The notes under the pieces were generated by a model that had not been told where the DNA came from, made no database searches, and saw nothing but the letters and a program-made list of their open reading frames with translations. From contig CAYLJX010000004.1 of assembly GCA_964384235.1 (NCBI GenBank), forward strand, positions 81,916-132,302: 50,387 bases of DNA, written 5' to 3'. This stretch comes from an uncultured Bdellovibrionales bacterium (GTDB lineage: Bacteria; Patescibacteriota; Minisyncoccia; Moranbacterales; UBA1568). This document shows, one piece after another, positions 1-50,387 of the stretch. The position numbers and the translations under genes are program-made. Position 1 is the stretch's first letter. Each line of letters starts with the position of its first letter.

Positions 1-61
1 ATTTTTTCGGCATGAGAGAGAAAAGACCCATAGCATTTTGAAAATGTTTATGACGATCCTA

Positions 62-910
62 TTATATCACCTTCGGGATCACGATCATCACCTTGCGCGG
101 ATCCTTGTCCGGCAGGTGGTCGCCCGTGAGATAATCCCCTATGGCGTCGAGGAGCACCGTTTCCGGATAGCGATACCCTGCTCCGCGGCGCGTGCCGGGA
201 TCGTTCGTCACGAACTCTCTCTTCTCCTCGTCATATCCCGTGACGACGAGCATGTGCCGCGTCGGTCCCGGCGGGACGAAATTCGGATTCTTCAGCTTCC
301 TCCCGTCGGCCGGCACGATGACGATGCTCCCTTGCGCAAGGGCGTTTCGGATATGATCAGCCGTGATATCGAAGAAAATATCCCCGTCCTCCGTCTTGTA
401 GTATTCCTGGAACAGCTTGAGCGTGTCCGTGGCCGACGTGTCGATCGCCACACCGAAACGTTTCTCCTCAAACGCCTCCATCTCGCCGATCTCCTCCTTG
501 GCGATCTGAGGCGAGAGCGGCTCACCGCTTCGCCAGTGCTCCGCCATGAGGATCGACGCTTCCTCGCAGGCGTTCTGGAAGTGCGGATCACTCCACTCCC
601 CGAAGGGTGCCTGTACCGTAAACGGCACATCAGATATGAATACGGATCCCGTGGGTTTCGGAGAATCGGTGATTTCTTTTTCAGCCGTGTCTCTGCCCGG
701 TTCCTCGCCCGGTACCGGTCGCTCCTCATTCACGAGAGGTGTCATTTCTTCGAAAGCATCTCCCTGGGGAATCTCCGGAATGGAACGGACGTCCTCTCCC
801 CTCCCCCAGAAAAACACCACCACGAACACCCCCGCTCCCAAGGCCAGAAGCGTGAAAAGGAAAAAAATGATTTTTCCCAGTACGCGAAACATAGGGTTGT
901 ATTCTAGCAC
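62..910 (-). CDS. Membrane-anchored C39-like (papain-fold) cysteine peptidase domain protein
   Basis: 282-aa ORF. N-terminal hydrophobic helix (IIFFLFTLLALGAGVFVVVFF). Then 'VQAPFGEW..FQNACEEASILMAEHW' (Gln/Cys motif) and later 'RHMLVVTGYDE..TNDPG' (His/Asp), the order seen in Peptidase_C39-like domains. Start is GTG 910 or ATG 892. Confidence 0.55.
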   Translation of the reverse strand: MLEYNPMFRVLGKIIFFLFTLLALGAGVFVVVFFWGRGEDVRSIPEIPQGDAFEEMTPLVNEERPVPGEEPGRDTAEKEITDSPKPTGSVFISDVPFTVQAPFGEWSDPHFQNACEEASILMAEHWRSGEPLSPQIAKEEIGEMEAFEEKRFGVAIDTSATDTLKLFQEYYKTEDGDIFFDITADHIRNALAQGSIVIVPADGRKLKNPNFVPPGPTRHMLVVTGYDEEKREFVTNDPGTRRGAGYRYPETVLLDAIGDYLTGDHLPDKDPRKVMIVIPKVI

Positions 911-964
911 AAGGGCTCACCACAAAGAATATCCGTTGAGATGAGTCTTCTGTGCTAGGCCGTG

Positions 965-1672
965 CTACGCTTCGCGCATGAGCACTTCTTCGACGTTCGG
1001 CAGGAAAAACTGGGCGATCGCGCGGGTTTCCTCGGCATCGAAACCGCTGAATTCCCGATAGTTCGGATCGAGCGTGATACCGGAGCGGAAGGTCTGAAGA
1101 TACAGCCGCTTCGCCCCATGGAGGGTGTCGCGCATCATTTCGAGAATCTCCGGTGTGTGTACCTCGCGGATGAGCGTAGTGCGGAACTCGTAGTCCACCG
1201 GTTCTCCCTTGAGGAATTCCACGCTCTCCCGGATACGCATGCTGTCCGCCCAGTGTCCCGCAAGCCGCTTGTAGTCCGGGAGGCTCGTCTTGAAATCCAT
1301 CGCCACGTAGTCGACGAGCCCCTTGTCCACAAGCGTCCGCAGGACATCGGGTTTGTTGCCGTTGGTATCGAGCTTCACCTTGAATCCCATCTCCCGTACC
1401 TTCACGATGAAATCTTCCAAACCACGCATGATGGTCGGCTCGCCGCCGGTGATGACGACGCCCTGGAGCATACCTCGCCGTTTCTCGAGAAAGTTGAGCA
1501 CCGTCTCTTCCGGGATGAAGCTCGATTTCAGCTTGGCGAGCTCTTCCGGCAGGACGAACTCGGGATTATGACAGAAACCGCAGCGGTAGTTGCACCCGCC
1601 CGTAAACACGATGCACGCGGTGTGCCCCGGAAAATCGAGCAGGGTGAACTTTTGGATACCGCTGATGATCAT
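965..1672 (-). CDS. nrdG: Anaerobic ribonucleoside-triphosphate reductase activating protein (radical SAM)
   Basis: 235-aa ORF with the N-terminal radical-SAM cluster motif 'CNYRCGFCHNP'. Lies directly downstream of the nrdD pieces on the same strand. Confidence 0.88.
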   Translation of the reverse strand: MIISGIQKFTLLDFPGHTACIVFTGGCNYRCGFCHNPEFVLPEELAKLKSSFIPEETVLNFLEKRRGMLQGVVITGGEPTIMRGLEDFIVKVREMGFKVKLDTNGNKPDVLRTLVDKGLVDYVAMDFKTSLPDYKRLAGHWADSMRIRESVEFLKGEPVDYEFRTTLIREVHTPEILEMMRDTLHGAKRLYLQTFRSGITLDPNYREFSGFDAEETRAIAQFFLPNVEEVLMREA

Positions 1673-1689
1673 CGTACGAGGTGAAATGA

Positions 1690-1953
1690 TTAGCAGGCTG
1701 AAAGCTCATACTTCTTGCAGAAATCATGGTTGGCCGCGACAGTCTCCTGGAAGTGCTTGCGGGAATAGTGCTCGGATTTCTTGCCGATATTGAAGTGGGA
1801 GACCGGGCGGTGATACCCCATCACGCGGGTCCAGACCTCGCAGCGCGTCCTCCCGCCCGCATCGTTTCCCGAAGCGTTTCGGACAGGCTTCTCCTCCATT
1901 TTCCCCATCACTCCCTTTTCTTCCCCCTTTACCCCTTTTTCCTCGTGCGACAT
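1690..1953 (-). CDS. Stand-alone glycyl-radical loop module of class III RNR (NrdD C-terminal fragment encoded as a separate ORF)
   Basis: 87-aa ORF. 'TRCEVWTRVMGYHRPVSHFNIGKKSEHYSRKHF' matches the NrdD radical loop (compare E. coli TRRVCGYLGSPDARPFNAGKQEEVKRRVKH). The N-terminal ~35 aa are K/E/G low-complexity. It is in a different frame from nrdD, with an in-frame TAA at 1972-1974. Internal ATGs (M16, M19) behind an AAGGGAG-like purine run could be the real start. Confidence 0.7.
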   Translation of the reverse strand: MSHEEKGVKGEEKGVMGKMEEKPVRNASGNDAGGRTRCEVWTRVMGYHRPVSHFNIGKKSEHYSRKHFQETVAANHDFCKKYELSAC

Positions 1954-2044
1954 ATTTTTTGTCGTTACGTATTACTTTTTAATCTCGCTTTTCTTTCTTC
2001 TATTGGATCCCCGCCTTCGCGAGGATGATCCTTCTTTGGTAGGA

Positions 2045-4162
2045 TCACTTGGCGGCCGCCTGACTCGCATAGATCTTGCGCGTTTCCTGGTCATAGCGCT
2101 CCCCGTCGACGATGTCGAGCTCTTTGTCGCATTTCGGACAGAAATCGTGTTCACCGGCGAGGTAGCCGTGCTTGGGACAGATCGAGAAGGTCGGCGTGAT
2201 GGTGATATACGGCAGACGGAAATTGGAGAGAACGCTCCGCACCAGGCTGCGACAAGCCGTACCGGAACTGACCTTTTCGTTCATGTAGCAGTGGAGCACC
2301 GTGCCGCCGGTATACTTGGTCTGGAGTTTGTCCTGGAGCTCGAGCACCTCGAAGACATCGTCCGTGTATCCCACCGGCACCTGCGAGGAATTGGTGTAGT
2401 ACGGAGCCGCGTCCGTCCCGGCCTGAAGGATCTCCGGGAAGCGCTTCTTGTCTTCCTTGGCGAAACGGTAGGTCGTCCCCTCGGCCGGCGTCGCCTCGAG
2501 ATTGTAGAAGTTATTGGTCTCTTCCTGATAGTCCTTGATCTTTTCCCTCATGAAGTCGAGCACTTCTTCGGCGAACCGCTGCCCCCACTCGGTAGTGATG
2601 TTTTCCTTGTCGTCCGTGAAGTTCCGGATGGCTTCGTTGAGACCGTTGATACCGATCGTGGAGAAATGGTTCTTGAGGTACCCGAGGTAGCGTTTGGTGT
2701 ACGGGAAGAGGCCGCGGTCGATCCACTGCTGGATGGTCTTACGCTTGAGCTCGAGGGACGTCTTGGCCAGCTCCATGAGATAACCGACGCGCTCGAGGAA
2801 CTTTTCCTTGTCCCCCTTGGCGAGATGCCCGATGCGTGCCGCATTGATCGTGACGACACCGATCGATCCGGTCATCTCCGCCGACCCGAAGAGTCCGCCG
2901 CCGCGCTTGCGCAGTTCGCGGAGATCGAGTTGCAACCGGCAGCACATGGAGCGTACGTCGCCGGGATTGAGGTCGGAGTTGATGAAGTTCTGGAAATACG
3001 GCGTCCCATACTTGGCCGTCATCTCGAAGAGCGGGAGGTTCTTCGTATCTTCCCAATCGAAGTCCTTGCCGATGTTGTAGGTCGGGATGGGAAAGGTGAA
3101 AGTACGGCCGCGCGCGTCACCACGACTCATGATCTCGATGAAGGCGCGGTTGATGATGTCCATCTCGTTCTGGAGTTCGCCGTAGGTGTAGGCGAAGGGT
3201 TCGCCGCCGAGGAGAAGCCGCTTCTCGCGCATATCCGCCGGACAGTCCCAGTCGAGAGTGATGTTGGTGAAGGGAGTCTGCGTCCCCCAGCGCGACGGGA
3301 TGTTGAGGTTGAAGACGAACGACTGGATGTTCTGGTAGACGTACTCGTACACTTTGTCCGTGACATACTTCTCCTTGGCCTCTTCGGAAACAAAGATGAC
3401 CGCATACTTTTCGATATCGTCACGCAGTTCCAATTCGTATTTCTTCACGAAAGGCGCGAGATAGGTGTCGAAGCTCGAGAAGGCCTGAGCACCCGCCCAC
3501 TCGTTCTGGAGCGTCCCGAGAAAATTGACCATCTGCGAGACCGCCGAGGAGAGGTGCTTGGGCGGAGCGGACTCCACCTTGTTGGGCACGCCGTTGAAGC
3601 CTTCCTCGAGGAGCACCCGGAGACTCCAGCCGGCGCAGTAGCCGGAGAACATGTCGAGATCGTGGATGTGGTAGTCACCGTTCCGATGCGCGTCGCCCAC
3701 CGCTTTGGGATAGATGTGCGAGAGCCAGTAGTTGGCGATGACGCCGCCGGCGGTGTTGAGGATGAGGCCGCCGAGGGAGTAACCTTGGTTGGAGTTGGCA
3801 TTGACGCGCCAGTCGAGTTTTTCGAGGTACTCGCGCACCGCCTTCTCCACTTCCACCACCACGTTCTTGTCCTCGCGCACTTCGCGGCGCTTCTCACGGT
3901 AGAGGATGTAGGCCTTGGCGATATCGGCGTAGTCGTAGCGGATGAGCGTCTCCTCGACCTGGTCCTGGACCTGCTCGACCGTCGGGATCTTGTCTTTGAA
4001 GGCGGTTTCCAATTCATTGAGGACATCCTCGGCCAGCACGCGGGCTGTCACGGCATCCTTCTTCTCGACCGCCTCGGCCGCCTTCTCGATGGCTGTCTCG
4101 ATTTTTCCGAGGTCGAAGTCGACGATGCTGCCGTTGCGTTTCTGGATCTTGCAGATGGGCAT
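2045..4162 (-). CDS. nrdD: Anaerobic ribonucleoside-triphosphate reductase, large piece (ATP-cone + barrel + Zn site, lacking the glycyl-radical loop)
   Basis: 705-aa ORF. N-terminal ATP-cone (MPICKIQKRNGSIVDFDLGKIETAIEKA), class III RNR core, C-terminal 'CPKH-x11-CPKC' zinc site. Terminates 25 aa later without an RVxGY motif. Confidence 0.92.
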   Translation of the reverse strand: MPICKIQKRNGSIVDFDLGKIETAIEKAAEAVEKKDAVTARVLAEDVLNELETAFKDKIPTVEQVQDQVEETLIRYDYADIAKAYILYREKRREVREDKNVVVEVEKAVREYLEKLDWRVNANSNQGYSLGGLILNTAGGVIANYWLSHIYPKAVGDAHRNGDYHIHDLDMFSGYCAGWSLRVLLEEGFNGVPNKVESAPPKHLSSAVSQMVNFLGTLQNEWAGAQAFSSFDTYLAPFVKKYELELRDDIEKYAVIFVSEEAKEKYVTDKVYEYVYQNIQSFVFNLNIPSRWGTQTPFTNITLDWDCPADMREKRLLLGGEPFAYTYGELQNEMDIINRAFIEIMSRGDARGRTFTFPIPTYNIGKDFDWEDTKNLPLFEMTAKYGTPYFQNFINSDLNPGDVRSMCCRLQLDLRELRKRGGGLFGSAEMTGSIGVVTINAARIGHLAKGDKEKFLERVGYLMELAKTSLELKRKTIQQWIDRGLFPYTKRYLGYLKNHFSTIGINGLNEAIRNFTDDKENITTEWGQRFAEEVLDFMREKIKDYQEETNNFYNLEATPAEGTTYRFAKEDKKRFPEILQAGTDAAPYYTNSSQVPVGYTDDVFEVLELQDKLQTKYTGGTVLHCYMNEKVSSGTACRSLVRSVLSNFRLPYITITPTFSICPKHGYLAGEHDFCPKCDKELDIVDGERYDQETRKIYASQAAAK

Positions 4163-4235
4163 AGACTTGTATCACGTATTATGTATTAAGTATCAGGTCC
4201 CGGCGTTTTTTGCTTGCATAGATATAAACACGGGA

Positions 4236-4265
4236 AAATAAAAAAGGTGTCGTCACGACACCTTT
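4236..4265 (-). terminator. Rho-independent terminator after the sigma-factor gene
   Basis: Minus strand reads AAAGGTGTCGTGACGACACCTTTTTTATTTT: a GC-rich hairpin followed by a U-run. Confidence 0.7.
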
Positions 4266-4294
4266 GGGCACCATATATGGTATATTTCTTCTTT

Positions 4295-5368
4295 TCAACT
4301 TCCTTCGAGGCTTTTCTTGAGCTTCTTTCTGGCGCGGCTGAGGGAGAGTTTGACGGCGTTTTCGCTCTTCCCGAGCATCGAGGCGATTTCCTGGAGGGAA
4401 AAGCCCTCCCGGTACTTCAGAGACAACATCTTCCGCTCGGATTCATTCAAAACAGGCGCCTCCCAAAGGAAGCTTGCCGGGGAAAGATCATACCCCGATT
4501 CCACCTCGTAGACCTCGTTTTCCAGGAAGAGAGGCTGTTTCTTACGGAAGTGATTAAGGAGGACACTGTGCGCCACCCGCTGCAGGTAGGTGCCATACGA
4601 GGCATTGGAAGACTGGAAGCCGGACAGGTAACGGAACGCTCGATAAAAAGTGTCCTGCGCCAGATCCTCCGAAAGCTCCTCGTCGCACAGATGCCGCAGG
4701 AAGTGCCGCCTCACCTGGTGACGGTATTTCTCATAGAGTGCCTGAAACCGCTTCGGATCGGTCTGTGCCGCCAGGAGGAGTTCCCGATCATCCTCACGCG
4801 AGCGGAACCGCTCCTTGGTCGGCTCCACGAGATCCTCATGGAGAATATCCGCAAGCGTTCGGATTTCAGCGGAATCGGTCGACTCACGCGTCCCGATCGC
4901 CCGAAGCAGCCAGTTTCGCCGTTCTGTTTCAGTAGCCCGCCTCCCGCCGAAAACATGCCTGAATTCATTCGTGAAACGCTCCCGATCGTCCTCCCGTACC
5001 AGATGCCCTACCTGCAGAGCGATGAAGTATCCGATTCCGCCCTGCTTGTCCGCAATCGGAGCGACCGCGAGGAACTCCGGGTATCGTTTCTTGTCTTTGC
5101 GCGCGTTGGTGATCGGGGAAACGAACGGTTCCCGCCGTTCCTCGATGGTCTCCCAAAAAGCGTCATAGAACGCCCGGGGCATGTGCCCGCCCCAGAGTTT
5201 CCCCGGCGCCTTGCCGACCACTTCTCCGAGCGAAAATCCCGTCCGTCTCTCCACGGCGCCATTGGCATAGAGCGCCGTCCCGACGGAGTCCGTCAACAAA
5301 AAAACGCCCCCTGCGGTATCGAATGCCTGTTTAGTGAGAGTGGGGAGAGTAGTCATATTCTCCATCAT
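4295..5368 (-). CDS. PAS-domain fused RNA polymerase sigma-70 family (ECF-type) sigma factor
   Basis: 357-aa ORF. The N-terminal ~120 aa look PAS-like (LYANGAVERRTGFSLGEVVGK..PGKLWGG..). The C-terminal half has sigma region 2 (DLAQDTFYRAFRYLSGF) and region 4 HTH (ESERKMLSLKYREGFSLQEIASMLGKSENAVKLSLSRARKKLK). Confidence 0.8.
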   Translation of the reverse strand: MMENMTTLPTLTKQAFDTAGGVFLLTDSVGTALYANGAVERRTGFSLGEVVGKAPGKLWGGHMPRAFYDAFWETIEERREPFVSPITNARKDKKRYPEFLAVAPIADKQGGIGYFIALQVGHLVREDDRERFTNEFRHVFGGRRATETERRNWLLRAIGTRESTDSAEIRTLADILHEDLVEPTKERFRSREDDRELLLAAQTDPKRFQALYEKYRHQVRRHFLRHLCDEELSEDLAQDTFYRAFRYLSGFQSSNASYGTYLQRVAHSVLLNHFRKKQPLFLENEVYEVESGYDLSPASFLWEAPVLNESERKMLSLKYREGFSLQEIASMLGKSENAVKLSLSRARKKLKKSLEGS

Positions 5369-5431
5369 ACACTATCCCCTCTACGCAACTCAAAAATGAC
5401 TTTTTCTGGCCATTTCCTTGACCGAAAAGGA

Positions 5432-6205
5432 TCAGGGCGTAAGTGTCTCGTCCAAGAATTGGAGCGTTTTCTCCCAGGCGTCCGCCGTTTCCTCCGGCGC
5501 ATAATTGTCACCGCTCGGATTGGCAAAGGCATGCCCCACGCCGGGGTAGACATGGATCTCATTGGGGACGTCGGCCTGATCGAGACCGATCCGAAACTCT
5601 TCCACTTCCGCGACCGGGATCGACGTATCCTGATCGCCGAATATCCCAAGGACCGGCCAAGTGATACTCTCGAGTTCCGCCGGATCCGTTACCAGTTGCC
5701 CGTAATAGATGACCGTCGCATCAAGCGGCACACCGGAAAGAGCAAGTTGCAATGACTGCCCTCCTCCGAAGCACCAGCCGAGCGAGCCGACCGCCGGCGC
5801 ATCCATATCCAGGAGAAACTGCACCGCGGCTGCCAGATTGTCCGACGCTTCTCCTTGATCGATCGATCCGGAGAGTTCCCGGGCCCGCTCCGGCGCCGTC
5901 GCGACCTCGCCGCGGTAGAGATCGACCGCCAGGACCTGGTACCCCTCACCGGCCAACCGATCGGCAGCCGCCTTGATATTGTCATTGAGACCCCACCACT
6001 CGTGGATCATGACGACCCCCGGACGGCTCTCCGAGCTCCTGGGACGGACGAAGTATCCTTTGGCGGAAGGGAAGTACTCGACATTATCCCGTGAAACCAC
6101 CTGGTATTTCACTTCCTGCGCGTTGGCCGGCGCGACACCGAAAACCGCCCCTCCGACAAGAAGGGTGCTTGCCCCCACAATAATCATAAAGAAAAGATGT
6201 CTCAT
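5432..6205 (-). CDS. Secreted dienelactone hydrolase family protein
   Basis: Signal-like start MRHLFFMIIVGASTLLVGGAVFGVAPANA (ATG 6203-6205). 'PGVVMIHEWWGLNDNIK', nucleophile elbow 'GWCFGG', 'YPGVGHAF'. The longer GTG-started ORF to 6391 runs through a tRNA-like fragment and a terminator, so it was trimmed. Confidence 0.8.
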   Translation of the reverse strand: MRHLFFMIIVGASTLLVGGAVFGVAPANAQEVKYQVVSRDNVEYFPSAKGYFVRPRSSESRPGVVMIHEWWGLNDNIKAAADRLAGEGYQVLAVDLYRGEVATAPERARELSGSIDQGEASDNLAAAVQFLLDMDAPAVGSLGWCFGGGQSLQLALSGVPLDATVIYYGQLVTDPAELESITWPVLGIFGDQDTSIPVAEVEEFRIGLDQADVPNEIHVYPGVGHAFANPSGDNYAPEETADAWEKTLQFLDETLTP

Positions 6206-6298
6206 AGCGTCTATAAGAAATACATCTTTCCAAGAGACATGTTTCAGGGAAAAGAAAAAGTTACCTGCTTTCCGTTCGAATCCCGTTCCCATCACACA

Positions 6299-6329
6299 AA
6301 ACAAAAAGAAGGATCCTGGAATCCTTCTT
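6299..6329 (-). terminator. Rho-independent terminator after the tRNA-Asp 3' fragment copy
   Basis: Minus strand AAGAAGGATTCCAGGATCCTTCTTTTTGTTTTG: hairpin plus U-run. Same flanks as the terminator at 6468..6502, but with a different stem sequence. Confidence 0.7.
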
Positions 6330-6358
6330 TTGTTTAATGGGCGGGAGCGACGGGATTC
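6328..6358 (-). repeat. Direct 31-nt copy of the tRNA-Asp 3' end (T-loop half, T-stem 3' strand, acceptor 3' strand, trailer)
   Basis: ttttgtttaatgggcgggagcgacgggattc is identical at 6328..6358 and 6501..6531 (173-nt period). Confidence 0.9.
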
Positions 6359-6467
6359 CTCCTCCCCCCATCGCTTCGGCAGAGCCTCCACGGTTCCTCC
6401 GGAGCCTGGGTTTTCAAAAAGCCAAGCAGTTGGCTTTTTGAAATACCCTTCTCATCCGTCGTCTGAC

Positions 6468-6502
6468 ACAAAACAAAAGGAAAGGTCTTAAGGCCTTTCC
6501 TT
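6468..6502 (-). terminator. Rho-independent terminator after tRNA-Asp
   Basis: Minus strand AAGGAAAGGCCTTAAGACCTTTCCTTTTGTTTTG: 9-bp stem plus U-run. Confidence 0.75.
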
Positions 6503-6514
6503 TTGTTTAATGGG

Positions 6515-6588
6515 CGGGAGCGACGGGATTCGAACCCGCGACCTCGACAGTGACAGTGTCGCGCTCTAACCAGCTGAGCTACGCCCCC
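6515..6588 (-). tRNA. tRNA-Asp (anticodon GTC), CCA not encoded
   Basis: Folded by hand: GGGGGCG/CGCTCCC acceptor (one G-U), D arm GCTC..GAGC, anticodon stem CGACA/TGTCG with loop CTGTCAC, T arm GCGGG-TTCGAAT-CCCGT, discriminator G73. Confidence 0.9.
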
Positions 6589-6593
6589 ATGTT

Positions 6594-7010
6594 TTATTGC
6601 AAACGATCCTTTACCGCGTTCCGGAGCTTTTCGCGTACCGCTTCGACTCTTTTCGTTTTGTCGCTCGCGATGCTTCTCCAGGCTTCCAGGTATTCTCTCG
6701 CCAAATCCTTCATCAAGACTCCCTCGTTCATACCCTGGAGCACCTCCCATGAGACACCGCTTTCGCTTACCAGGGCCTCGAACGCGGCCTTCTCGTTACT
6801 CCCTTCTTCGAAACCATCCCCGAAACCGAAGGACTCCAAAACGGTCTTCTTCGGATCACCGGATTCGAGAGTGGTTTTCCGTGATACCTCTGAAGATCGC
6901 GATGTGTCCCGAAACGTCATTCTCCCTGCTTCCATCATTCCTCTCTTCAGAACTTCCGGGGCCGGTTTCTTTTGTTCTGGTTTTCCTGTCGCAGGTGTTT
7001 CAAATGGCAT
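6594..7010 (-). CDS. Hypothetical protein (138 aa) wedged between two tRNA genes
   Basis: ATG start 20 nt after tRNA-Met(CAT), behind a purine-rich GAGAGAAGAAAGAA. Stop lies 5 nt before tRNA-Asp. Charged, disordered-looking N-half and helical-looking C-half. No recognisable motif. Confidence 0.5.
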   Translation of the reverse strand: MPFETPATGKPEQKKPAPEVLKRGMMEAGRMTFRDTSRSSEVSRKTTLESGDPKKTVLESFGFGDGFEEGSNEKAAFEALVSESGVSWEVLQGMNEGVLMKDLAREYLEAWRSIASDKTKRVEAVREKLRNAVKDRLQ

Positions 7011-7030
7011 ATTCTTTCTTCTCTCGTTTG

Positions 7031-7104
7031 TAGCAGGGGCGAGACTCGAACTCGCGACCTCAGCGTTATGAGTGCTGCGTTCTAGCCAGCTGAACTACCC
7101 TGCC
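7031..7104 (-). tRNA. tRNA with CAT anticodon (elongator Met or Ile2/lysidine type), CCA not encoded
   Basis: GGCAGGG/CCCTGCT acceptor, D arm GTTC..GAAC, anticodon loop CTCATAA, T arm GCGAG-TTCGAGT-CTCGC, A73. Confidence 0.85.
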
Positions 7105-7170
7105 ATGAGTTTTCCAAAACAACACCAAAAAACAGCGTGAAACGCTTGTTCCACTATACCGAACCCCGAC

Positions 7171-9003
7171 CTATTCGTCAATGAATCCCCCGGTCTGGCG
7201 GCTCCAGAGTCTGGCGTACAGGCCGTTCCTCGCGATGAGCGCATCATGGGTCCCCTCCTCTTCGGTCCGGCCATCCCGGTCGAGCACGACGATGCGGTCG
7301 AGCTTGCGCACCGTGGAGAGACGATGGGCGATAACGAGAGCGGTCTTGCCCCGCATCAGGTCGTCGAGCGACGCCTGGATAGCATGTTCGCTCTCCGAAT
7401 CAAGCGAGCTCGTCGCCTCGTCGAGAACGAGGATCGGCGCGTTCTTGAGAATCGCGCGAGCGATGGCGATACGCTGGCGCTGGCCGCCGGAGAGCTTGAC
7501 CCCGCGCTCCCCCACCAGCGTGTCATACCCCTGCGGCAGCGAGGCGATGAATTCGTCGGCATGCGCTTTCTTCGCCGCCTCCATGATCTTTTCCCGGGAG
7601 CTTTTCGGTCGGCCGTACCCGATGTTCTCGGCGATACTCCGATGAAAGAGCGCCGTGTCCTGCGGGACATATGCGATCGTCTCGCGCAGATCCTCTTCGC
7701 CGAGTCCCATGATGTCTCGTCCGCCGATGCGGATCGTACCACCCTGCGGTAGGACGAAGCGCAGAAGGAGTTTCGTGAGCGTACTCTTCCCCGATCCGGA
7801 TACCCCAACCAGTCCCACTTTCTCACCGGAGGAAATATCCAAAGAAAAATCCTGAAAGACCGGCGACCCCTTCTCATAACGGAACGTCACGTCATCGAAT
7901 GAAACGGCCGCCCCTGACAACCGGGATCCGTTCGGATTGACGATCGTTTCGGCATCGTGCCGTTCCATGATCTCGATCATCTCCGTCGCATCCGCGGCAT
8001 TCTTGACAAACCGCCCAAAAGCCCGACCGAGTGAAAAGAGTTCAAAAAACAGAAGTCCTGTGTAGACCTGGACGAGAACGACGGTTCCGGCACTCACCTC
8101 GCCGGCGATCCACAACCGGATCACGACATACATCACAGCAATCTCCAGCGTAGCGAACATGAGAGTCAGCGCGGCTATCAGGATGTTCCTGAAACGCCAC
8201 GCCCGGATACGGGTCCGCTCGTCCTTTTCTGCTATGACCGAAAAATGTTCTCTCTCCCTTTCCGCCGAGGCAAAGGTCTTCACCGTGAGAATATTGGTAA
8301 GCGCGTCGGAAAACGTTCCCGTGACGACGGAGTCCTGCGCCGCGCTTTCTTTGTCATACGGAAGACTCTTGCGCGTGATCCAGAGCGCGACCAAGATATA
8401 GACCGGGATCCACAGAAGGAACACCACCGCGATTACCGGCTTGATGAGAAAGAGCGCTACGATGGTCCCGGTCAGGGAAACAGCTGGCATCCAGAAGTTG
8501 AAGACGACGATATCACAGAGATCCTCGAAGGCGCGCACGTACCGCCTGGCCTGCGCAACGAGACTCCCTGTGAAACGATCGGTGAAAAACGAATATCCCT
8601 GACGCATGAACGACTCGAACGCCCGGTTGTTGAGATGCTCGATCGTCTTGCTCTGCGCGGATATGATGAGAAAGTCCCCAAGACGGTACATGCCCTGGTA
8701 AAAAATGATGACTCCGACAAGAAGGCCGAAGGAACCCATGAGCGAATCCGCGACTGCGGCACGGTCGGAAGCGGCGGAAATCGTATCAATGATCCGTCGG
8801 TAGACAAGCGGGGAAACCGTCCCACCACCAAGCGTCGCCAAAGCATACACCAAAAGCATGAGAAAATATGTCCTGCGATGCCGTTTCGCCGAAATAAGGT
8901 AAGACGAGAAAATCCGTCCGAAGGAAAAATGTTTCGATTGAGACTGCGATATTTCAGGCATATGAGACAAAAAACCTGCGGACTTGCAGGTTTCTCTAAT
9001 CAT
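7171..9003 (-). CDS. ABC exporter, fused permease/ATPase (MsbA-type)
   Basis: Six-TM N-half. Walker A GVSGSGKST, signature LSGGQRQR, Walker B ILVLDEATS. The first 14 codons overlap a terminator-like hairpin (8964..8994), so ATG 8961 (MPEISQ..) may be the true start. Confidence 0.88.
   Translation of the reverse strand: MIRETCKSAGFLSHMPEISQSQSKHFSFGRIFSSYLISAKRHRRTYFLMLLVYALATLGGGTVSPLVYRRIIDTISAASDRAAVADSLMGSFGLLVGVIIFYQGMYRLGDFLIISAQSKTIEHLNNRAFESFMRQGYSFFTDRFTGSLVAQARRYVRAFEDLCDIVVFNFWMPAVSLTGTIVALFLIKPVIAVVFLLWIPVYILVALWITRKSLPYDKESAAQDSVVTGTFSDALTNILTVKTFASAEREREHFSVIAEKDERTRIRAWRFRNILIAALTLMFATLEIAVMYVVIRLWIAGEVSAGTVVLVQVYTGLLFFELFSLGRAFGRFVKNAADATEMIEIMERHDAETIVNPNGSRLSGAAVSFDDVTFRYEKGSPVFQDFSLDISSGEKVGLVGVSGSGKSTLTKLLLRFVLPQGGTIRIGGRDIMGLGEEDLRETIAYVPQDTALFHRSIAENIGYGRPKSSREKIMEAAKKAHADEFIASLPQGYDTLVGERGVKLSGGQRQRIAIARAILKNAPILVLDEATSSLDSESEHAIQASLDDLMRGKTALVIAHRLSTVRKLDRIVVLDRDGRTEEEGTHDALIARNGLYARLWSRQTGGFIDE
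8964..8994 (-). terminator. Terminator-like hairpin plus U-run immediately upstream of the probable ABC exporter start
   Basis: Minus strand GAAACCTGCAAGTCCGCAGGTTTTTTGTCTCATATG. Confidence 0.5.
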
Positions 9004-9068
9004 CTAATCAAAAGACGATACTTCACTTCCGTCAGAGGCGGACAGGCGTTGCGGGGGTAGTAAAATTG

Positions 9069-9089
9069 CTTGTTGCGGGGGTGGGATTC
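9069..9089 (-). repeat. Direct 21-nt copy of the tRNA-fMet 3' end
   Basis: cttgttgcgggggtgggattc is identical at 9069..9089 and 9178..9198 (109-nt period). A third 11-nt copy, gttgcgggggt, sits at 9049..9059. Confidence 0.9.
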
Positions 9090-9181
9090 CCTTTCAGGCC
9101 TGGGCATCGCCAGAGGCTCACCCTTCTCATCCCACCGCGAGCCAAGCAGTTGGCTCGCTCCCCTTCACTTCGTTTCACTTG

Positions 9182-9255
9182 TTGCGGGGGTGGGATTCGA
9201 ACCCACGACCTTGTGGTTATGAGCCACACGAGCTGCCAGACTGCTCTACCCCGCT
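9182..9255 (-). tRNA. tRNA-Met (CAT), initiator-like, CCA not encoded
   Basis: AGCGGGGTAGAGCAG..CTCATAA..GTGGGTTCGAATCCCACCCCCGCAA. Has a 1:72 A/A mismatch and A11:U24, as in bacterial initiators, but only two of the three usual G-C pairs at the base of the anticodon stem. Confidence 0.85.
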
Positions 9256-9427
9256 ATATCGCGCTTTCGCGCTCCAATTTCCAAGAACCAAGCACCAATT
9301 TCCAAAAAAATCTACTTTCCGATCCTTGCAAACCTCATGATAGCACGGTTTCGGATTCCAGTCATTTTGACCGTATTTGTTTCTTGGAATTTGGTTATTG
9401 GTTCTTCCGTGCCTATGGCACGGCTTG

Positions 9428-9501
9428 TGGGTGATCCAAGACTCGAACTTGGGACCTCGACATTATCAGTGTCGCGCTCTAACCACCTGAGCTAATCACC
9501 C
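9428..9501 (-). tRNA. tRNA-Ile (GAT), CCA not encoded
   Basis: GGGTGAT/ATCACCC acceptor, anticodon loop CTGATAA, T arm CCAAG-TTCGAGT-CTTGG, A73. Confidence 0.92.
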
Positions 9502-9558
9502 GTTTCTCGCATGAAAAATATTCTACCAAAAACCACGGAAAAATCAAGAGCTACCGAA

Positions 9559-9583
9559 ATGTGGACCCGGGCAGGAATCGAAC
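9559..9583 (-). repeat. Diverged copy of the tRNA-Ala T-arm 3' half plus acceptor 3' strand
   Basis: Minus strand GTTCGATTCCTGCCCGGGTCCACA versus the genuine GGTTCGAATCCGCTCGGGTCCACA, 47 nt upstream. Confidence 0.8.
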
Positions 9584-9607
9584 TACTCGGCCTTCGGCCT
9601 GCGTTTG

Positions 9608-9680
9608 TGGACCCGAGCGGATTCGAACCGCTGACCCCCGCATTGCAAATGCGGTGCTCTACCAACTAAGCTACGGGCCC
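9608..9680 (-). tRNA. tRNA-Ala (TGC), CCA not encoded
   Basis: GGGCCCG/CGGGTCC acceptor with G3:U70, anticodon loop TTTGCAA, T arm AGCGG-TTCGAAT-CCGCT, A73. Confidence 0.92.
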
Positions 9681-9730
9681 GTAAATATCCCTCATCCTAC
9701 AGGAAAAACAGCGCGTTGTCCACTCTCCTT

Positions 9731-9759
9731 TTGCCAGAAAAACAAAACGTCGCTACAAT
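9731..9759 (+). promoter_or_regulatory. Sigma-70-type promoter for dprA
   Basis: TTGCCA, 17-nt spacer, TACAAT; about 25 nt upstream of the dprA start. Confidence 0.6.
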
Positions 9760-9780
9760 GGCAGGCAATTCCCCTCCCTA

Positions 9781-10887
9781 TTGTATATGCACCAACACGC
9801 CTACCTTAACGCCTTCAGATCGATTCCTGTGAATAACAAGACGATTGCCTTGCTTGTCAGACACTTTGGAAGCGCCGAAGCGGCATGGCAAGCGGACACA
9901 AAGGCTCTAGGTGCCTGTCCCGGACTGAAACCGGAGGCTATCGAAAGGGTAGTTGTCGGACGGCAGACGATAGATGTATCGAAAGAATGGGAAAAGCTCG
10001 AACGGGAAAACATCCGCATCATCACCCGAAAAGACCCTGATTTTCCTTCCCTGCTCAAGGAGATCCCGGACGCACCATACCTGTTGTATGTTCGAGGAGT
10101 ATATGATTTCTCCACGGACAGTCCCTTGATCGCCATTGTCGGTTCGCGCAAGTTCACGAGCTACGGGGAACAGGCTGCGTACCGCCTGGCTACCGACCTC
10201 TCAGCCGCAGGATTCGTCGTCGTCTCCGGACTCGCTTTCGGTATCGACTCTATCGCGCACAAAGCCGCCCTCGAGATCGGATGCGAAACGCTCGCCGTCA
10301 TGGGAAACGGTCTTGCTGATCGGTTTCTCTATCCACGAAACCACGTCCCGCTCGCCAAGGCGATCGAAAGACGCGGGGCGCTCATCTCCGAATACGCACC
10401 GGAAACGAAGGCCGAGACCTATACTTTCCCGGAGCGCAACCGTATCGTCGCCGGTCTCTGCCACGGCACCATCGTCATCGAAGCGGCCGAGGAGAGCGGT
10501 ACGCTCATCACCGCCCGTCTCGCGCTTGAATACGACCGGGAGGTCTTTGCCGTACCGGGACCGATCTTCTCACCGATGTCCGTCGGCACCAACCGTCTCA
10601 TCCGATCAGGCGCAAAGTGCGTCACGTCGGTACAGGATATCCTGGAAGAATTTCCCGCTCTTTCCGAAAGGCTTGCCCGTTCGAAACGGAACCCTCAGGA
10701 ACAAACCGTCACGACTTCAGAAGAAGACCGCCTACTGTCGACCCTTTCGCATGAGCCACTTCACGTCGATCAGATCGCCAAGATAGTCAAGCTGAACGCG
10801 GCCTCTACGGGATCACTTCTTGCCATGATGGAAATAAAAGGTATAGTAAGAAACATTGGCGGAATGCATTACATACGAATCAGCTAA
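9781..10887 (+). CDS. dprA: DNA processing protein DprA/Smf
   Basis: 368-aa ORF with the DprA Rossmann core (IAIVGSRKFTSYG..VVSGLAFGIDSIAHKAAL..TFPERNRIVAGL..VIEAAEESGTLITA) and a C-terminal winged-helix-like tail. TTG 9781 or ATG 9787 start. Confidence 0.88.
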   Translation: MYMHQHAYLNAFRSIPVNNKTIALLVRHFGSAEAAWQADTKALGACPGLKPEAIERVVVGRQTIDVSKEWEKLERENIRIITRKDPDFPSLLKEIPDAPYLLYVRGVYDFSTDSPLIAIVGSRKFTSYGEQAAYRLATDLSAAGFVVVSGLAFGIDSIAHKAALEIGCETLAVMGNGLADRFLYPRNHVPLAKAIERRGALISEYAPETKAETYTFPERNRIVAGLCHGTIVIEAAEESGTLITARLALEYDREVFAVPGPIFSPMSVGTNRLIRSGAKCVTSVQDILEEFPALSERLARSKRNPQEQTVTTSEEDRLLSTLSHEPLHVDQIAKIVKLNAASTGSLLAMMEIKGIVRNIGGMHYIRIS

Positions 10888-10964
10888 CAACGAACAAGAA
10901 ACAGTAAACAAAGAAGTTCAGGGATCTCCCTGCTCGTTGTTCACTGCTCACTGTTCACTGTCCC

Positions 10965-13127
10965 ATGAAATTACTTATAGTAGAGTCTCCCTCCAAGGCG
11001 AAGACCATCGAAAAATATCTCAAGGGCGATTACCGCGTGGTCGCCTCCGTCGGCCATGTCCGCGACCTCCCCAAAAGCAACAAGTCCGCGATCGACATCG
11101 AGGCCGGCTTCGTACCGCGCTATGAGGTGACCCCCGGCAAGGAACACATCGTCTCGGAACTCAAAAGTCTCGCCAAAAAGAGCGACGAGGTCCTGCTCGC
11201 CACCGACCCCGACCGCGAAGGCGAGGCGATCGCCTGGCACGTCGCCGAGACCTGCGACCTCAAGAAACCTCGGCGCGTCCTCTTCTACGAGATCACCGAA
11301 AAGGCCGTCAAGGAAGCCGTCACCCATCCCCGTGCCCTCGACAAGAATCTCCGCAAGGCCCAGGAGGCACGGCGCGTTCTCGACCGCCTCGTCGGGTATG
11401 ACCTCTCCGGCCTTGTCTGGAAGAAGGTCCGCTACGGGCTCTCGGCCGGACGCGTCCAGTCCCCGGCCCTCCATATATTGGCAGTGCGGGAGAAAGAGAT
11501 CCGGGCTTTCCAGCCGGAGACCTATTTCATCATCACCGCCGACACCGAGACGAAAGACAAGGAACCGCTCCGGCTCACCTGCATGGAACAGCCCGCCACG
11601 AAGGAGCGGACCGACGAGATCCTCGCGCTCGCCCGTTCCAATAAGTGGGAAGTCGTCTCCGTGACCACCACCGAGGCCCTGCGCCGGCCCAACGCACCCT
11701 TCACGACCTCGACACTCCAGCAGTCCGCGAGCTCGCGTCTTGGGCTTTCGCCGTCACGTACCATGCGCGCCGCGCAGAAGCTTTACGAAAAGGGCTTCAT
11801 CACCTACATGCGTACCGACTCGGTCTCGCTCTCCGAAGACATCATACCCGTACTTGCCGGTATCGTGAGAAAGGAATTCGGTGAGAAATATGTCTCGGTA
11901 CGCCGCTACAAGACCAAGTCCAAGAACGCCCAGGAAGCCCACGAGGCCATCCGACCGACCGACCCGACGAAAAAATCCGCCGGCTTCACCGACGACGAGA
12001 AAAAACTCTATCAGCTCATCCGCACCCGCGCCCTCTCCTCGCAGATGGCAGACGCCGAAATCCTTCGGACCAAGATCATCGCGAACACCGTCGATCGGGC
12101 TCTGCCGGACTTTTCCGTGAACGGTTCTCACCTCCTCTTCGACGGCTGGCTCGCCTGCGACAGGGCCGCGCGCGGTGATGACGTCGAGGTACCGAAGGCG
12201 CAGGCCTCCGATCCGCTCACGCTCAAGGACATCGTGTCCGAAGAGAAACAGACCGAACCGCCCAAGCGCTACACCGAGGCCGGCCTCGTCAAGGAGCTCG
12301 AGAAGCGCGGCATCGGCCGACCATCGACCTACGCATCGATCGTCAAGACCATCCAGGATCGCGGCTATGTCGAAAAGGAAGGCAAATCGCTCAAGGTCAC
12401 CGATACCGGCATCGTCGTCGACGATTTCCTCTTCACGCACTTCGATGAGATCGTCTCGGAGCAGTTCACCGCCGACATGGAGAACAAGCTCGACGAGATC
12501 GCCCAAGGCGAGCGCGACTACGCCAAGACACTCTCGGAGTTCTATACCCCCTTCTCCAAGGAAGTGAAAGCCAAGGACAAGAAGATCGACAAGGTCACCA
12601 ACATGGGCGACGCGCCGGACGATATCAAGTGCCCCAAGTGCGGCTCCAAGATGGTCGTGAAACTCGCGCGCACCGGCACCTTCCTCTCTTGCTCACGCTT
12701 CCCCGACTGCGACGGTGCCCGCACCATCGACGGCAAGGAACTCGAAGGGCCCAAAGAAACCGGGGAGGCCTGCCCGCAGTGCAAGGATGGCAAGCTCGTC
12801 GAGCGCGACGGCCGCTACGGACGCTTCGTGGCCTGCTCCAATTATCCGAAGTGCAAATACATCAAGAAAGACGCCATTCCTCAGAACGGCACCGGCGTCC
12901 AATGCCCGGTATGCAAGAAAGGCGAGATGGTGGAGCGTCGCGGACGCTTCGGTATCTTCTACAGCTGCTCCAACTATCCCGACTGCAAGAACGCCATCAA
13001 GGCCAAACCGACCGGCGCCCTCTGCAAACTCTGCGGTAGCCTGATGATGGAAGGAACAAAAACGATTCCGGAAAGATGCAGCAACAAGGCGTGCCCGAAT
13101 CACAACCCACACAAGCTGAAGAAGTAG
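10965..13127 (+). CDS. topA: DNA topoisomerase I with four C-terminal zinc ribbons
   Basis: TOPRIM start MKLLIVESPSKAKTIEKYL, active-site Tyr context GFITYMRTDS, and repeated CPxC..CSN(Y/F)PxC ribbons at the C-terminus. dprA-topA synteny is common. Confidence 0.93.
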   Translation: MKLLIVESPSKAKTIEKYLKGDYRVVASVGHVRDLPKSNKSAIDIEAGFVPRYEVTPGKEHIVSELKSLAKKSDEVLLATDPDREGEAIAWHVAETCDLKKPRRVLFYEITEKAVKEAVTHPRALDKNLRKAQEARRVLDRLVGYDLSGLVWKKVRYGLSAGRVQSPALHILAVREKEIRAFQPETYFIITADTETKDKEPLRLTCMEQPATKERTDEILALARSNKWEVVSVTTTEALRRPNAPFTTSTLQQSASSRLGLSPSRTMRAAQKLYEKGFITYMRTDSVSLSEDIIPVLAGIVRKEFGEKYVSVRRYKTKSKNAQEAHEAIRPTDPTKKSAGFTDDEKKLYQLIRTRALSSQMADAEILRTKIIANTVDRALPDFSVNGSHLLFDGWLACDRAARGDDVEVPKAQASDPLTLKDIVSEEKQTEPPKRYTEAGLVKELEKRGIGRPSTYASIVKTIQDRGYVEKEGKSLKVTDTGIVVDDFLFTHFDEIVSEQFTADMENKLDEIAQGERDYAKTLSEFYTPFSKEVKAKDKKIDKVTNMGDAPDDIKCPKCGSKMVVKLARTGTFLSCSRFPDCDGARTIDGKELEGPKETGEACPQCKDGKLVERDGRYGRFVACSNYPKCKYIKKDAIPQNGTGVQCPVCKKGEMVERRGRFGIFYSCSNYPDCKNAIKAKPTGALCKLCGSLMMEGTKTIPERCSNKACPNHNPHKLKK

Positions 13128-13166
13128 TATCTCGTATTTTGTATCTTGTATTAAGGGAAAACAAAA

Positions 13167-13205
13167 AAGGCAGCGATTATTGTTATAATATTGCTGCCTT
13201 TCTGG
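13167..13205. terminator. Bidirectional rho-independent terminator (topA / hypothetical gene)
   Basis: aaggcagc..gctgcctt hairpin flanked by an A-run upstream and a T-run downstream. Confidence 0.7.
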
Positions 13206-13218
13206 TTCTTGCAACCAG

Positions 13219-13533
13219 TTAAAAAGTAAACGTCACGAGACTCTCCACGGTAACGTTTCGTTCCTGGAGACAGAAGTGTCCCTCCCCGTCACGAACCACC
13301 ATGAGCTCTCCACTCGTGAGAGCCACCACGGCCGTACGTCGAGGACCGTAGATTTCCTCATCGGCCAGATCGCGGTAACGACTCATGATGACAGGAGGAA
13401 TTACCAGACTGCCAACCTTCTGCTGTTGATGCGGATCAGCGAACAAGTGAAGTTCGCAGTCCTCGATTCTGGCGGATTGAACTCCCTCGACATCCACCGG
13501 AATACAATAGAGCTTTCCCCTGCCATTTTTCAT
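13219..13533 (-). CDS. Hypothetical protein (104 aa)
   Basis: ATG preceded by GGGGGAAAGAG (SD-like) and a TTGACA-N17-TAGGGT promoter-like site. No recognisable motif. Confidence 0.55.
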   Translation of the reverse strand: MKNGRGKLYCIPVDVEGVQSARIEDCELHLFADPHQQQKVGSLVIPPVIMSRYRDLADEEIYGPRRTAVVALTSGELMVVRDGEGHFCLQERNVTVESLVTFTF

Positions 13534-13689
13534 GCTCTTTCCCCCATAAAACTGTTAAGGTGATATTTGAAAGAGAGGATCTCTCAGTCAAAATTGCCTT
13601 CACCCTACCGTAAAACACTCTTTTTGTCAAGTAAAAAAGGCTCTTTCAAGACTCTTTTTTCTTTAAACAAGGGTTTTTACGGTCTGTTT

Positions 13690-15108
13690 CTACAAGGTGA
13701 TGACGAGCTGCATGTTCGTCGCGCCTTTCTTGCCGAACGGCACACCGGCGACGATCACTACACGGTCACCGCGAACCCCGAGCTTTTCCTTGAGCACGGT
13801 CTGCCGCACCGTCTTGAGGACCTCGTCCATATCGGAAAGCGGCTCCGCCAAAAGAAGCGCATGACAACCGAAAGAAAGCGCCATCTGGTCACGCGTGACG
13901 ACGTCAGGAGTCAGCACCAAAAGCGGCTGCTTGGGACGATGCCGCGCCACCATACGAGGAGTGAAACCGGATTCGGTCAACGCCACGATCAGCTTGGCTC
14001 CCAACTCGTTGGCCGAACGGACCACCGCATGCGTCACAGTATCCACGACGATCTCCTTGGTCAGCCGCTCACGACTCATGAGCGGAACTTCGGAATTCCC
14101 CTCCACCTCCTCGGCGATCCGGCGCATGGTGGCGACCGCGTCCACCGGGTACTTCCCCAAAGTGGTTTCCTCCGAAAGCATCACCGCGTCCGTCCCGTCG
14201 AGAATGGAATTGGCGACGTCGCTCACTTCGGCGCGGGTAGGAACCGGCAGTTGGATCATCGACTCAAGCATCTGCGTCGCCACGATGACCGGTTTTCCCA
14301 AACGTCTCGCTTCCCGGATGATCCGCTTCTGCAGAAGCGGCACCTGTTCCATCGGCATCTCGACCGCGAGATCTCCTCGCGCCACCATGACGCCGTCAGC
14401 GGTCTCGATGATGCCTTCGAGATTCTCGATCGCTTCTTCCGTCTCGATCTTGGCGATGATACGGGCCTTGGACTTCCGTTTTTCCAGGATACGGCGAAGC
14501 TCCAGTACGTCCTCGACCTGCCGCACGAAGGAAAGAGCGACGAAATCCACTCCGACCTCAAGCCCCGTCTCCAGGTCCTTCTTGTCCTTGGCCGTGAGCG
14601 AGCTGATCCGCAGGTGCGTCCCTGGCAGATTGACGCCGCGCCGTCCCTTGGTATCGCCGCCCACGACGACCGTACAATGGATATCGGGACCCTTCACGCG
14701 ATCCACGACGAGCTTTTTCTTCCCATCATCCAGGAGGATGAATTTCCCCGGCCTGATTTCCTGCGGGAGATGTCGGTAATTGACGAAGACCCGTTCCGCG
14801 GATCCCTCGCACGATTTGGTGGTGAGCACGATCTTCTTTCCTTTTTTGAGCTCTACCCGACCGGTCGGCGTCGAAAAATCCCCGATGCGGATCTTGGGGC
14901 CGGAGAGATCCTGGAGTACCGCGATCGGCCGTTTTGTCTTTTGGGCGACGGACCGCACCAAGGCAATGTTCCTGGCATGGACTTCCCGCGTCTCGTGCGA
15001 AAAATTGAACCGCACGACGTTCAGGCCTGCCGCGATCATGGCGCGAAGCGTCTTTTCATTGGCGGACACCGGTCCGAGTGTCGCGACGATCTTGGTCTTT
15101 TTGGTCAT
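13690..15108 (-). CDS. pyk: Pyruvate kinase
   Basis: Starts MTKKTKIVATLGPVS. Also has NFSHE, MVARGDLAVEMP and the C-terminal regulatory domain. The longer ORF to 15351 overlaps the znuB 3' end and was trimmed. Confidence 0.9.
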   Translation of the reverse strand: MTKKTKIVATLGPVSANEKTLRAMIAAGLNVVRFNFSHETREVHARNIALVRSVAQKTKRPIAVLQDLSGPKIRIGDFSTPTGRVELKKGKKIVLTTKSCEGSAERVFVNYRHLPQEIRPGKFILLDDGKKKLVVDRVKGPDIHCTVVVGGDTKGRRGVNLPGTHLRISSLTAKDKKDLETGLEVGVDFVALSFVRQVEDVLELRRILEKRKSKARIIAKIETEEAIENLEGIIETADGVMVARGDLAVEMPMEQVPLLQKRIIREARRLGKPVIVATQMLESMIQLPVPTRAEVSDVANSILDGTDAVMLSEETTLGKYPVDAVATMRRIAEEVEGNSEVPLMSRERLTKEIVVDTVTHAVVRSANELGAKLIVALTESGFTPRMVARHRPKQPLLVLTPDVVTRDQMALSFGCHALLLAEPLSDMDEVLKTVRQTVLKEKLGVRGDRVVIVAGVPFGKKGATNMQLVITL

Positions 15109-15158
15109 AGAAAAAAAAGAAAAACAGAGTTCCATCGTACTCCGGATATCATGCGCCG

Positions 15159-15986
15159 TCAAGACAAAGACTCCCTGGTCTTCAGGAAATGTGTGAGGAA
15201 ATAGGTAAGGATGAAGAGAAGGACGGAAACCAGGACGATCGCGCCGCCGCTCGCCAGGTCGAAAGAAAACGCGAGGAAGAATCCGCTCACGACCGAACAG
15301 ACTGACAGGACGATCGAGAGGATCATGGTCGCTCGGAAGCCGAAACCCCACTGCATGGCCGAGAGTACCGGAACCACCATGAGCGCCCCGATGAGGAGCG
15401 CGCCGACCATCTGCATGGCCGCCGCCACCGTCACGGCCGTCAGACTGATGAAGACAGTGTTGATGGTGCGCACGCTGACGCCGCTTACCCGGGCCAGATC
15501 CTCATCCAGGACAAAGAGAAAGAGCTCGCGGGAGAAAAAGAAGAGGAAAAGAAGTGTCGCGATTCCCAGACCGATCAGGACGAAGACGTCCCCGGTCGTC
15601 ACCGTCGTCAGACTGCCGAAGAGATAGCTCAGAAGATTGGCGTTAAGACCGTGCGCGGCGCTCAGGATCACGACCGAGAACGCGAGACTGCTCGAGAGAA
15701 ACAGCGCCACTACGGCCTCCCCGAACACTCGGCGTTCCGAACGGAGTTTCTCCATGCCGAGCGCGGCGAGAAACGAAGCGCTAAGCGCCCCGATGAATAC
15801 CGGTATCTTGGCAAAGAGCGCGATCGCCACACCGAGAAGCGACACATGGGCGAGCGCGTCCGCCAGAAGTGAGTAGCGCCGCACGACGAGAAACGTCCCG
15901 ATGATCGGCGCTATGACGGAGAGCAGCAGTCCCGCTTCGAAAGCACGGACCAGGAAATCGAATTGGAAGAGAGAAAAGAAACTCAT
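15159..15986 (-). CDS. znuB: Metal (zinc/manganese) ABC transporter permease
   Basis: 275-aa polytopic membrane protein of the ZnuB/MntB type, in an operon with the ATPase, the binding protein and the Fur-family regulator. Confidence 0.85.
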   Translation of the reverse strand: MSFFSLFQFDFLVRAFEAGLLLSVIAPIIGTFLVVRRYSLLADALAHVSLLGVAIALFAKIPVFIGALSASFLAALGMEKLRSERRVFGEAVVALFLSSSLAFSVVILSAAHGLNANLLSYLFGSLTTVTTGDVFVLIGLGIATLLFLFFFSRELFLFVLDEDLARVSGVSVRTINTVFISLTAVTVAAAMQMVGALLIGALMVVPVLSAMQWGFGFRATMILSIVLSVCSVVSGFFLAFSFDLASGGAIVLVSVLLFILTYFLTHFLKTRESLS

Positions 15987-15989
15987 AGA

Positions 15990-16754
15990 TCAGTCATGAT
16001 GATGTCCGTGATGAATCATCTGTTTCCCTCCCCCGTACATCTCGCGCAGGACTTCCGCCGACTGAAGCTCGCTCGGTTTGCCGTAACAGACGAGGTGCCG
16101 GTTGAGACAGAGTACCGTACCGACTTCCTGACCGATCGCCTCCAGATCATGCGACACGAGAAGGATCGTCATGCCGCCCTTGTTGAGTTCGGTGAGAAAA
16201 TCATAGAACGTCTCTTCCGACGCCGCATCGATACCGGTCGTCGGCTCGTCCAACACCAGGAGACCCGGATCGGACACCAGGGCCCGGGCGATGAAGACAC
16301 GCTGGCGTTCCCCGCCCGAAAGCTCACCGATGCGTTTCTTCTTGAGATTGAGGATTCCGGCACGTCGGAGCGCCCGGTCGACCGTTTCGCAACGGCTCCC
16401 GCCGAAATGACGGAGCGACCCCCGTTTCGCGTCGAGGTGTCCGCTCTCGACCACTTCCGCCACCGTCGCCGGGAAGGCCGTATCACCACGGAAAACGTTC
16501 TGGGGAACATACCCTACGTTCTTCCATTCCCTGAACTCCTTGATCAGTTGTCCGAACAGTCTCACCTCGCCTTCGGTCGGTGGAAGCAGCCCGAGTATGA
16601 TCTTGAGCAGGGTCGTCTTGCCGCTTCCGTTGGGACCGACGATACCGACATAGTCCCCGGCGGAAACGGAAAACGAGACATCCTCCAGCACCCGCTCGTT
16701 GCCGTAGCGGAAACCGATTCCTTCACATGAGATGATCGTATTTTCTACCGACAT
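15990..16754 (-). CDS. znuC: Metal ABC transporter ATP-binding protein
   Basis: Walker A GPNGSGKTT, signature LSGGERQR, Walker B LLVLDEPT, His-rich C-terminus HHGHHHD. Confidence 0.88.
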   Translation of the reverse strand: MSVENTIISCEGIGFRYGNERVLEDVSFSVSAGDYVGIVGPNGSGKTTLLKIILGLLPPTEGEVRLFGQLIKEFREWKNVGYVPQNVFRGDTAFPATVAEVVESGHLDAKRGSLRHFGGSRCETVDRALRRAGILNLKKKRIGELSGGERQRVFIARALVSDPGLLVLDEPTTGIDAASEETFYDFLTELNKGGMTILLVSHDLEAIGQEVGTVLCLNRHLVCYGKPSELQSAEVLREMYGGGKQMIHHGHHHD

Positions 16755-17713
16755 TCCAGTGCACGTTTCAGATTATCCAGATTCCACCTCATGACACTCA
16801 CATAGTCCGCTCCGCTCGTACGATCCTCGTCCGAGAGACCCTCGATCGGATCGAAGACAAGCGTCTGCGCGCCGGTTTCCCGTGCGAGCGTCTCGGCCAC
16901 CTTGGGACTGACCAGCGTCTCGAAAAAGATATACTTGATGCCTTCTTTCCGTACCGTGACTGTGAGCTCCGCGAGCCGTCCAGGCGTCGGCTCCGCCTCC
17001 GGAGACAGACCGCTTATAGGAAGCGTCTCGAAACCGTACCGCTTGGCAAGGTACGCGAAGGCGTCATGTGTCGTCACGACCGTGCGCAGACGGCAGTCCG
17101 CGAGACTCTCCCGGTATTCCGTATCCAACGTCCGCAATGTCTGAAGGAACGCATCCGCATTTCGAGTATATACCTCCTGATGCTCGGGGTCACGCGCCAC
17201 GAACGCATCGTGGATCGCTTCCGCCTCTTTCCCTGCCGCTACCGGATCCAGCCAGAAGTGAGGATCGTATAGGCTCTCCTCCTCGCCGACATGCCCTTCT
17301 TCCTCATGTTCCCCCGGCAAAAGTTCGGTCTTTTCGGACATTTCTACGACCGTGATACCACGCTTCTCGAGTTCCGGTCGGATTTTTTCCGCCCACGGAT
17401 CCATCCCGGCACCATTGAGAAGGAAAACATCCGCCTGATAGGCCCTCAAGATATCCTGTGGGGTCGGCTCATACTCATGCGGCTCGGCCCCGGCCGGCAC
17501 GATACTCTCGACCGTGACGGTCTCACCCCCGACATGACGCGCGAAATCTTCCAACGGATAGAACGTCGCCACCACGGAAAGATTCTTTGCTTCCGCCTCT
17601 TGCGGAACAGGTCGTTTTTGCTTATTCCACAACAGGATTCCTCCCAGGAGAACAGTCGCACCGATGATGACGATAATCATTTTTCGCATATATATGACAT
17701 TTATGATTGACAC
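16745..17713 (-). CDS. znuA: Metal ABC transporter substrate-binding protein (ZnuA/TroA family)
   Basis: Membrane-anchor/signal start, then the cluster-9 SBP fold with an acidic/His loop (PGEHEEEGHVGEEESLYDPHFW). The start may be the internal ATG at 17689. Confidence 0.85.
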   Translation of the reverse strand: MSIINVIYMRKMIIVIIGATVLLGGILLWNKQKRPVPQEAEAKNLSVVATFYPLEDFARHVGGETVTVESIVPAGAEPHEYEPTPQDILRAYQADVFLLNGAGMDPWAEKIRPELEKRGITVVEMSEKTELLPGEHEEEGHVGEEESLYDPHFWLDPVAAGKEAEAIHDAFVARDPEHQEVYTRNADAFLQTLRTLDTEYRESLADCRLRTVVTTHDAFAYLAKRYGFETLPISGLSPEAEPTPGRLAELTVTVRKEGIKYIFFETLVSPKVAETLARETGAQTLVFDPIEGLSDEDRTSGADYVSVMRWNLDNLKRALECR

Positions 17714-18129
17714 CTTTTACACAGTCCGAAAAATTCGAGCGAGTGACGAAGGATGGCGAATCCGCTCTTCTGTCGAAGTGATTCTTCTTCCTGGAGAATG
17801 CTTTTCTCTTCCACATCCACTTCCTCCACCCGTTCGCAGCCGATGCAGACCAGATGGTGATGGTGCTCGCGCGAGGCGAGTTCGTAGTGCTGCTTCCGAT
17901 CGGAAAGCTGGATCGTCTGCACCGCCCCGAGCCGCGCAAGATTCTCAAGCTCCCGATAGACGGTCGTCTTGTTCACCATGACACCGTCTTCCTTCATCCG
18001 ACGAAGGATCTCGGGAACGGAGAGGGGGACGCGGCTTTGAAACAGCACGGAAAGCAGCGCGCGACGGGCCTTCGTCAGACGGTAACCCTGCGATTCCAGA
18101 CTATTGAGAATATCTTCCAACTTTTCCAT
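17701..18129 (-). CDS. zur: Fur-family metalloregulator (probable Zur)
   Basis: 142 aa, winged-helix N-half, HHHLVCIGCERVEEV and CKRCQ metal sites. Heads the znu operon. Confidence 0.85.
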   Translation of the reverse strand: MEKLEDILNSLESQGYRLTKARRALLSVLFQSRVPLSVPEILRRMKEDGVMVNKTTVYRELENLARLGAVQTIQLSDRKQHYELASREHHHHLVCIGCERVEEVDVEEKSILQEEESLRQKSGFAILRHSLEFFGLCKRCQS

Positions 18130-18140
18130 GTTTCCATACT

Positions 18141-18159
18141 AATGCAACTTAGTTGCATT
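18141..18159. promoter_or_regulatory. Perfect 9-1-9 palindrome, candidate Zur operator between the -35 and -10 of the zur promoter
   Basis: AATGCAACT-T-AGTTGCATT. On the minus strand it lies between TTGACA (18160..18165) and TAGTAT (18136..18141). Confidence 0.6.
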
Positions 18160-18238
18160 TGTCAACCCTGTGTAATTCCGCCGAAGGCGGACTGATGAGA
18201 ACCGATATTGCACAGGGTCAAGTGACCAGCCTAATACT

Positions 18239-18267
18239 TTGAAATTTTTCGGCATATACTATACTAT
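18239..18267 (+). promoter_or_regulatory. Sigma-70-type promoter for the rel gene
   Basis: TTGAAA, 17-nt spacer, TACTAT. Confidence 0.5.
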
Positions 18268-18289
18268 CTATATCCAAACGTTTTTTCTT

Positions 18290-19789
18290 ATGGCACAAAT
18301 AACCATCCAGGAAGTCCTCCGATCGGCCGTTCACCCCTTTCCGGCCGACGCGGAGAAACTCATCGTCGAGGCCGCCCGCTTCGCCGAGGAAGCCCATCGC
18401 GGCCAGAAACGGAAATCCGGCGAGGACTACATCGTCCACTGCCTCCATGTCGCCAAGATCCTTTCCGAAATCGGTATGGATGCCAGGACCGTGGTAGCCG
18501 GCATCGTCCATGACGTGCCCGAGGATACTCCGATCACGCTCGAGGAAGTCGGAAAAAAATTCGGGAACGAAGTCGCCTACCTCGTCGACGGCATCACCAA
18601 ACTCGGCAAGATCAAGCTGCGTGGAACGAAGGAAGAGCTGTACCTCGAGAATCTGCGCAAGATGTTCCTCGCCATGGCTCAGGACATCCGTGTCGTCATC
18701 ATCAAGCTCGCCGACCGCCTACACAACATGCGCACCCTCGAATACCTGCCGCCGGACAAGCAGGAGCGTATCGCCCGCGAGACCATGGATATCTTCGCCC
18801 CGATCGCCAACCGGCTCGGCATCGGCGAGATCAAGGGCGAGCTCGAGGATCTCTGCTTCATGTACCTCGACCCGGAGCACTACGGAGAAACCAAGAAGCT
18901 CGAGGAAACCTATCTCCGGGACGGCAAGGAATACATGGACCGCATCGTCAAACTGTTCCGCTCGGAACTTCTCAAGGAAAAAATCAGGGTCATCGACATC
19001 CACGGCCGCACCAAGCACCTCTACCGGCTCTACCAGAAGCTCAAGCGACACGACATGGACATCACCCGCATCTACGACCTCGTCGCCATCCGCATCGTCG
19101 TCCCCGAAATCGCCGACTGCTACGAGGCGCTCGGTATCGTCCACAAGCAGTACCGCCCCATGGTCGGACGCATCAAGGACTATATCTCCCTGCCGAAACC
19201 CAACGGCTACCAGTCGCTCCACACCACCGTCTTCGGTCCGGACGGACGCATCCTCGAAATCCAGATCCGTACCCGGAAGATGCACGACGAGGCCGAATAC
19301 GGTATCGCCGCGCACTGGCTCTACACCGAAAAGGACCGCTCCTCCTGGCGCAACCTGTTCTTCCGCCGCCGCACCGAGATCTTCAAGCCTCCCAAGGAAC
19401 TCGCCTGGGTCAAGCAGCTCAAGGAGTGGCAGCACGAGATCGGCCGTGACGACAAGGAATTCATGGAGGGTCTCAAGATCGAATTCTTCAAGAACCATAT
19501 CTTCGCCTTCACCCCCAAGGGAGACATCATAGAACTCCCCGAGGAGGCGACTCCCGTCGACTTCGCCTATGCCATCCACTCCGAGATCGGCAACCGTGCC
19601 ACCGGCGCCAAGGCCGACAGCAAGATCGTCCCGCTCGACTACCACATCCAGAACGGCCAGGTGATCGAGATCCTCACCGTCAAGGACAAGAAAAAACCGA
19701 GCCGCGACTGGCTCAGCTTCGTGAAAACATCGACCGCCAAATCCCACATCAAGCATTCCCTCCGCCACAACGGAATCGGAAAGAAGTAA
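18290..19789 (+). CDS. RelA/SpoT-family (p)ppGpp synthetase/hydrolase, short form (HD + synthetase + TGS)
   Basis: HD motif HRGQKRKSGEDYIVHCLHVA, synthetase core GRTKHLYRLYQKL..YISLPKPNGYQSLHTTV, TGS IFAFTPKGDIIELPEEATPVDFAYAIHSEIG. Starts at ATG 18290 (MAQITIQEV). Confidence 0.88.
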   Translation: MAQITIQEVLRSAVHPFPADAEKLIVEAARFAEEAHRGQKRKSGEDYIVHCLHVAKILSEIGMDARTVVAGIVHDVPEDTPITLEEVGKKFGNEVAYLVDGITKLGKIKLRGTKEELYLENLRKMFLAMAQDIRVVIIKLADRLHNMRTLEYLPPDKQERIARETMDIFAPIANRLGIGEIKGELEDLCFMYLDPEHYGETKKLEETYLRDGKEYMDRIVKLFRSELLKEKIRVIDIHGRTKHLYRLYQKLKRHDMDITRIYDLVAIRIVVPEIADCYEALGIVHKQYRPMVGRIKDYISLPKPNGYQSLHTTVFGPDGRILEIQIRTRKMHDEAEYGIAAHWLYTEKDRSSWRNLFFRRRTEIFKPPKELAWVKQLKEWQHEIGRDDKEFMEGLKIEFFKNHIFAFTPKGDIIELPEEATPVDFAYAIHSEIGNRATGAKADSKIVPLDYHIQNGQVIEILTVKDKKKPSRDWLSFVKTSTAKSHIKHSLRHNGIGKK

Positions 19790-19820
19790 TGTATGATGTG
19801 AGATTCATGATTGCAGATTA

Positions 19821-19850
19821 GAAAACAGCGGCCTTGCCGCTGTTTTCTCT
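19821..19850. terminator. Bidirectional terminator between rel and pilB
   Basis: gaaaacagcggc-cttg-ccgctgttttc. Confidence 0.7.
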
Positions 19851-19914
19851 ATGCTCCCCTACTCCGTTTCTGAATTCCAATCTACATTCTACAATCATCA
19901 ATCTGCAATTGGTA

Positions 19915-21666
19915 TCATTCCTTCGTAGCTCTCATCACTTCTTCCAATGAAGTCGTCCCCTGCACGATCTTGAGGAAGCCGTCCTCCACCATCGTCGCCA
20001 TGCCGTTCTTGCGCGCCTGTGTCTCAAGCTCTTCCGAGGTCGCGTTCTGTGTCACGAGCTTGCGGATGTCCGTATCCATTTCCAGAACCTCGTAGATACC
20101 GTTGCGGCCGCGGTAGCCCTCACCGCCGCACTGCTCGCAGCCGCCGGCTTTGTACAGCGTCACATCTTCCCATCCCTTGGCATCCGCGAGGATTTTTTTG
20201 GACACCTGATCGTTCTTGAGGTATTTGAAAATCGCGTCGATGTCGTATGATTTCCCGAGCGATTCGACTTCCTTCTTGTCGAGCTGGTAGGGCTTGCGGC
20301 ACTCGACGCAGAGTCGTCGTACGAGACGCTGCGCGATGATGACGTTCACCGTCGAGGCGATGAGAAACGGCTCCGCTCCCATATCGAGCATACGCGGAAG
20401 CGTCGCCGCCGCGGAGTTGGTATGAAGGGTGGAGAGCACCAGGTGACCGGTCATGGCGGCGTGCATGGCGATCTCGAGCGTCTCCTCGTCGCGGATCTCA
20501 CCGACCATGATGATGTCCGGGTCCTGACGCAGGAGCGCCCGGAGCGCCGCCGCGAACGTCATGCCGATCTTGGGACTGATCTGGGTCTGGTTGACACGTG
20601 GCATGCGATACTCCACCGGATCCTCGACGGTCGAGATGTTGACGTCGGGGGTATTGAGGATGTCCATCACCGTATACAGGGTCGTCGTCTTGCCGGAGCC
20701 GGTCGGTCCGGTGACGAGGATCATGCCGTTGGGTTTGTTGATCTCACGCTGGACCGATTCGAGCGCCACCGGATGAAAGCCCATTTTTTCGAGGGTCAGC
20801 CCCTTGGACGATTCATCGAGGAGACGCATGACGATCTTCTCCCCGTCGAAGATGGGGAGGATGCTCACGCGGAAGGAGATCTTATACTCGTCGTTCTGGA
20901 TCTTGAAGCGACCGTCCTGCGGCAGACGGTGTTCGTCGAGCTTGAGATTGGAAAGCACCTTGATACGCGCCACGATACCGGCCGCGACATCCCTCGGGAG
21001 CGTCATGGCGTCATGGAGTACGCCGTCGATACGGTAGCGCACGTGCACTTCCTTCTCGTCCGGTTCGATATGGATATCGGATGCCGACTGCAGGATGGCG
21101 TGCTTGAGAAGCGTGTCGACGATGCGGATGATAGGGAGGCCGGCCGCCACCTGTTCCAGATTCTCCTCACCTTCCTTCTTGTCTTCCGGCTTCACGTCGC
21201 CCGTGAGGATGTCGCCGAACTCGGCTTCGAGACTCTTGCCGTACTGACGGAGTGCCGTCTGGATGCTCTCGCGCGTCGTGAGACATGGCACGATTTTGAG
21301 GCCGGTCTTCTTCTTGATGAAGTCGATGGTCTGAAGGTCCTCGGGATTGAGCATCGCGACCTTGAGGTTCGCTCCGGAACGCTCGAAGGAGACGATGTTG
21401 TACTTCTTGGCGATGAGTTCGGGAACGATCTGCAGGATATCGAGCGCGATGGTCTCCTTGGAAAGGTCGACAAACGGGATGCCGAGGACGTAGGCATAGA
21501 CCTTCTGGAGTTCCGCCTCCTTCAGGAGACCCTTCTCCAGAAGCAACGCCCCGAGATCCTTCTTCTCCGTCTGGGCGGCTTCCTTGGCCGCCTCCTCGAT
21601 CTGCTCCTTGGGCAGGAGATTGGAATCCAGGAGGAACGTCTTCAGCTGATTCAGTTCAATACGCAT
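19915..21666 (-). CDS. pilB: Type II/IV secretion ATPase, PilB/GspE family
   Basis: N-terminal T2SSE_N-like domain, Walker A GPTGSGKTTTLY, GEIRDEET, tetracysteine CVECRKP..CEQCGGEGY. Confidence 0.9.
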   Translation of the reverse strand: MRIELNQLKTFLLDSNLLPKEQIEEAAKEAAQTEKKDLGALLLEKGLLKEAELQKVYAYVLGIPFVDLSKETIALDILQIVPELIAKKYNIVSFERSGANLKVAMLNPEDLQTIDFIKKKTGLKIVPCLTTRESIQTALRQYGKSLEAEFGDILTGDVKPEDKKEGEENLEQVAAGLPIIRIVDTLLKHAILQSASDIHIEPDEKEVHVRYRIDGVLHDAMTLPRDVAAGIVARIKVLSNLKLDEHRLPQDGRFKIQNDEYKISFRVSILPIFDGEKIVMRLLDESSKGLTLEKMGFHPVALESVQREINKPNGMILVTGPTGSGKTTTLYTVMDILNTPDVNISTVEDPVEYRMPRVNQTQISPKIGMTFAAALRALLRQDPDIIMVGEIRDEETLEIAMHAAMTGHLVLSTLHTNSAAATLPRMLDMGAEPFLIASTVNVIIAQRLVRRLCVECRKPYQLDKKEVESLGKSYDIDAIFKYLKNDQVSKKILADAKGWEDVTLYKAGGCEQCGGEGYRGRNGIYEVLEMDTDIRKLVTQNATSEELETQARKNGMATMVEDGFLKIVQGTTSLEEVMRATKE

Positions 21667-21778
21667 ACCAAGTTTCTTTGTGTTTGTTCATAGTATAACA
21701 CAAATATACCCATAAACACGTCTTTTCCTTACTTGTTGGAAAGTCAAAATGCAAAAGTCAAAATCTCTATTAAAACCA

Positions 21779-21805
21779 TAAAGAAAAGAGGTTCTTCACC
21801 TCTTT
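21779..21805 (-). terminator. Rho-independent terminator after groEL
   Basis: Minus strand AGAGGTGAAGAACCTCTTTTCTT. Confidence 0.65.
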
Positions 21806-21833
21806 TTCTTTCCAGTCTCCTGACTCCAAACTC

Positions 21834-23525
<1,692 letters not shown>

Positions 23526-23650
23526 TCAATCACTAATTATTATCTAAAGACTAACGTAGCCGAAGGCGCCGCCGAGAAAATACCCTCATACCTGCACAAG
23601 ACAAGATTCGGAAGCTTTGCGGGAGGCCATTACGATTACGTCGAATCTCA

Positions 23651-23677
23651 TTAGCACTCTCAATTATAGACTGCTAA
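23651..23677. promoter_or_regulatory. CIRCE (HrcA operator) overlapping the groEL promoter
   Basis: TTAGCACTC-N9-GACTGCTAA, one mismatch to TTAGCACTC-N9-GAGTGCTAA. On the minus strand, TTGACA (23685..23690), 16-nt spacer, TATAAT (23663..23668). Confidence 0.85.
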
Positions 23678-23690
23678 TAAATCCTGTCAA

Positions 23691-23723
23691 GAAAAAGATT
23701 CCGCATCAGCATGATACGGAATC
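23691..23723 (-). terminator. Rho-independent terminator after the surface-protein cluster
   Basis: Minus strand GATTCCGTATCATGCTGATGCGGAATCTTTTTC, abutting the groEL -35. Confidence 0.7.
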
Positions 23724-23756
23724 CCTTCATGGATCTGCTTTTCTGAGAACTTTAGA

Positions 23757-24299
23757 CTATTCAGCCGCCAAGATAATAATCTCGTAGGCAGTACTGGACT
23801 GATCAGACTCCTGTTTGAGGACAATAGCCACCATCTGCCCGACAGCGATGTTGCCGCGCGTCGCCCCAACACGTTCACAGAATTCCGTCGTTACCACACC
23901 ATCAACCGCCGCTTGCCGCATCTTTCCCTCCTCTTCGGATGAAAGCTTTTGGCACCGCTCTTGAGATACCTTGGTGTCAGGATTGACCATGATCGTGCGC
24001 GGTGCAACGCCATCTGTCTCAACAACGATGTCAGTATCAGATACACGCGTCACTTTTCCTGAAAACGTCCCGGCTGCAATATCTCTTCCTTTCCCCAAAG
24101 AAAGACATCCGGTACAGGCAATGTCCTGACTCTCCTGATTACCCCTTTCTCCGCCGAACCACCCATCGAGACGCTGGCTCCCCTGACGCATAAAGAAAGA
24201 AGCTACCGCAAAGAACACTAGAACAAGAAGAGCGCCTGATACGACTAGCGTCATACGAGAAACGCTTCCTGATAATCGTTTTCCCTCTCTCATAATCAT
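23757..24299 (-). CDS. Hypothetical membrane-anchored/secreted protein
   Basis: N-terminal TM (MTLVVSGALLVLVFFAVASFF) followed by a ~140-aa Cys-containing domain. Start is uncertain (GTG 24335, ATG 24299/24293/24254). Confidence 0.55.
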   Translation of the reverse strand: MIMREGKRLSGSVSRMTLVVSGALLVLVFFAVASFFMRQGSQRLDGWFGGERGNQESQDIACTGCLSLGKGRDIAAGTFSGKVTRVSDTDIVVETDGVAPRTIMVNPDTKVSQERCQKLSSEEEGKMRQAAVDGVVTTEFCERVGATRGNIAVGQMVAIVLKQESDQSSTAYEIIILAAE

Positions 24300-24316
24300 T
24301 GTAAGATGATATCCGG

Positions 24317-24946
24317 TTAGTATCTCACGTACCACTTGAGACTCGGGACACTTCCGGTATTCTCTGTAAGAGTCGCCGTACTCCTATTCACGCCGTCCAT
24401 CTGAGGAACGATAGACGTTCCCTTTGTCCGACCATCGGAACGAGTGACGTTCACGGCCATATGACCCCATGTGGCATGTGGCCGAGGATCAGTCGCATTG
24501 AAACCGTAATTCAGACTGTCAGGATTGTTGTTGACAACAGAGCCCCCATACTGCATCGGGCCCTGGCAATACGCGTACGGCGTATAGATAAACGCGTTCG
24601 AGCAGTACCTTGCAGCCGAACCGAAGCCTCCTCCACCGACTTCGTAAGTAATCCGTACCTCCGCTCCGCTTCCGATAGCCGTCGTAAGATCGGCATTCAC
24701 GGCACCTAGGGACGACTGCACCAAATGCCACCGACCGTCATGCAGACATTCATCCTTGCTTTCCCAACCGTTCGCGACAAAAAGATTACAATCCGAGACA
24801 TACTGTTTGAGTCCGATATTGCCGTTGGGCGGGGTAGCAGTCGGGGCGACCCAGGCGTGGGCAAACTGGAGTCCAAAACCCAAAATGGTACCGAAGATGA
24901 CCACTTTCCCCCAGTAAGCGATATTCTTTGTAAAAAGCATCTGCAT
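24317..24946 (-). CDS. Hypothetical secreted protein with an N-terminal anchor and an 'AWVAPTATPPNGN' motif
   Basis: 209 aa. Hydrophobic N-terminus (VVIFGTILGFGLQFAHA), then AWVAPTATPPNGN. No enzymatic motif. Confidence 0.6.
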   Translation of the reverse strand: MQMLFTKNIAYWGKVVIFGTILGFGLQFAHAWVAPTATPPNGNIGLKQYVSDCNLFVANGWESKDECLHDGRWHLVQSSLGAVNADLTTAIGSGAEVRITYEVGGGGFGSAARYCSNAFIYTPYAYCQGPMQYGGSVVNNNPDSLNYGFNATDPRPHATWGHMAVNVTRSDGRTKGTSIVPQMDGVNRSTATLTENTGSVPSLKWYVRY

Positions 24947-25014
24947 AAAAGCGTGTTACCTTGTTACTTTATTTAATTACTTGATAACTTAATGACTTAT
25001 GGATTTTCCTCAAC

Positions 25015-26112
25015 TCACTCCGGCGCCACTTCCTTCCAGTTGAAGTCGCAGGAGCGGGTACCGGTGCAGGTTTCCTGAGCTCCGCAACTGTTGGGAGCCT
25101 GGTAGGTCTGACCCTGGCAGTAGTTGGCCTGAGTAGCGGCGCAGTTGGAAGCGCAGAACTCAGTGACCGTGACCGGGACGGTGATGGTCTGGCCGGAGTA
25201 GGTGACCGTCACGGTCTCAGAGGCCGATTGCTGGCCGGGATTGGAGGCACCGGGAACATCGTTACCCCTCAAGACCTTCGGGCTTGCACCTGAAAGTGTT
25301 ACAACCGAAGAAACCGTATCGGTTATCGACGTGTCCGTCACGTCCGTCCCGGAACAATCGAGTATTGCATCATAAAAAGCGGTGAGATTCCTCGTATCAC
25401 CGAGACTGAGCGCGATACTCTTTGTCTCACCCCCTACCGCAAAGGAACTCCCGTTCAGACAAAGCTGGAGCGTGGGAACGGCACGGATACTGGCTCTCGA
25501 AACATCGACCCAACCCACTTCATCAGAGTAAATGTATCCAGAAAGCGTATTATCAGCATTGATAATCACAGACGGGAGGTTCACGCTGTTGTATGAGACA
25601 CTGCCTCCGGATGACGCCTGATCAAGGGCCACGAACCCCTTCCAGTCACCGGTACTATTGAGAGAAAGAATCCTCGCCCAGCCCTGAATCGTGTTACCCG
25701 CTCGGCGCGCATTGCAGATACCCGACGGACACCCGGCGACATCCGCGGCATTGAAACTGAGCCATCCGAAACGATCCGACCAGGCATAGCCAGAAAGAAC
25801 GCCGTCTGTCAACGGAACATCGACGCCGTAATCGATAGCTGTCGTGGTCGTGTTATTCCCATTGCAAACGACATCCACGAAGCCATTGGTATCAGTATCG
25901 CAATCGCTGCTGTTGAGACTGATCCAACCAGGACCGGACGCGACATAGTTCCTCGGATCGACAGTAACGTCTTTCACTGTCCCTGTATCACTGCCCCCCC
26001 ACAGCCAGCCGTACCCGCTTTGACCCACGCCCGCATGGATAGCCTTGACTCCGATGAAGAATCCCGCAGAGAGAAGCAACAGGAACGTAAGAATCTGTTT
26101 TCCTACTCGCAT
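25015..26112 (-). CDS. Secreted surface protein with GW-type repeats, an Ig-like segment and a C-terminal six-Cys module
   Basis: Signal peptide MRVGKQILTFLLLLSAGFFIGVKAIHA. Repeated GYGWLWGG / GPGWISLNS / RFGWLSFNA / EVGWVDVS motifs. Ends CASNC..YC..C..C..GTRSCDFNWKEVAPE. Confidence 0.7.
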   Translation of the reverse strand: MRVGKQILTFLLLLSAGFFIGVKAIHAGVGQSGYGWLWGGSDTGTVKDVTVDPRNYVASGPGWISLNSSDCDTDTNGFVDVVCNGNNTTTTAIDYGVDVPLTDGVLSGYAWSDRFGWLSFNAADVAGCPSGICNARRAGNTIQGWARILSLNSTGDWKGFVALDQASSGGSVSYNSVNLPSVIINADNTLSGYIYSDEVGWVDVSRASIRAVPTLQLCLNGSSFAVGGETKSIALSLGDTRNLTAFYDAILDCSGTDVTDTSITDTVSSVVTLSGASPKVLRGNDVPGASNPGQQSASETVTVTYSGQTITVPVTVTEFCASNCAATQANYCQGQTYQAPNSCGAQETCTGTRSCDFNWKEVAPE

Positions 26113-26208
26113 ATAAAAAAATGTTGTATGTGTTTTCCTTCCATTTAATTTTACCACAGATCGCAGACGAGATAAACCAACGGCCTTCATAGTATGCCTA
26201 TGCCTCCA

Positions 26209-28773
26209 TCACGGCGCCGTGCCGCTCACACAGGGACCGAAACCGCTGAGCACTCGGACACCGTTGACGTTGACGCAGCTGGGAGAGTATGCCGCCTGTA
26301 CTGCCGAGAGGCTGGTGTAGACCACGCCCTGGATGGTCCACGGGAAGGGTGGTGTGGTCGGCACGGGAGTAGGAGTGGGCGTAGGTGTCGGACTGGGAGT
26401 CGTCGTACTGCCGGAGCTACTCGTCCCACATGAGATACCCGTTCCCTGCATCGAAGCGGGTTCCTGAAGATAGAACCGGCATGTGCCGCCGCTGCACGTC
26501 GAGTCGGTGCGCACGTTCAGATAGTACATGCTTCCGGGAATGACTGAACAATAATTTGATCCGACAGTGATCTTGACATTGCTGCTCCCTTGAGGAGCGG
26601 TCACCTTGCATGCCGCAGGAAGCGAAGAGGCAAAGTCGCCGGGTTTCGTTGAGAGCGTCATGGTCACTGCGGAAGGAATACCAGAACCCGTTCCCGCCAT
26701 CAGAGTGAAATTTTGTGCCGTTGATTGAGTTCCTGCAATAAATCGAATCGCCGCTACATGTCCCGTATCCATCGTGAATCCACCCGGGCCGGTACTTGGA
26801 CAATCAAACGAAGGGAATCCTCCGTTCACGCACCCGGGAAACGCCGTGAAGCCCCCTGCTCCGTTCGGTGTGCCGCTCTGGTCCACCACCCAAAGGTTGG
26901 TAGTACCGCTCGGGCGCCAGGTGCCACTCCCAAACCCGGGATCCCCCGCGGCTCCTGCAGAACAGACGCCTGAGCTACTCCCCGATCCGCTCGCGCACAC
27001 CTGCGCTTTGGCGGAGGTACCAGAGAGATTCACTGATTCGATGACAGCCAACCTACACTGCTCCGGAGTCGGGCACGTACCAAGATACTTGATGTTGAGA
27101 TAGTAGAGCGTCCCGGCAGTAAGTTGGCAGCCGGGTTTATTGTACTTGGCCATGGTATCTCCGGTGAAAAGCATTCCACCATAAGGACCATTGGTACTTC
27201 CTGCCGTACAGGCCGGATCCAGCGAGGAGGAAAAATCCCCCGGCTTGGTGGAGAGAGAAAATTTCATGGATGTCGGCAGAAAACCACCCCCCGAACCATC
27301 GCCAATTTGGAAATAGCCCGGGTCGTTGCTTTTGGCAGCATAGCGGATACTCCACGTCTCTCCAGGTGCGGGAGGAAGGAAGCCGGGAAGGTTGCCCCAA
27401 CCGTAGCATGGCCAAGATGGCCCTGAATTTGCCTGATTGACACAGCCAGGAAATGTAGTGAGTCCACCCGCGCCAAGCGGCCCAGACTGATCTACGACAT
27501 AGAGCTTCCCTGCGCCGGAGGGTCTCCACGTCCCCGTCCACAGTCCCGGATCCTTGGCGGGGTCGGCGGCCCCGCTGGGGATGGCGCAGCTGTTGCTGCC
27601 CGTGTTCTCCCCGCTCACCCCGTCGGAACAATTGAAACCACTGGTGCAGCTTTGTCCGGTCGAGCCAGTGGCACTGGAGGAAGCGGGGGTGGTGATGGAG
27701 GCGATGCTCGAGAAGAGAGAGGAGTTGCTTCCTTGGATGCGGTAGGAGTAGCTGGTGCCGGGAGCGAGGTTAGTGTCGGTGTAGCTCGGGGTGGTGCTGG
27801 TACCGATCCTCGTGAAGGAGCTGCAGCTCGTCCCGGTACAACGCTCGATGACGTAACTGGTGGGCGGGGTACCGGAGGGAGGAGTCCAAGAGAGAGTGAC
27901 ACTGCCATTGCTGGCGGTGAGGACGGGTTGGCCGGGGGCGAGGTTGGTCGTGCTGGTGGTGAGGGTGGTGGGGGTGGACCATCCTGAGACGCCGTCTCGG
28001 CTCACGGTGCGGACGCGGTAGGTGTAGCTTTGGTTAGAGGAGAGGAGGGAGTCGAGGTAGCTCGTAAGGAGAGTAGCGCCTAAGGAGGTGAAGGTACTGC
28101 AGCTTGCTCCGGCGCAGCGTTCGATCTCGTAGCCGGTGGCTCCGGGAACAGCAGTCCAGGAGAGGGTGGTGGAATTGGTGGAGGAGGCGGTGCTCGTCGG
28201 GGCACCGGGAGCCGGGAGGGAAGGATTGAGGAGCGGGGTGCCGTTCTCTTCCGCCACGGCGAGGGGTTCGGTGCCCGTAGCTCCGGGAGCGGCCGGGATG
28301 AAGGCGGGGGTCACGACGCTCGGGGTGCCGGTGCTCGCCGAAGAGACGGTGCTGCAGCTGAAGGAGAAGCCTCCGGGAGAGACGGTGAGGCCGGGGATCT
28401 GGGCGGAGAGGACTCTTAGGGTGGTGGTCACGAGGAGGAAGGCGCCGAGCATGAGGGCGAAGCCGATGAGGGAGGCCTTGATACCACCTTTGGCGGTGCC
28501 CATGAGGGAGTCATTGCCCGTGGAGACGATGTAGAGGAGGGCCATGGCTACGATGACCGTGAGAGCCAGCACGGTCATGAGCTTCAGACCGTAGTCGATG
28601 ACGCCGTGGCCCCCGACCACCAGGTGGCAGAGGGTGCAGGGAGCCATTTCCTCGGGCGTGCCGGTCTGGCGGCCGCAGGGGACGAGGGCGGCGTGGGTGG
28701 GGGTGGGAAGGAGGGAGAGGGTGAGGGAGAAGAGGAAAATGAAGAGGGAGACTCCACGTAAAAATCGTCGCAT
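26209..28773 (-). CDS. VirB2/TrbC-like (T4SS-type) pilin domain fused to two Fn3 repeats and a duplicated Cys-rich extracellular domain
   Basis: Signal MRRFLRGVSLFIFLFSLTLSLLPTPTHA, 'LVPCG..CTLCHL', two TM helices around STGNDSLMGTAKGGIKASLIG. Then two 'SWT..GYEIERC..Y.YRV'-type Fn3 units, two ~170-aa repeats (GTWRPSG..VVDQSG..FPGCVN..STKPGDF.SSL..YYLN) and a (TP)n linker. Confidence 0.75.
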   Translation of the reverse strand: MRRFLRGVSLFIFLFSLTLSLLPTPTHAALVPCGRQTGTPEEMAPCTLCHLVVGGHGVIDYGLKLMTVLALTVIVAMALLYIVSTGNDSLMGTAKGGIKASLIGFALMLGAFLLVTTTLRVLSAQIPGLTVSPGGFSFSCSTVSSASTGTPSVVTPAFIPAAPGATGTEPLAVAEENGTPLLNPSLPAPGAPTSTASSTNSTTLSWTAVPGATGYEIERCAGASCSTFTSLGATLLTSYLDSLLSSNQSYTYRVRTVSRDGVSGWSTPTTLTTSTTNLAPGQPVLTASNGSVTLSWTPPSGTPPTSYVIERCTGTSCSSFTRIGTSTTPSYTDTNLAPGTSYSYRIQGSNSSLFSSIASITTPASSSATGSTGQSCTSGFNCSDGVSGENTGSNSCAIPSGAADPAKDPGLWTGTWRPSGAGKLYVVDQSGPLGAGGLTTFPGCVNQANSGPSWPCYGWGNLPGFLPPAPGETWSIRYAAKSNDPGYFQIGDGSGGGFLPTSMKFSLSTKPGDFSSSLDPACTAGSTNGPYGGMLFTGDTMAKYNKPGCQLTAGTLYYLNIKYLGTCPTPEQCRLAVIESVNLSGTSAKAQVCASGSGSSSGVCSAGAAGDPGFGSGTWRPSGTTNLWVVDQSGTPNGAGGFTAFPGCVNGGFPSFDCPSTGPGGFTMDTGHVAAIRFIAGTQSTAQNFTLMAGTGSGIPSAVTMTLSTKPGDFASSLPAACKVTAPQGSSNVKITVGSNYCSVIPGSMYYLNVRTDSTCSGGTCRFYLQEPASMQGTGISCGTSSSGSTTTPSPTPTPTPTPVPTTPPFPWTIQGVVYTSLSAVQAAYSPSCVNVNGVRVLSGFGPCVSGTAP

Positions 28774-28850
28774 AGAGGGTTCTGTGTTTGCCTCTATGGT
28801 AGCATGAAACGGAAAAAATACTATTCCCCTTCTTTCAGAGAACCCACACA

Positions 28851-29900
28851 CTATATCTTGAACACGATGACGTCACCGTCCTGGACGACATAGTCTTTCC
28901 CCTCGAGGCGAAGCGTCCCGAGATCGCGGGCCGCGTTCCACGAGCCAGCTTCGACGAGACTGGTCCAGTGGATGATTTCCGCCCGGATGAATTTTTCCTC
29001 GAAGTCCCCATGAATGGCGGCACCGGCCTGCGGTGCGGTCGATCCCTGCTTCACCGTCCAGGCCCGCGTCTCCTGCTCGCCGGTCGTGAAGTACGTCATG
29101 AGTCCCAGGAGCGCATAGGCTTTTTTGATGAGATCACTCAAGTGTGAAGTCATACCGAGCTCGGCCGCATCCTCCGGTGACATTTCCATGAGCTCCTCTT
29201 CGATCTTGATATCGAGCTTCACGTGAGGACGTTCCTCGAGTTCAGGAGCGAGCGCTCTCTCGATATCCGAGACATTGTAGACGTAGAGGAAGGGCTTGGC
29301 CGTGAGGAGCTGCAGTTCGCGCGCGATCTTTTTCTCTTCTTGGGACAGTGTTTCGATGAGAGCGTGTGCCAGACGGCCGGCCTCAAGTTCCGTTTCCAGT
29401 TTTTCGAGCACCGCCATTTCGGCAAGCGCTTCTTTCTTACCGGCCCGGGCTTCTTTCACAGTTTTCAGTTTCCTCTTGGCGAGCGTCTCGAGATCGGCCA
29501 GGATGAGCTCGGTATTGATGATCTCGATGTCTTCCTTGGGTTCGACGCGGTTATGAACATGGATGATGTCGGGATTCTCAAAGGCGCGCACGACTTCCAC
29601 GATGGCATCCACCTCGCGGATATTGGCAAGAAACTTGTTGCCCAGCCCCTCACCCTCGCTCGCCCCCTTGACCAGTCCGGCGATATCGACGAATTCCACC
29701 ACAGCCGGGATGAGCCTCTTGCTCCCGGAAAGGTCCGAGAGCTTGGCTAGACGCTCGTCCGGCACCTCGACGATGCCGATATTGGGTTCGATGGTGCAGA
29801 AGGGGTAGTTGTTGATATCGACCGCCTTGCGTGTTAACGCCTTGAAGAGCGTCGACTTCCCGACGTTCGGCAGCCCAACGATTCCGACTTTGAGGGACAT
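28851..29900 (-). CDS. ychF: Ribosome-binding ATPase YchF
   Basis: [19 protein letters not shown]1 motif, coiled-coil insert, C-terminal TGS-like domain ([12 protein letters not shown]..). Confidence 0.92.
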
Positions 29901-30001
29901 AGTTTAAGACAGCTTTTAGCTTCTAGCTTTCAGCTTCGTTAGCTTTAAAAATCCAATACGAAACAGTGCCCTATTCTTACAGAAAAAAATGCTTCGGTCA
30001 A

Positions 30002-30040
30002 CAAAAAAAGAGACCAGTGAGGCATTACTACCTGATCTCT
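30002..30040 (-). terminator. Rho-independent terminator after the 154-aa hypothetical gene
   Basis: Minus strand AGAGATCAGG..CTGGTCTCTTTTTTTG. Confidence 0.65.
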
Positions 30041-30061
30041 TCTTCGTACCGCTCGCGCCCA

Positions 30062-30526
30062 TCAGCGTGAAACAGCCGGGCGAACGGCCGGAAAAAACAC
30101 GTCATGCAACGCCGGGTGACCCACCACTGCCGTTGCCACTCCCGTCAAGGAAACCCGCTCGGTGTCCACCCGATCCACCCACTCGACCGAGACACGTCCA
30201 TGCCCCTGAGTCGAAAGGAATTCCCTGGAAACCGGGCGATGGATCACGATGATCTTCTTTTGGGACGCCTGGTCATCGAAAAAGACCCACTTCTGGCGAT
30301 CCCCGGGATCGAATGTTTTCGCGAACTGATCGCTGCATAACTGGTCAAAGGCATTCGCATGCGCCTGACCAGGAAGCAATTCGATCCAAGGAAACTCCCA
30401 GAGAATCTCTTTCCCTTTCTCTTTCTTTCTTCCCTTCTCTTCCATCCTTCGCAGCAAGATCCTATTCCAACCGTATCCTGGCTTCGGATACGAGAAAACC
30501 ACGCACAACACTCTTTGTCCCATCAC
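30062..30526 (-). CDS. Hypothetical protein, possibly a degenerate Nudix fold
   Basis: SD-like AAGGGGGA before GTG/ATG. 'ILLRR..(K-rich insert)..ILWEFPWIELLPGQAHANAFDQLCSDQF' resembles the position and spacing of a Nudix box, but the catalytic Glu residues are replaced. Confidence 0.45.
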   Translation of the reverse strand: MMGQRVLCVVFSYPKPGYGWNRILLRRMEEKGRKKEKGKEILWEFPWIELLPGQAHANAFDQLCSDQFAKTFDPGDRQKWVFFDDQASQKKIIVIHRPVSREFLSTQGHGRVSVEWVDRVDTERVSLTGVATAVVGHPALHDVFFPAVRPAVSR

Positions 30527-30602
30527 TTCCCCCTTTCCGAAGCCATTGATTTAAAGGACCGTCCACACGGTAACCCCCGGATTTTCCTCCAAAAAGAACG
30601 CT

Positions 30603-30630
30603 TTGTCAACGTGGTGCTTCGCGCTATACT
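30603..30630 (+). promoter_or_regulatory. Sigma-70-type promoter for the phosphomannomutase gene
   Basis: TTGTCA, 16-nt spacer, TATACT; about 30 nt before the ATG. Confidence 0.5.
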
Positions 30631-30659
30631 TAGGGAAAGCTTATCCTTAATCCTCCCCT

Positions 30660-31994
30660 ATGAAACCGGAGATCTTCAAAGCTTACGACGTCCGCGGCGT
30701 GTACCCGGAAGAGATAAACGAGGCAGACGCCTACAACATCGGGCGTGCCATCGTTCTTCATCTCGAGCCCAAGCGTCTCGGTGTCGGCCGCGATATCCGA
30801 ACCTCTAGCCCAAGTCTCTTCGAGAGCTTTACCCGAGGCGTCATGGACCAGGGGTGCGACGTGATCGACCTCGGGGTCATCACTACCCCCATGGTCTACT
30901 TCGCCGCCGGTCGCCTGGATATCGACGCCGCCGTCTCCATCACCGCCTCGCACAATCCCCCCCAGTACAACGGCATGAAAGTAGCCCTCCGCGGTGCCAT
31001 CCCGGTCGGCGAGAACTCCGGCCTCCGCGAGATCCGCGACCTCGCCCTCCGAGGCGAATTTCCGGAAACCGTCACCCGAGGCTCCATGACGAGCGAGGAT
31101 ATCAAGCCGGCCTACTACGGCTACTTCTCTTCCTTCGCCGATTTCAATGACAAGAAGTTCAAGGTCGTCATCGACACGGCGAATGCCATGGGTGTCCTCG
31201 AACTCCCTATCTACGAGCAGTTCGCGGACAATCTCCAGATCATCAACCTCTACAACGACCTCGACCGTGCCTTCGACTGTCACGAGGCCAACCCGCTCAA
31301 ACTCGAAACCCTCGACGAGCTCCGTGAGAAAGTCAAAGAGACCGACGCCGCCCTCGGCATCGCCTACGACGGGGACGCCGACCGCATCGGCTTCGTCGAC
31401 GAACGAGGCGAGATCATCCCGATGGACCTCACCACCGCCCTTCTCGCCAAGATCATTCTCCAGAAACGTCCTGGTGCGACCATCCTCTACGACCTGCGCT
31501 CCTCCAAGGCCGTCAAGGAAGTGATCGAGGAAAACGGCGGCATTGCCAAAGAGTGCCGCGTCGGCCATGCCTTCATCAAACGGCAGATGCGAGAAGACGG
31601 CGCCATCTTCGCCGGTGAATTCTCCGGCCACTACTACTTCGAGGAAAACTCCTTCGCTGAGGCCGGCACGCTCCCCGCGCTCCTCCTTCTCAACCTCATG
31701 GCCGAAACGGGACAATCGATCTCCGAACTCGTCGCCGACACGAGGCGCTACTTCCACTCCGGTGAGATCAACTCCGAAGTCCACGACAAAGATGCCATCC
31801 TTGCCAAGCTCAAGGAGACGTACGCCGACGGCACAAGCCACGAGCTCGACGGTCTCAAGGTCGAGTACCCGGACTGGTGGTTCAACGTCCGCCCGTCCAA
31901 CACCGAACCACTCCTTCGTCTCAACCTCGAAGCCGACACGCAGGAGAAGATGGAAGCGAAACGCGACGAACTCCTGGCAATTATCCGAGGGTAA
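30660..31994 (+). CDS. Phosphomannomutase/phosphoglucomutase
   Basis: Phosphoserine loop SITASHNPPQYNGMK, Mg loop GIAYDGDADRIGF, sugar loop GEFSGHYYF. Confidence 0.9.
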   Translation: MKPEIFKAYDVRGVYPEEINEADAYNIGRAIVLHLEPKRLGVGRDIRTSSPSLFESFTRGVMDQGCDVIDLGVITTPMVYFAAGRLDIDAAVSITASHNPPQYNGMKVALRGAIPVGENSGLREIRDLALRGEFPETVTRGSMTSEDIKPAYYGYFSSFADFNDKKFKVVIDTANAMGVLELPIYEQFADNLQIINLYNDLDRAFDCHEANPLKLETLDELREKVKETDAALGIAYDGDADRIGFVDERGEIIPMDLTTALLAKIILQKRPGATILYDLRSSKAVKEVIEENGGIAKECRVGHAFIKRQMREDGAIFAGEFSGHYYFEENSFAEAGTLPALLLLNLMAETGQSISELVADTRRYFHSGEINSEVHDKDAILAKLKETYADGTSHELDGLKVEYPDWWFNVRPSNTEPLLRLNLEADTQEKMEAKRDELLAIIRG

Positions 31995-32082
31995 GGACCT
32001 GTTGACGTATTCCTGCGGCGAGGTATATACTGTCCTCAATGCTTACCCGAACACCCTACAACAAGGACGTGTACACAGCGTG

Positions 32083-32110
32083 AAAGCCGCCCCTTGGGCG
32101 GCTTTTTCTT
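32083..32110 (+). terminator. Rho-independent terminator
   Basis: AAAGCCGCCC-CTT-GGGCGGCTTTTTCTTT. Confidence 0.8.
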
Positions 32111-32159
32111 TGCCAAAAGCAGCAAATCAGCAGTCCCTTGAAAACAAGCGAGGTGCATC

Positions 32160-32429
32160 ATGAACCAGAAGATTATCCCTATCTGTCCGATCGCGAACAA
32201 AGAACGTTACCCTCAACTGAGCGAAGAAGACCGTCTCTGCGAATACCCGGAAACCAACGAATTCTTCACCGCAAACAAACATGACGGTGAACTGTGTCAC
32301 CAGGGAGGGGTATGCGTTGTTTGCAGACTCTATCCCGATCTAGCCGAACAAGAATACCGGGCACACAATCCGATCGAAGAAAAAGGATCTCGCTTCGTCT
32401 GGTTCAAGCCATCGTGCATTACTGGCTGA
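32160..32429 (+). CDS. Small Cys-rich hypothetical protein (89 aa)
   Basis: GAGGTG SD 6 nt before the ATG. Six Cys, including CHQGGVCVVC. No known motif. Confidence 0.55.
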   Translation: MNQKIIPICPIANKERYPQLSEEDRLCEYPETNEFFTANKHDGELCHQGGVCVVCRLYPDLAEQEYRAHNPIEEKGSRFVWFKPSCITG

Positions 32430-32461
32430 TTCTCCGATCATACATGCATCGCAGGAAAACG

Positions 32462-32496
32462 AAACGGGCCGCATCATAACCGATGCTGCCCGTTTT
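32462..32496. terminator. Bidirectional terminator between convergent genes
   Basis: aaacgggc..gcatc-ataacc-gatgc..gcccgtttt. Confidence 0.7.
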
Positions 32497-32518
32497 ATCA
32501 TTGTCTTTTGAATTCCTC

Positions 32519-33037
32519 CTACCTGTTCCAGGGCATTTTCACAAGAAGCTTCTCCATGAGACAGTTTCCTGTCGATCCGCCGTAGATCAGTCCGCAGCCG
32601 ACGCCGAAAGACAGAAGGAGAAAAGTCGGATGGACGAAGTACGCGAGCGCGATGCCGACGAGCACGAGCGCCCCGGCAACGATCATCACCTGTCGGAAGA
32701 GCGGGATGGCTACATTACTGCTCTTCGTCACGTCGTAGCCGCAGGCCTTCCAGCTCATGAGCCCGCCCTGCACGTTGACAATATTGGTGAGTCCGAGATT
32801 TTCGAGAAGCTCGCATGCCATACCGCTGCGCCTTCCGCTCTGGCACTGGAGATACACGGCATCGTATTTTTTGAGCTCCTCCGCACGCTCATCGAGCTGT
32901 TCGAGCGGAATATTGATGACATTGGGGATGCACTCCGTCTTGTGCTCCGCCGCCGTCCGCACGTCGACGACGGCGAATTTCTCCTTGTCCGAAGACTTGA
33001 GCACTTGGCTCAGTTCCTGTGCCGATATCTCCTTCAT
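32519..33037 (-). CDS. Rhodanese-domain protein with a C-terminal membrane domain (YgaP-like)
   Basis: Rhodanese active-site loop CQSGRRS, followed by two hydrophobic helices and a DUF2892-like GxCxxxxLL tail. Confidence 0.8.
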   Translation of the reverse strand: MKEISAQELSQVLKSSDKEKFAVVDVRTAAEHKTECIPNVINIPLEQLDERAEELKKYDAVYLQCQSGRRSGMACELLENLGLTNIVNVQGGLMSWKACGYDVTKSSNVAIPLFRQVMIVAGALVLVGIALAYFVHPTFLLLSFGVGCGLIYGGSTGNCLMEKLLVKMPWNR

Positions 33038-33058
33038 AACGATCGCCGAGGTACGGGA

Positions 33059-36000
33059 TTACAGAGGCGACACCTCTCTCCAATTGAAGTCGCAGGACCG
33101 GGTACCATTGGTACAGGTTATCGTACCACTGCAGTTGTTGCTGGTCGTGAAGGTCTCGTCCGGGCAATACTGGTCGGTCACGGATGACGGGAGTGTCCCA
33201 CAGGTATAGGCCAGACAGCCGATCACATCGACGGTCACCGATCCGGCACTCGCTCCGTTGTCAGTGACGGAAATCGTCGCTGAACCGGCAGTTACCGCAC
33301 TGACCCGACCTTTCGAAGTGGTGTTTTCCACCGCCACAACACCCGAGTTGCTGCTTCCCCACGACGTAGTGAGTGCCGTCGTGATATCTGTCGCCGATAC
33401 CGATGGGTTCGCACAGTCCACCGAATTGCCATCCGTCCGCTTCCACAGTCGCAACTGTCCCGTCGTAGTAGTTGTCAGATTAAGCGTCATACCGTTCGGG
33501 CAGATGCCGTAGGTGGGTGCCGGAGGAGGTGGAGGGACAACCACCCCATTCACCGTGATCGGCGCCGACGCCACAATACCCCTCGTGATATTCGGCGCCA
33601 CCGAGACTGTCGCTGTTCCACTATTGACAGCTGTCACGACCCCCTTATGGTTATAAGGCGACGGAAGTGTGGTAGTGGAATTAGTCACCGTCGCGACCGG
33701 CCCAGGAACAGTTCCCGGAACAATCGACCACGATGTATTCAACGTGTCTGTCAGGTCACTCGCGCCAGGAGTACTCGGGTTGGTACAGTCGATCACTGCA
33801 CCATCATATCGGTTCCAATACCTCAGCTGAAACGGCGAATCACCCACATTCATCGTCCTACTCGCCGGACAGATCGCATCGGAGTAAACATACACCGTCA
33901 CTGATTTCCTCGCCGCAAGCGTGCCTGAGTTGTTCCGACAATCGAGATCGAAACGCGTCATCTCCGTGATCGTGACCGTCGTTGTCCCCGTGACTGGTTT
34001 TGCGCCGTTCCAGCCCGCAACCGGCGGTGAAGCGCTCGCCGTGCAGCTGCCACCCCCCGCAAACCCCAAGGGCAAAGGATCGTTCCAGTTGAGCGTGACG
34101 TTTCCACCACCCATAGGAAGCCAGAGATTCGAGACATTTGTCTGGGCAGGCGGACCTGCATACGAACCGGTAAAGGTCGTCACCGGAGCAGGGGGAGCGG
34201 ATTCACACGCACCACAGCTTGCATTTGTTCCTCCGCCGGAACCGAGACAAGTCCAGTTTTTTCCATTAACCCACCTTCCTTCCGGTGGATACCAGAATGC
34301 GGCACCACTCGATGCGCTCGACGTACCGGCAGAGCACGATCCGGGAGTCGGGGCATTCTGTCCATTCGGATAGAAATTCGTGGGACATTCACTTCCCGTT
34401 GGTTGCATTCCGGGACCACAGATGCCATTTACCACTCCGACCGGTGGGGCCGGATCGACACACCTCGAGAGAGCGGCGTCCCACGTTCGCGGCGCTGTAC
34501 AGGCGCAATAGCCGAGACAGGTATTGGTCACGACGTCATACCCTCTGGCCTGACACCAGGCATTGGTATAGGGCTGCGGGGCCGTATACGGTCCCACACC
34601 GTTGACACATACCGGCACCGGAGGCACCGAATCGGTGAATGTCAGACTTAAGACCGGACTCAGGGTTCCGGTAAACATGATACTGTTCGTACCAGTCGCC
34701 CACACCGTGGCCGCATTGGTCGAAAAAACATCCCCTCCTCCTGAAACTGTCCCGCCGGTCACTATGAGAGATCCGTTAAGGACCCCCCTGCCATAGAAAT
34801 CAAGCCTGTTTCCGTTCCCGACAATCCTGAAACTACCATAGCCTCCGCCGGATCCTGTTTCAGACTGCACCGTGACCGAACCGGTAATACTGATAGATCC
34901 GGAAATGTTGATTGCTCCCCAGTAAATACCGGAAGGATACCCATAAAAACTGATATTACTTCCATTCCCGACGACTCGGAAACGTTCCGGACAAACAGCA
35001 CCCGAACCATCACAAGCAGCCGGAGCCGTATAATCACCCCCCCACCACACCCGCCCGGTAAACGTCGAGGCATCAGCTGGCTCAGCCAAGGCAAAACTTC
35101 CTGCCAGGACAAAGAACGCGATCATAAGCGCCGACCGCTTCGGAAAGGATTCCTTTCTCATCCTCACGACCAGATAGCCCGCGAGGACAAGGAGAAGCGC
35201 GAGGCCGCCAAGAAGAAGCGCGAGCGGCTTGCCCATCCATTTCTCGGACGCGGGTCGCTCCCCACTCGTGACAGCAAGCATCGATTGATCCAGTGCCATC
35301 CCTTCTCCTCCCGAGAGCGTCACCTTGACCTGCGGGTCGACACAGGGCTTCTCGATCGGGACCTGGATCGCTTCCACTCCTCCGACGAACGACTGTCGCA
35401 ACGTCGGGGCGCACGACGACCCCTTGCCATCCTGCATATCGACAGCGACCATCGGACGCTTGGTAGAACTGCTCGCGATCGCCACGGCATAGACCGTCAC
35501 GCCGGCCTTCTCGCCAGCGACGTAGGAATCCTTGTCCAGTTCGATCCGGTCGATATGACCGCTCTCACCGGCGACCCGGATCATGAAGTCCGTCATCGAG
35601 GAAAGCTTGACGGAATCCTTGCCGAGATAGGCATGCCCCTCATAATTTCCCGGCTTCTCGAGCGGTGGGAAAGAGAGCGTGACCGGGACTTCTTTTTTCG
35701 GCGGGAGCACAGCATCCGTGCTGGAGACGATCATGTCCCCGGACGCTCCCCAGAGGGAAACATCCCCCGAAAGAAACATCGTTTGCTCCTTGTCGGCCGT
35801 ATTCCGGAGCATACAGGTGAGCACCACCGGCACCCCCGAGGCGACCACTATACTGTTTCCTTCCTCCTGATCCATCAGTCGGCAACCCTTCATCGTGACC
35901 GGTACGGGATTCGCCTTGAACGACGTTGTCCCGACGAGCGCGCCCGAGAGAGGGAATCCAGCCGCCGTCTTGGTCGTCAGGTAGATGTCTTGTTCCTTGT

Positions 36001-36304
36001 CGACGAACGAAGGGACGACATAGGAAAACCGCTCCCTCGCCACCGAGCGCGGATCGATCTTGATCGCCTTGTAGTCCGTCACGTCCGTGACACCCTGGGA
36101 ATCCGCATCCTTGGACACGAACTCCAGGCGATACAGGACATCCAGCGCGCCATTCCATCGGTTTTCCGCCTCGAAACCGACCTCGACGGCGTTTTCCTTG
36201 ACGTCAAAAGCTGTCACCGTGAGGGCGACGTCCGGCCCGGCCGCCCGACCGACCATCGGGAACAGCAAGAGAAACACCGCCACCGAAAAGAATTTCCATG
36301 CCAT
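33059..36304 (-). CDS. Giant surface protein (1081 aa): signal peptide, N-domain, TM hairpin, Cys-rich region, two Ig-like (Big_2-type) repeats, C-terminal six-Cys module
   Basis: Signal MAWKFFSVAVFLLLFPMVGRAAG. Internal TM LALLLGGLALLLVLAGYLVV followed by a second signal-like MRKESFPKRSALMIAFFVLAGSFALAEPADA. Repeats ..VTAVNSGTATVSV.. / ..VSAVTAGSATISV... Ends GTRSCDFNWREVSPL. Confidence 0.75.
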   Translation of the reverse strand: MAWKFFSVAVFLLLFPMVGRAAGPDVALTVTAFDVKENAVEVGFEAENRWNGALDVLYRLEFVSKDADSQGVTDVTDYKAIKIDPRSVARERFSYVVPSFVDKEQDIYLTTKTAAGFPLSGALVGTTSFKANPVPVTMKGCRLMDQEEGNSIVVASGVPVVLTCMLRNTADKEQTMFLSGDVSLWGASGDMIVSSTDAVLPPKKEVPVTLSFPPLEKPGNYEGHAYLGKDSVKLSSMTDFMIRVAGESGHIDRIELDKDSYVAGEKAGVTVYAVAIASSSTKRPMVAVDMQDGKGSSCAPTLRQSFVGGVEAIQVPIEKPCVDPQVKVTLSGGEGMALDQSMLAVTSGERPASEKWMGKPLALLLGGLALLLVLAGYLVVRMRKESFPKRSALMIAFFVLAGSFALAEPADASTFTGRVWWGGDYTAPAACDGSGAVCPERFRVVGNGSNISFYGYPSGIYWGAINISGSISITGSVTVQSETGSGGGYGSFRIVGNGNRLDFYGRGVLNGSLIVTGGTVSGGGDVFSTNAATVWATGTNSIMFTGTLSPVLSLTFTDSVPPVPVCVNGVGPYTAPQPYTNAWCQARGYDVVTNTCLGYCACTAPRTWDAALSRCVDPAPPVGVVNGICGPGMQPTGSECPTNFYPNGQNAPTPGSCSAGTSSASSGAAFWYPPEGRWVNGKNWTCLGSGGGTNASCGACESAPPAPVTTFTGSYAGPPAQTNVSNLWLPMGGGNVTLNWNDPLPLGFAGGGSCTASASPPVAGWNGAKPVTGTTTVTITEMTRFDLDCRNNSGTLAARKSVTVYVYSDAICPASRTMNVGDSPFQLRYWNRYDGAVIDCTNPSTPGASDLTDTLNTSWSIVPGTVPGPVATVTNSTTTLPSPYNHKGVVTAVNSGTATVSVAPNITRGIVASAPITVNGVVVPPPPPAPTYGICPNGMTLNLTTTTTGQLRLWKRTDGNSVDCANPSVSATDITTALTTSWGSSNSGVVAVENTTSKGRVSAVTAGSATISVTDNGASAGSVTVDVIGCLAYTCGTLPSSVTDQYCPDETFTTSNNCSGTITCTNGTRSCDFNWREVSPL

Positions 36305-36334
36305 AATGATTATTTTATTTTTGTCTTTGTAAGA

Positions 36335-37315
36335 TTAGACCAAAAGTCCTACTCTCTCTTTTATTATACGCATTTTTTCTTCCGCAAGTAATCTCGCCTT
36401 CGCCGCGCCGTCTCCCAGTACGGCAAGAGCTTCCTCATCGGAAATGTTTTTCAGACGCTCCTGGAACGGTGAGAGGAAATTCACCACTACTTCGGCTAGA
36501 TCGGTCTTGAAGTCACCGTAACCTTTCCCTTGATACATTCCTTCGACTTCCTCCTTGGTCTTGTCGGAAAGCAGCGTGTAGATATTGATCAGGTTCTTAA
36601 GCGCAGGCTTCTCATCTGAATAGACGATTTCGCTCCCGCTGTCCGTCACGGCTTTTTTGATCTTTTTCCGTACCGTCTCGGCATCGTCCGTGAGCGCGAT
36701 GTAGTTATATTCGGAAGAAGCGGACTTGGACATTTTTTTGGTCGGGTCGTCAAGTCCCATGATTCTGGCTCCTTCTTTCTGTACCACGCCCTCCGGCACG
36801 ACGAATGTCTCACCGAAGCGGTCATTAAACCGTCGTGCCAGCGTCCGAGCGAGCTCGATATGCTGGAGCTGATCCTCTCCCACAGGCACCACGGCCGTAT
36901 CGTAAAGCAAGATATCCGCCGCCATAAGGACGGGATAATCGAAGAGTCCGACGCCGGCGCGCTCGGTCCCTTCTTTGGCCTTGTCCTTGAACTGCGTCAT
37001 CTTTTCCAGGTCTCCCATCCGTGTGAGCGTATTGAGAATCCATGCGAGTTCGGCGTGTTCTTTGATGTGCGACTGGACAAAGAGCGTACATTTTTCAGGA
37101 TCAATACCGGCGGCAAGATAGATCTTGGCGATTTCCAGGGTCTTCCGACGGAGTTCGGCTGGGTCCTGCGGAACGGTGATGGCATGCAGATCGACAATCG
37201 AAAAGATCGCATCGTAATTGTCTTGGAGTTTCACCCACTGCCGGATGGCGCCAAGATAATTGCCGATATGCAGGTTCCCCGACGGCTGGACAGCCGAAAA
37301 CAGTCGTTTGTTCAT
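36335..37315 (-). CDS. trpS: Tryptophan--tRNA ligase
   Basis: HIGH motif GNLHIGNYLG, KMSKS motif, 326 aa. Confidence 0.93.
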   Translation of the reverse strand: MNKRLFSAVQPSGNLHIGNYLGAIRQWVKLQDNYDAIFSIVDLHAITVPQDPAELRRKTLEIAKIYLAAGIDPEKCTLFVQSHIKEHAELAWILNTLTRMGDLEKMTQFKDKAKEGTERAGVGLFDYPVLMAADILLYDTAVVPVGEDQLQHIELARTLARRFNDRFGETFVVPEGVVQKEGARIMGLDDPTKKMSKSASSEYNYIALTDDAETVRKKIKKAVTDSGSEIVYSDEKPALKNLINIYTLLSDKTKEEVEGMYQGKGYGDFKTDLAEVVVNFLSPFQERLKNISDEEALAVLGDGAAKARLLAEEKMRIIKERVGLLV

Positions 37316-37471
37316 GTCTCTATCCTAACGGTTATGTGCCTATTGTACCATATCGCAACCCTCAAAAAGAATTCAAGAAAAATTCAAGTAAAAAAAGAAG
37401 GACCAGTCTTTGCCGCGGATTCTCTTTCGAGAACACACGGAAAAACCAGTCCCTTGCAGCCGGTCGAAGCG

Positions 37472-38518
37472 TTACTTCGTGGCCGCGTCCTTCTTGGCGG
37501 CGTCTTCAACCTTTGCCGGCGCCTGCGGATACAACTTGGCGTGGTAGCGGCTGTAATCGTCAGGATCCACCACGGTCGAGCTACCACGGGTCGGCTTGGC
37601 AAAGATGGCATACGTAGTACCCATCCGAGCCACCGGATTGGTCGCACCGCTGCTGACACCACCCGACAGTCCGAGCGCCGTCGTCACCGCACCGGCAAGA
37701 CCTACTCCGGAACCACCGATACCGAAGCCCTTGCCATCAGTCTCGACACCGAGTCCACCGCCGATGGCTGACTCCGGAGAGATCAACCAGACTTCCCCAT
37801 AGCCCTGGAGTTCCAGAGCGTAGTGGACGGCGTCGTTATTGAGCACGCCGACATCGACACTGCCTTCGCCGGACTTCGCCTGCACGGTAATGACACCGAC
37901 ACAGACCGCTTCCGTCTTCGGACCGGGAAGCTCGAGAGAGACTTCCGGCCAGGTAGTGTCAGTGGCGAACCGCTTGTTGTTGTAATCGGGATACAGCGTT
38001 CCCTGGACTATCGTGAGACCGCTCGCCCCCTTGACCTTCTGCGTCGATCCGCTGCTGGTCTTGGTGTAGCGCTGTTTGCAGACGGACTGCACCCAACGCT
38101 GGAACGCTGCCCCGGTAATCGGAGCTGTCATCGTGGCACCGTTGTGAATAAACAGCGCCGGCGTCGCCGGAGCCACGCCCGGCATAGGCGCGGCCTGGAG
38201 CGGGATCTTCGAGCCGTACGAGTTGAATTGCTGCTGCAAGTTGAGATTCGCAGCCGCATCCCCCGTCTGCAGTTCGACATCACCGATCCCGGCACTTGCC
38301 CCGAGATTCAGCGTCGGCTTGAAGTCCACACCGGCAGACGCGCCGCTGCTGACATTGCCGATCGTCGCCTGGGCGCCAGCATTGGCTTCGGCATTGCCGA
38401 TCGCGGTCGCACTGGGCGCCTTCAATCCCTGACCGAGATGATCACCACCAGCTGACGCCGGAGCAGCCGAGAGCAGTCCGAGTGCCGCAAATGCGGCGAT
38501 GAGAAACTTGTGTTTCAT
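37472..38518 (-). CDS. Secreted hypothetical protein with a Gly/Ala/Asn-rich N-region
   Basis: Strong GAAGGAG SD. Signal MKHKFLIAAFAALGLLSAAPASA. Then IGNAEANAGAQATIGNVSSGASAG.. low-complexity followed by a globular C-half. Confidence 0.7.
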   Translation of the reverse strand: MKHKFLIAAFAALGLLSAAPASAGGDHLGQGLKAPSATAIGNAEANAGAQATIGNVSSGASAGVDFKPTLNLGASAGIGDVELQTGDAAANLNLQQQFNSYGSKIPLQAAPMPGVAPATPALFIHNGATMTAPITGAAFQRWVQSVCKQRYTKTSSGSTQKVKGASGLTIVQGTLYPDYNNKRFATDTTWPEVSLELPGPKTEAVCVGVITVQAKSGEGSVDVGVLNNDAVHYALELQGYGEVWLISPESAIGGGLGVETDGKGFGIGGSGVGLAGAVTTALGLSGGVSSGATNPVARMGTTYAIFAKPTRGSSTVVDPDDYSRYHAKLYPQAPAKVEDAAKKDAATK

Positions 38519-38626
38519 TTGAAACTCCTTCAGTTTGGTTTGTGTATAAAATTCGAGGCCGGAGGAAAAACTTCTTTCCCCCAGCCCCTTGTTGTGCTAC
38601 CGGAAACTCCGGCGGCGAGTTGGCTA

Positions 38627-39031
38627 CTACCAGTTCCACACCGCCGCGGCGCCGCTGGTGCCGAAGACGCTGCTCGTGACAACGCCATCGAGAACGCCGA
38701 CGGACGTCACCGACTGGGTGGACGAACTGGCGCTCGCGCCCGAGGGCAGGCTCTGCGCGGCAGCACCGCCGGCGACACCGACGCCCAACTGGACGACGAG
38801 GCCGCCACCGAGCGCCTGCATGCCACCTTCGACACTGGCCTGGGTCGCCGCGAACGGCGAGGCCGTACCGGCGCCGACAGCAGCCTGGCCGACGACACCG
38901 CCCTGGCCGTAGACAACGTCGGCAGTACCGGTCATCATGAGCGACGCGGACGTCTGGTCCGCCGAAGCGGGAACGGCGAAAGCGGCGGCGAAAGCGGCGA
39001 GACAAGCGAACAGAAACGACTTGACCTTCAT
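38627..39031 (-). CDS. Small secreted Gly/Ala/Val-rich protein ending in WNW
   Basis: AAAGGAA SD. Signal MKVKSFLFACLAAFAAAFAVPASA. The ~110-aa mature part is rich in G/A/V/S. The upstream extension to 39121 was rejected. Confidence 0.6.
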   Translation of the reverse strand: MKVKSFLFACLAAFAAAFAVPASADQTSASLMMTGTADVVYGQGGVVGQAAVGAGTASPFAATQASVEGGMQALGGGLVVQLGVGVAGGAAAQSLPSGASASSSTQSVTSVGVLDGVVTSSVFGTSGAAAVWNW

Positions 39032-39298
39032 GTTGATTCCTTTCATTTCATGGTTTGGAATGCAGCCCACGACAAAAGCCTTGATGCGCCACAAGAAGCG
39101 ACGTACCATTTCAGTTGTCAAAGGGCTACGAAAACTACCAAAGAAACCTATCCCCTCGCGGGGAAACAGCCTCCTGGCAGTTCAAGGGACGATAGCACGC
39201 CCCCGAATTTCTGTCAAGTCCCTGCATAGTCCCCAAGTATCCCCTTGACAGTAGGAAGAAGAGTCGGACCGTTTTCTCAAAAAAACCGATCGATGTGG

Positions 39299-39304
39299 TA
39301 TAAT
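39299..39304 (+). promoter_or_regulatory. Extended -10 promoter (TGgTATAAT) of the plus-strand pilin operon
   Basis: gatgTGgTATAATatt, about 40 nt upstream of ATG 39347. Confidence 0.6.
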
Positions 39305-39346
39305 ATTTTTTAACCGGTTCTTCTTACAAACAAACACACAAAAACT

Positions 39347-39610
39347 ATGACCAAGAAGGTGATTTTCGCGATCATCGCGCTCGTTCTCTTTCTCGGCGCG
39401 GCCCTCTTCTGGTATCAGAAGCGCGAAGCCGATACGACCGGGAACGCCCCGACGGTATCGTTCGACGAACAAGACATCGACGAAGCCGTCAACAGGAAAG
39501 CCGATCAGGATTCAGCCGGTCCCGTGAAGTGGACCGATGAAACGATCAAGTCTTCGGCTGATACGCCGATGCCCCCAGGAGAGATCAAGTACGATTTCTA
39601 CAAACGCTAA
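39347..39610 (+). CDS. Small membrane-anchored protein (87 aa)
   Basis: N-terminal TM VIFAIIALVLFLGAALFWY followed by an acidic tail. First gene of the operon. Confidence 0.6.
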   Translation: MTKKVIFAIIALVLFLGAALFWYQKREADTTGNAPTVSFDEQDIDEAVNRKADQDSAGPVKWTDETIKSSADTPMPPGEIKYDFYKR

Positions 39611-39629
39611 GAAAAACAAACATACCCTT

Positions 39630-40616
39630 ATGAAAACGACTCTCAACGTCAGAAGCATGGCGGGAAGACTCGCCAAGCCGGGTGCGGTAACGGTGTTCAT
39701 GATGCTCGGGATCTTTGCGGGCTTGGGCCTCCGCTGGTCCGACCCGCAGCCGGAAGCGTCCGCCGCCACCGACTCCTGCGAGAACGCCATCTGCGTCCCG
39801 GCCGGCGATGCGGCCCAGTGGCGTGCCGGCAACCTCATCCTCAATACGGGTGGGAGTTACGCCAACGGTCTCCTCGTTCCCTACGGCAACACCGGGCTCG
39901 GCGTCATCAATCCCCAGGCCAAGCTCGATGTCCTCGGCAACACCATCCTCGGCGGCAAAGTCCTGATCGGTTCCTCATCTTCGGCGAGCTCCCTCGAGAG
40001 CTCCCCGTACGCGCTCTCCGTCACGGGCCAGACATCCCTGGAAGATGTCACCGCCAAGAAGCTCTGCCTCGGAGGCACCTGCATCAGCAGTTGGAACGAC
40101 CTCAAAAATACGGTTTCGACTACGGGCAGCACGGGCGGAAGCGGCACCGATATGAAGGCTTGCGGCAGTTTCTTCATAACCGATCCGAACAAGGACAAAA
40201 ACTGCATGGACTCCCCCAACTTAAGCCAGGTCAAGACCAGCTGCTGCCCCAAGGGAACGATCAGCGCCTGCACCATCACCCAGGTCAGCACCGGCGGGGA
40301 TAACGTCTCGATCAAGGGAACGAACTGCGATCTCCCGGCCGATCCTCCCAAAGTGGGAACATTCGGACCGGTCCAACAAGGCGGCGAGAAATGGGTACCC
40401 TACAGCTATTTCCTGCTCGCAGGAAGCTTCACCCCAGCCCAGGTGGGAGCCCAGTGCTATGCTGACAAGACCGGATACAAAGGCACGCCCGTTTCCTCTC
40501 CGACCGCCGTCAACAACAATCTCATCTGCGATACCAAGGATCCGGATCCCTTCAAGCTCTGCAACGAGCACTGCTGTATGAAAGGGACCGAATACACCCA
40601 GAAGTGTAACTACTAG
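39630..40616 (+). CDS. Secreted/anchored Cys-rich hypothetical protein
   Basis: ATG 39630 (MKTTLNVRS..), TM AVTVFMMLGIFAGLGL, Gly/Asn-rich beta-like segment (GNLILNTGGSYANGLLVPYGNTGLGVINPQAKLDVLGNTILGG), Cys-rich C-terminus. The upstream extension to 39537 overlaps the previous gene. Confidence 0.65.
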   Translation: MKTTLNVRSMAGRLAKPGAVTVFMMLGIFAGLGLRWSDPQPEASAATDSCENAICVPAGDAAQWRAGNLILNTGGSYANGLLVPYGNTGLGVINPQAKLDVLGNTILGGKVLIGSSSSASSLESSPYALSVTGQTSLEDVTAKKLCLGGTCISSWNDLKNTVSTTGSTGGSGTDMKACGSFFITDPNKDKNCMDSPNLSQVKTSCCPKGTISACTITQVSTGGDNVSIKGTNCDLPADPPKVGTFGPVQQGGEKWVPYSYFLLAGSFTPAQVGAQCYADKTGYKGTPVSSPTAVNNNLICDTKDPDPFKLCNEHCCMKGTEYTQKCNY

Positions 40617-40622
40617 TCCCGT

Positions 40623-41588
40623 ATGGGATCGATCGGCTCACCGTTTCGGACACTCTTCTTTTTGTCGTGGCTTCTCCTGTTGCTTCCGCTTTCATCCGTT
40701 TCCGCGCAGTCTGCTCAGATCATCGACTGCGAGAATGCCCCAGGCATCGTCGTGCGCGGCGCATGCCCCGGTGGTTTCCAGCAACTTACAAGCGGCGTGG
40801 TCTTAAGCGACGACGAACGCTGCTGCGCGCTGCCCAACCGCGCGGATATCTGCTCGCTCAGTTCGGGAGAACTGAACAGCAGTTTCTGCAGCAATGACTG
40901 CAGTTCCGGGACAAGGATTCTCGACGCGCGCTGTTCCTGTCCCTCCGGAAACCTCTGTGTTTCTTCCGCTTCCCAGGGTGCGATTACCACGCTCTCCAGC
41001 CGCCCTCCTCAGTCAGGAAGTACCCCTGGCGGATCCGGTGGCGGCAACCCTCAGCCGAGCGGTTCCCAGCAGATCGTCTTCAACAACCCCCTCCAGTACG
41101 ACACCGTGGAGCAGGTCCTGGGAAGCATCCTCTCGACGCTCCGGGCCATCATCGTGGTCCTCTCCCTCGTCTTCATCGTCATCGGGGCCATCATGTATAT
41201 CACCTCTTCCGGCGATGAGGGACGGATGAAGACGGCCAAGGGAGCCATCACCGCCTCCATGATCGGTCTTGCCATCGGGATCGCCGCTCCCTCCTTCCTC
41301 AAGGAGATCGGGAATATCCTCGGCTGGAACAGTGTCAACAGCGATGAAGTTCAGGCTGCCAAGACCCTTACCCAGATCGCAAGCGATGTGCTCAAGTTCC
41401 TCCTCTCCATCGTCGGTATCCTCGGTATCGTCATGCTGGTGGTGGGAGGCATGATGTACCTCACCGCAGCCGGGGATGAGGATCGGATCGATACCGGAAA
41501 GAAAATCGTCAAGTATGCCATCATCGGGATTCTGGTCTCACTTGCTTCGCTCGTGCTGGTCAGTCAGATCACATCATTCTTCATCTGA
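40623..41588 (+). CDS. Tandem VirB2/TrbC-like (T4SS-type) pilin protein with an N-terminal Cys-rich domain
   Basis: Signal peptide, 10-Cys region, Gly/Ser/Pro linker. Then two TM-hairpin units with the loop motifs TSSGDEGRMKTAKGAITASMIG and TAAGDEDRIDTGKKIVKYAIIG. Confidence 0.75.
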   Translation: MGSIGSPFRTLFFLSWLLLLLPLSSVSAQSAQIIDCENAPGIVVRGACPGGFQQLTSGVVLSDDERCCALPNRADICSLSSGELNSSFCSNDCSSGTRILDARCSCPSGNLCVSSASQGAITTLSSRPPQSGSTPGGSGGGNPQPSGSQQIVFNNPLQYDTVEQVLGSILSTLRAIIVVLSLVFIVIGAIMYITSSGDEGRMKTAKGAITASMIGLAIGIAAPSFLKEIGNILGWNSVNSDEVQAAKTLTQIASDVLKFLLSIVGILGIVMLVVGGMMYLTAAGDEDRIDTGKKIVKYAIIGILVSLASLVLVSQITSFFI

Positions 41589-41610
41589 TCGCCTTGATTA
41601 TTCAGAAACA

Positions 41611-41640
41611 AAACACCTCTCTGAAAGGGGTGTTTTTTGA
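41611..41640 (+). terminator. Rho-independent terminator of the pilin operon
   Basis: AACACCTC-TCTGAAA-GGGGTGTTTTTTGA. Confidence 0.8.
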
Positions 41641-41749
41641 TGCGCACTATAACATACGGTCGGATAGTATAGTGTGCAGAGCATTTTTCTCCTTTTGCTT
41701 GCTGTACATAATTTGTCGCGGTCGTGAGGAATTATGTACATCGGTTTTT

Positions 41750-41790
41750 AGAAAGAAAAACTCGCACCATCCCGAGAGAGGTGATGCGAG
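41750..41790 (-). terminator. Rho-independent terminator after the AP2-domain gene
   Basis: Minus strand CTCGCATCACC..GATGGTGCGAGTTTTTCTTTC. Confidence 0.6.
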
Positions 41791-41804
41791 CACGCGACAC
41801 AGGT

Positions 41805-42326
41805 TCATGCCGCTTGATGGATGGAGCCGTTCTTCCGATAGGACGGGTGACCGGGTCGACGGATACCCGGGTCGAACTGGCCTTTGACTTTCTTCAGGCC
41901 GGCCAGTCTGGCTTGGATGGCGAGGTCTCTTGCTCCTCTCCTTCCATATTTCTTCTCGGAGAACTTCACCCGCTTGCGCTTGCCACCCGGAAGCGTCCAC
42001 GCGGCCACCCAGAACCAGCGTTGCTCGTCAGCCGGCCGATCCTTGGTCTCCGACGCGCAGTACCGGCAGACACCGACCATGCCGGTACGGTTGCTGGTTT
42101 TCCTGATAGCCGCATACTCCCTCAAGGAATACGGTTGGTGCTTCTCGATGATCTCGTCGCGATACTCCTTGGCCGCGGCGAATGACTTCTGTTTCCCCCC
42201 GGATACACCGTCGCTGAAGTGCTTGCGATAGATGACGCCGCGACGCTGGATGGTGACGAGGAAGCCGTGCGTCCGGCTGTTGTCATTGTCCACACGGGTG
42301 ATACCGTAGGTCTTCGCTTTCTTCAT
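41805..42326 (-). CDS. DNA-binding protein with two AP2-like domains
   Basis: 173 aa. 'GITRV..HGFLVTIQRRGVIYRKHF..SFAAAKEYRDEII' and 'GMVGV..WFWVAAWTLPGGKRKRVKFS..GARDLAIQARL' fit the three-strand-plus-helix AP2 pattern. No nuclease domain. Confidence 0.6.
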   Translation of the reverse strand: MKKAKTYGITRVDNDNSRTHGFLVTIQRRGVIYRKHFSDGVSGGKQKSFAAAKEYRDEIIEKHQPYSLREYAAIRKTSNRTGMVGVCRYCASETKDRPADEQRWFWVAAWTLPGGKRKRVKFSEKKYGRRGARDLAIQARLAGLKKVKGQFDPGIRRPGHPSYRKNGSIHQAA

Positions 42327-42344
42327 GATCTACCCCCAATCGAT

Positions 42345-42380
42345 TGGAAAAAAGAAAAGCGCGCCTTATTCGGCACGCTT
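42345..42380 (-). terminator. Rho-independent terminator after RNase J
   Basis: Minus strand AAGCGTGCC-GAATAA-GGCGCGCTTTTCTTTTTT. Confidence 0.75.
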
Positions 42381-42427
42381 TCTTCATAGCGGAAAAAATC
42401 CCTTCAGTCAACTTCCTCTGCTTCGGA

Positions 42428-44524
42428 TTACACTTCCATGACTACCGGAAGGATCATCGGGCGGCGCTCCGTCTTCTGAAAGAGGTACTGCCCCACCACC
42501 TCGCGGATCTGGTTCCTGACCAGTTCCCAATCCATAGCCGTGTCCTTGGAGGTGTTGTCTTTCACGACCTTCTGCACCTTGCGCTTGGTCTCGTTTACCA
42601 GGTCGAAGTTCTCCTTGACATGGATGAACCCGCGCGAAGTGATCTGGATGTTACCGACGACATTCTTGCTCTTACCGTTGATGACGACGGTGATGACCAC
42701 CATACCGTCCTCAGCGAGCATCTTGCGGTCACGGAGCACCACGTGGCCGATGTCGCCCACGCCAAGACCGTCGACGAAGACATAGCTCGCGTCGGCCTTC
42801 TCCTTGAGAAGATGCGGGAGCCCCTTGTCCTTCTCGGGAATCTCGAGGACGTGCCCGTTGTCCATGATGAAGATGTTCTGCTTGGGATACCCGAGGCGCT
42901 CGGCGATGCGGCCAGCCTCGACGATGAAGAAATGGTTGGCGTACACCGGCATGACGTAGGTCGGCTTGACCTGGCGGATGATCTCCTCGATTTCCCAGAT
43001 CGTTCCGTGTCCGCCGATATGGATCTCCATGATGTCGGAGTGGATGACATTGTCGCACTTGCGATAGAGGTTATCCTTCAGCCGCTGGATACTACGCTCG
43101 TTGCCTGGGATGACGGAGGACGAGAAGACGATGGTGTCGTTCTTCTGAAGCTTGATGAAGCGGTGGTTGTCCGTCACGATACGGGTAAGCGCAGCATTGG
43201 ACTCGCCCTGCGCGCCGGTGCAGATGACGACGATCTTGTTGTCGGGATACTTGTGGATGTCGTTCACCGTGATGAGGGTCTCCTTCTTGACCTTGACGTA
43301 GCCGAGCTCCTTGGCGACCTCGATGTTCATCTTCATACTGTAGCCCTCGAGCGCCACGTACTTGCCCATCCGCTCGGCGTACTCGATGAGATATGCCACA
43401 CGGCGGATCTGCGACGCGAACGTCCCGATGATGATGCGGCCCGGCGCGTTCCTGATGAGATTCTGAAGGTTCGTGTGCACCTCGGTCTCGGAGGGCGGCA
43501 TGCCTTTCTTGGTCGCACCAAGGCTCTCGAGCATGAGGATCGTCGGTTGCGGCAGCGACTCGAGATGACGGTACTCGATGTCCTTGCTCCGCGGGTCGAT
43601 CGGCTCGTTGGTGATGGTCCAGTCGCCCATGTGCACGATGGAACCGTTGGGCGTCACGAGCGCGATACCCATCGCGTCCATGATGGAATGCTCCACTTCG
43701 AAGAACCGCACCTCGAAGGCACCGAGCCGGATGCGGTCGGAAAGTGAGTTGACGCGCACCGTCTTGAGCTTGTTCGTCGCCCCCTTCTCCTCGTCTTCGC
43801 ACTTGCGCTTGATGAGGGAGAGCGTGAAGTCGCGTCCGATGATGGTGGGATAGTTGAGCTGCTTCAGGAGCGTCGGGGCGGCGCCGATATGGTCGAGATG
43901 TCCGTGCGTGAAAAGCACGCCGCGGATGTTCTTCTCCTTGCCCTTGAGGTAAGAGACGTTCGGGACGATGTAGTCGATGCCCGGCATGTCCTCTTCGGGC
44001 CACTGCACCCCCATGTCGATGATGACGATGTCATTCCCGTACTCGAAGACGGTCATGTTGCGGCCGACTTCTTCCTGGCCACCGAGCGGGATGATACGGA
44101 GCGTCTTCTCCTGGATCGGAGGCACGTTGCCGCTCTCGCTCTTCTGCTTGAAGTGCTGATCCATACGCGTCGGGATCTGCCGCTGGAACTTGCGCTTGTC
44201 GCGGGGCGCCCGGGCACCCTGCGGAGCCGGCTTCGACCCGTCTCGGCCTGCCTCACCGAGGCGAGGCGGACGTTTCCCTTGTGAGGACGGGGTTCCTTGG
44301 GCGGATTTACCTCCCTGGACGGCGCTTTGTTCCGGACGCCTGCCTTTTTTTCCTGGCAAGACACGTCTGACTCTCGGAGCCTGTGCGTGCGCGACGATAC
44401 CCTCGAAGGCACCGATCGCCGGCTTGTTCGTCCCTCCCTGAGGGAGGGTGGTGTTCCGACGAGGATGATTCCCCTGCCGCGGCGTACCGCGGTCTTTCCG
44501 GAACGGATTGTTTGTTTGCATCAT
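42428..44524 (-). CDS. rnj: Ribonuclease J with a ~150-aa basic low-complexity N-terminal extension
   Basis: Metallo-beta-lactamase motif HGHLDHIG, beta-CASP region, C-terminal domain. The first ~150 aa are rich in R/K/P/G/Q. Confidence 0.9.
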   Translation of the reverse strand: MMQTNNPFRKDRGTPRQGNHPRRNTTLPQGGTNKPAIGAFEGIVAHAQAPRVRRVLPGKKGRRPEQSAVQGGKSAQGTPSSQGKRPPRLGEAGRDGSKPAPQGARAPRDKRKFQRQIPTRMDQHFKQKSESGNVPPIQEKTLRIIPLGGQEEVGRNMTVFEYGNDIVIIDMGVQWPEEDMPGIDYIVPNVSYLKGKEKNIRGVLFTHGHLDHIGAAPTLLKQLNYPTIIGRDFTLSLIKRKCEDEEKGATNKLKTVRVNSLSDRIRLGAFEVRFFEVEHSIMDAMGIALVTPNGSIVHMGDWTITNEPIDPRSKDIEYRHLESLPQPTILMLESLGATKKGMPPSETEVHTNLQNLIRNAPGRIIIGTFASQIRRVAYLIEYAERMGKYVALEGYSMKMNIEVAKELGYVKVKKETLITVNDIHKYPDNKIVVICTGAQGESNAALTRIVTDNHRFIKLQKNDTIVFSSSVIPGNERSIQRLKDNLYRKCDNVIHSDIMEIHIGGHGTIWEIEEIIRQVKPTYVMPVYANHFFIVEAGRIAERLGYPKQNIFIMDNGHVLEIPEKDKGLPHLLKEKADASYVFVDGLGVGDIGHVVLRDRKMLAEDGMVVITVVINGKSKNVVGNIQITSRGFIHVKENFDLVNETKRKVQKVVKDNTSKDTAMDWELVRNQIREVVGQYLFQKTERRPMILPVVMEV

Positions 44525-44652
44525 AGCAAAACATCTTTGGTCCCGTCCGCGTCCCGACGAAACATCGGGACTCAGACGACAGACCGTTAAAAAGAAAAAA
44601 ATGATTTACGACGAAAGATGTTCCTTGAAAAACAGAAACATGATTTACGTTG

Positions 44653-44736
44653 TGCCCTAGGGGAGACTCGAACTCCCATGTGATTGCTCACGCTAGCACC
44701 TGAAGCTAGTGCGTCTACCAATTCCGCCACCAGGGC
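44653..44736 (-). tRNA. tRNA-Leu (CAG), class II, CCA not encoded
   Basis: GCCCTGG/CTAGGGC acceptor, anticodon loop TTCAGGT, long variable arm CGTGAGCAATCACAT, T arm GGGAG-TTCGAGT-CTCCC, A73. Confidence 0.9.
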
Positions 44737-44887
44737 TTTTACGGAAGAATATCGAATATGGAATATGGAATGAAGCCGGAGACGATGCCGAAACCTCCCT
44801 TGGTTCTATATTCAATATTCTACATTCAACATTCTTCCTTGATAATAAAGAACAAAAACAAGAAACTCAATGTGGCCAGCAGAAAAA

Positions 44888-45922
44888 CTACGCCACCAAC
44901 AGTTTCTTGAGCTCCTCCACCATCTCGACCGGTGTCGGATCCTGTCCGTACGCCAAAGCCAGATAGTATGAAGCGAAGTCGCCCAGCGCGATACTGGTGA
45001 ATACCTTACTATACACGCTTTCACCCTCCATGTCAAGAATTTCCACTTCCACCCCTTGTTTGCGCAACAATTCTGCCGTAATCTCGAAACGTTTGAAATT
45101 ACGGGAATCGGTATCCGTATCACGCAGCATCAGGACGAAAAACTTTCCCTGAGGCAGGGTCCACCCCACCATTTCGTTGTGATTGAGCTCGGGAAAGAAA
45201 TTCCAGAACGCCGGAGTCTTGGCATTCTCGTTGAGCTTGATCTTCCAGACCATGGCTACCGATTTGTAGCGCGTCGTGGCGTAGATGACCGGGGTTTTCC
45301 CGACAAGTTTCTCCGCAAGCGCTCTTCCTTGTTCCTCAAGTGCGGAAAGTTTCCCCTTCAGGGCTTCGGCCTCCGCCAGGATATCCGCGGTGGCATCCGG
45401 CACCATACCCTGGTTCACCAGGACCTGAAACATGGCTCCGAAGAAGTAGCCGGTACCGATGCGCGGCTGGAAGCCCTCGTAGGGAATGGGGAGCTTGATA
45501 TGCGGAACGCCGCGTTCCCGGCACATCGCCTCGATCTTTCCTCCGCTCGAAAGCCCGACGCACGGCAGTCCCGCCCGAAGCGCCTCCTCGAAAGAGGCGA
45601 TAGTCTCTTCGGTGTTGCCGGAGTAGGAACAGATGAAATTGAGACACTCATGATAACTCTCCGGCGGCAGACCGTAGGAGCGGTTCTGATAGATAGCGAG
45701 AGGCTGCTCCTGCGGTTTCTCCGACTGAAACAGCGAATGCAGGTAGATACGGAAGAGGTTCCCCGGGAGCGCCGACCCTCCCATACCGGAAATCATGATC
45801 GCCTTGAATGTTCCCTCGACACGGATTCCCTTGGCCAGATCCATACCGGTTCGGAACTGATCCGGCGTATCGAGAAGCATCTGACGGAAGTTGGATTTGT
45901 CGAGCGGGTGTGGCATACTCAT
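44888..45922 (-). CDS. Bifunctional phosphoglucose/phosphomannose isomerase (SIS-domain PGI/PMI family)
   Basis: 344 aa. SIS motif ISGMGGSALPGN, SYSGNTEET, C-terminal PGI/PMI-type domain. 4-nt overlap with the upstream gene. Confidence 0.75.
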   Translation of the reverse strand: MSMPHPLDKSNFRQMLLDTPDQFRTGMDLAKGIRVEGTFKAIMISGMGGSALPGNLFRIYLHSLFQSEKPQEQPLAIYQNRSYGLPPESYHECLNFICSYSGNTEETIASFEEALRAGLPCVGLSSGGKIEAMCRERGVPHIKLPIPYEGFQPRIGTGYFFGAMFQVLVNQGMVPDATADILAEAEALKGKLSALEEQGRALAEKLVGKTPVIYATTRYKSVAMVWKIKLNENAKTPAFWNFFPELNHNEMVGWTLPQGKFFVLMLRDTDTDSRNFKRFEITAELLRKQGVEVEILDMEGESVYSKVFTSIALGDFASYYLALAYGQDPTPVEMVEELKKLLVA

Positions 45923-47562
45923 TTTTTAATCCTCGTTGTGTTTATATACCAACTCCTCACGTCGCTGAAACGGTAGGCCGGAGTATCGATGTTCTTGAGA
46001 TCGATACCCTGGACGCTCCCATTCATGACATACAGGTAGGTCGGGCTGTAGAGGAAGACGGCCGGATACTCCTTGGCCAGGATCTCCTGGAGCTTGCGAT
46101 ACTGCTCGCCGCGCTTCGCCTCATCCATCTCCTCACGGGCGGTCGTCAGGATATCATCCGCCTCCTTGTTGTCGAAGAGCGCGAGGTTCAGACCCGGATC
46201 GCGCTTCTGACTGGAGTGCCAGAACGAGTACGGATCCGAATCGACCATGGCCGCCTCCCCGAAGAGGAGCGCCTGATATTCGCGCGGACGGATGGCGTTC
46301 TGCTGGAGATCCACCGCCCCGAGCACCGTGACCGTCACCCGGGCACCGACTTTTTCCCATTGTTCCTTGAGAAGATCCGCCGTCCGACTGAGTTCCGGCC
46401 ATTCCGGTGCCAGGAGTTCGAAGGCGAGCACGGTATCGCCCTTGGATCGGATACCGTCGGCACCGCGCTGCCAGCCGTTCTCATCGAGGACCTTGTTGAC
46501 ATATTCGAGATCGAACGTCGGAAACGAAAGGTCGCCGGCATATCCTCTCATGAAGGGCAGATAGGCGGAATAGGCGGGCATCCCCTTGCCGGAGAGCACC
46601 TGTCCGATGATAGCCTGCCGATCCGTGGCCCGGGAGAGAGCCTCGCGGACTTCCGCATGGGCGAGTGCGGCGTTCTTGGTCGTATTGAAAAAGACCGCGA
46701 AGATCCTCGGAATGGAGAGCTCGTAGACACGGGTGCTCTTGCGCTCCTCGACGCGCGAGAGACTCTCCGGCATCACGCTGTTCATCCCCATGACTTCCTT
46801 GCGATTGTACGCCTCGATGAGGGCGGTCTCATCCGGGTAGAAGTTGATCGTGATCCTCCCTATGTAGGGCTCTCCCTCGACATAGTCCGCGAAGGCACGC
46901 AACTCGTAGGAAAGGATGTTGCCGTTGGAATCGCGATCGGAATCGTAATACCGGTACGGTCCCGCACCGACCGGCGCGAGATTGTAATCAGCCAAGAGGA
47001 AATTGTCCGGCGTGATCCCCTCCCAGATATGCTTGGGGAGGATACCGACCGTCAGGTTTTCCAGGAAACCGAAATACGGTTTCTTGAGGGTAAAGGTCAG
47101 AGTGTAGCGATCGACGACCGCCGCCTCGACCGCCGACCAATTGGAACGCAGCGGGCTCTTGTACGCCGGATCCTGGATGGCCTGGATCGTGAACAAGACG
47201 TCCTCTGCCGTCACTTCCTCGCCGTCATGCCACTTGATCCCAGGTTTCAGTGAGACGGTATGGACCTTGCCATCCTCCGATACCGAGGAAGTATCGGCGA
47301 AACGCTTGATGAGCCGCCCCTCCGCGTCATGCGTGAAGAGACCGCCGTAGATGAGCTGCACGAGATCCGCATCCGCCTCGCTCGTCTGGGAGAGAATGGG
47401 ATTGATATAGCGCGGTTGGGCGGCGATGCCCTCGACGTATTCCCCGCCCTGTTCCGGCACCGCCTTGGTCGAAGCGACGTAGATCGCTCCGAACCAAAAG
47501 AGAAGCGCTCCGAGAGCGACCACCCCCAATACCGAGACCAGGACGCGCTCCCAGGTTCCCAA
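45919..47562 (-). CDS. Family-5 (peptide/nickel type) ABC substrate-binding protein, membrane-anchored, with no cognate permease nearby
   Basis: 547 aa, N-terminal TM VLVSVLGVVALGALLFWF, typical cluster C/family 5 SBP length and motifs (GIKWHDG, LENLTVGILPKHIW). TTG start, uncertain. Confidence 0.8.
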   Translation of the reverse strand: MGTWERVLVSVLGVVALGALLFWFGAIYVASTKAVPEQGGEYVEGIAAQPRYINPILSQTSEADADLVQLIYGGLFTHDAEGRLIKRFADTSSVSEDGKVHTVSLKPGIKWHDGEEVTAEDVLFTIQAIQDPAYKSPLRSNWSAVEAAVVDRYTLTFTLKKPYFGFLENLTVGILPKHIWEGITPDNFLLADYNLAPVGAGPYRYYDSDRDSNGNILSYELRAFADYVEGEPYIGRITINFYPDETALIEAYNRKEVMGMNSVMPESLSRVEERKSTRVYELSIPRIFAVFFNTTKNAALAHAEVREALSRATDRQAIIGQVLSGKGMPAYSAYLPFMRGYAGDLSFPTFDLEYVNKVLDENGWQRGADGIRSKGDTVLAFELLAPEWPELSRTADLLKEQWEKVGARVTVTVLGAVDLQQNAIRPREYQALLFGEAAMVDSDPYSFWHSSQKRDPGLNLALFDNKEADDILTTAREEMDEAKRGEQYRKLQEILAKEYPAVFLYSPTYLYVMNGSVQGIDLKNIDTPAYRFSDVRSWYINTTRIKK

Positions 47563-47664
47563 GGCCGGAAAAAGCCGAAAGGGATTGAGTCTGCCGAGAC
47601 GGGTTGTTTCTAAAGGAGAAATAGACGAAATATCACAGGTTACCGTGGTCTGCCCTCGGATGAT

Positions 47665-47886
47665 TTAGGCAAAGGCGAGACGGACATTGACAGCGGCTAG
47701 GACGAAAAACACCAGTGCCAACCCTATAGCCGCGTAGAGAAGAAACTTCTCCAATCCGCGTTTGGTATAGTACCCCCCGAAGTCGCTTCCGAACGCCGCC
47801 CCTAAGCCCGAACCTCGGTTCTGCAACAAGATGGAAACTGCCAACAAAACAGCCACTGCCGCCTGGGCAATGTAGAGTCCTTTCAT
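47665..47886 (-). CDS. secG: Preprotein translocase subunit SecG
   Basis: 73 aa, two TM helices flanking the Gly-rich loop LLQNRGSGLGAAFG. Confidence 0.85.
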   Translation of the reverse strand: MKGLYIAQAAVAVLLAVSILLQNRGSGLGAAFGSDFGGYYTKRGLEKFLLYAAIGLALVFFVLAAVNVRLAFA

Positions 47887-47912
47887 AAAAGAAAATGTAA
47901 AAATTTCTTTGA

Positions 47913-48074
47913 GAACCTACTGGGAAAGCCTCTTTCGTCGCGAAATCCGAGAATTTCGAGCGAAAGACATGAAGGTTAAGGAGGGCTACTAGAAAAGTAA
48001 CCCGACGAGACCTGAATGGTTTGCAGCCGAAATTCGCGGATTTTTAGCGGAATACGGGCTTTTTCAGTAGGTTC
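47913..48074 (-). ncRNA. Candidate structured RNA (extended imperfect hairpin, 6S-RNA-like) or secG leader
   Basis: Closing helix 47913..47930 with 48057..48074, second helix 47943..47958 with 48028..48043, apical hairpin 47983..48003. Driven by the promoter at 48087..48115. Confidence 0.4.
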
Positions 48075-48086
48075 AAAAGCCTTTGT

Positions 48087-48115
48087 ATTGTATCAAAATA
48101 CCCCCGAGAAGTCAA
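48087..48115 (-). promoter_or_regulatory. Near-consensus sigma-70 promoter
   Basis: Minus strand TTGACT, 17-nt spacer, TACAAT. Confidence 0.7.
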
Positions 48116-48148
48116 CGGAAACTATATATTATACACCATTATACTCAT

Positions 48149-49270
48149 TTAGTCAATGGAGCTCCGTTCCAGGGAAACCAAGAGTTCCTGGGTGCCCTTT
48201 TTGCGCCGGTAGACACTCTGAAGCAGCCCCAGGGACAGACAGACGGAAAGGAGCGAACTTCCGCCGTACGAGAGAAGCGGGGCCGGCAATCCCGTCACCG
48301 GCAAAATCCCCACGTTCATACCGATATTGATCATGATTTGGACGAAAAACATCACGAGCGTACCGACCGCCACCAGATAGCCGAAATTGTCACTTGCCTT
48401 CCGGCCGATCTCCCTCACCCGGTACAGAAGAGCCAGATAGAGACCGATCACCAGGAGTGCGCCGATGAGACCGAGTTCCTCCGTGATCACGGCAAAGATG
48501 AAATCCGTATGCTTTTCCGGCAGGAAGTTAAGCTGGGATTGGGAACCGTGTCCGACACCCTTCCCGGTCAGGCCGCCCGAACCGACCGCCACCATGGCCT
48601 GGAGCACATTGTATCCGGAGCCGCGGGGATCGGCTTCCGGGTGCAGGAAGGTGTCGATGCGCGCCTTCTGATAGTCCGCAAGCGTAAACCAGCTCGCCGA
48701 AACGAGGGCGGATCCGAGCGCGAAGAGCACCAGAAAATGCTTGAAACGGAGTCCGGAAGCAAGGATCATTCCTCCCCAGATGGCCGCGAGCACCAGGCTC
48801 GATCCGAGATCAGGCTGCTTCAGGACCAGAAAGATGAGCGCGGCCGAAAGGACAAGCGAGGCGATGACACGGGTCCACTCCCCCAACTCGGATTTTTTCT
48901 TGGAAATGAAGCTGGCGAGAAAGATGATGAGCGTCACCTTGGCGAATTCCACCGGCTGGACCTGGAACGCCCCGAACGAAAGCCATCCGGCCGTCCCGCG
49001 CACCGTCGTACCGAAAAGGAGCACGATGAGAAGCAGGGCCATCGTCGTGAAGTACAGGGTCGTGCTGTATCTCGCGATATGCCGATAATCGAGCGAGGCG
49101 GCGAACAGCATGAGTCCCAACCCCACGGAAGCGAACAGGGACTGCCTGAGAAAATAATTGACGCCTTCCCCCGTCGAAGACAGACTGTACAATGCCAAAA
49201 GCCCTACCCCCAGAAGAAGCAGCATCACGGAAAGAAGTATCCAATCGAATTTGAAGCGAAAATGAAACAT
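48149..49270 (-). CDS. rodA: SEDS-family peptidoglycan polymerase (RodA/FtsW)
   Basis: 373-aa polytopic membrane protein with motifs of the FtsW/RodA/SpoVE type (QPDLGS, FLPEKHTDFIFA, GLPAPLLSYGGSS). Confidence 0.88.
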   Translation of the reverse strand: MFHFRFKFDWILLSVMLLLLGVGLLALYSLSSTGEGVNYFLRQSLFASVGLGLMLFAASLDYRHIARYSTTLYFTTMALLLIVLLFGTTVRGTAGWLSFGAFQVQPVEFAKVTLIIFLASFISKKKSELGEWTRVIASLVLSAALIFLVLKQPDLGSSLVLAAIWGGMILASGLRFKHFLVLFALGSALVSASWFTLADYQKARIDTFLHPEADPRGSGYNVLQAMVAVGSGGLTGKGVGHGSQSQLNFLPEKHTDFIFAVITEELGLIGALLVIGLYLALLYRVREIGRKASDNFGYLVAVGTLVMFFVQIMINIGMNVGILPVTGLPAPLLSYGGSSLLSVCLSLGLLQSVYRRKKGTQELLVSLERSSID

Positions 49271-49273
49271 CCC

Positions 49274-50122
49274 CTAAAACGCAGACGGCGGAGTGAATTC
49301 CTGAAATCTCCCCCCGGGAAGATACTGTCTCAGGAAGTTTTCGGAATGATAGACATCGGCATCGACGGTCATCTCGACCCGCTCCACCGTTCCCGGGAAA
49401 GCGGTCGGCCACACGAGACGGAAATCGCGCTCCTCTCCGGCCTGGACGGTCCGCATCTCGGTCGTGTTGAGCGCCAAGAGCTTCCCTCCGCCATCCCGCA
49501 GGATGACGATCACCGAAAGGGATCGGAAATCATAGGGACTCTCATTGGAAAGCAATCCGTACGCTTCCCCGAAACCCGCTCCGGAGGAGATCTGATTGTA
49601 CCGTTTCTGATAGATATTGACGGCCGGCCGTTCACGGTATCCCGAGAAACGCTCCCACTGCACGTCGCTTATGACGAGCGTCACGCTCGTGACCGTTCCG
49701 GGAGCGGCGACATTGACCGCCGGAAGGTACTTGGTCTCCTGCGGCAAAATGTAGCTCTCTCCCGAACGGGTCGCGAGCACCCGTCCATCCGCGCCTTTCA
49801 ATTCGAAGACATATCTGAAGGACGAGGCGCCGGCGACATCGTTGGGATTGTAGATCTGTCCCAGGACATCGTAGCTCCCCGTCCCTGCCGGGACGAATGA
49901 GACTTCCTTCCGTTCCAGATCGACGCCGATGATCTTTTCCACGCAGGCGTTGGCGCAGATGCCGCCGCAATCCGTTCCTTGTTCGTCCTGATTCTGTCTT
50001 CCGTCAAAGCAGGTCTCTTGCGGTTTAAGAAAGGCAAAATACACCCCCAATCCCAGAAGGACCAGGAGGGTGAAGGCGATCGTTACGATGATGAAACGAT
50101 GCAGTTCGCGCGAGGAAAGCAT
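49274..50122 (-). CDS. Hypothetical membrane-anchored protein with an N-proximal Cys cluster
   Basis: ATG 50122 (MLSSRELHRF..), TM IIVTIAFTLLVLLGLGVYFAF, then CFDGRQNQDEQGTDCGGICANAC. 3-nt spacing to rodA. Confidence 0.6.
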   Translation of the reverse strand: MLSSRELHRFIIVTIAFTLLVLLGLGVYFAFLKPQETCFDGRQNQDEQGTDCGGICANACVEKIIGVDLERKEVSFVPAGTGSYDVLGQIYNPNDVAGASSFRYVFELKGADGRVLATRSGESYILPQETKYLPAVNVAAPGTVTSVTLVISDVQWERFSGYRERPAVNIYQKRYNQISSGAGFGEAYGLLSNESPYDFRSLSVIVILRDGGGKLLALNTTEMRTVQAGEERDFRLVWPTAFPGTVERVEMTVDADVYHSENFLRQYLPGGRFQEFTPPSAF

Positions 50123-50222
50123 AGAAAAAACAGGTATTAGGAAATAGGCATGAGGCAATAGGAAAAACGGTTACTATCCGCTACCGAAGCTACTCACTGT
50201 TCCAGTATATCATAACAAAAAA

Positions 50223-50248
50223 TCACCCGTCAGGGTGAGTTTTTTTCA
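50223..50248 (-). terminator. Rho-independent terminator downstream of 5S rRNA and its partial copy
   Basis: Minus strand TCACCC-TGAC-GGGTGATTTTTTG. Confidence 0.75.
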
Positions 50249-50267
50249 CGTTTGAATGCAGGGTACC

Positions 50268-50300
50268 CGGCACTGACCTACTCTTGCCCGGAGGCTACCA
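50268..50300 (-). repeat. Partial copy of the 5S rRNA 3' terminal domain
   Basis: cggcactgacctactcttgcc (21 nt) and gctacca are identical to 50348..50368 and 50374..50380 (80-nt period). Only the intervening 5 nt differ. Confidence 0.85.
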
Positions 50301-50342
50301 CCCACCAGAGGCGGGCAAGTCGGCTTTACATTTGAAAAAATA

Positions 50343-50387
50343 GTTCTCGGCACTGACCTACTCTTGCCTTGCGGCTACCATCGGCGC
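50343..50387 (-). rRNA. rrf: 5S rRNA, 3' terminal ~45 nt (gene continues beyond the window)
   Basis: Minus strand GCGCCGATGGTAGCCGCAAGGCAAGAGTAGGTCAGTGCCGAGAAC parallels the E. coli 5S 3' end GCGCCGAUGGUAG..GAGAGUAGGGAACUGCCAGGC. Confidence 0.8.

What the first reader, a model, noticed from the sequence alone, without database searches (positions are those of the whole stretch)
1690..2130. Class III ribonucleotide reductase is split: the glycyl-radical loop is a separate mini-gene between nrdD and nrdG
- The 705-aa NrdD ORF (2045..4162, minus) has the ATP-cone, the core and the C-terminal zinc site (CPKH-x11-CPKC).
- It stops 25 residues later (..ETRKIYASQAAAK*) without the RVxGY radical motif.
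- A 91-nt AT-rich spacer follows. Then a new ORF (1690..1953) starts in a different frame, behind an in-frame TAA at 1972-1974.
- That ORF opens with a K/E/G low-complexity stretch and then reads TRCEVWTRVMGYHRPVSHFNIGKKSEHYSRKHF. This aligns with the E. coli NrdD radical loop TRRVCGYLGSPDARPFNAGKQEEVKRRVKH.
- The tail of the large ORF (ETRKIYAS) looks like a decayed copy of the strand that begins the small ORF's conserved part (TRCEVWTR).
- At least two indels would be needed to fuse the frames, so a single sequencing error does not explain it.

A stand-alone radical-bearing module recalls the GrcA/YfiD 'spare part' of pyruvate formate-lyase. I am not aware of a described NrdD equivalent.
Basis: partly seen in the sequence, partly recalled or inferred. 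Interest (0 to 1): 0.72.

Follow-up and report, generated by a model that had tools for sequence, protein, structure and literature searches.

The report
Two-chain anaerobic ribonucleotide reductase
The anaerobic enzyme that makes DNA building blocks is here encoded in two pieces, with its radical-carrying loop as a separate mini-protein, and the same split occurs unremarked in hundreds of species including Pseudomonas aeruginosa.

Summary
On the minus strand lie three genes:
- nrdD (2045..4162, 705 aa): ATP-cone, barrel and zinc site, but no radical glycine.
- A small ORF (1690..1953, 87 aa), after a 91-nt spacer. It carries only the glycyl-radical domain (RVMGY, Gly46).
- nrdG (965..1672).

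Pfam's NRDD profile is divided cleanly between the two ORFs: positions 2-530 in the large one and 531-562 in the small one.

It is not an error, a pseudogene or recoding.
- The same split occurs in 81 of 84 related loci, from CPR phyla, Pseudomonas, Halomonas, Thiobacillus, Omnitrophota and Chloroflexota.
- Spacer lengths and relative frames vary freely, and the nrdD stop codon differs between relatives.
- Most small ORFs read have a canonical Shine-Dalgarno site.
- The small ORF is under strong purifying selection.

P. aeruginosa (675 aa + 48 aa + NrdG) and Cupriavidus necator pHG1 have the same arrangement. RefSeq already lists these mini-proteins, named only from the Pfam hit.

I found no paper describing a split NrdD. 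A 2026 review says spare-part radical proteins are known only for formate lyases.

Best reading: an obligate two-chain class III reductase whose small chain bears the radical.

The parts
2045..4162 (-). nrdD large chain (705 aa): class III RNR core without a radical glycine. Sub-features: ATP-cone 3881..4150; finger loop SMCCRL with Cys407/408 at 2939..2947; zinc site C662-x2-H665-x9-C675-x2-C678 at 2129..2179; conserved 27-aa tail 2048..2128; stop TGA 2045..2047.
   Evidence: Pfam NRDD positions 2-530/562 (E 1e-175) and ATP-cone. NF006126 scores 1094 bits. Aligns to T. maritima NrdD up to CPVCGK. 57-86% identical to large chains of 58 other split loci. Coordinates.
1954..2044 (-). Intercistronic spacer (91 nt). 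It is not conserved in sequence or length among relatives. It folds into two adjacent hairpins starting at the nrdD stop codon.
   Evidence: DNA alignment with L085 and L005 shows the flanking coding parts conserved and the spacer not. RNA fold -27.2 kcal/mol, z = -3.9. No Rfam match with E below 0.1. No terminator-like site here.
1690..1953 (-). Small chain (87 aa from ATG 1953; alternative starts at 1908 or 1899 would give 72 or 69 aa): a stand-alone glycyl-radical domain. Conserved core is residues 35-70 (1744..1851), RTRCEVWTRVMGYHRPVSHFNIGKKSEHYSRKHFQE. The predicted radical glycine is Gly46 (1816..1818). The N-terminal K/E/G stretch is lineage-specific.
   Evidence: Pfam NRDD positions 531-562/562, E 2e-7. 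2385 database relatives, of which the best 120 are 55-83 aa apart from one of 138 aa. 28 invariant columns in an alignment of 25. pN 0.01-0.05 against pS 0.4-1.2 versus five of the seven CPR relatives compared (two more distant: pN 0.13-0.15). Aligns to T. maritima NrdD residues 609-647.
965..1672 (-). nrdG (235 aa): radical-SAM activase. It starts 17 nt after the small ORF's stop.
   Evidence: TIGR02495 NrdG2, E 3e-59, above cut-off; Pfam Radical_SAM and Fer4_12. A nrdG homologue lies downstream of the small ORF in 75 of the 81 split loci.

Best explanation
The window carries a three-gene operon, nrdD - small ORF - nrdG. It encodes a class III (anaerobic) ribonucleotide reductase whose catalytic subunit is naturally made of two polypeptides.

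- The 705-aa chain provides the ATP-cone, the ten-stranded barrel with the cysteine finger loop, and the zinc ribbon.
- The separately translated mini-protein (about 70-87 aa here, 48-66 aa in Proteobacteria) is the glycyl-radical domain.

Inferred mechanism:
1. The activase NrdG, using S-adenosylmethionine, abstracts a hydrogen from Gly46 of the small chain.
2. The small chain's loop sits inside the barrel of the large chain, as the C-terminal domain does in one-chain NrdD.
3. There it generates the thiyl radical on the finger-loop cysteine that starts nucleotide reduction.

Oxygen cleaves glycyl-radical proteins at the radical glycine. A likely benefit of the split is therefore that only a cheap 5-10 kDa chain is destroyed and replaced, while the 80-kDa core is reused.

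What is shown: the gene structure, its conservation, independent translation signals, and purifying selection.

What is inferred: docking, activation on the small chain, and the repair advantage.
For: 1. Clean division of the family profile between the two ORFs.

2. Conservation of the architecture.
- 81 of 84 related loci from species-representative genomes have the radical motif in a short ORF.
- 77 of these have a nrdD large chain just upstream, and 75 have nrdG downstream.
- Gene callers independently report 706-aa + 55/56-aa + nrdG in Magasanikbacteria and Gracilibacteria.
- They report 705 + 82 aa in the closest relative, 675 + 48 + 232 aa in P. aeruginosa, and 676 + 66 aa + nrdG on C. 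necator pHG1.

3. Independent translation.
- Spacers run from overlaps up to about 200 nt.
- The two ORFs share a frame in about one third of proteobacterial loci, as chance predicts.
- AAGGAG/GGAGG Shine-Dalgarno sites lie 5-9 nt before the ATG in 11 loci read in detail.
- The nrdD stop sits at the same codon position in close relatives but is TGA, TAA and TGA.
- A code-25 Gracilibacteria genome reads 19 in-frame TGA codons in nrdD, ends the gene at TAA, and is still split.

4. Selection. The core is invariant across phyla. Among the closer CPR relatives pN is 0.01-0.05 while pS is 0.4-1.2.

5. Fused relatives exist in the same clade. Occultella and another actinomycete read ...CPRC-x11-CEVWTRVMGYHRPV... 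in one chain. The small chain is therefore homologous to, and colinear with, the normal C-terminal domain.

6. No second nrdD or radical domain occurs in the 50-kb window.

7. The small chain alone is not predicted to fold (AF2 mean pLDDT 56.6, loop below 50), as expected for a piece that needs a partner.
Against: - There is no experimental evidence here: no proteomics, EPR or activity data.
- In the window itself, ATG 1953 has no obvious Shine-Dalgarno site and the true start is uncertain.
- How the small chain is held is unknown. The conserved Cys38 (CEVW) is also present in fused relatives and is Thr in Thiomargarita, so a zinc-bridge model is not supported.
- The repair-economy rationale is only an inference from known oxygen cleavage of glycyl-radical enzymes.
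- Two old papers on Pseudomonas and Alcaligenes nrdD (Jordan 1999; Siedow 1999, PMC93980) were not readable. A prior description cannot be fully excluded.
Confidence: 0.85

Rival explanations
1. Sequencing or assembly error, or a recently broken pseudogene: the real gene is one continuous nrdD.
For: Metagenome assemblies do contain indels. The two ORFs are adjacent and colinear with one-chain NrdD.
Against: - The same break is present in 81 of 84 loci from independent assemblies and cultured strains across several phyla.
- It is present in at least 1000 P. aeruginosa contigs and on the finished plasmid pHG1.
- Both parts are under strong purifying selection.
- The large chains have their own conserved C-terminal tails.
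- Fusing the frames in the window would need removal of two stops and a frame change.
Confidence: 0.01
2. Programmed recoding (stop-codon readthrough, selenocysteine, frameshift or ribosomal bypass of the spacer) yields a single-chain NrdD from the two ORFs.
For: The ORFs are colinear and close together. A stable hairpin pair starts at the nrdD stop codon in the window. About one third of proteobacterial loci have both ORFs in the same frame.
Against: - The frame relation is random (about 1/3 the same), and spacer length ranges from overlaps to about 200 nt.
- The stop is TAA in some relatives and TGA in others.
- A code-25 genome uses TAA there.
- Most small ORFs read (11 of the 14 split loci examined; not the window's ATG 1953) have their own ATG with a canonical Shine-Dalgarno site.
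- Spacer sequence is not conserved, and there is no Rfam element.
Confidence: 0.03
3. The small protein is a true spare part, like GrcA/YfiD. It serves a different, full-length NrdD elsewhere in the genome, and the truncated large ORF is inactive or does something else.
For: - Stand-alone radical domains that rescue oxygen-damaged pyruvate formate-lyase are established (PMC8683613, and PMC13450708 read).
- Three rumen-MAG loci have the small ORF with neither nrdD nor nrdG within 4 kb.
Against: - The large ORF is 57-86% identical across phyla and keeps the finger-loop cysteines, zinc site and ATP-cone. It is therefore under selection as an enzyme, yet it has no radical glycine.
- The three genes are almost always adjacent and often overlap (small ORF/nrdG overlap of 4 nt in P. 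aeruginosa and 17 nt in pHG1).
- There is no second nrdD in the window.
- In C. necator the pHG1 nrdD-nrdG region is needed for anaerobic growth on nitrate, according to the account in PMC2864759.
Confidence: 0.05
4. The two chains are joined after translation (split intein or other ligation) to give a normal one-chain enzyme.
For: NrdD genes are frequent intein hosts. Many relatives are 1000-1879 aa, and one has a Pfam Intein_splicing hit.
Against: - Neither chain end has room or motifs for a split intein. The large chain ends 12-27 aa after the zinc site, and the small chain has a variable 5-35-aa N-terminus with no Pfam intein hit.
- The junction residues are not conserved Cys/Ser/Thr.
Confidence: 0.02

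Closest known systems
One-chain class III ribonucleotide reductase NrdD (phage T4, E. coli, Thermotoga maritima PDB 4COI/4U3E)
   Same: - Same family and same order of elements: ATP-cone, barrel, Cys finger loop (SCCRL-type, as in T. maritima), zinc ribbon, then the RVxGY loop.
- Same partner, the activase NrdG.
   Different: The radical loop is on a separate, independently translated polypeptide. The large chain ends in its own conserved tail after the zinc site.
GrcA/YfiD of E. coli and Y06I of phage T4: autonomous glycyl-radical 'spare part' of pyruvate formate-lyase
   Same: [quoted passage not shown] It is expected to be activated by the cognate radical-SAM activase and to plug into a barrel made by another chain.
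   Different: - GrcA replaces the damaged domain of a full-length enzyme that has its own radical glycine. Here the large chain has none, so the small chain is obligate.
- The small ORF matches Pfam NRDD, not the PFL-type Gly_radical family.
- A 2026 review states that formate lyases are the only glycyl-radical enzyme class with such proteins (PMC13450708).
Split class II ribonucleotide reductase NrdJa/NrdJb of Pseudomonas aeruginosa
   Same: - An RNR catalytic subunit divided into two adjacent genes, with a large barrel chain plus a C-terminal piece.
- It occurs in the same organism that also carries the split NrdD.
   Different: - Different RNR class and cofactor. [quoted passage not shown]
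Small subunits of other glycyl-radical enzymes (benzylsuccinate synthase beta/gamma, 4-hydroxyphenylacetate decarboxylase gamma)
   Same: Multi-chain glycyl-radical enzymes with small accessory chains (from my own knowledge of the family).
   Different: In those enzymes the radical glycine stays on the large catalytic chain, and the small chains carry Fe-S clusters or structural roles. Here the small chain carries the radical glycine itself.

Membership tests
Class III RNR catalytic subunit NrdD (Pfam PF13597, TIGR02487, NF006126) | Family profile match above the curated cut-off | tested here: met
   Large ORF: PF13597 585.8 bits (cut-off 26.2), TIGR02487 454.6 bits (cut-off 326), NF006126 1094 bits (cut-off 548).
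Class III RNR catalytic subunit NrdD (Pfam PF13597, TIGR02487, NF006126) | Finger-loop cysteine(s) and C-terminal zinc site | tested here: met
   SMCCRL at residues 404-409 aligns with T. maritima SCCRL. C662/H665/C675/C678 aligns with the T. maritima C..H...CPVC site.
Class III RNR catalytic subunit NrdD (Pfam PF13597, TIGR02487, NF006126) | Radical glycine (RVxGY) on the same chain, C-terminal to the zinc site | tested here: not met
   The large ORF matches profile positions 2-530 of 562 only and ends 27 aa after the zinc site with no RVxGY. The motif is on the next ORF.
Glycyl-radical domain of NrdD | RVxGY-type motif with the following PV..[FW]N.GK segment; match to the C-terminal end of the NrdD profile | tested here: met
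   Small ORF residues 36-68 match PF13597 positions 531-562 (30.4 bits, cut-off 26.2). RVMGYHRPVSHFNIGK is invariant or nearly so in 25 relatives. It aligns to 4COI residues 609-647.
Glycyl-radical domain of NrdD | A glycyl radical is actually formed on this glycine by the activase | not testable with these tools
   Needs EPR of the reconstituted chains with NrdG and S-adenosylmethionine.
GrcA/YfiD spare-part proteins (Pfam PF01228 Gly_radical) | Match to the PFL-type glycyl-radical domain family | tested here: not met
   The Pfam scan at E <= 1 returns only NRDD for the small ORF.
GrcA/YfiD spare-part proteins (Pfam PF01228 Gly_radical) | The partner enzyme has its own radical domain, which the small protein replaces after damage | tested here: not met
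   The partner large chain has no radical domain in the window or in 77 related loci.
NrdG activase (TIGR02495 NrdG2) | Profile match above cut-off and radical-SAM CxxxCxxC cluster motif | tested here: met
   199.4 bits (cut-off 131). The sequence reads GGCNYRCGFCHN near the N-terminus.
Split intein / protein trans-splicing pair | Intein N- and C-fragments flanking the break | tested here: not met
   No intein family hit on either ORF. The tails are too short and variable.

The most novel reading that the evidence does not exclude
In a large, cross-phylum clade of class III RNRs, including those of P. aeruginosa, C. necator and many CPR bacteria, the radical glycine lives on an obligate, exchangeable mini-subunit. 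NrdG would activate this 5-10 kDa 'radical cartridge', possibly off the enzyme. It then docks into the barrel and is swapped after oxygen damage. This would be the first glycyl-radical enzyme whose radical site sits on a separate obligate chain, and it would change how 'nrdDG' genetics and biochemistry in these organisms are read.
Probability: 0.45. Interest if true: 0.85.

Novelty: new variant of a known kind. Interest (0 to 1): 0.75.

Why it matters
[quoted passage not shown] The only stand-alone radical proteins recognised in the literature I could read are the GrcA/YfiD spares of pyruvate formate-lyase (PMC13450708). The only split RNR recognised there is class II NrdJa/b (PMC4520616).

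This finding shows an obligately two-chain class III RNR. It is also common: about half of the 150 nearest 50%-identity clusters of the large chain lack a radical domain.

Consequences:
- The class III RNR of P. aeruginosa matters for anaerobic growth, biofilm and infection. The denitrification-linked enzyme of C. necator is of the same type. Both would need a 48-66-aa protein that published 'nrdDG' work does not mention.
- Heterologous expression, deletion design and inhibitor screens should include this protein.
- The architecture gives a natural system for three open questions: how activases reach the buried glycine, how radical domains dock, and whether cells repair oxygen damage by swapping a small chain.
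- For annotation, these mini-ORFs deserve their own family model and name. Gene callers miss some of them (L088).

Tried and rejected
- **Complex modelling.** I tried a 'chainA:chainB' input and a linker-joined fusion. A prepared set of 18 paired fusions was therefore not submitted.
- **AF2 of the small chain alone.** With a 25-sequence alignment it gave mean pLDDT 56.6. That is too poor for a fold search, so none was run.
- **'Decayed copy' hypothesis.** Rejected by profile-profile comparison (probability 0.1%). NCBIfam's apparent 8-position overlap comes from the large chain's DKELDIV segment being stretched onto the profile, not from ETRKIYAS.
- **Zinc-bridge idea.** I considered that Cys38 of the small chain completes a CxxH/CxxC site. 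I rejected it as unsupported: the same Cys occurs in fused relatives, many fused relatives have Thr/Ala/Pro there, and Thiomargarita has Thr.
- **Known RNA in the spacer.** None. No terminator-like site lies between the three genes.
- **Phage copies.** None in 50,697 phage records.
- **Literature.** Ten papers were searched or read for any mention of a split NrdD, with no hit. An exact-phrase search returned zero papers. Jordan 1999 and Siedow 1999 could not be opened.
- **First classification of representatives.** It overcounted 'split' proteins, because NrdD-glutaredoxin fusions carry the radical domain internally (L087). I corrected this.
- **Single origin of the split.** A rough NJ tree interleaves split and fused forms, so I make no claim either way.
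Full report
**1. What is in the window.**

Three co-directional minus-strand genes lie at the left end of the window:
- nrdD, 2045..4162, 705 aa.
- A small ORF, 1690..1953, 87 aa.
- nrdG, 965..1672, 235 aa.

The gaps are 91 nt between nrdD and the small ORF, and 17 nt between the small ORF and nrdG. The small ORF is in another frame than nrdD and sits behind an in-frame TAA at 1972..1974. No terminator-like site lies between the three genes, so they read as one operon.

The profile matches divide the family cleanly:
- Pfam NRDD matches the large ORF over profile positions 2-530 of 562 (E 1e-175), with an ATP-cone in front.
- It matches the small ORF over positions 531-562 (E 2e-7, above the gathering score).
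- nrdG is a TIGR02495 NrdG2 activase.

Against the solved T. maritima NrdD, the large ORF aligns up to CPVCGK (residue 610). The small ORF aligns to residues 609-647, GKAKVDEYMRIVGYLVPVSAFN....

The large chain keeps the SMCCRL finger loop and the zinc site C662/H665/C675/C678. It ends 27 residues later with no RVxGY. The predicted radical glycine is Gly46 of the small ORF (1816..1818).

**2. It is a conserved architecture, not an accident.**

A database search with the small ORF found 2385 relatives. The best 120 are proteins of 55-83 aa, apart from one of 138 aa. They come from Moranbacteria, Magasanikbacteria, Uhrbacteria, Gracilibacteria and others.

Independent gene calls give the same layout:
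- 706 aa + 55/56 aa + radical-SAM gene in Magasanikbacteria (on a 984-kb contig) and Gracilibacteria, with spacers of 38, 95 and 201 nt.
- 705 + 82 + 235 aa in the closest relative.

Among the 84 loci then held (L001-L004 and the 80 best stretches), the radical motif lies in a short ORF in 81. Of these, 77 have a nrdD large chain directly upstream and 75 have nrdG downstream.

These loci are not only CPR. They include Pseudomonas, Stutzerimonas, Halomonas/Billgrantia, Thiobacillus, Thiocapsa, Ectothiorhodospira, Thiomargarita, Omnitrophota and Thermoflexus.

Only three loci, all actinomycetes (Occultella and one MAG), are fused. They read ...CPRC-x11-CEVWTRVMGYHRPV... in one chain. This shows that the small protein is colinear with, and homologous to, the ordinary C-terminal domain.

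**3. It is translated on its own.**

- In proteobacterial loci the two ORFs share a frame in about one third of cases, as chance predicts. Spacing runs from overlaps to about 200 nt.
- Eleven loci read in detail have AAGGAG or GGAGG 5-9 nt before the small ORF's ATG.
- In the window's two closest relatives the nrdD stop is at the same codon position, but it is TAA in one and TGA in the other. The spacer is unconserved while both coding flanks are conserved.
- A Gracilibacteria genome that reads TGA as a sense codon has 19 in-frame TGA codons in nrdD. It ends the large chain at TAA and is still split.

These facts exclude sequencing error, selenocysteine or readthrough, and a fixed frameshift or bypass signal. 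Neither chain end resembles a split intein.

In the window the exact start is uncertain. ATG 1953 has no clear Shine-Dalgarno site. ATG 1908 and ATG 1899 follow a GGGAG. The nearest relative starts within a few codons of 1953.

**4. Both parts are under selection.**

- The small protein's core, R-T-R-C-E-V-W-T-R-V-M-G-Y-H-R-P-V-S-x-F-N-x-G-K-K-x-E-H, is invariant or nearly so in 25 sequences. The N-terminus is free to vary.
- Against five of the seven CPR relatives compared, the non-synonymous difference is 0.01-0.05 while synonymous sites are near or at saturation (0.4-1.2).
- Large chains are 57-86% identical between CPR and Proteobacteria.
- CPR large chains share a conserved 27-29-aa tail after the zinc site. 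Proteobacterial ones share a shorter CDE-x-LL tail.
- Alone, the small chain is not predicted to fold (mean pLDDT 56.6). This fits a piece that folds on its partner.

**5. How far it extends.**

An exhaustive profile-free search with the large chain found 1237 cluster representatives at E <= 1e-30. I classified the best 150:
- 60 carry a radical domain (59 by the pattern search, plus P0513, which it missed and which I added by eye).
- 74 end shortly after the zinc site without one.
- 16 are fragments or mistranslations.

One of the more distant domain-less forms is a 1066-aa intein-bearing chain with a CPYPHT zinc variant. It is followed 45 nt later by a GRD ORF of about 51 aa (59 codons stop to stop) that no gene caller reported.

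A rough NJ tree interleaves split and fused forms and nests the fused actinomycetes between the CPR and proteobacterial split groups. The tree is unrooted by outgroup and has no support values. I therefore only say that the state has probably changed more than once.

**6. Model organisms.**

*P. aeruginosa.*
- It encodes a 48-aa protein, MNPNQLPEGQRQRCEVWTRVMGYHRPVAAFNAGKQSEHRERRHFRETR, seen on at least 1000 contigs.
- In one strain it lies 43 nt after a 675-aa NrdD, whose tail is ...CPKCDEELLQRSTPKSCCGGCGG with no RVxGY.
- It overlaps the 232-aa nrdG by 4 nt.

*C. necator H16.*
- Megaplasmid pHG1 has a 676-aa 'ribonucleoside triphosphate reductase', a 66-aa 'nrdD' and nrdG.

RefSeq and UniProt list hundreds of these mini-proteins as 'anaerobic ribonucleoside-triphosphate reductase', 'oxidoreductase' or 'hypothetical protein'. 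NCBIfam and Pfam have no dedicated model.

**7. Literature.**

I found no description of a split NrdD.
- RNR reviews and phylogenies mention only the split class II NrdJa/b (PMC9669993, PMC9531940, PMC4390871, PMC4009431).
- P. aeruginosa work speaks of 'nrdDG' (PMC5645315).
- The C. metallidurans genome paper names NrdDG as Rmet_5137 and Rmet_5139, passing over Rmet_5138 (PMC2864759).
- Exact-phrase searches returned nothing.
- Two older subscription-era papers could not be opened, so earlier notice cannot be excluded.

**8. Mechanism, and what is inferred.**

*Shown:* two separately translated, co-conserved chains that together make up one NrdD, next to the activase.

*Inferred from established knowledge of NrdD, PFL and GrcA:*
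- NrdG makes the radical on Gly46 of the small chain.
- The loop docks in the barrel next to the finger-loop cysteines.
- Oxygen cleavage destroys only the small chain, which can be replaced cheaply.

Two observations are consistent with this last point but prove nothing. Many split-type hosts are facultative anaerobes or denitrifiers living at oxic-anoxic boundaries. Translational coupling of the small ORF to nrdG is common.

*My probability estimates:*
- About 0.85 that this is an obligate two-chain enzyme.
- About 0.45 that the small chain is a truly exchangeable 'cartridge' used for repair.

**9. Verdict.**

It is considerably more general than proposed. It is a new variant of a known enzyme kind: catalogued by annotation pipelines but, as far as I can tell, not recognised in the literature. 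It is directly testable in tractable organisms.

Noticed in passing
window 4295..5368 (-): The gene directly upstream of the nrd operon encodes a PAS-domain protein fused to an ECF-type sigma-70 (regions 2 and 4). The same PAS-sigma gene sits upstream of nrdD in the closest relative, L085. It is a candidate oxygen- or redox-sensing regulator of the operon. A strong hairpin plus T-run (4243..4265) separates it from nrdD.
   Followed up: partly
window 1954..2050 (-); L005 3926..3965; L085 about 3960..3980: Two adjacent hairpins begin at the nrdD stop codon (-27.2 kcal/mol, z -3.9), with no U-run after them. Relatives have unrelated sequences there but also strong inverted repeats, for example a 16-bp palindrome in L005. 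These may be intercistronic stem-loops that set the expression ratio of the large and small chains.
   Followed up: partly
L090 (P. aeruginosa), L032, L033, L035, L041; representatives P0396, P0401, P0404, P0405, P0416, P0434, P0480, P0538: Many split-type large chains end in a short cysteine-rich tail (CCGGCGG, CCN, CCVG, CNCLG, CKACKG, and similar). This recalls the C-terminal redox-shuttle cysteine pair of class I and II RNRs. Freeing the C-terminus by splitting off the radical domain might allow such a tail. The window's own tail has no cysteine.
   Followed up: no
L070 3905..4213, also L077 and L082 (rumen/gut MAGs): Orphan small radical-domain ORFs (Pfam NRDD 531-562) have neither nrdD nor nrdG within 4 kb. 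They lie just after an ATP synthase operon and before a 678-aa ORF that matches no Pfam, NCBIfam or PDB sequence. Either the partner genes are unlinked, or these proteins have a different use.
   Followed up: partly
L088 6246..6425: A radical-domain ORF of about 51 aa (MSKRRVKLIPCEVYSRVVGYYRPVSHWNTGKQQEF...) lies 45 nt downstream of a 1066-aa intein-containing NrdD with a variant zinc site (CPYPHTE...). No gene was called for it, so gene finders miss some of these mini-ORFs.
   Followed up: partly
Representatives P0395-P0544; L084 (Thiomargarita, 1342-aa ORF); L088: Very many relatives of the large chain are 1000-1879 aa and match the query in 3-6 separate stretches. This is consistent with one to several inteins inserted in nrdD. 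L088 has a Pfam Intein_splicing hit.
   Followed up: no
L087 3001..5397; P0402, P0408, P0423, P0439, P0442, P0443, P0462, P0476: Fused-type NrdD proteins carry an extra glutaredoxin/NrdH-like domain about 120-155 aa after the radical loop. This looks like a built-in reductant domain.
   Followed up: partly
L045 (Gracilibacteria), nrdD region ending near 3934: There are nineteen in-frame TGA codons in nrdD. One falls at a conserved glycine of the zinc-site segment (HGYVI-TGA-EHDF). The gene terminates at TAA. This is a clear case of genetic code 25 (TGA = Gly).
   Followed up: yes
PMC2864759 (C. metallidurans CH34); plasmid hits H1, H2: The genome paper assigns NrdD and NrdG to Rmet_5137 and Rmet_5139 and does not mention the gene between them. 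In the PLSDB gene table no feature is listed under the small-ORF match on the CH34 chromid. The small gene is also present on chromids or megaplasmids of Ralstonia (132 records), Bradyrhizobium and Paracoccus.
   Followed up: partly
window 6511..9680 (-) and 44652..44736 (-): The window holds six tRNA genes: Asp-GTC, two Met-CAT, Ile-GAT, Ala-TGC and Leu-CAG. The Ile-GAT/Ala-TGC pair is the one usually found in rRNA operon spacers, but no rRNA is detected anywhere in the window.
   Followed up: no

What the first reader, a model, noticed from the sequence alone, without database searches (positions are those of the whole stretch)
6415..6460. The Asp- and fMet-associated elements share conserved inserts, and their closing helices match each parental T stem
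- Two identical blocks occur in both elements, though in opposite order.
  - AGCCAAGCAGTTGGCT is a hairpin (stem GCCAA/TTGGC, 4-nt loop) at 6420..6435 and 9140..9155.
  - ACCCTTCTCATCC is at 6445..6457 and 9120..9132.
- On the RNA strand, the block AUGAGAAGGGU is immediately preceded by GACGG in the Asp element and by GGUGGG in the fMet element.
- These segments are complementary to the element's own downstream AUCCCGUC or AUCCCACC. The pairings are 6454..6460 with 6349..6356, and 9129..9136 with 9080..9087.
- Each element therefore looks like a T-arm whose loop has been replaced by a conserved insert (AUGAGAAGGGU...GGA). Its helix follows the specific tRNA next to it.
- This points to a family of related RNA or DNA elements rather than random debris.
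- Possible explanations:
  - decayed T-loop-targeting integrative elements
  - tRNA-3'-end mimics acting on processing, CCA addition or 3' exonucleases
  - leader/attenuator modules
Basis: partly seen in the sequence, partly recalled or inferred. Interest (0 to 1): 0.64.

Follow-up and report, generated by a model that had tools for sequence, protein, structure and literature searches.

The report
Folded mini-elements trailing tRNA genes
Behind two tRNA genes of this ultra-small (Moranbacteria/CPR) bacterium sit two related, protein-less, tightly folded insertions. Each is bracketed by a copy of its tRNA's own tail and rebuilds a T-stem with that copy. They belong to a family I could not find described, and how it moves or acts is still unknown.

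Summary
Both shared blocks lie at the stated coordinates, and the short helices match each tRNA's T-stem 3' strand.

Both elements belong to one family. It was recovered behind fMet, Lys, Ser, Asn, Gln and Asp tRNA genes in about 30 Moranbacteria/CPR contigs. The sense-strand layout is:
- tRNA tail and a purine-rich leader;
- a hairpin with a CUGC loop;
- a 6-bp T-stem mimic;
- a three-way junction: GAGAA, GGG-variable hairpin-CCC, AG, mini-hairpin, GA;
- a tail copy starting at T-loop G57.

Covariation strongly supports all four helices. The "opposite order" reflects two architectures: the CUGC hairpin lies either 5' of the T-stem mimic (fMet) or on the tip of P2 (Asp).

Related genomes show intact, mutated, truncated and empty sites. 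A related element sits at the topA 3' end between 58-nt copies of the gene end. It is 95.6% conserved where synonymous sites are saturated.

There was no match in Rfam, phages, plasmids, viral contigs or the literature searched.

My best reading is a non-autonomous, structure-defined insertion element. I infer that it acts as a folded single strand, with an unidentified partner enzyme. A role as RNA is not excluded.

The parts
9182..9255 (-). Initiator-type tRNA-Met (CAU) gene. Its last 21 nt (9178-9198, from T-loop G57 to 4 nt past the discriminator) form the proximal copy of the direct repeat.
   Evidence: D5
9159..9177 (-). Purine-rich leader of the fMet unit (UGAAACGAAGUGAAGGGGA). It can pair loosely with the pyrimidine-rich acceptor strand of the tail copy, but this pairing is not tRNA-specific.
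9137..9158 (-). Hairpin H1 (GCGAGCCAA-CUGC-UUGGCUCGC).
   Evidence: 8 of 9 pairs change on both sides across the family; the AACUGCUU loop is in 12 of 17 units
9129..9136 (-). a'1, the 5' strand of the T-stem mimic P1 (GGUGGGAU). It pairs with A59-C66 of the tail copy at 9080-9087.
9088..9128 (-). Three-way-junction core of the fMet unit: GAGAA (9124-9128), P2 GGG...CCC (9102-9123), AG (9100-9101), P3 mini-hairpin GCCU-GAA-AGG (9090-9099), GA (9088-9089).
   Evidence: model R1 scores 93.9 bits
9069..9089 (-). Distal direct copy of the tRNA-fMet tail (GAAUCCCACCCCCGCAACAAG).
   Evidence: D5, 21 nt, 100% identical
9048..9058 (-). Third, partial copy of the fMet acceptor 3' strand (ACCCCCGCAAC). 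It is probably the relic of an older unit.
   Evidence: D10
6515..6588 (-). tRNA-Asp (GUC) gene. The proximal repeat copy is 6500-6531.
   Evidence: D7
6471..6508 (-). Terminator-like perfect hairpin 1. It lies between tRNA-Asp and the element core.
   Evidence: I2
6454..6460 (-). a'1 of the Asp unit (GACGGAU). It is complementary to AUCC(C)GUC of the tail copy at 6349-6356.
6359..6453 (-). Core of the Asp unit (type 2): GAGAA (6449-6453); P2 (6408-6448), whose tip is the shared CUGC hairpin (6420-6435); AG (6406-6407); and an enlarged P3 region (6359-6405). The P3 region contains GAGGCUCUGCCGAAGCGAUG and AUGGGGGGAG, an imperfect inverted copy of the acceptor 3' strand.
   Evidence: R1 scores 21 bits, E 0.006; relatives in L258 and L282
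6327..6358 (-). Distal direct copy of the tRNA-Asp tail plus the start of the trailer (32 nt exact).
   Evidence: D7
6304..6331 (-). Terminator-like hairpin 2. It has the same flanks as hairpin 1 but a different stem.
   Evidence: (I21, D9, D11)
6262..6295 (-). Truncated start of a third unit type: GUGUGAUGG followed by an inverted copy of the Asp T-loop and T-stem (ACGGGAUUCGAAC = 6274-6286). The same opening is seen in complete units behind tRNA-Asp in L125 and L281. With the distal tail it forms a long hairpin.
   Evidence: (I11)
9561..9602 (-). Mini-unit behind tRNA-Ala: GCAGG, GGCC-GAA-GGCC hairpin, GAGUAGUUCGAUU, CCUGC, CCGGGUCCAC. The tail copy has a different T-stem, and the 5' arm covaries with it. 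The GAGUAGUUC end is shared with the Asp unit of L281.

Best explanation
What it is (shown):
- These are two copies of a family of small (about 90-170 nt), protein-less, strongly structured elements of Patescibacteria.
- They lie immediately 3' of tRNA genes, in the tRNA's orientation, between two direct copies of the tRNA's 3' part. The distal copy always begins at T-loop G57.
- Each unit carries a leader and a hairpin with a CUGC loop.
- Each unit also has a short arm that forms a 6-8 bp T-stem-like helix with the distal tail copy.
- The core is a conserved three-way junction: GAGAA / GGG-variable hairpin-CCC / AG / mini-hairpin / GA.

How it most likely works (inferred):
- It is a non-autonomous insertion element.
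- It enters at, or just behind, the tRNA's T-loop-to-3'-end segment and leaves the gene intact, because one tail copy stays joined to the tRNA body. The other, redundant copy is then free to decay.
- The conserved fold is the substrate recognised by a trans-acting nicking or recombination activity that I did not identify. That fold is the junction plus the T-stem mimic, which places the G57 boundary at the junction.
- The fold probably forms in a single strand of the tRNA-sense polarity.
- The target-matched arm is needed to rebuild a T-arm-like context at the distal boundary, so it must follow each tRNA.
- Related members use the same logic at a protein gene end (topA).
For: Family and structure:
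- A pattern scan of metagenome contigs gave 32 loci. About 24 are true units behind fMet, Lys, Ser(GGA/GCU), Asn and Gln tRNAs.
- L125, with three tandem units, and L176 were found independently.
- All four helices covary. The covariance model recovers every unit at 72-102 bits.

Insertion-like behaviour:
- tRNA-Asp carries units in the window, L125, L281 and L282. It is empty in L252, L253, L272/L284, L283, L286 and L287.
- In an unbiased sample taken through DprA, the fMet unit is intact (L284), has a mutated core (L281, L283), is truncated (L286), or is absent with no model match (L282, L285, L287).
- Tandem arrays occur in L125, L256 and L260.
- Distal tails decay in L252, L255 and L257. 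In L257/L275, a'1 still pairs perfectly (9 bp) with the functional proximal tail.

The arm is matched to the tail:
- The arm is a Watson-Crick complement of the tail, not a copy of the tRNA's own 5' T-stem strand. tRNA-Lys has A50 opposite C64, and the arm has G at that place.

Hints for a DNA-level element:
- Terminator-like hairpins lie between the tRNA and the core in the window's Asp unit, L125-Asp, L255, L258 and L270.
- The helices are almost purely Watson-Crick: G.U 15 against A.C 11 of 452 cells.
- Sense and antisense strands fold equally well.
- P3 loops are mostly GNA triloops closed by C-G. From my own knowledge, this is the very stable d(GCGAAGC)-type DNA mini-hairpin.

Generality:
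- At the topA 3' end of L283 and L287, a related element lies between 58-nt copies of the gene end. It has the same AACUGCUU hairpin and the GGAGCGAUG motif.
- Its arm AUUGUUUUCGUG is the exact inverse of CACGAAAACAAU, which spans the left repeat boundary.
Against: - No enzyme partner, excised form or recent insertion was seen.
- Reads and contigs from 8 metagenomes show only the occupied form. The k = 31 graph cannot resolve a 32-nt repeat.
- The topA element is 95.6% identical between L283 and L287, while topA third codon positions are 57.6% identical and the displaced gene-end copy 63.8%. Three of its six differences keep G.U pairs on the sense strand. That looks like purifying selection on a functional, possibly RNA, molecule rather than a passive insertion.
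- fMet units sit inside a tRNA operon with no terminator, so they must be transcribed.
- How the arm and tail copy would be rewritten for a new target is unexplained.
Confidence: 0.45

Rival explanations
1. A functional cis- or trans-acting RNA. The unit would be co-transcribed with the tRNA (or the mRNA) and fold into the three-way junction. Its tail copy and anti-tail arm would act in 3'-end processing, stability or quality control. Examples are a minihelix-like substrate or decoy for RNase Z, RNase P or CCA-adding enzyme, or a protective 3' structure.
For: - All helices covary strongly and the unpaired junction nucleotides are invariant.
- The topA element is as conserved as second codon positions (95.6% against 94.9%), while neutral sites are saturated. 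Three of its six changes are G.U-preserving on the sense strand.
- The invariant G39 pairs with C or U at N66.
- fMet units lie inside the fMet-Met-Asp operon without a terminator.
- Orientation is always that of the gene.
Against: - Units are dispensable. They are absent, truncated or carry a mutated core in related genomes at the same tRNA.
- Tandem arrays and decaying distal tails look selfish.
- Terminator-like hairpins precede the core in several units.
- G.U pairs are rare (3% of cells), and sense and antisense fold equally well.
- Acceptor-side pairing is not tRNA-specific, and in some units it would bury the 3' end.
- No Rfam family matches.
- No transcript data could be found.
Confidence: 0.25
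2. Enzyme-free spread by natural transformation and homologous recombination. The gene-end copy on the far side would serve as a portable homology arm, paired with the conserved gene body on the near side. The cassette could then enter any related genome, whatever lies downstream. The compact fold would only help the heterologous loop to be tolerated.
For: - Targets are the most conserved sequences available: tRNA tails and the topA end.
- No protein is linked to the units.
- CPR bacteria carry competence genes; DprA lies beside this very tRNA cluster.
- The unit in L264 is flanked by tails of a different tRNA-Ser than the resident one, as if imported.
- The W-Ala tail copy carries the T-stem of other Moranbacteria tRNA-Ala genes.
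Against: - This does not explain the conserved junction sequence, the covarying hairpins or the CUGC loop.
- It does not explain the fixed G57 boundary or the target-complementary arm.
- A 20-nt arm is marginal for RecA (my own knowledge).
- Within-genome similarity of proximal and distal trailers (L176, L253, L272) fits local duplication as well as import.
Confidence: 0.15
3. Ordinary scars: attL-attR remnants (CIME-like) left by tyrosine- or serine-recombinase islands that integrate in the T-loop of tRNA genes. The conserved core would be the remains of attP arms.
For: - A direct repeat of the tRNA 3' part starting in the T-loop is the classic signature.
- The distal copy decays.
- Serine-recombinase elements with inverted spare att sites at tRNA genes were reported by earlier notes of this scan (not checked here).
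Against: - No recombinase is present in any of about 40 loci. A serine-recombinase active-site motif search found nothing credible.
- The core is absent from 2.9 million viral contigs, from phage records and from plasmid records.
- Compensatory evolution of three hairpins is not expected of double-stranded arm sites.
- The inverted arm is 60-100 nt from the tail, not 7 nt as in a core site.
- The same design occurs at a protein gene end without a T-loop.
Confidence: 0.1
4. Chance similarity or a purely local duplication within this window.
For: Only two full copies exist in the 50-kb window.
Against: - The 16-mer match is expected 0.01 times by chance.
- Dozens of homologous units exist in unrelated samples, with covariation.
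Confidence: 0.01

Closest known systems
Integrative elements in tRNA/tmRNA genes (T-loop sublocation) and their integrase-less derivatives (CIMEs)
   Same: - There is a direct repeat of the tRNA 3' part that begins in the T-loop.
- The gene stays intact and the redundant copy decays.
- Units stack in tandem at one tRNA.
   Different: - Units are 90-170 nt and carry no integrase or any other gene.
- They have a conserved, covarying three-way junction.
- The arm complementary to the tail lies 60-100 nt from it, so it is not a core-type inverted repeat.
- The core was not found in viral, phage or plasmid collections.
Folded single-strand recombination sites: integron attC and the CTX-phi attP(+) hairpin
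   Same: - Two imperfectly inverted arms are separated by a variable or structured spacer.
- In one strand they fold into a duplex that imitates the double-stranded target.
- The terminal structure is variable (P2 here).
- Short units form arrays next to one entry site.
   Different: - No R/L boxes (GTTRRRY) or dif-like arms are seen by eye.
- No IntI was looked for.
- The arms are copied from each individual target gene rather than being a fixed site.
- The duplication is long (20-75 nt).
REPIN/RAYT and IS200/IS605-type hairpin elements (HUH single-strand transposition)
   Same: - They are small, non-coding, hairpin-dominated and strand-oriented.
- Stems are kept by compensatory change.
- Target recognition in IS608 uses base pairing with a guide next to a hairpin foot (my own knowledge).
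   Different: - Those elements make no long target duplication and do not copy the target.
- No TnpA or RAYT gene was seen here.
- The fixed boundary after GTTC resembles the IS91 target (my own knowledge), but the ends are not conserved.
R2 retrotransposon 5' ribozyme that pairs with flanking 28S rRNA
   Same: The element is co-oriented with a structural-RNA gene, and part of its fold is made with host-gene sequence.
   Different: - No ribozyme family matched.
- No reverse transcriptase was seen in the loci read.
- The G.U-poor helices argue against an RNA-based constraint.

Membership tests
Patescibacteria tRNA-tail mini-element family (no description found; defined here by model R1) | The unit lies directly 3' of a tRNA gene, on the same strand. 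| tested here: met
Patescibacteria tRNA-tail mini-element family (no description found; defined here by model R1) | A direct copy of the tRNA tail begins at T-loop G57. | tested here: met
   (D5, D7); all type-1 units end in GAATCC plus the tail
Patescibacteria tRNA-tail mini-element family (no description found; defined here by model R1) | Helices H1/P1/P2/P3 with the junction GAGAA...AG...GA. | tested here: met
   The fMet unit scores 93.9 bits. The Asp unit scores only 21 bits (E 0.006) because its architecture is permuted. Covariation is shown.
tRNA-targeting integrase/recombinase islands (attL/attR) | A recombinase gene lies between the repeats, or demonstrably related full-length elements exist. 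| tested here: not met
   The units are 90-170 nt without an ORF. No serine-recombinase motif was found in about 40 loci. The core is absent from viral, phage and plasmid sets.
tRNA-targeting integrase/recombinase islands (attL/attR) | A direct repeat of the tRNA 3' segment is present. | tested here: met
Integron attC | R''/R' boxes (RYYYAAC / GTTRRRY) and an adjacent intI/attI. | not tested
   No such boxes were seen by eye in the aligned units. No motif search for the boxes was run, and IntI was not searched for.
Known RNA families (Rfam 15, including hammerhead, twister, HDV, tmRNA and T-box) | A covariance-model match. | tested here: not met
   Only tRNA reached significance. Nothing hit the units at E <= 5 apart from noise.
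IS200/IS605- or IS91-type HUH elements | Conserved ends and a target tetranucleotide, no target duplication, and a TnpA/Rep in the genome. | not testable with these tools
The long duplication argues against membership.

The most novel reading that the evidence does not exclude
A new class of protein-less mobile element whose specificity is written in nucleic acid.
- A roughly 100-nt three-way-junction fold carries an arm complementary to the 3' end region of a conserved gene (tRNA, tmRNA, topA).
- That arm places the fold at the gene end.
- The insertion duplicates the gene end, so the gene survives.
- The arm is re-templated from each new target by a copy-back step.

This would be a retargetable, homology-programmed insertion system in CPR bacteria. 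It would be driven by an unknown host or mobile nicking enzyme; a GIY-YIG nuclease next to the same tRNA genes is one lead.
Probability: 0.3. Interest if true: 0.9.

Novelty: new variant of a known kind. Interest (0 to 1): 0.7.

Why it matters
- If these units are mobile, they are a compact and apparently widespread way of inserting DNA next to essential genes without harming them. Target choice would be encoded by a short complementary arm rather than by a protein site. That bears on genome plasticity in CPR bacteria and could point to a programmable insertion chemistry.
- If instead they are functional RNAs, they are a large unannotated RNA class attached to tRNA operons in a major bacterial radiation.
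- Either way, they explain many "att-like scars" behind Patescibacteria tRNA genes and should be annotated.

Tried and rejected
- **Genome-wide tools.** I could make no census of the window's own genome and no co-occurrence test with proteins.
- **Loose core pattern on viral contigs.** It returned 120 hits, all by chance.
- **The single genome-contig scan.** The 19-base pattern was swamped by chance hits; only L176 was real among 120 rows. A 25-base pattern then worked on metagenome contigs.
- **Expression.** RNA runs hold only the tRNA words or a different copy of the P2 hairpin. The organism is not detectably expressed in them.
- **Population polymorphism.** Logan contigs show only the occupied form, and the repeat collapses the assembly graph.
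- **Reading the conserved AUG AGA AGG as a small ORF behind the GGAGG-like leader.** By eye, the frames from the AUG in the units end after very different lengths and change with P2 length. No translation tool was run.
- **A specific acceptor-side inverted copy (a'2).** Self-matches are no better than cross-matches.
- **The arm as a duplicate of the tRNA's own 5' T-stem strand.** Rejected by the tRNA-Lys A50.C64 case.
- **Hammerhead or other ribozyme cores.** No Rfam hit.
- **Serine recombinase nearby.** None found.
- **Literature.** Three full-text searches found no description.

Full report
**1. The observation**

All tRNA genes of the region are on the minus strand: Asp 6515-6588, Met 7031-7104, fMet 9182-9255, Ile 9428-9501 and Ala 9608-9680.

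- AGCCAAGCAGTTGGCT lies at 6420-6435 and 9140-9155. 0.01 matches are expected by chance.
- ACCCTTCTCATCC lies at 6445-6457 and 9120-9132.

Each tRNA is followed by a direct copy of its own 3' part.
- Asp: 6327-6358 = 6500-6531 (32 nt exact).
- fMet: 9069-9089 = 9178-9198 (21 nt exact).
- Both copies begin at T-loop G57 (GAAUCC...).

The claimed helices exist on the tRNA-sense strand.
- fMet: GGUGGGAU with AUCCCACC, a perfect 8 bp.
- Asp: GACGGAU with AUCC(C)GUC, 7 bp with one bulge.

**2. Finding relatives**

- The ABC exporter next to the fMet unit has no relative closer than 64% identity. The hits that carry names are Moranbacteria.
- One relative, L125, has the same Ala-Ile-fMet-Met-Asp cluster. 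It carries three tandem units behind fMet and a larger unit behind Asp.
- These copies gave a stricter pattern, GGATGAGAAGGG-N10-40-CCCAGGC-N5-35-RARTCC.
- That pattern found 32 metagenome contigs. About 24 are true units, behind fMet, Lys, Ser(GGA), Ser(GCU), Asn and Gln tRNAs.
- It found none in 2.9 million viral contigs.
- An earlier, looser scan of genome contigs was swamped by chance hits and yielded only L176.

**3. Anatomy**

On the sense strand, a type-1 unit reads as follows:
- the tRNA tail;
- a purine-rich leader;
- hairpin H1, a 9-bp stem whose loop region is AACUGCUU in 12 of 17 units;
- G plus a'1 (NNNGGAU);
- GAGAA;
- P2, which is GGG, a variable hairpin and CCC;
- AG;
- P3, a 3-4-bp mini-hairpin that is often C-GAA-G;
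- GA;
- AUCC..., the tail copy.

On 17 distinct units this structure is well supported.
- 93% of cells are paired, against 75% in shuffles.
- 15 pairs change on both sides.
- The covariation score is 0.507 against 0.157 (0 of 500 shuffles reach it).
- Sliding the partner columns collapses the signal.
- H1 changes on both sides at 8 of 9 pairs.

P1 pairs A59, U60 and N61-N64 of the tail.
- The N65 position is a conserved mismatch (15 of 17 units).
- The invariant G then pairs with C or U at N66.
- The two tRNA-variable pairs covary: GC 11 / UA 6, and four pair types.

The arm is a Watson-Crick complement of the tail, not a duplicate of the tRNA's 5' T-stem strand. tRNA-Lys has A50 opposite C64, yet the arm carries G there.

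The apparent outer pairing of the leader with the acceptor strand is generic purine-pyrimidine complementarity. It is not tRNA-specific.

**4. Why the blocks are in "opposite order"**

- The fMet unit is type 1. The CUGC hairpin (H1) lies 5' of a'1.
- The Asp unit is a second architecture.
  - It has no H1 upstream, and a terminator-like hairpin lies in the trailer.
  - The same CUGC hairpin sits on the tip of P2.
  - Its P3 region is enlarged and contains GAGGCUCUGCCGAAGCGAUG. That sequence is homologous to the P2 interior of the fMet unit.
- The same layout recurs in L258 and, with a 15/16-identical hairpin (AGCCAGCUGCUUGGCU), behind tRNA-Asp of L282.
- The model built from type 1 sees the Asp unit only weakly (21 bits).

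The window also holds two further relatives.
- A mini-unit lies behind tRNA-Ala (9561-9602).
- The truncated start of a third unit type lies at 6262-6295. It contains an inverted T-loop/T-stem copy, and its complete counterparts follow tRNA-Asp in L125 and L281.

**5. Behaviour across genomes**

An unbiased sample of seven more Moranbacteria clusters, reached through DprA, together with the pattern hits, shows the following.

| Site | State | Loci |
|---|---|---|
| tRNA-Asp | occupied | window, L125, L281, L282 |
| tRNA-Asp | empty (tRNA followed directly by a terminator) | L252, L253, L272/L284, L283, L286, L287 |
| tRNA-fMet | unit intact | L284 |
| tRNA-fMet | core mutated (CACAGGC, CACCGGC) and distal tail damaged | L281, L283 |
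| tRNA-fMet | unit truncated | L286 |
| tRNA-fMet | no unit recognised, no model match | L282, L285, L287 |

- Tandem arrays occur in L125, L256 and L260.
- Distal tails are often decayed. In L257/L275, a'1 still matches the functional proximal tail perfectly over 9 bp.
- In L264 a unit is flanked by tails of a different tRNA-Ser than the resident one.

This is the pattern expected of an insertion that comes, decays and goes. It is not the pattern of an indispensable part of the tRNA operon.

**6. DNA or RNA?**

Evidence for a DNA-level element:
- Terminator-like hairpins stand between the tRNA and the core in several units.
- Helices are almost purely Watson-Crick. G.U pairs are 15 of 452 cells and A.C pairs 11.
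- Sense and antisense strands fold equally well, with RNA parameters (p = 0.65) and with DNA parameters.
- P3 loops are mostly GNA triloops closed by C-G. From my own knowledge these are unusually stable in DNA.

Evidence for an RNA or otherwise selected molecule:
- The model also hit the 3' end of topA in L283 and L287.
- There, a related element lies between two copies of the last 58 nt of topA. It has the same AACUGCUU hairpin and a GGAGCGAUG motif.
- Its arm AUUGUUUUCGUG is the exact inverse of CACGAAAACAAU, which spans the left boundary of the repeat.
- Between the two genomes the element is 95.6% identical.
  - topA as a whole is 81.3% identical, with third codon positions at 57.6%.
  - The dprA-topA intergenic spacer is 44.5% identical.
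  - The displaced gene-end copy is 63.8% identical.
- Three of the element's six differences keep G.U pairs on the sense strand.

That degree of conservation needs either purifying selection or repeated replacement from a circulating pool. I cannot tell which.

**7. Comparison with what is known**

- Rfam has nothing at these loci.
- Phage and plasmid records have nothing similar.
- Three full-text literature searches found no description.
- The closest known kinds are integrase-borne islands in tRNA genes and their CIME remnants. They share the direct repeat, but the units have no integrase, a covarying fold and a distant arm.
- Folded single-strand sites such as integron attC and CTX-phi attP(+) share the logic of arms folding to imitate the target. 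They lack arms copied from each target and the long duplication.
- REPIN and IS200/IS605-type hairpin elements are also close.
- Earlier notes of this scan describe the same family in other Patescibacteria genomes. I treated them as leads. Here I re-derived the fold, the covariation and the empty sites independently.

**8. Verdict**

- The best-supported reading is a non-autonomous, structure-defined insertion element that duplicates the gene end. It is probably recognised as a folded single strand by an unidentified enzyme (confidence about 0.45).
- The rivals, in order, are a functional RNA (0.25), enzyme-free spread by transformation and recombination (0.15) and ordinary integrase scars (0.10).

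Noticed in passing
L283:9390-9526 and L287:9355-9491: A related element lies directly after the topA stop codon. It has the AACTGCTT-loop hairpin and the GGAGCGATG motif. It is flanked by a 58-nt direct repeat of the topA 3' end; the displaced copy encodes a different C-terminus. The element is 95.6% identical between the two genomes, while topA third codon positions are 57.6% identical.
   Followed up: partly
L284:5193-5459 (also L272 and L281, between tRNA-Ile and tRNA-fMet): An 88-aa GIY-YIG nuclease gene (Pfam E 7e-11) runs into the 5' end of the tRNA-fMet gene. It is preceded by a duplicated, interrupted 5' fragment of that tRNA. This is a 5'-side counterpart of the 3'-side units and a possible source of breaks at tRNA genes. 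It is absent from the window.
   Followed up: partly
L281, trailer of tRNA-Ala (about 5600-5690, minus strand) and distal tail of the fMet unit (about 4470-4500): A small perfect palindrome (CCTGCCTGCC-GGCAGGCAGG) is inserted exactly between TTC and GAGT of the T-loop of a pseudo-tRNA-Ala 3' half. A near-identical palindrome sits inside the distal fMet tail copy. Its arms resemble the adjacent T-stem.
   Followed up: no
window 9561-9602: A mini-unit behind tRNA-Ala has a tail copy that keeps this genome's acceptor strand. Its T-stem (CCUGC, with a matching GCAGG arm) is the one used by tRNA-Ala of other Moranbacteria (L252, L284, L286, L287), not by this genome's own tRNA-Ala.
   Followed up: partly
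window 6471-6508 and 6304-6331: The two terminator-like hairpins after the two Asp tail copies have identical flanks (UUAAACAAAAG ... UUUUGUUUUGUGU) but entirely different, perfectly paired inner stems. Gradual divergence does not easily explain this.
   Followed up: no
window 6408-6451, seen in runs X1, X3, X25 and X27: Contigs from several wastewater metagenomes and metatranscriptomes carry the identical 44-nt P2 hairpin in a different flank (GGGGAAUC-AAGGG...CCCA-GGGUUCUGGGUGAUUCGCAGGCGCCUCUGG). So a further copy exists at another locus or in another organism.
   Followed up: no
L264:4131-4195: Between tRNA-Ser(GGA) and a type-1 unit lies a pseudo-tRNA fragment. It has a variable-arm-like hairpin, a full T-loop and a tail of another tRNA-Ser type, and its T-stem halves do not match each other. 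It looks like a chimeric junction in the T-loop.
   Followed up: no
L285, about 50-80 nt downstream of tRNA-Asp (2420-2496, minus strand): An orphan inverted copy of the tRNA-Asp T-arm (ACGATCCGGACTCGAACC) lies right after the terminator with no core. It resembles the truncated unit at window 6262-6295.
   Followed up: no
window 6511-6589 and 9178-9255: Neither tRNA-Asp nor tRNA-fMet encodes CCA in the correct register (GCCCA and ACAAG follow the acceptor stem). The fMet tRNA has the initiator C1xA72 mismatch.
   Followed up: no
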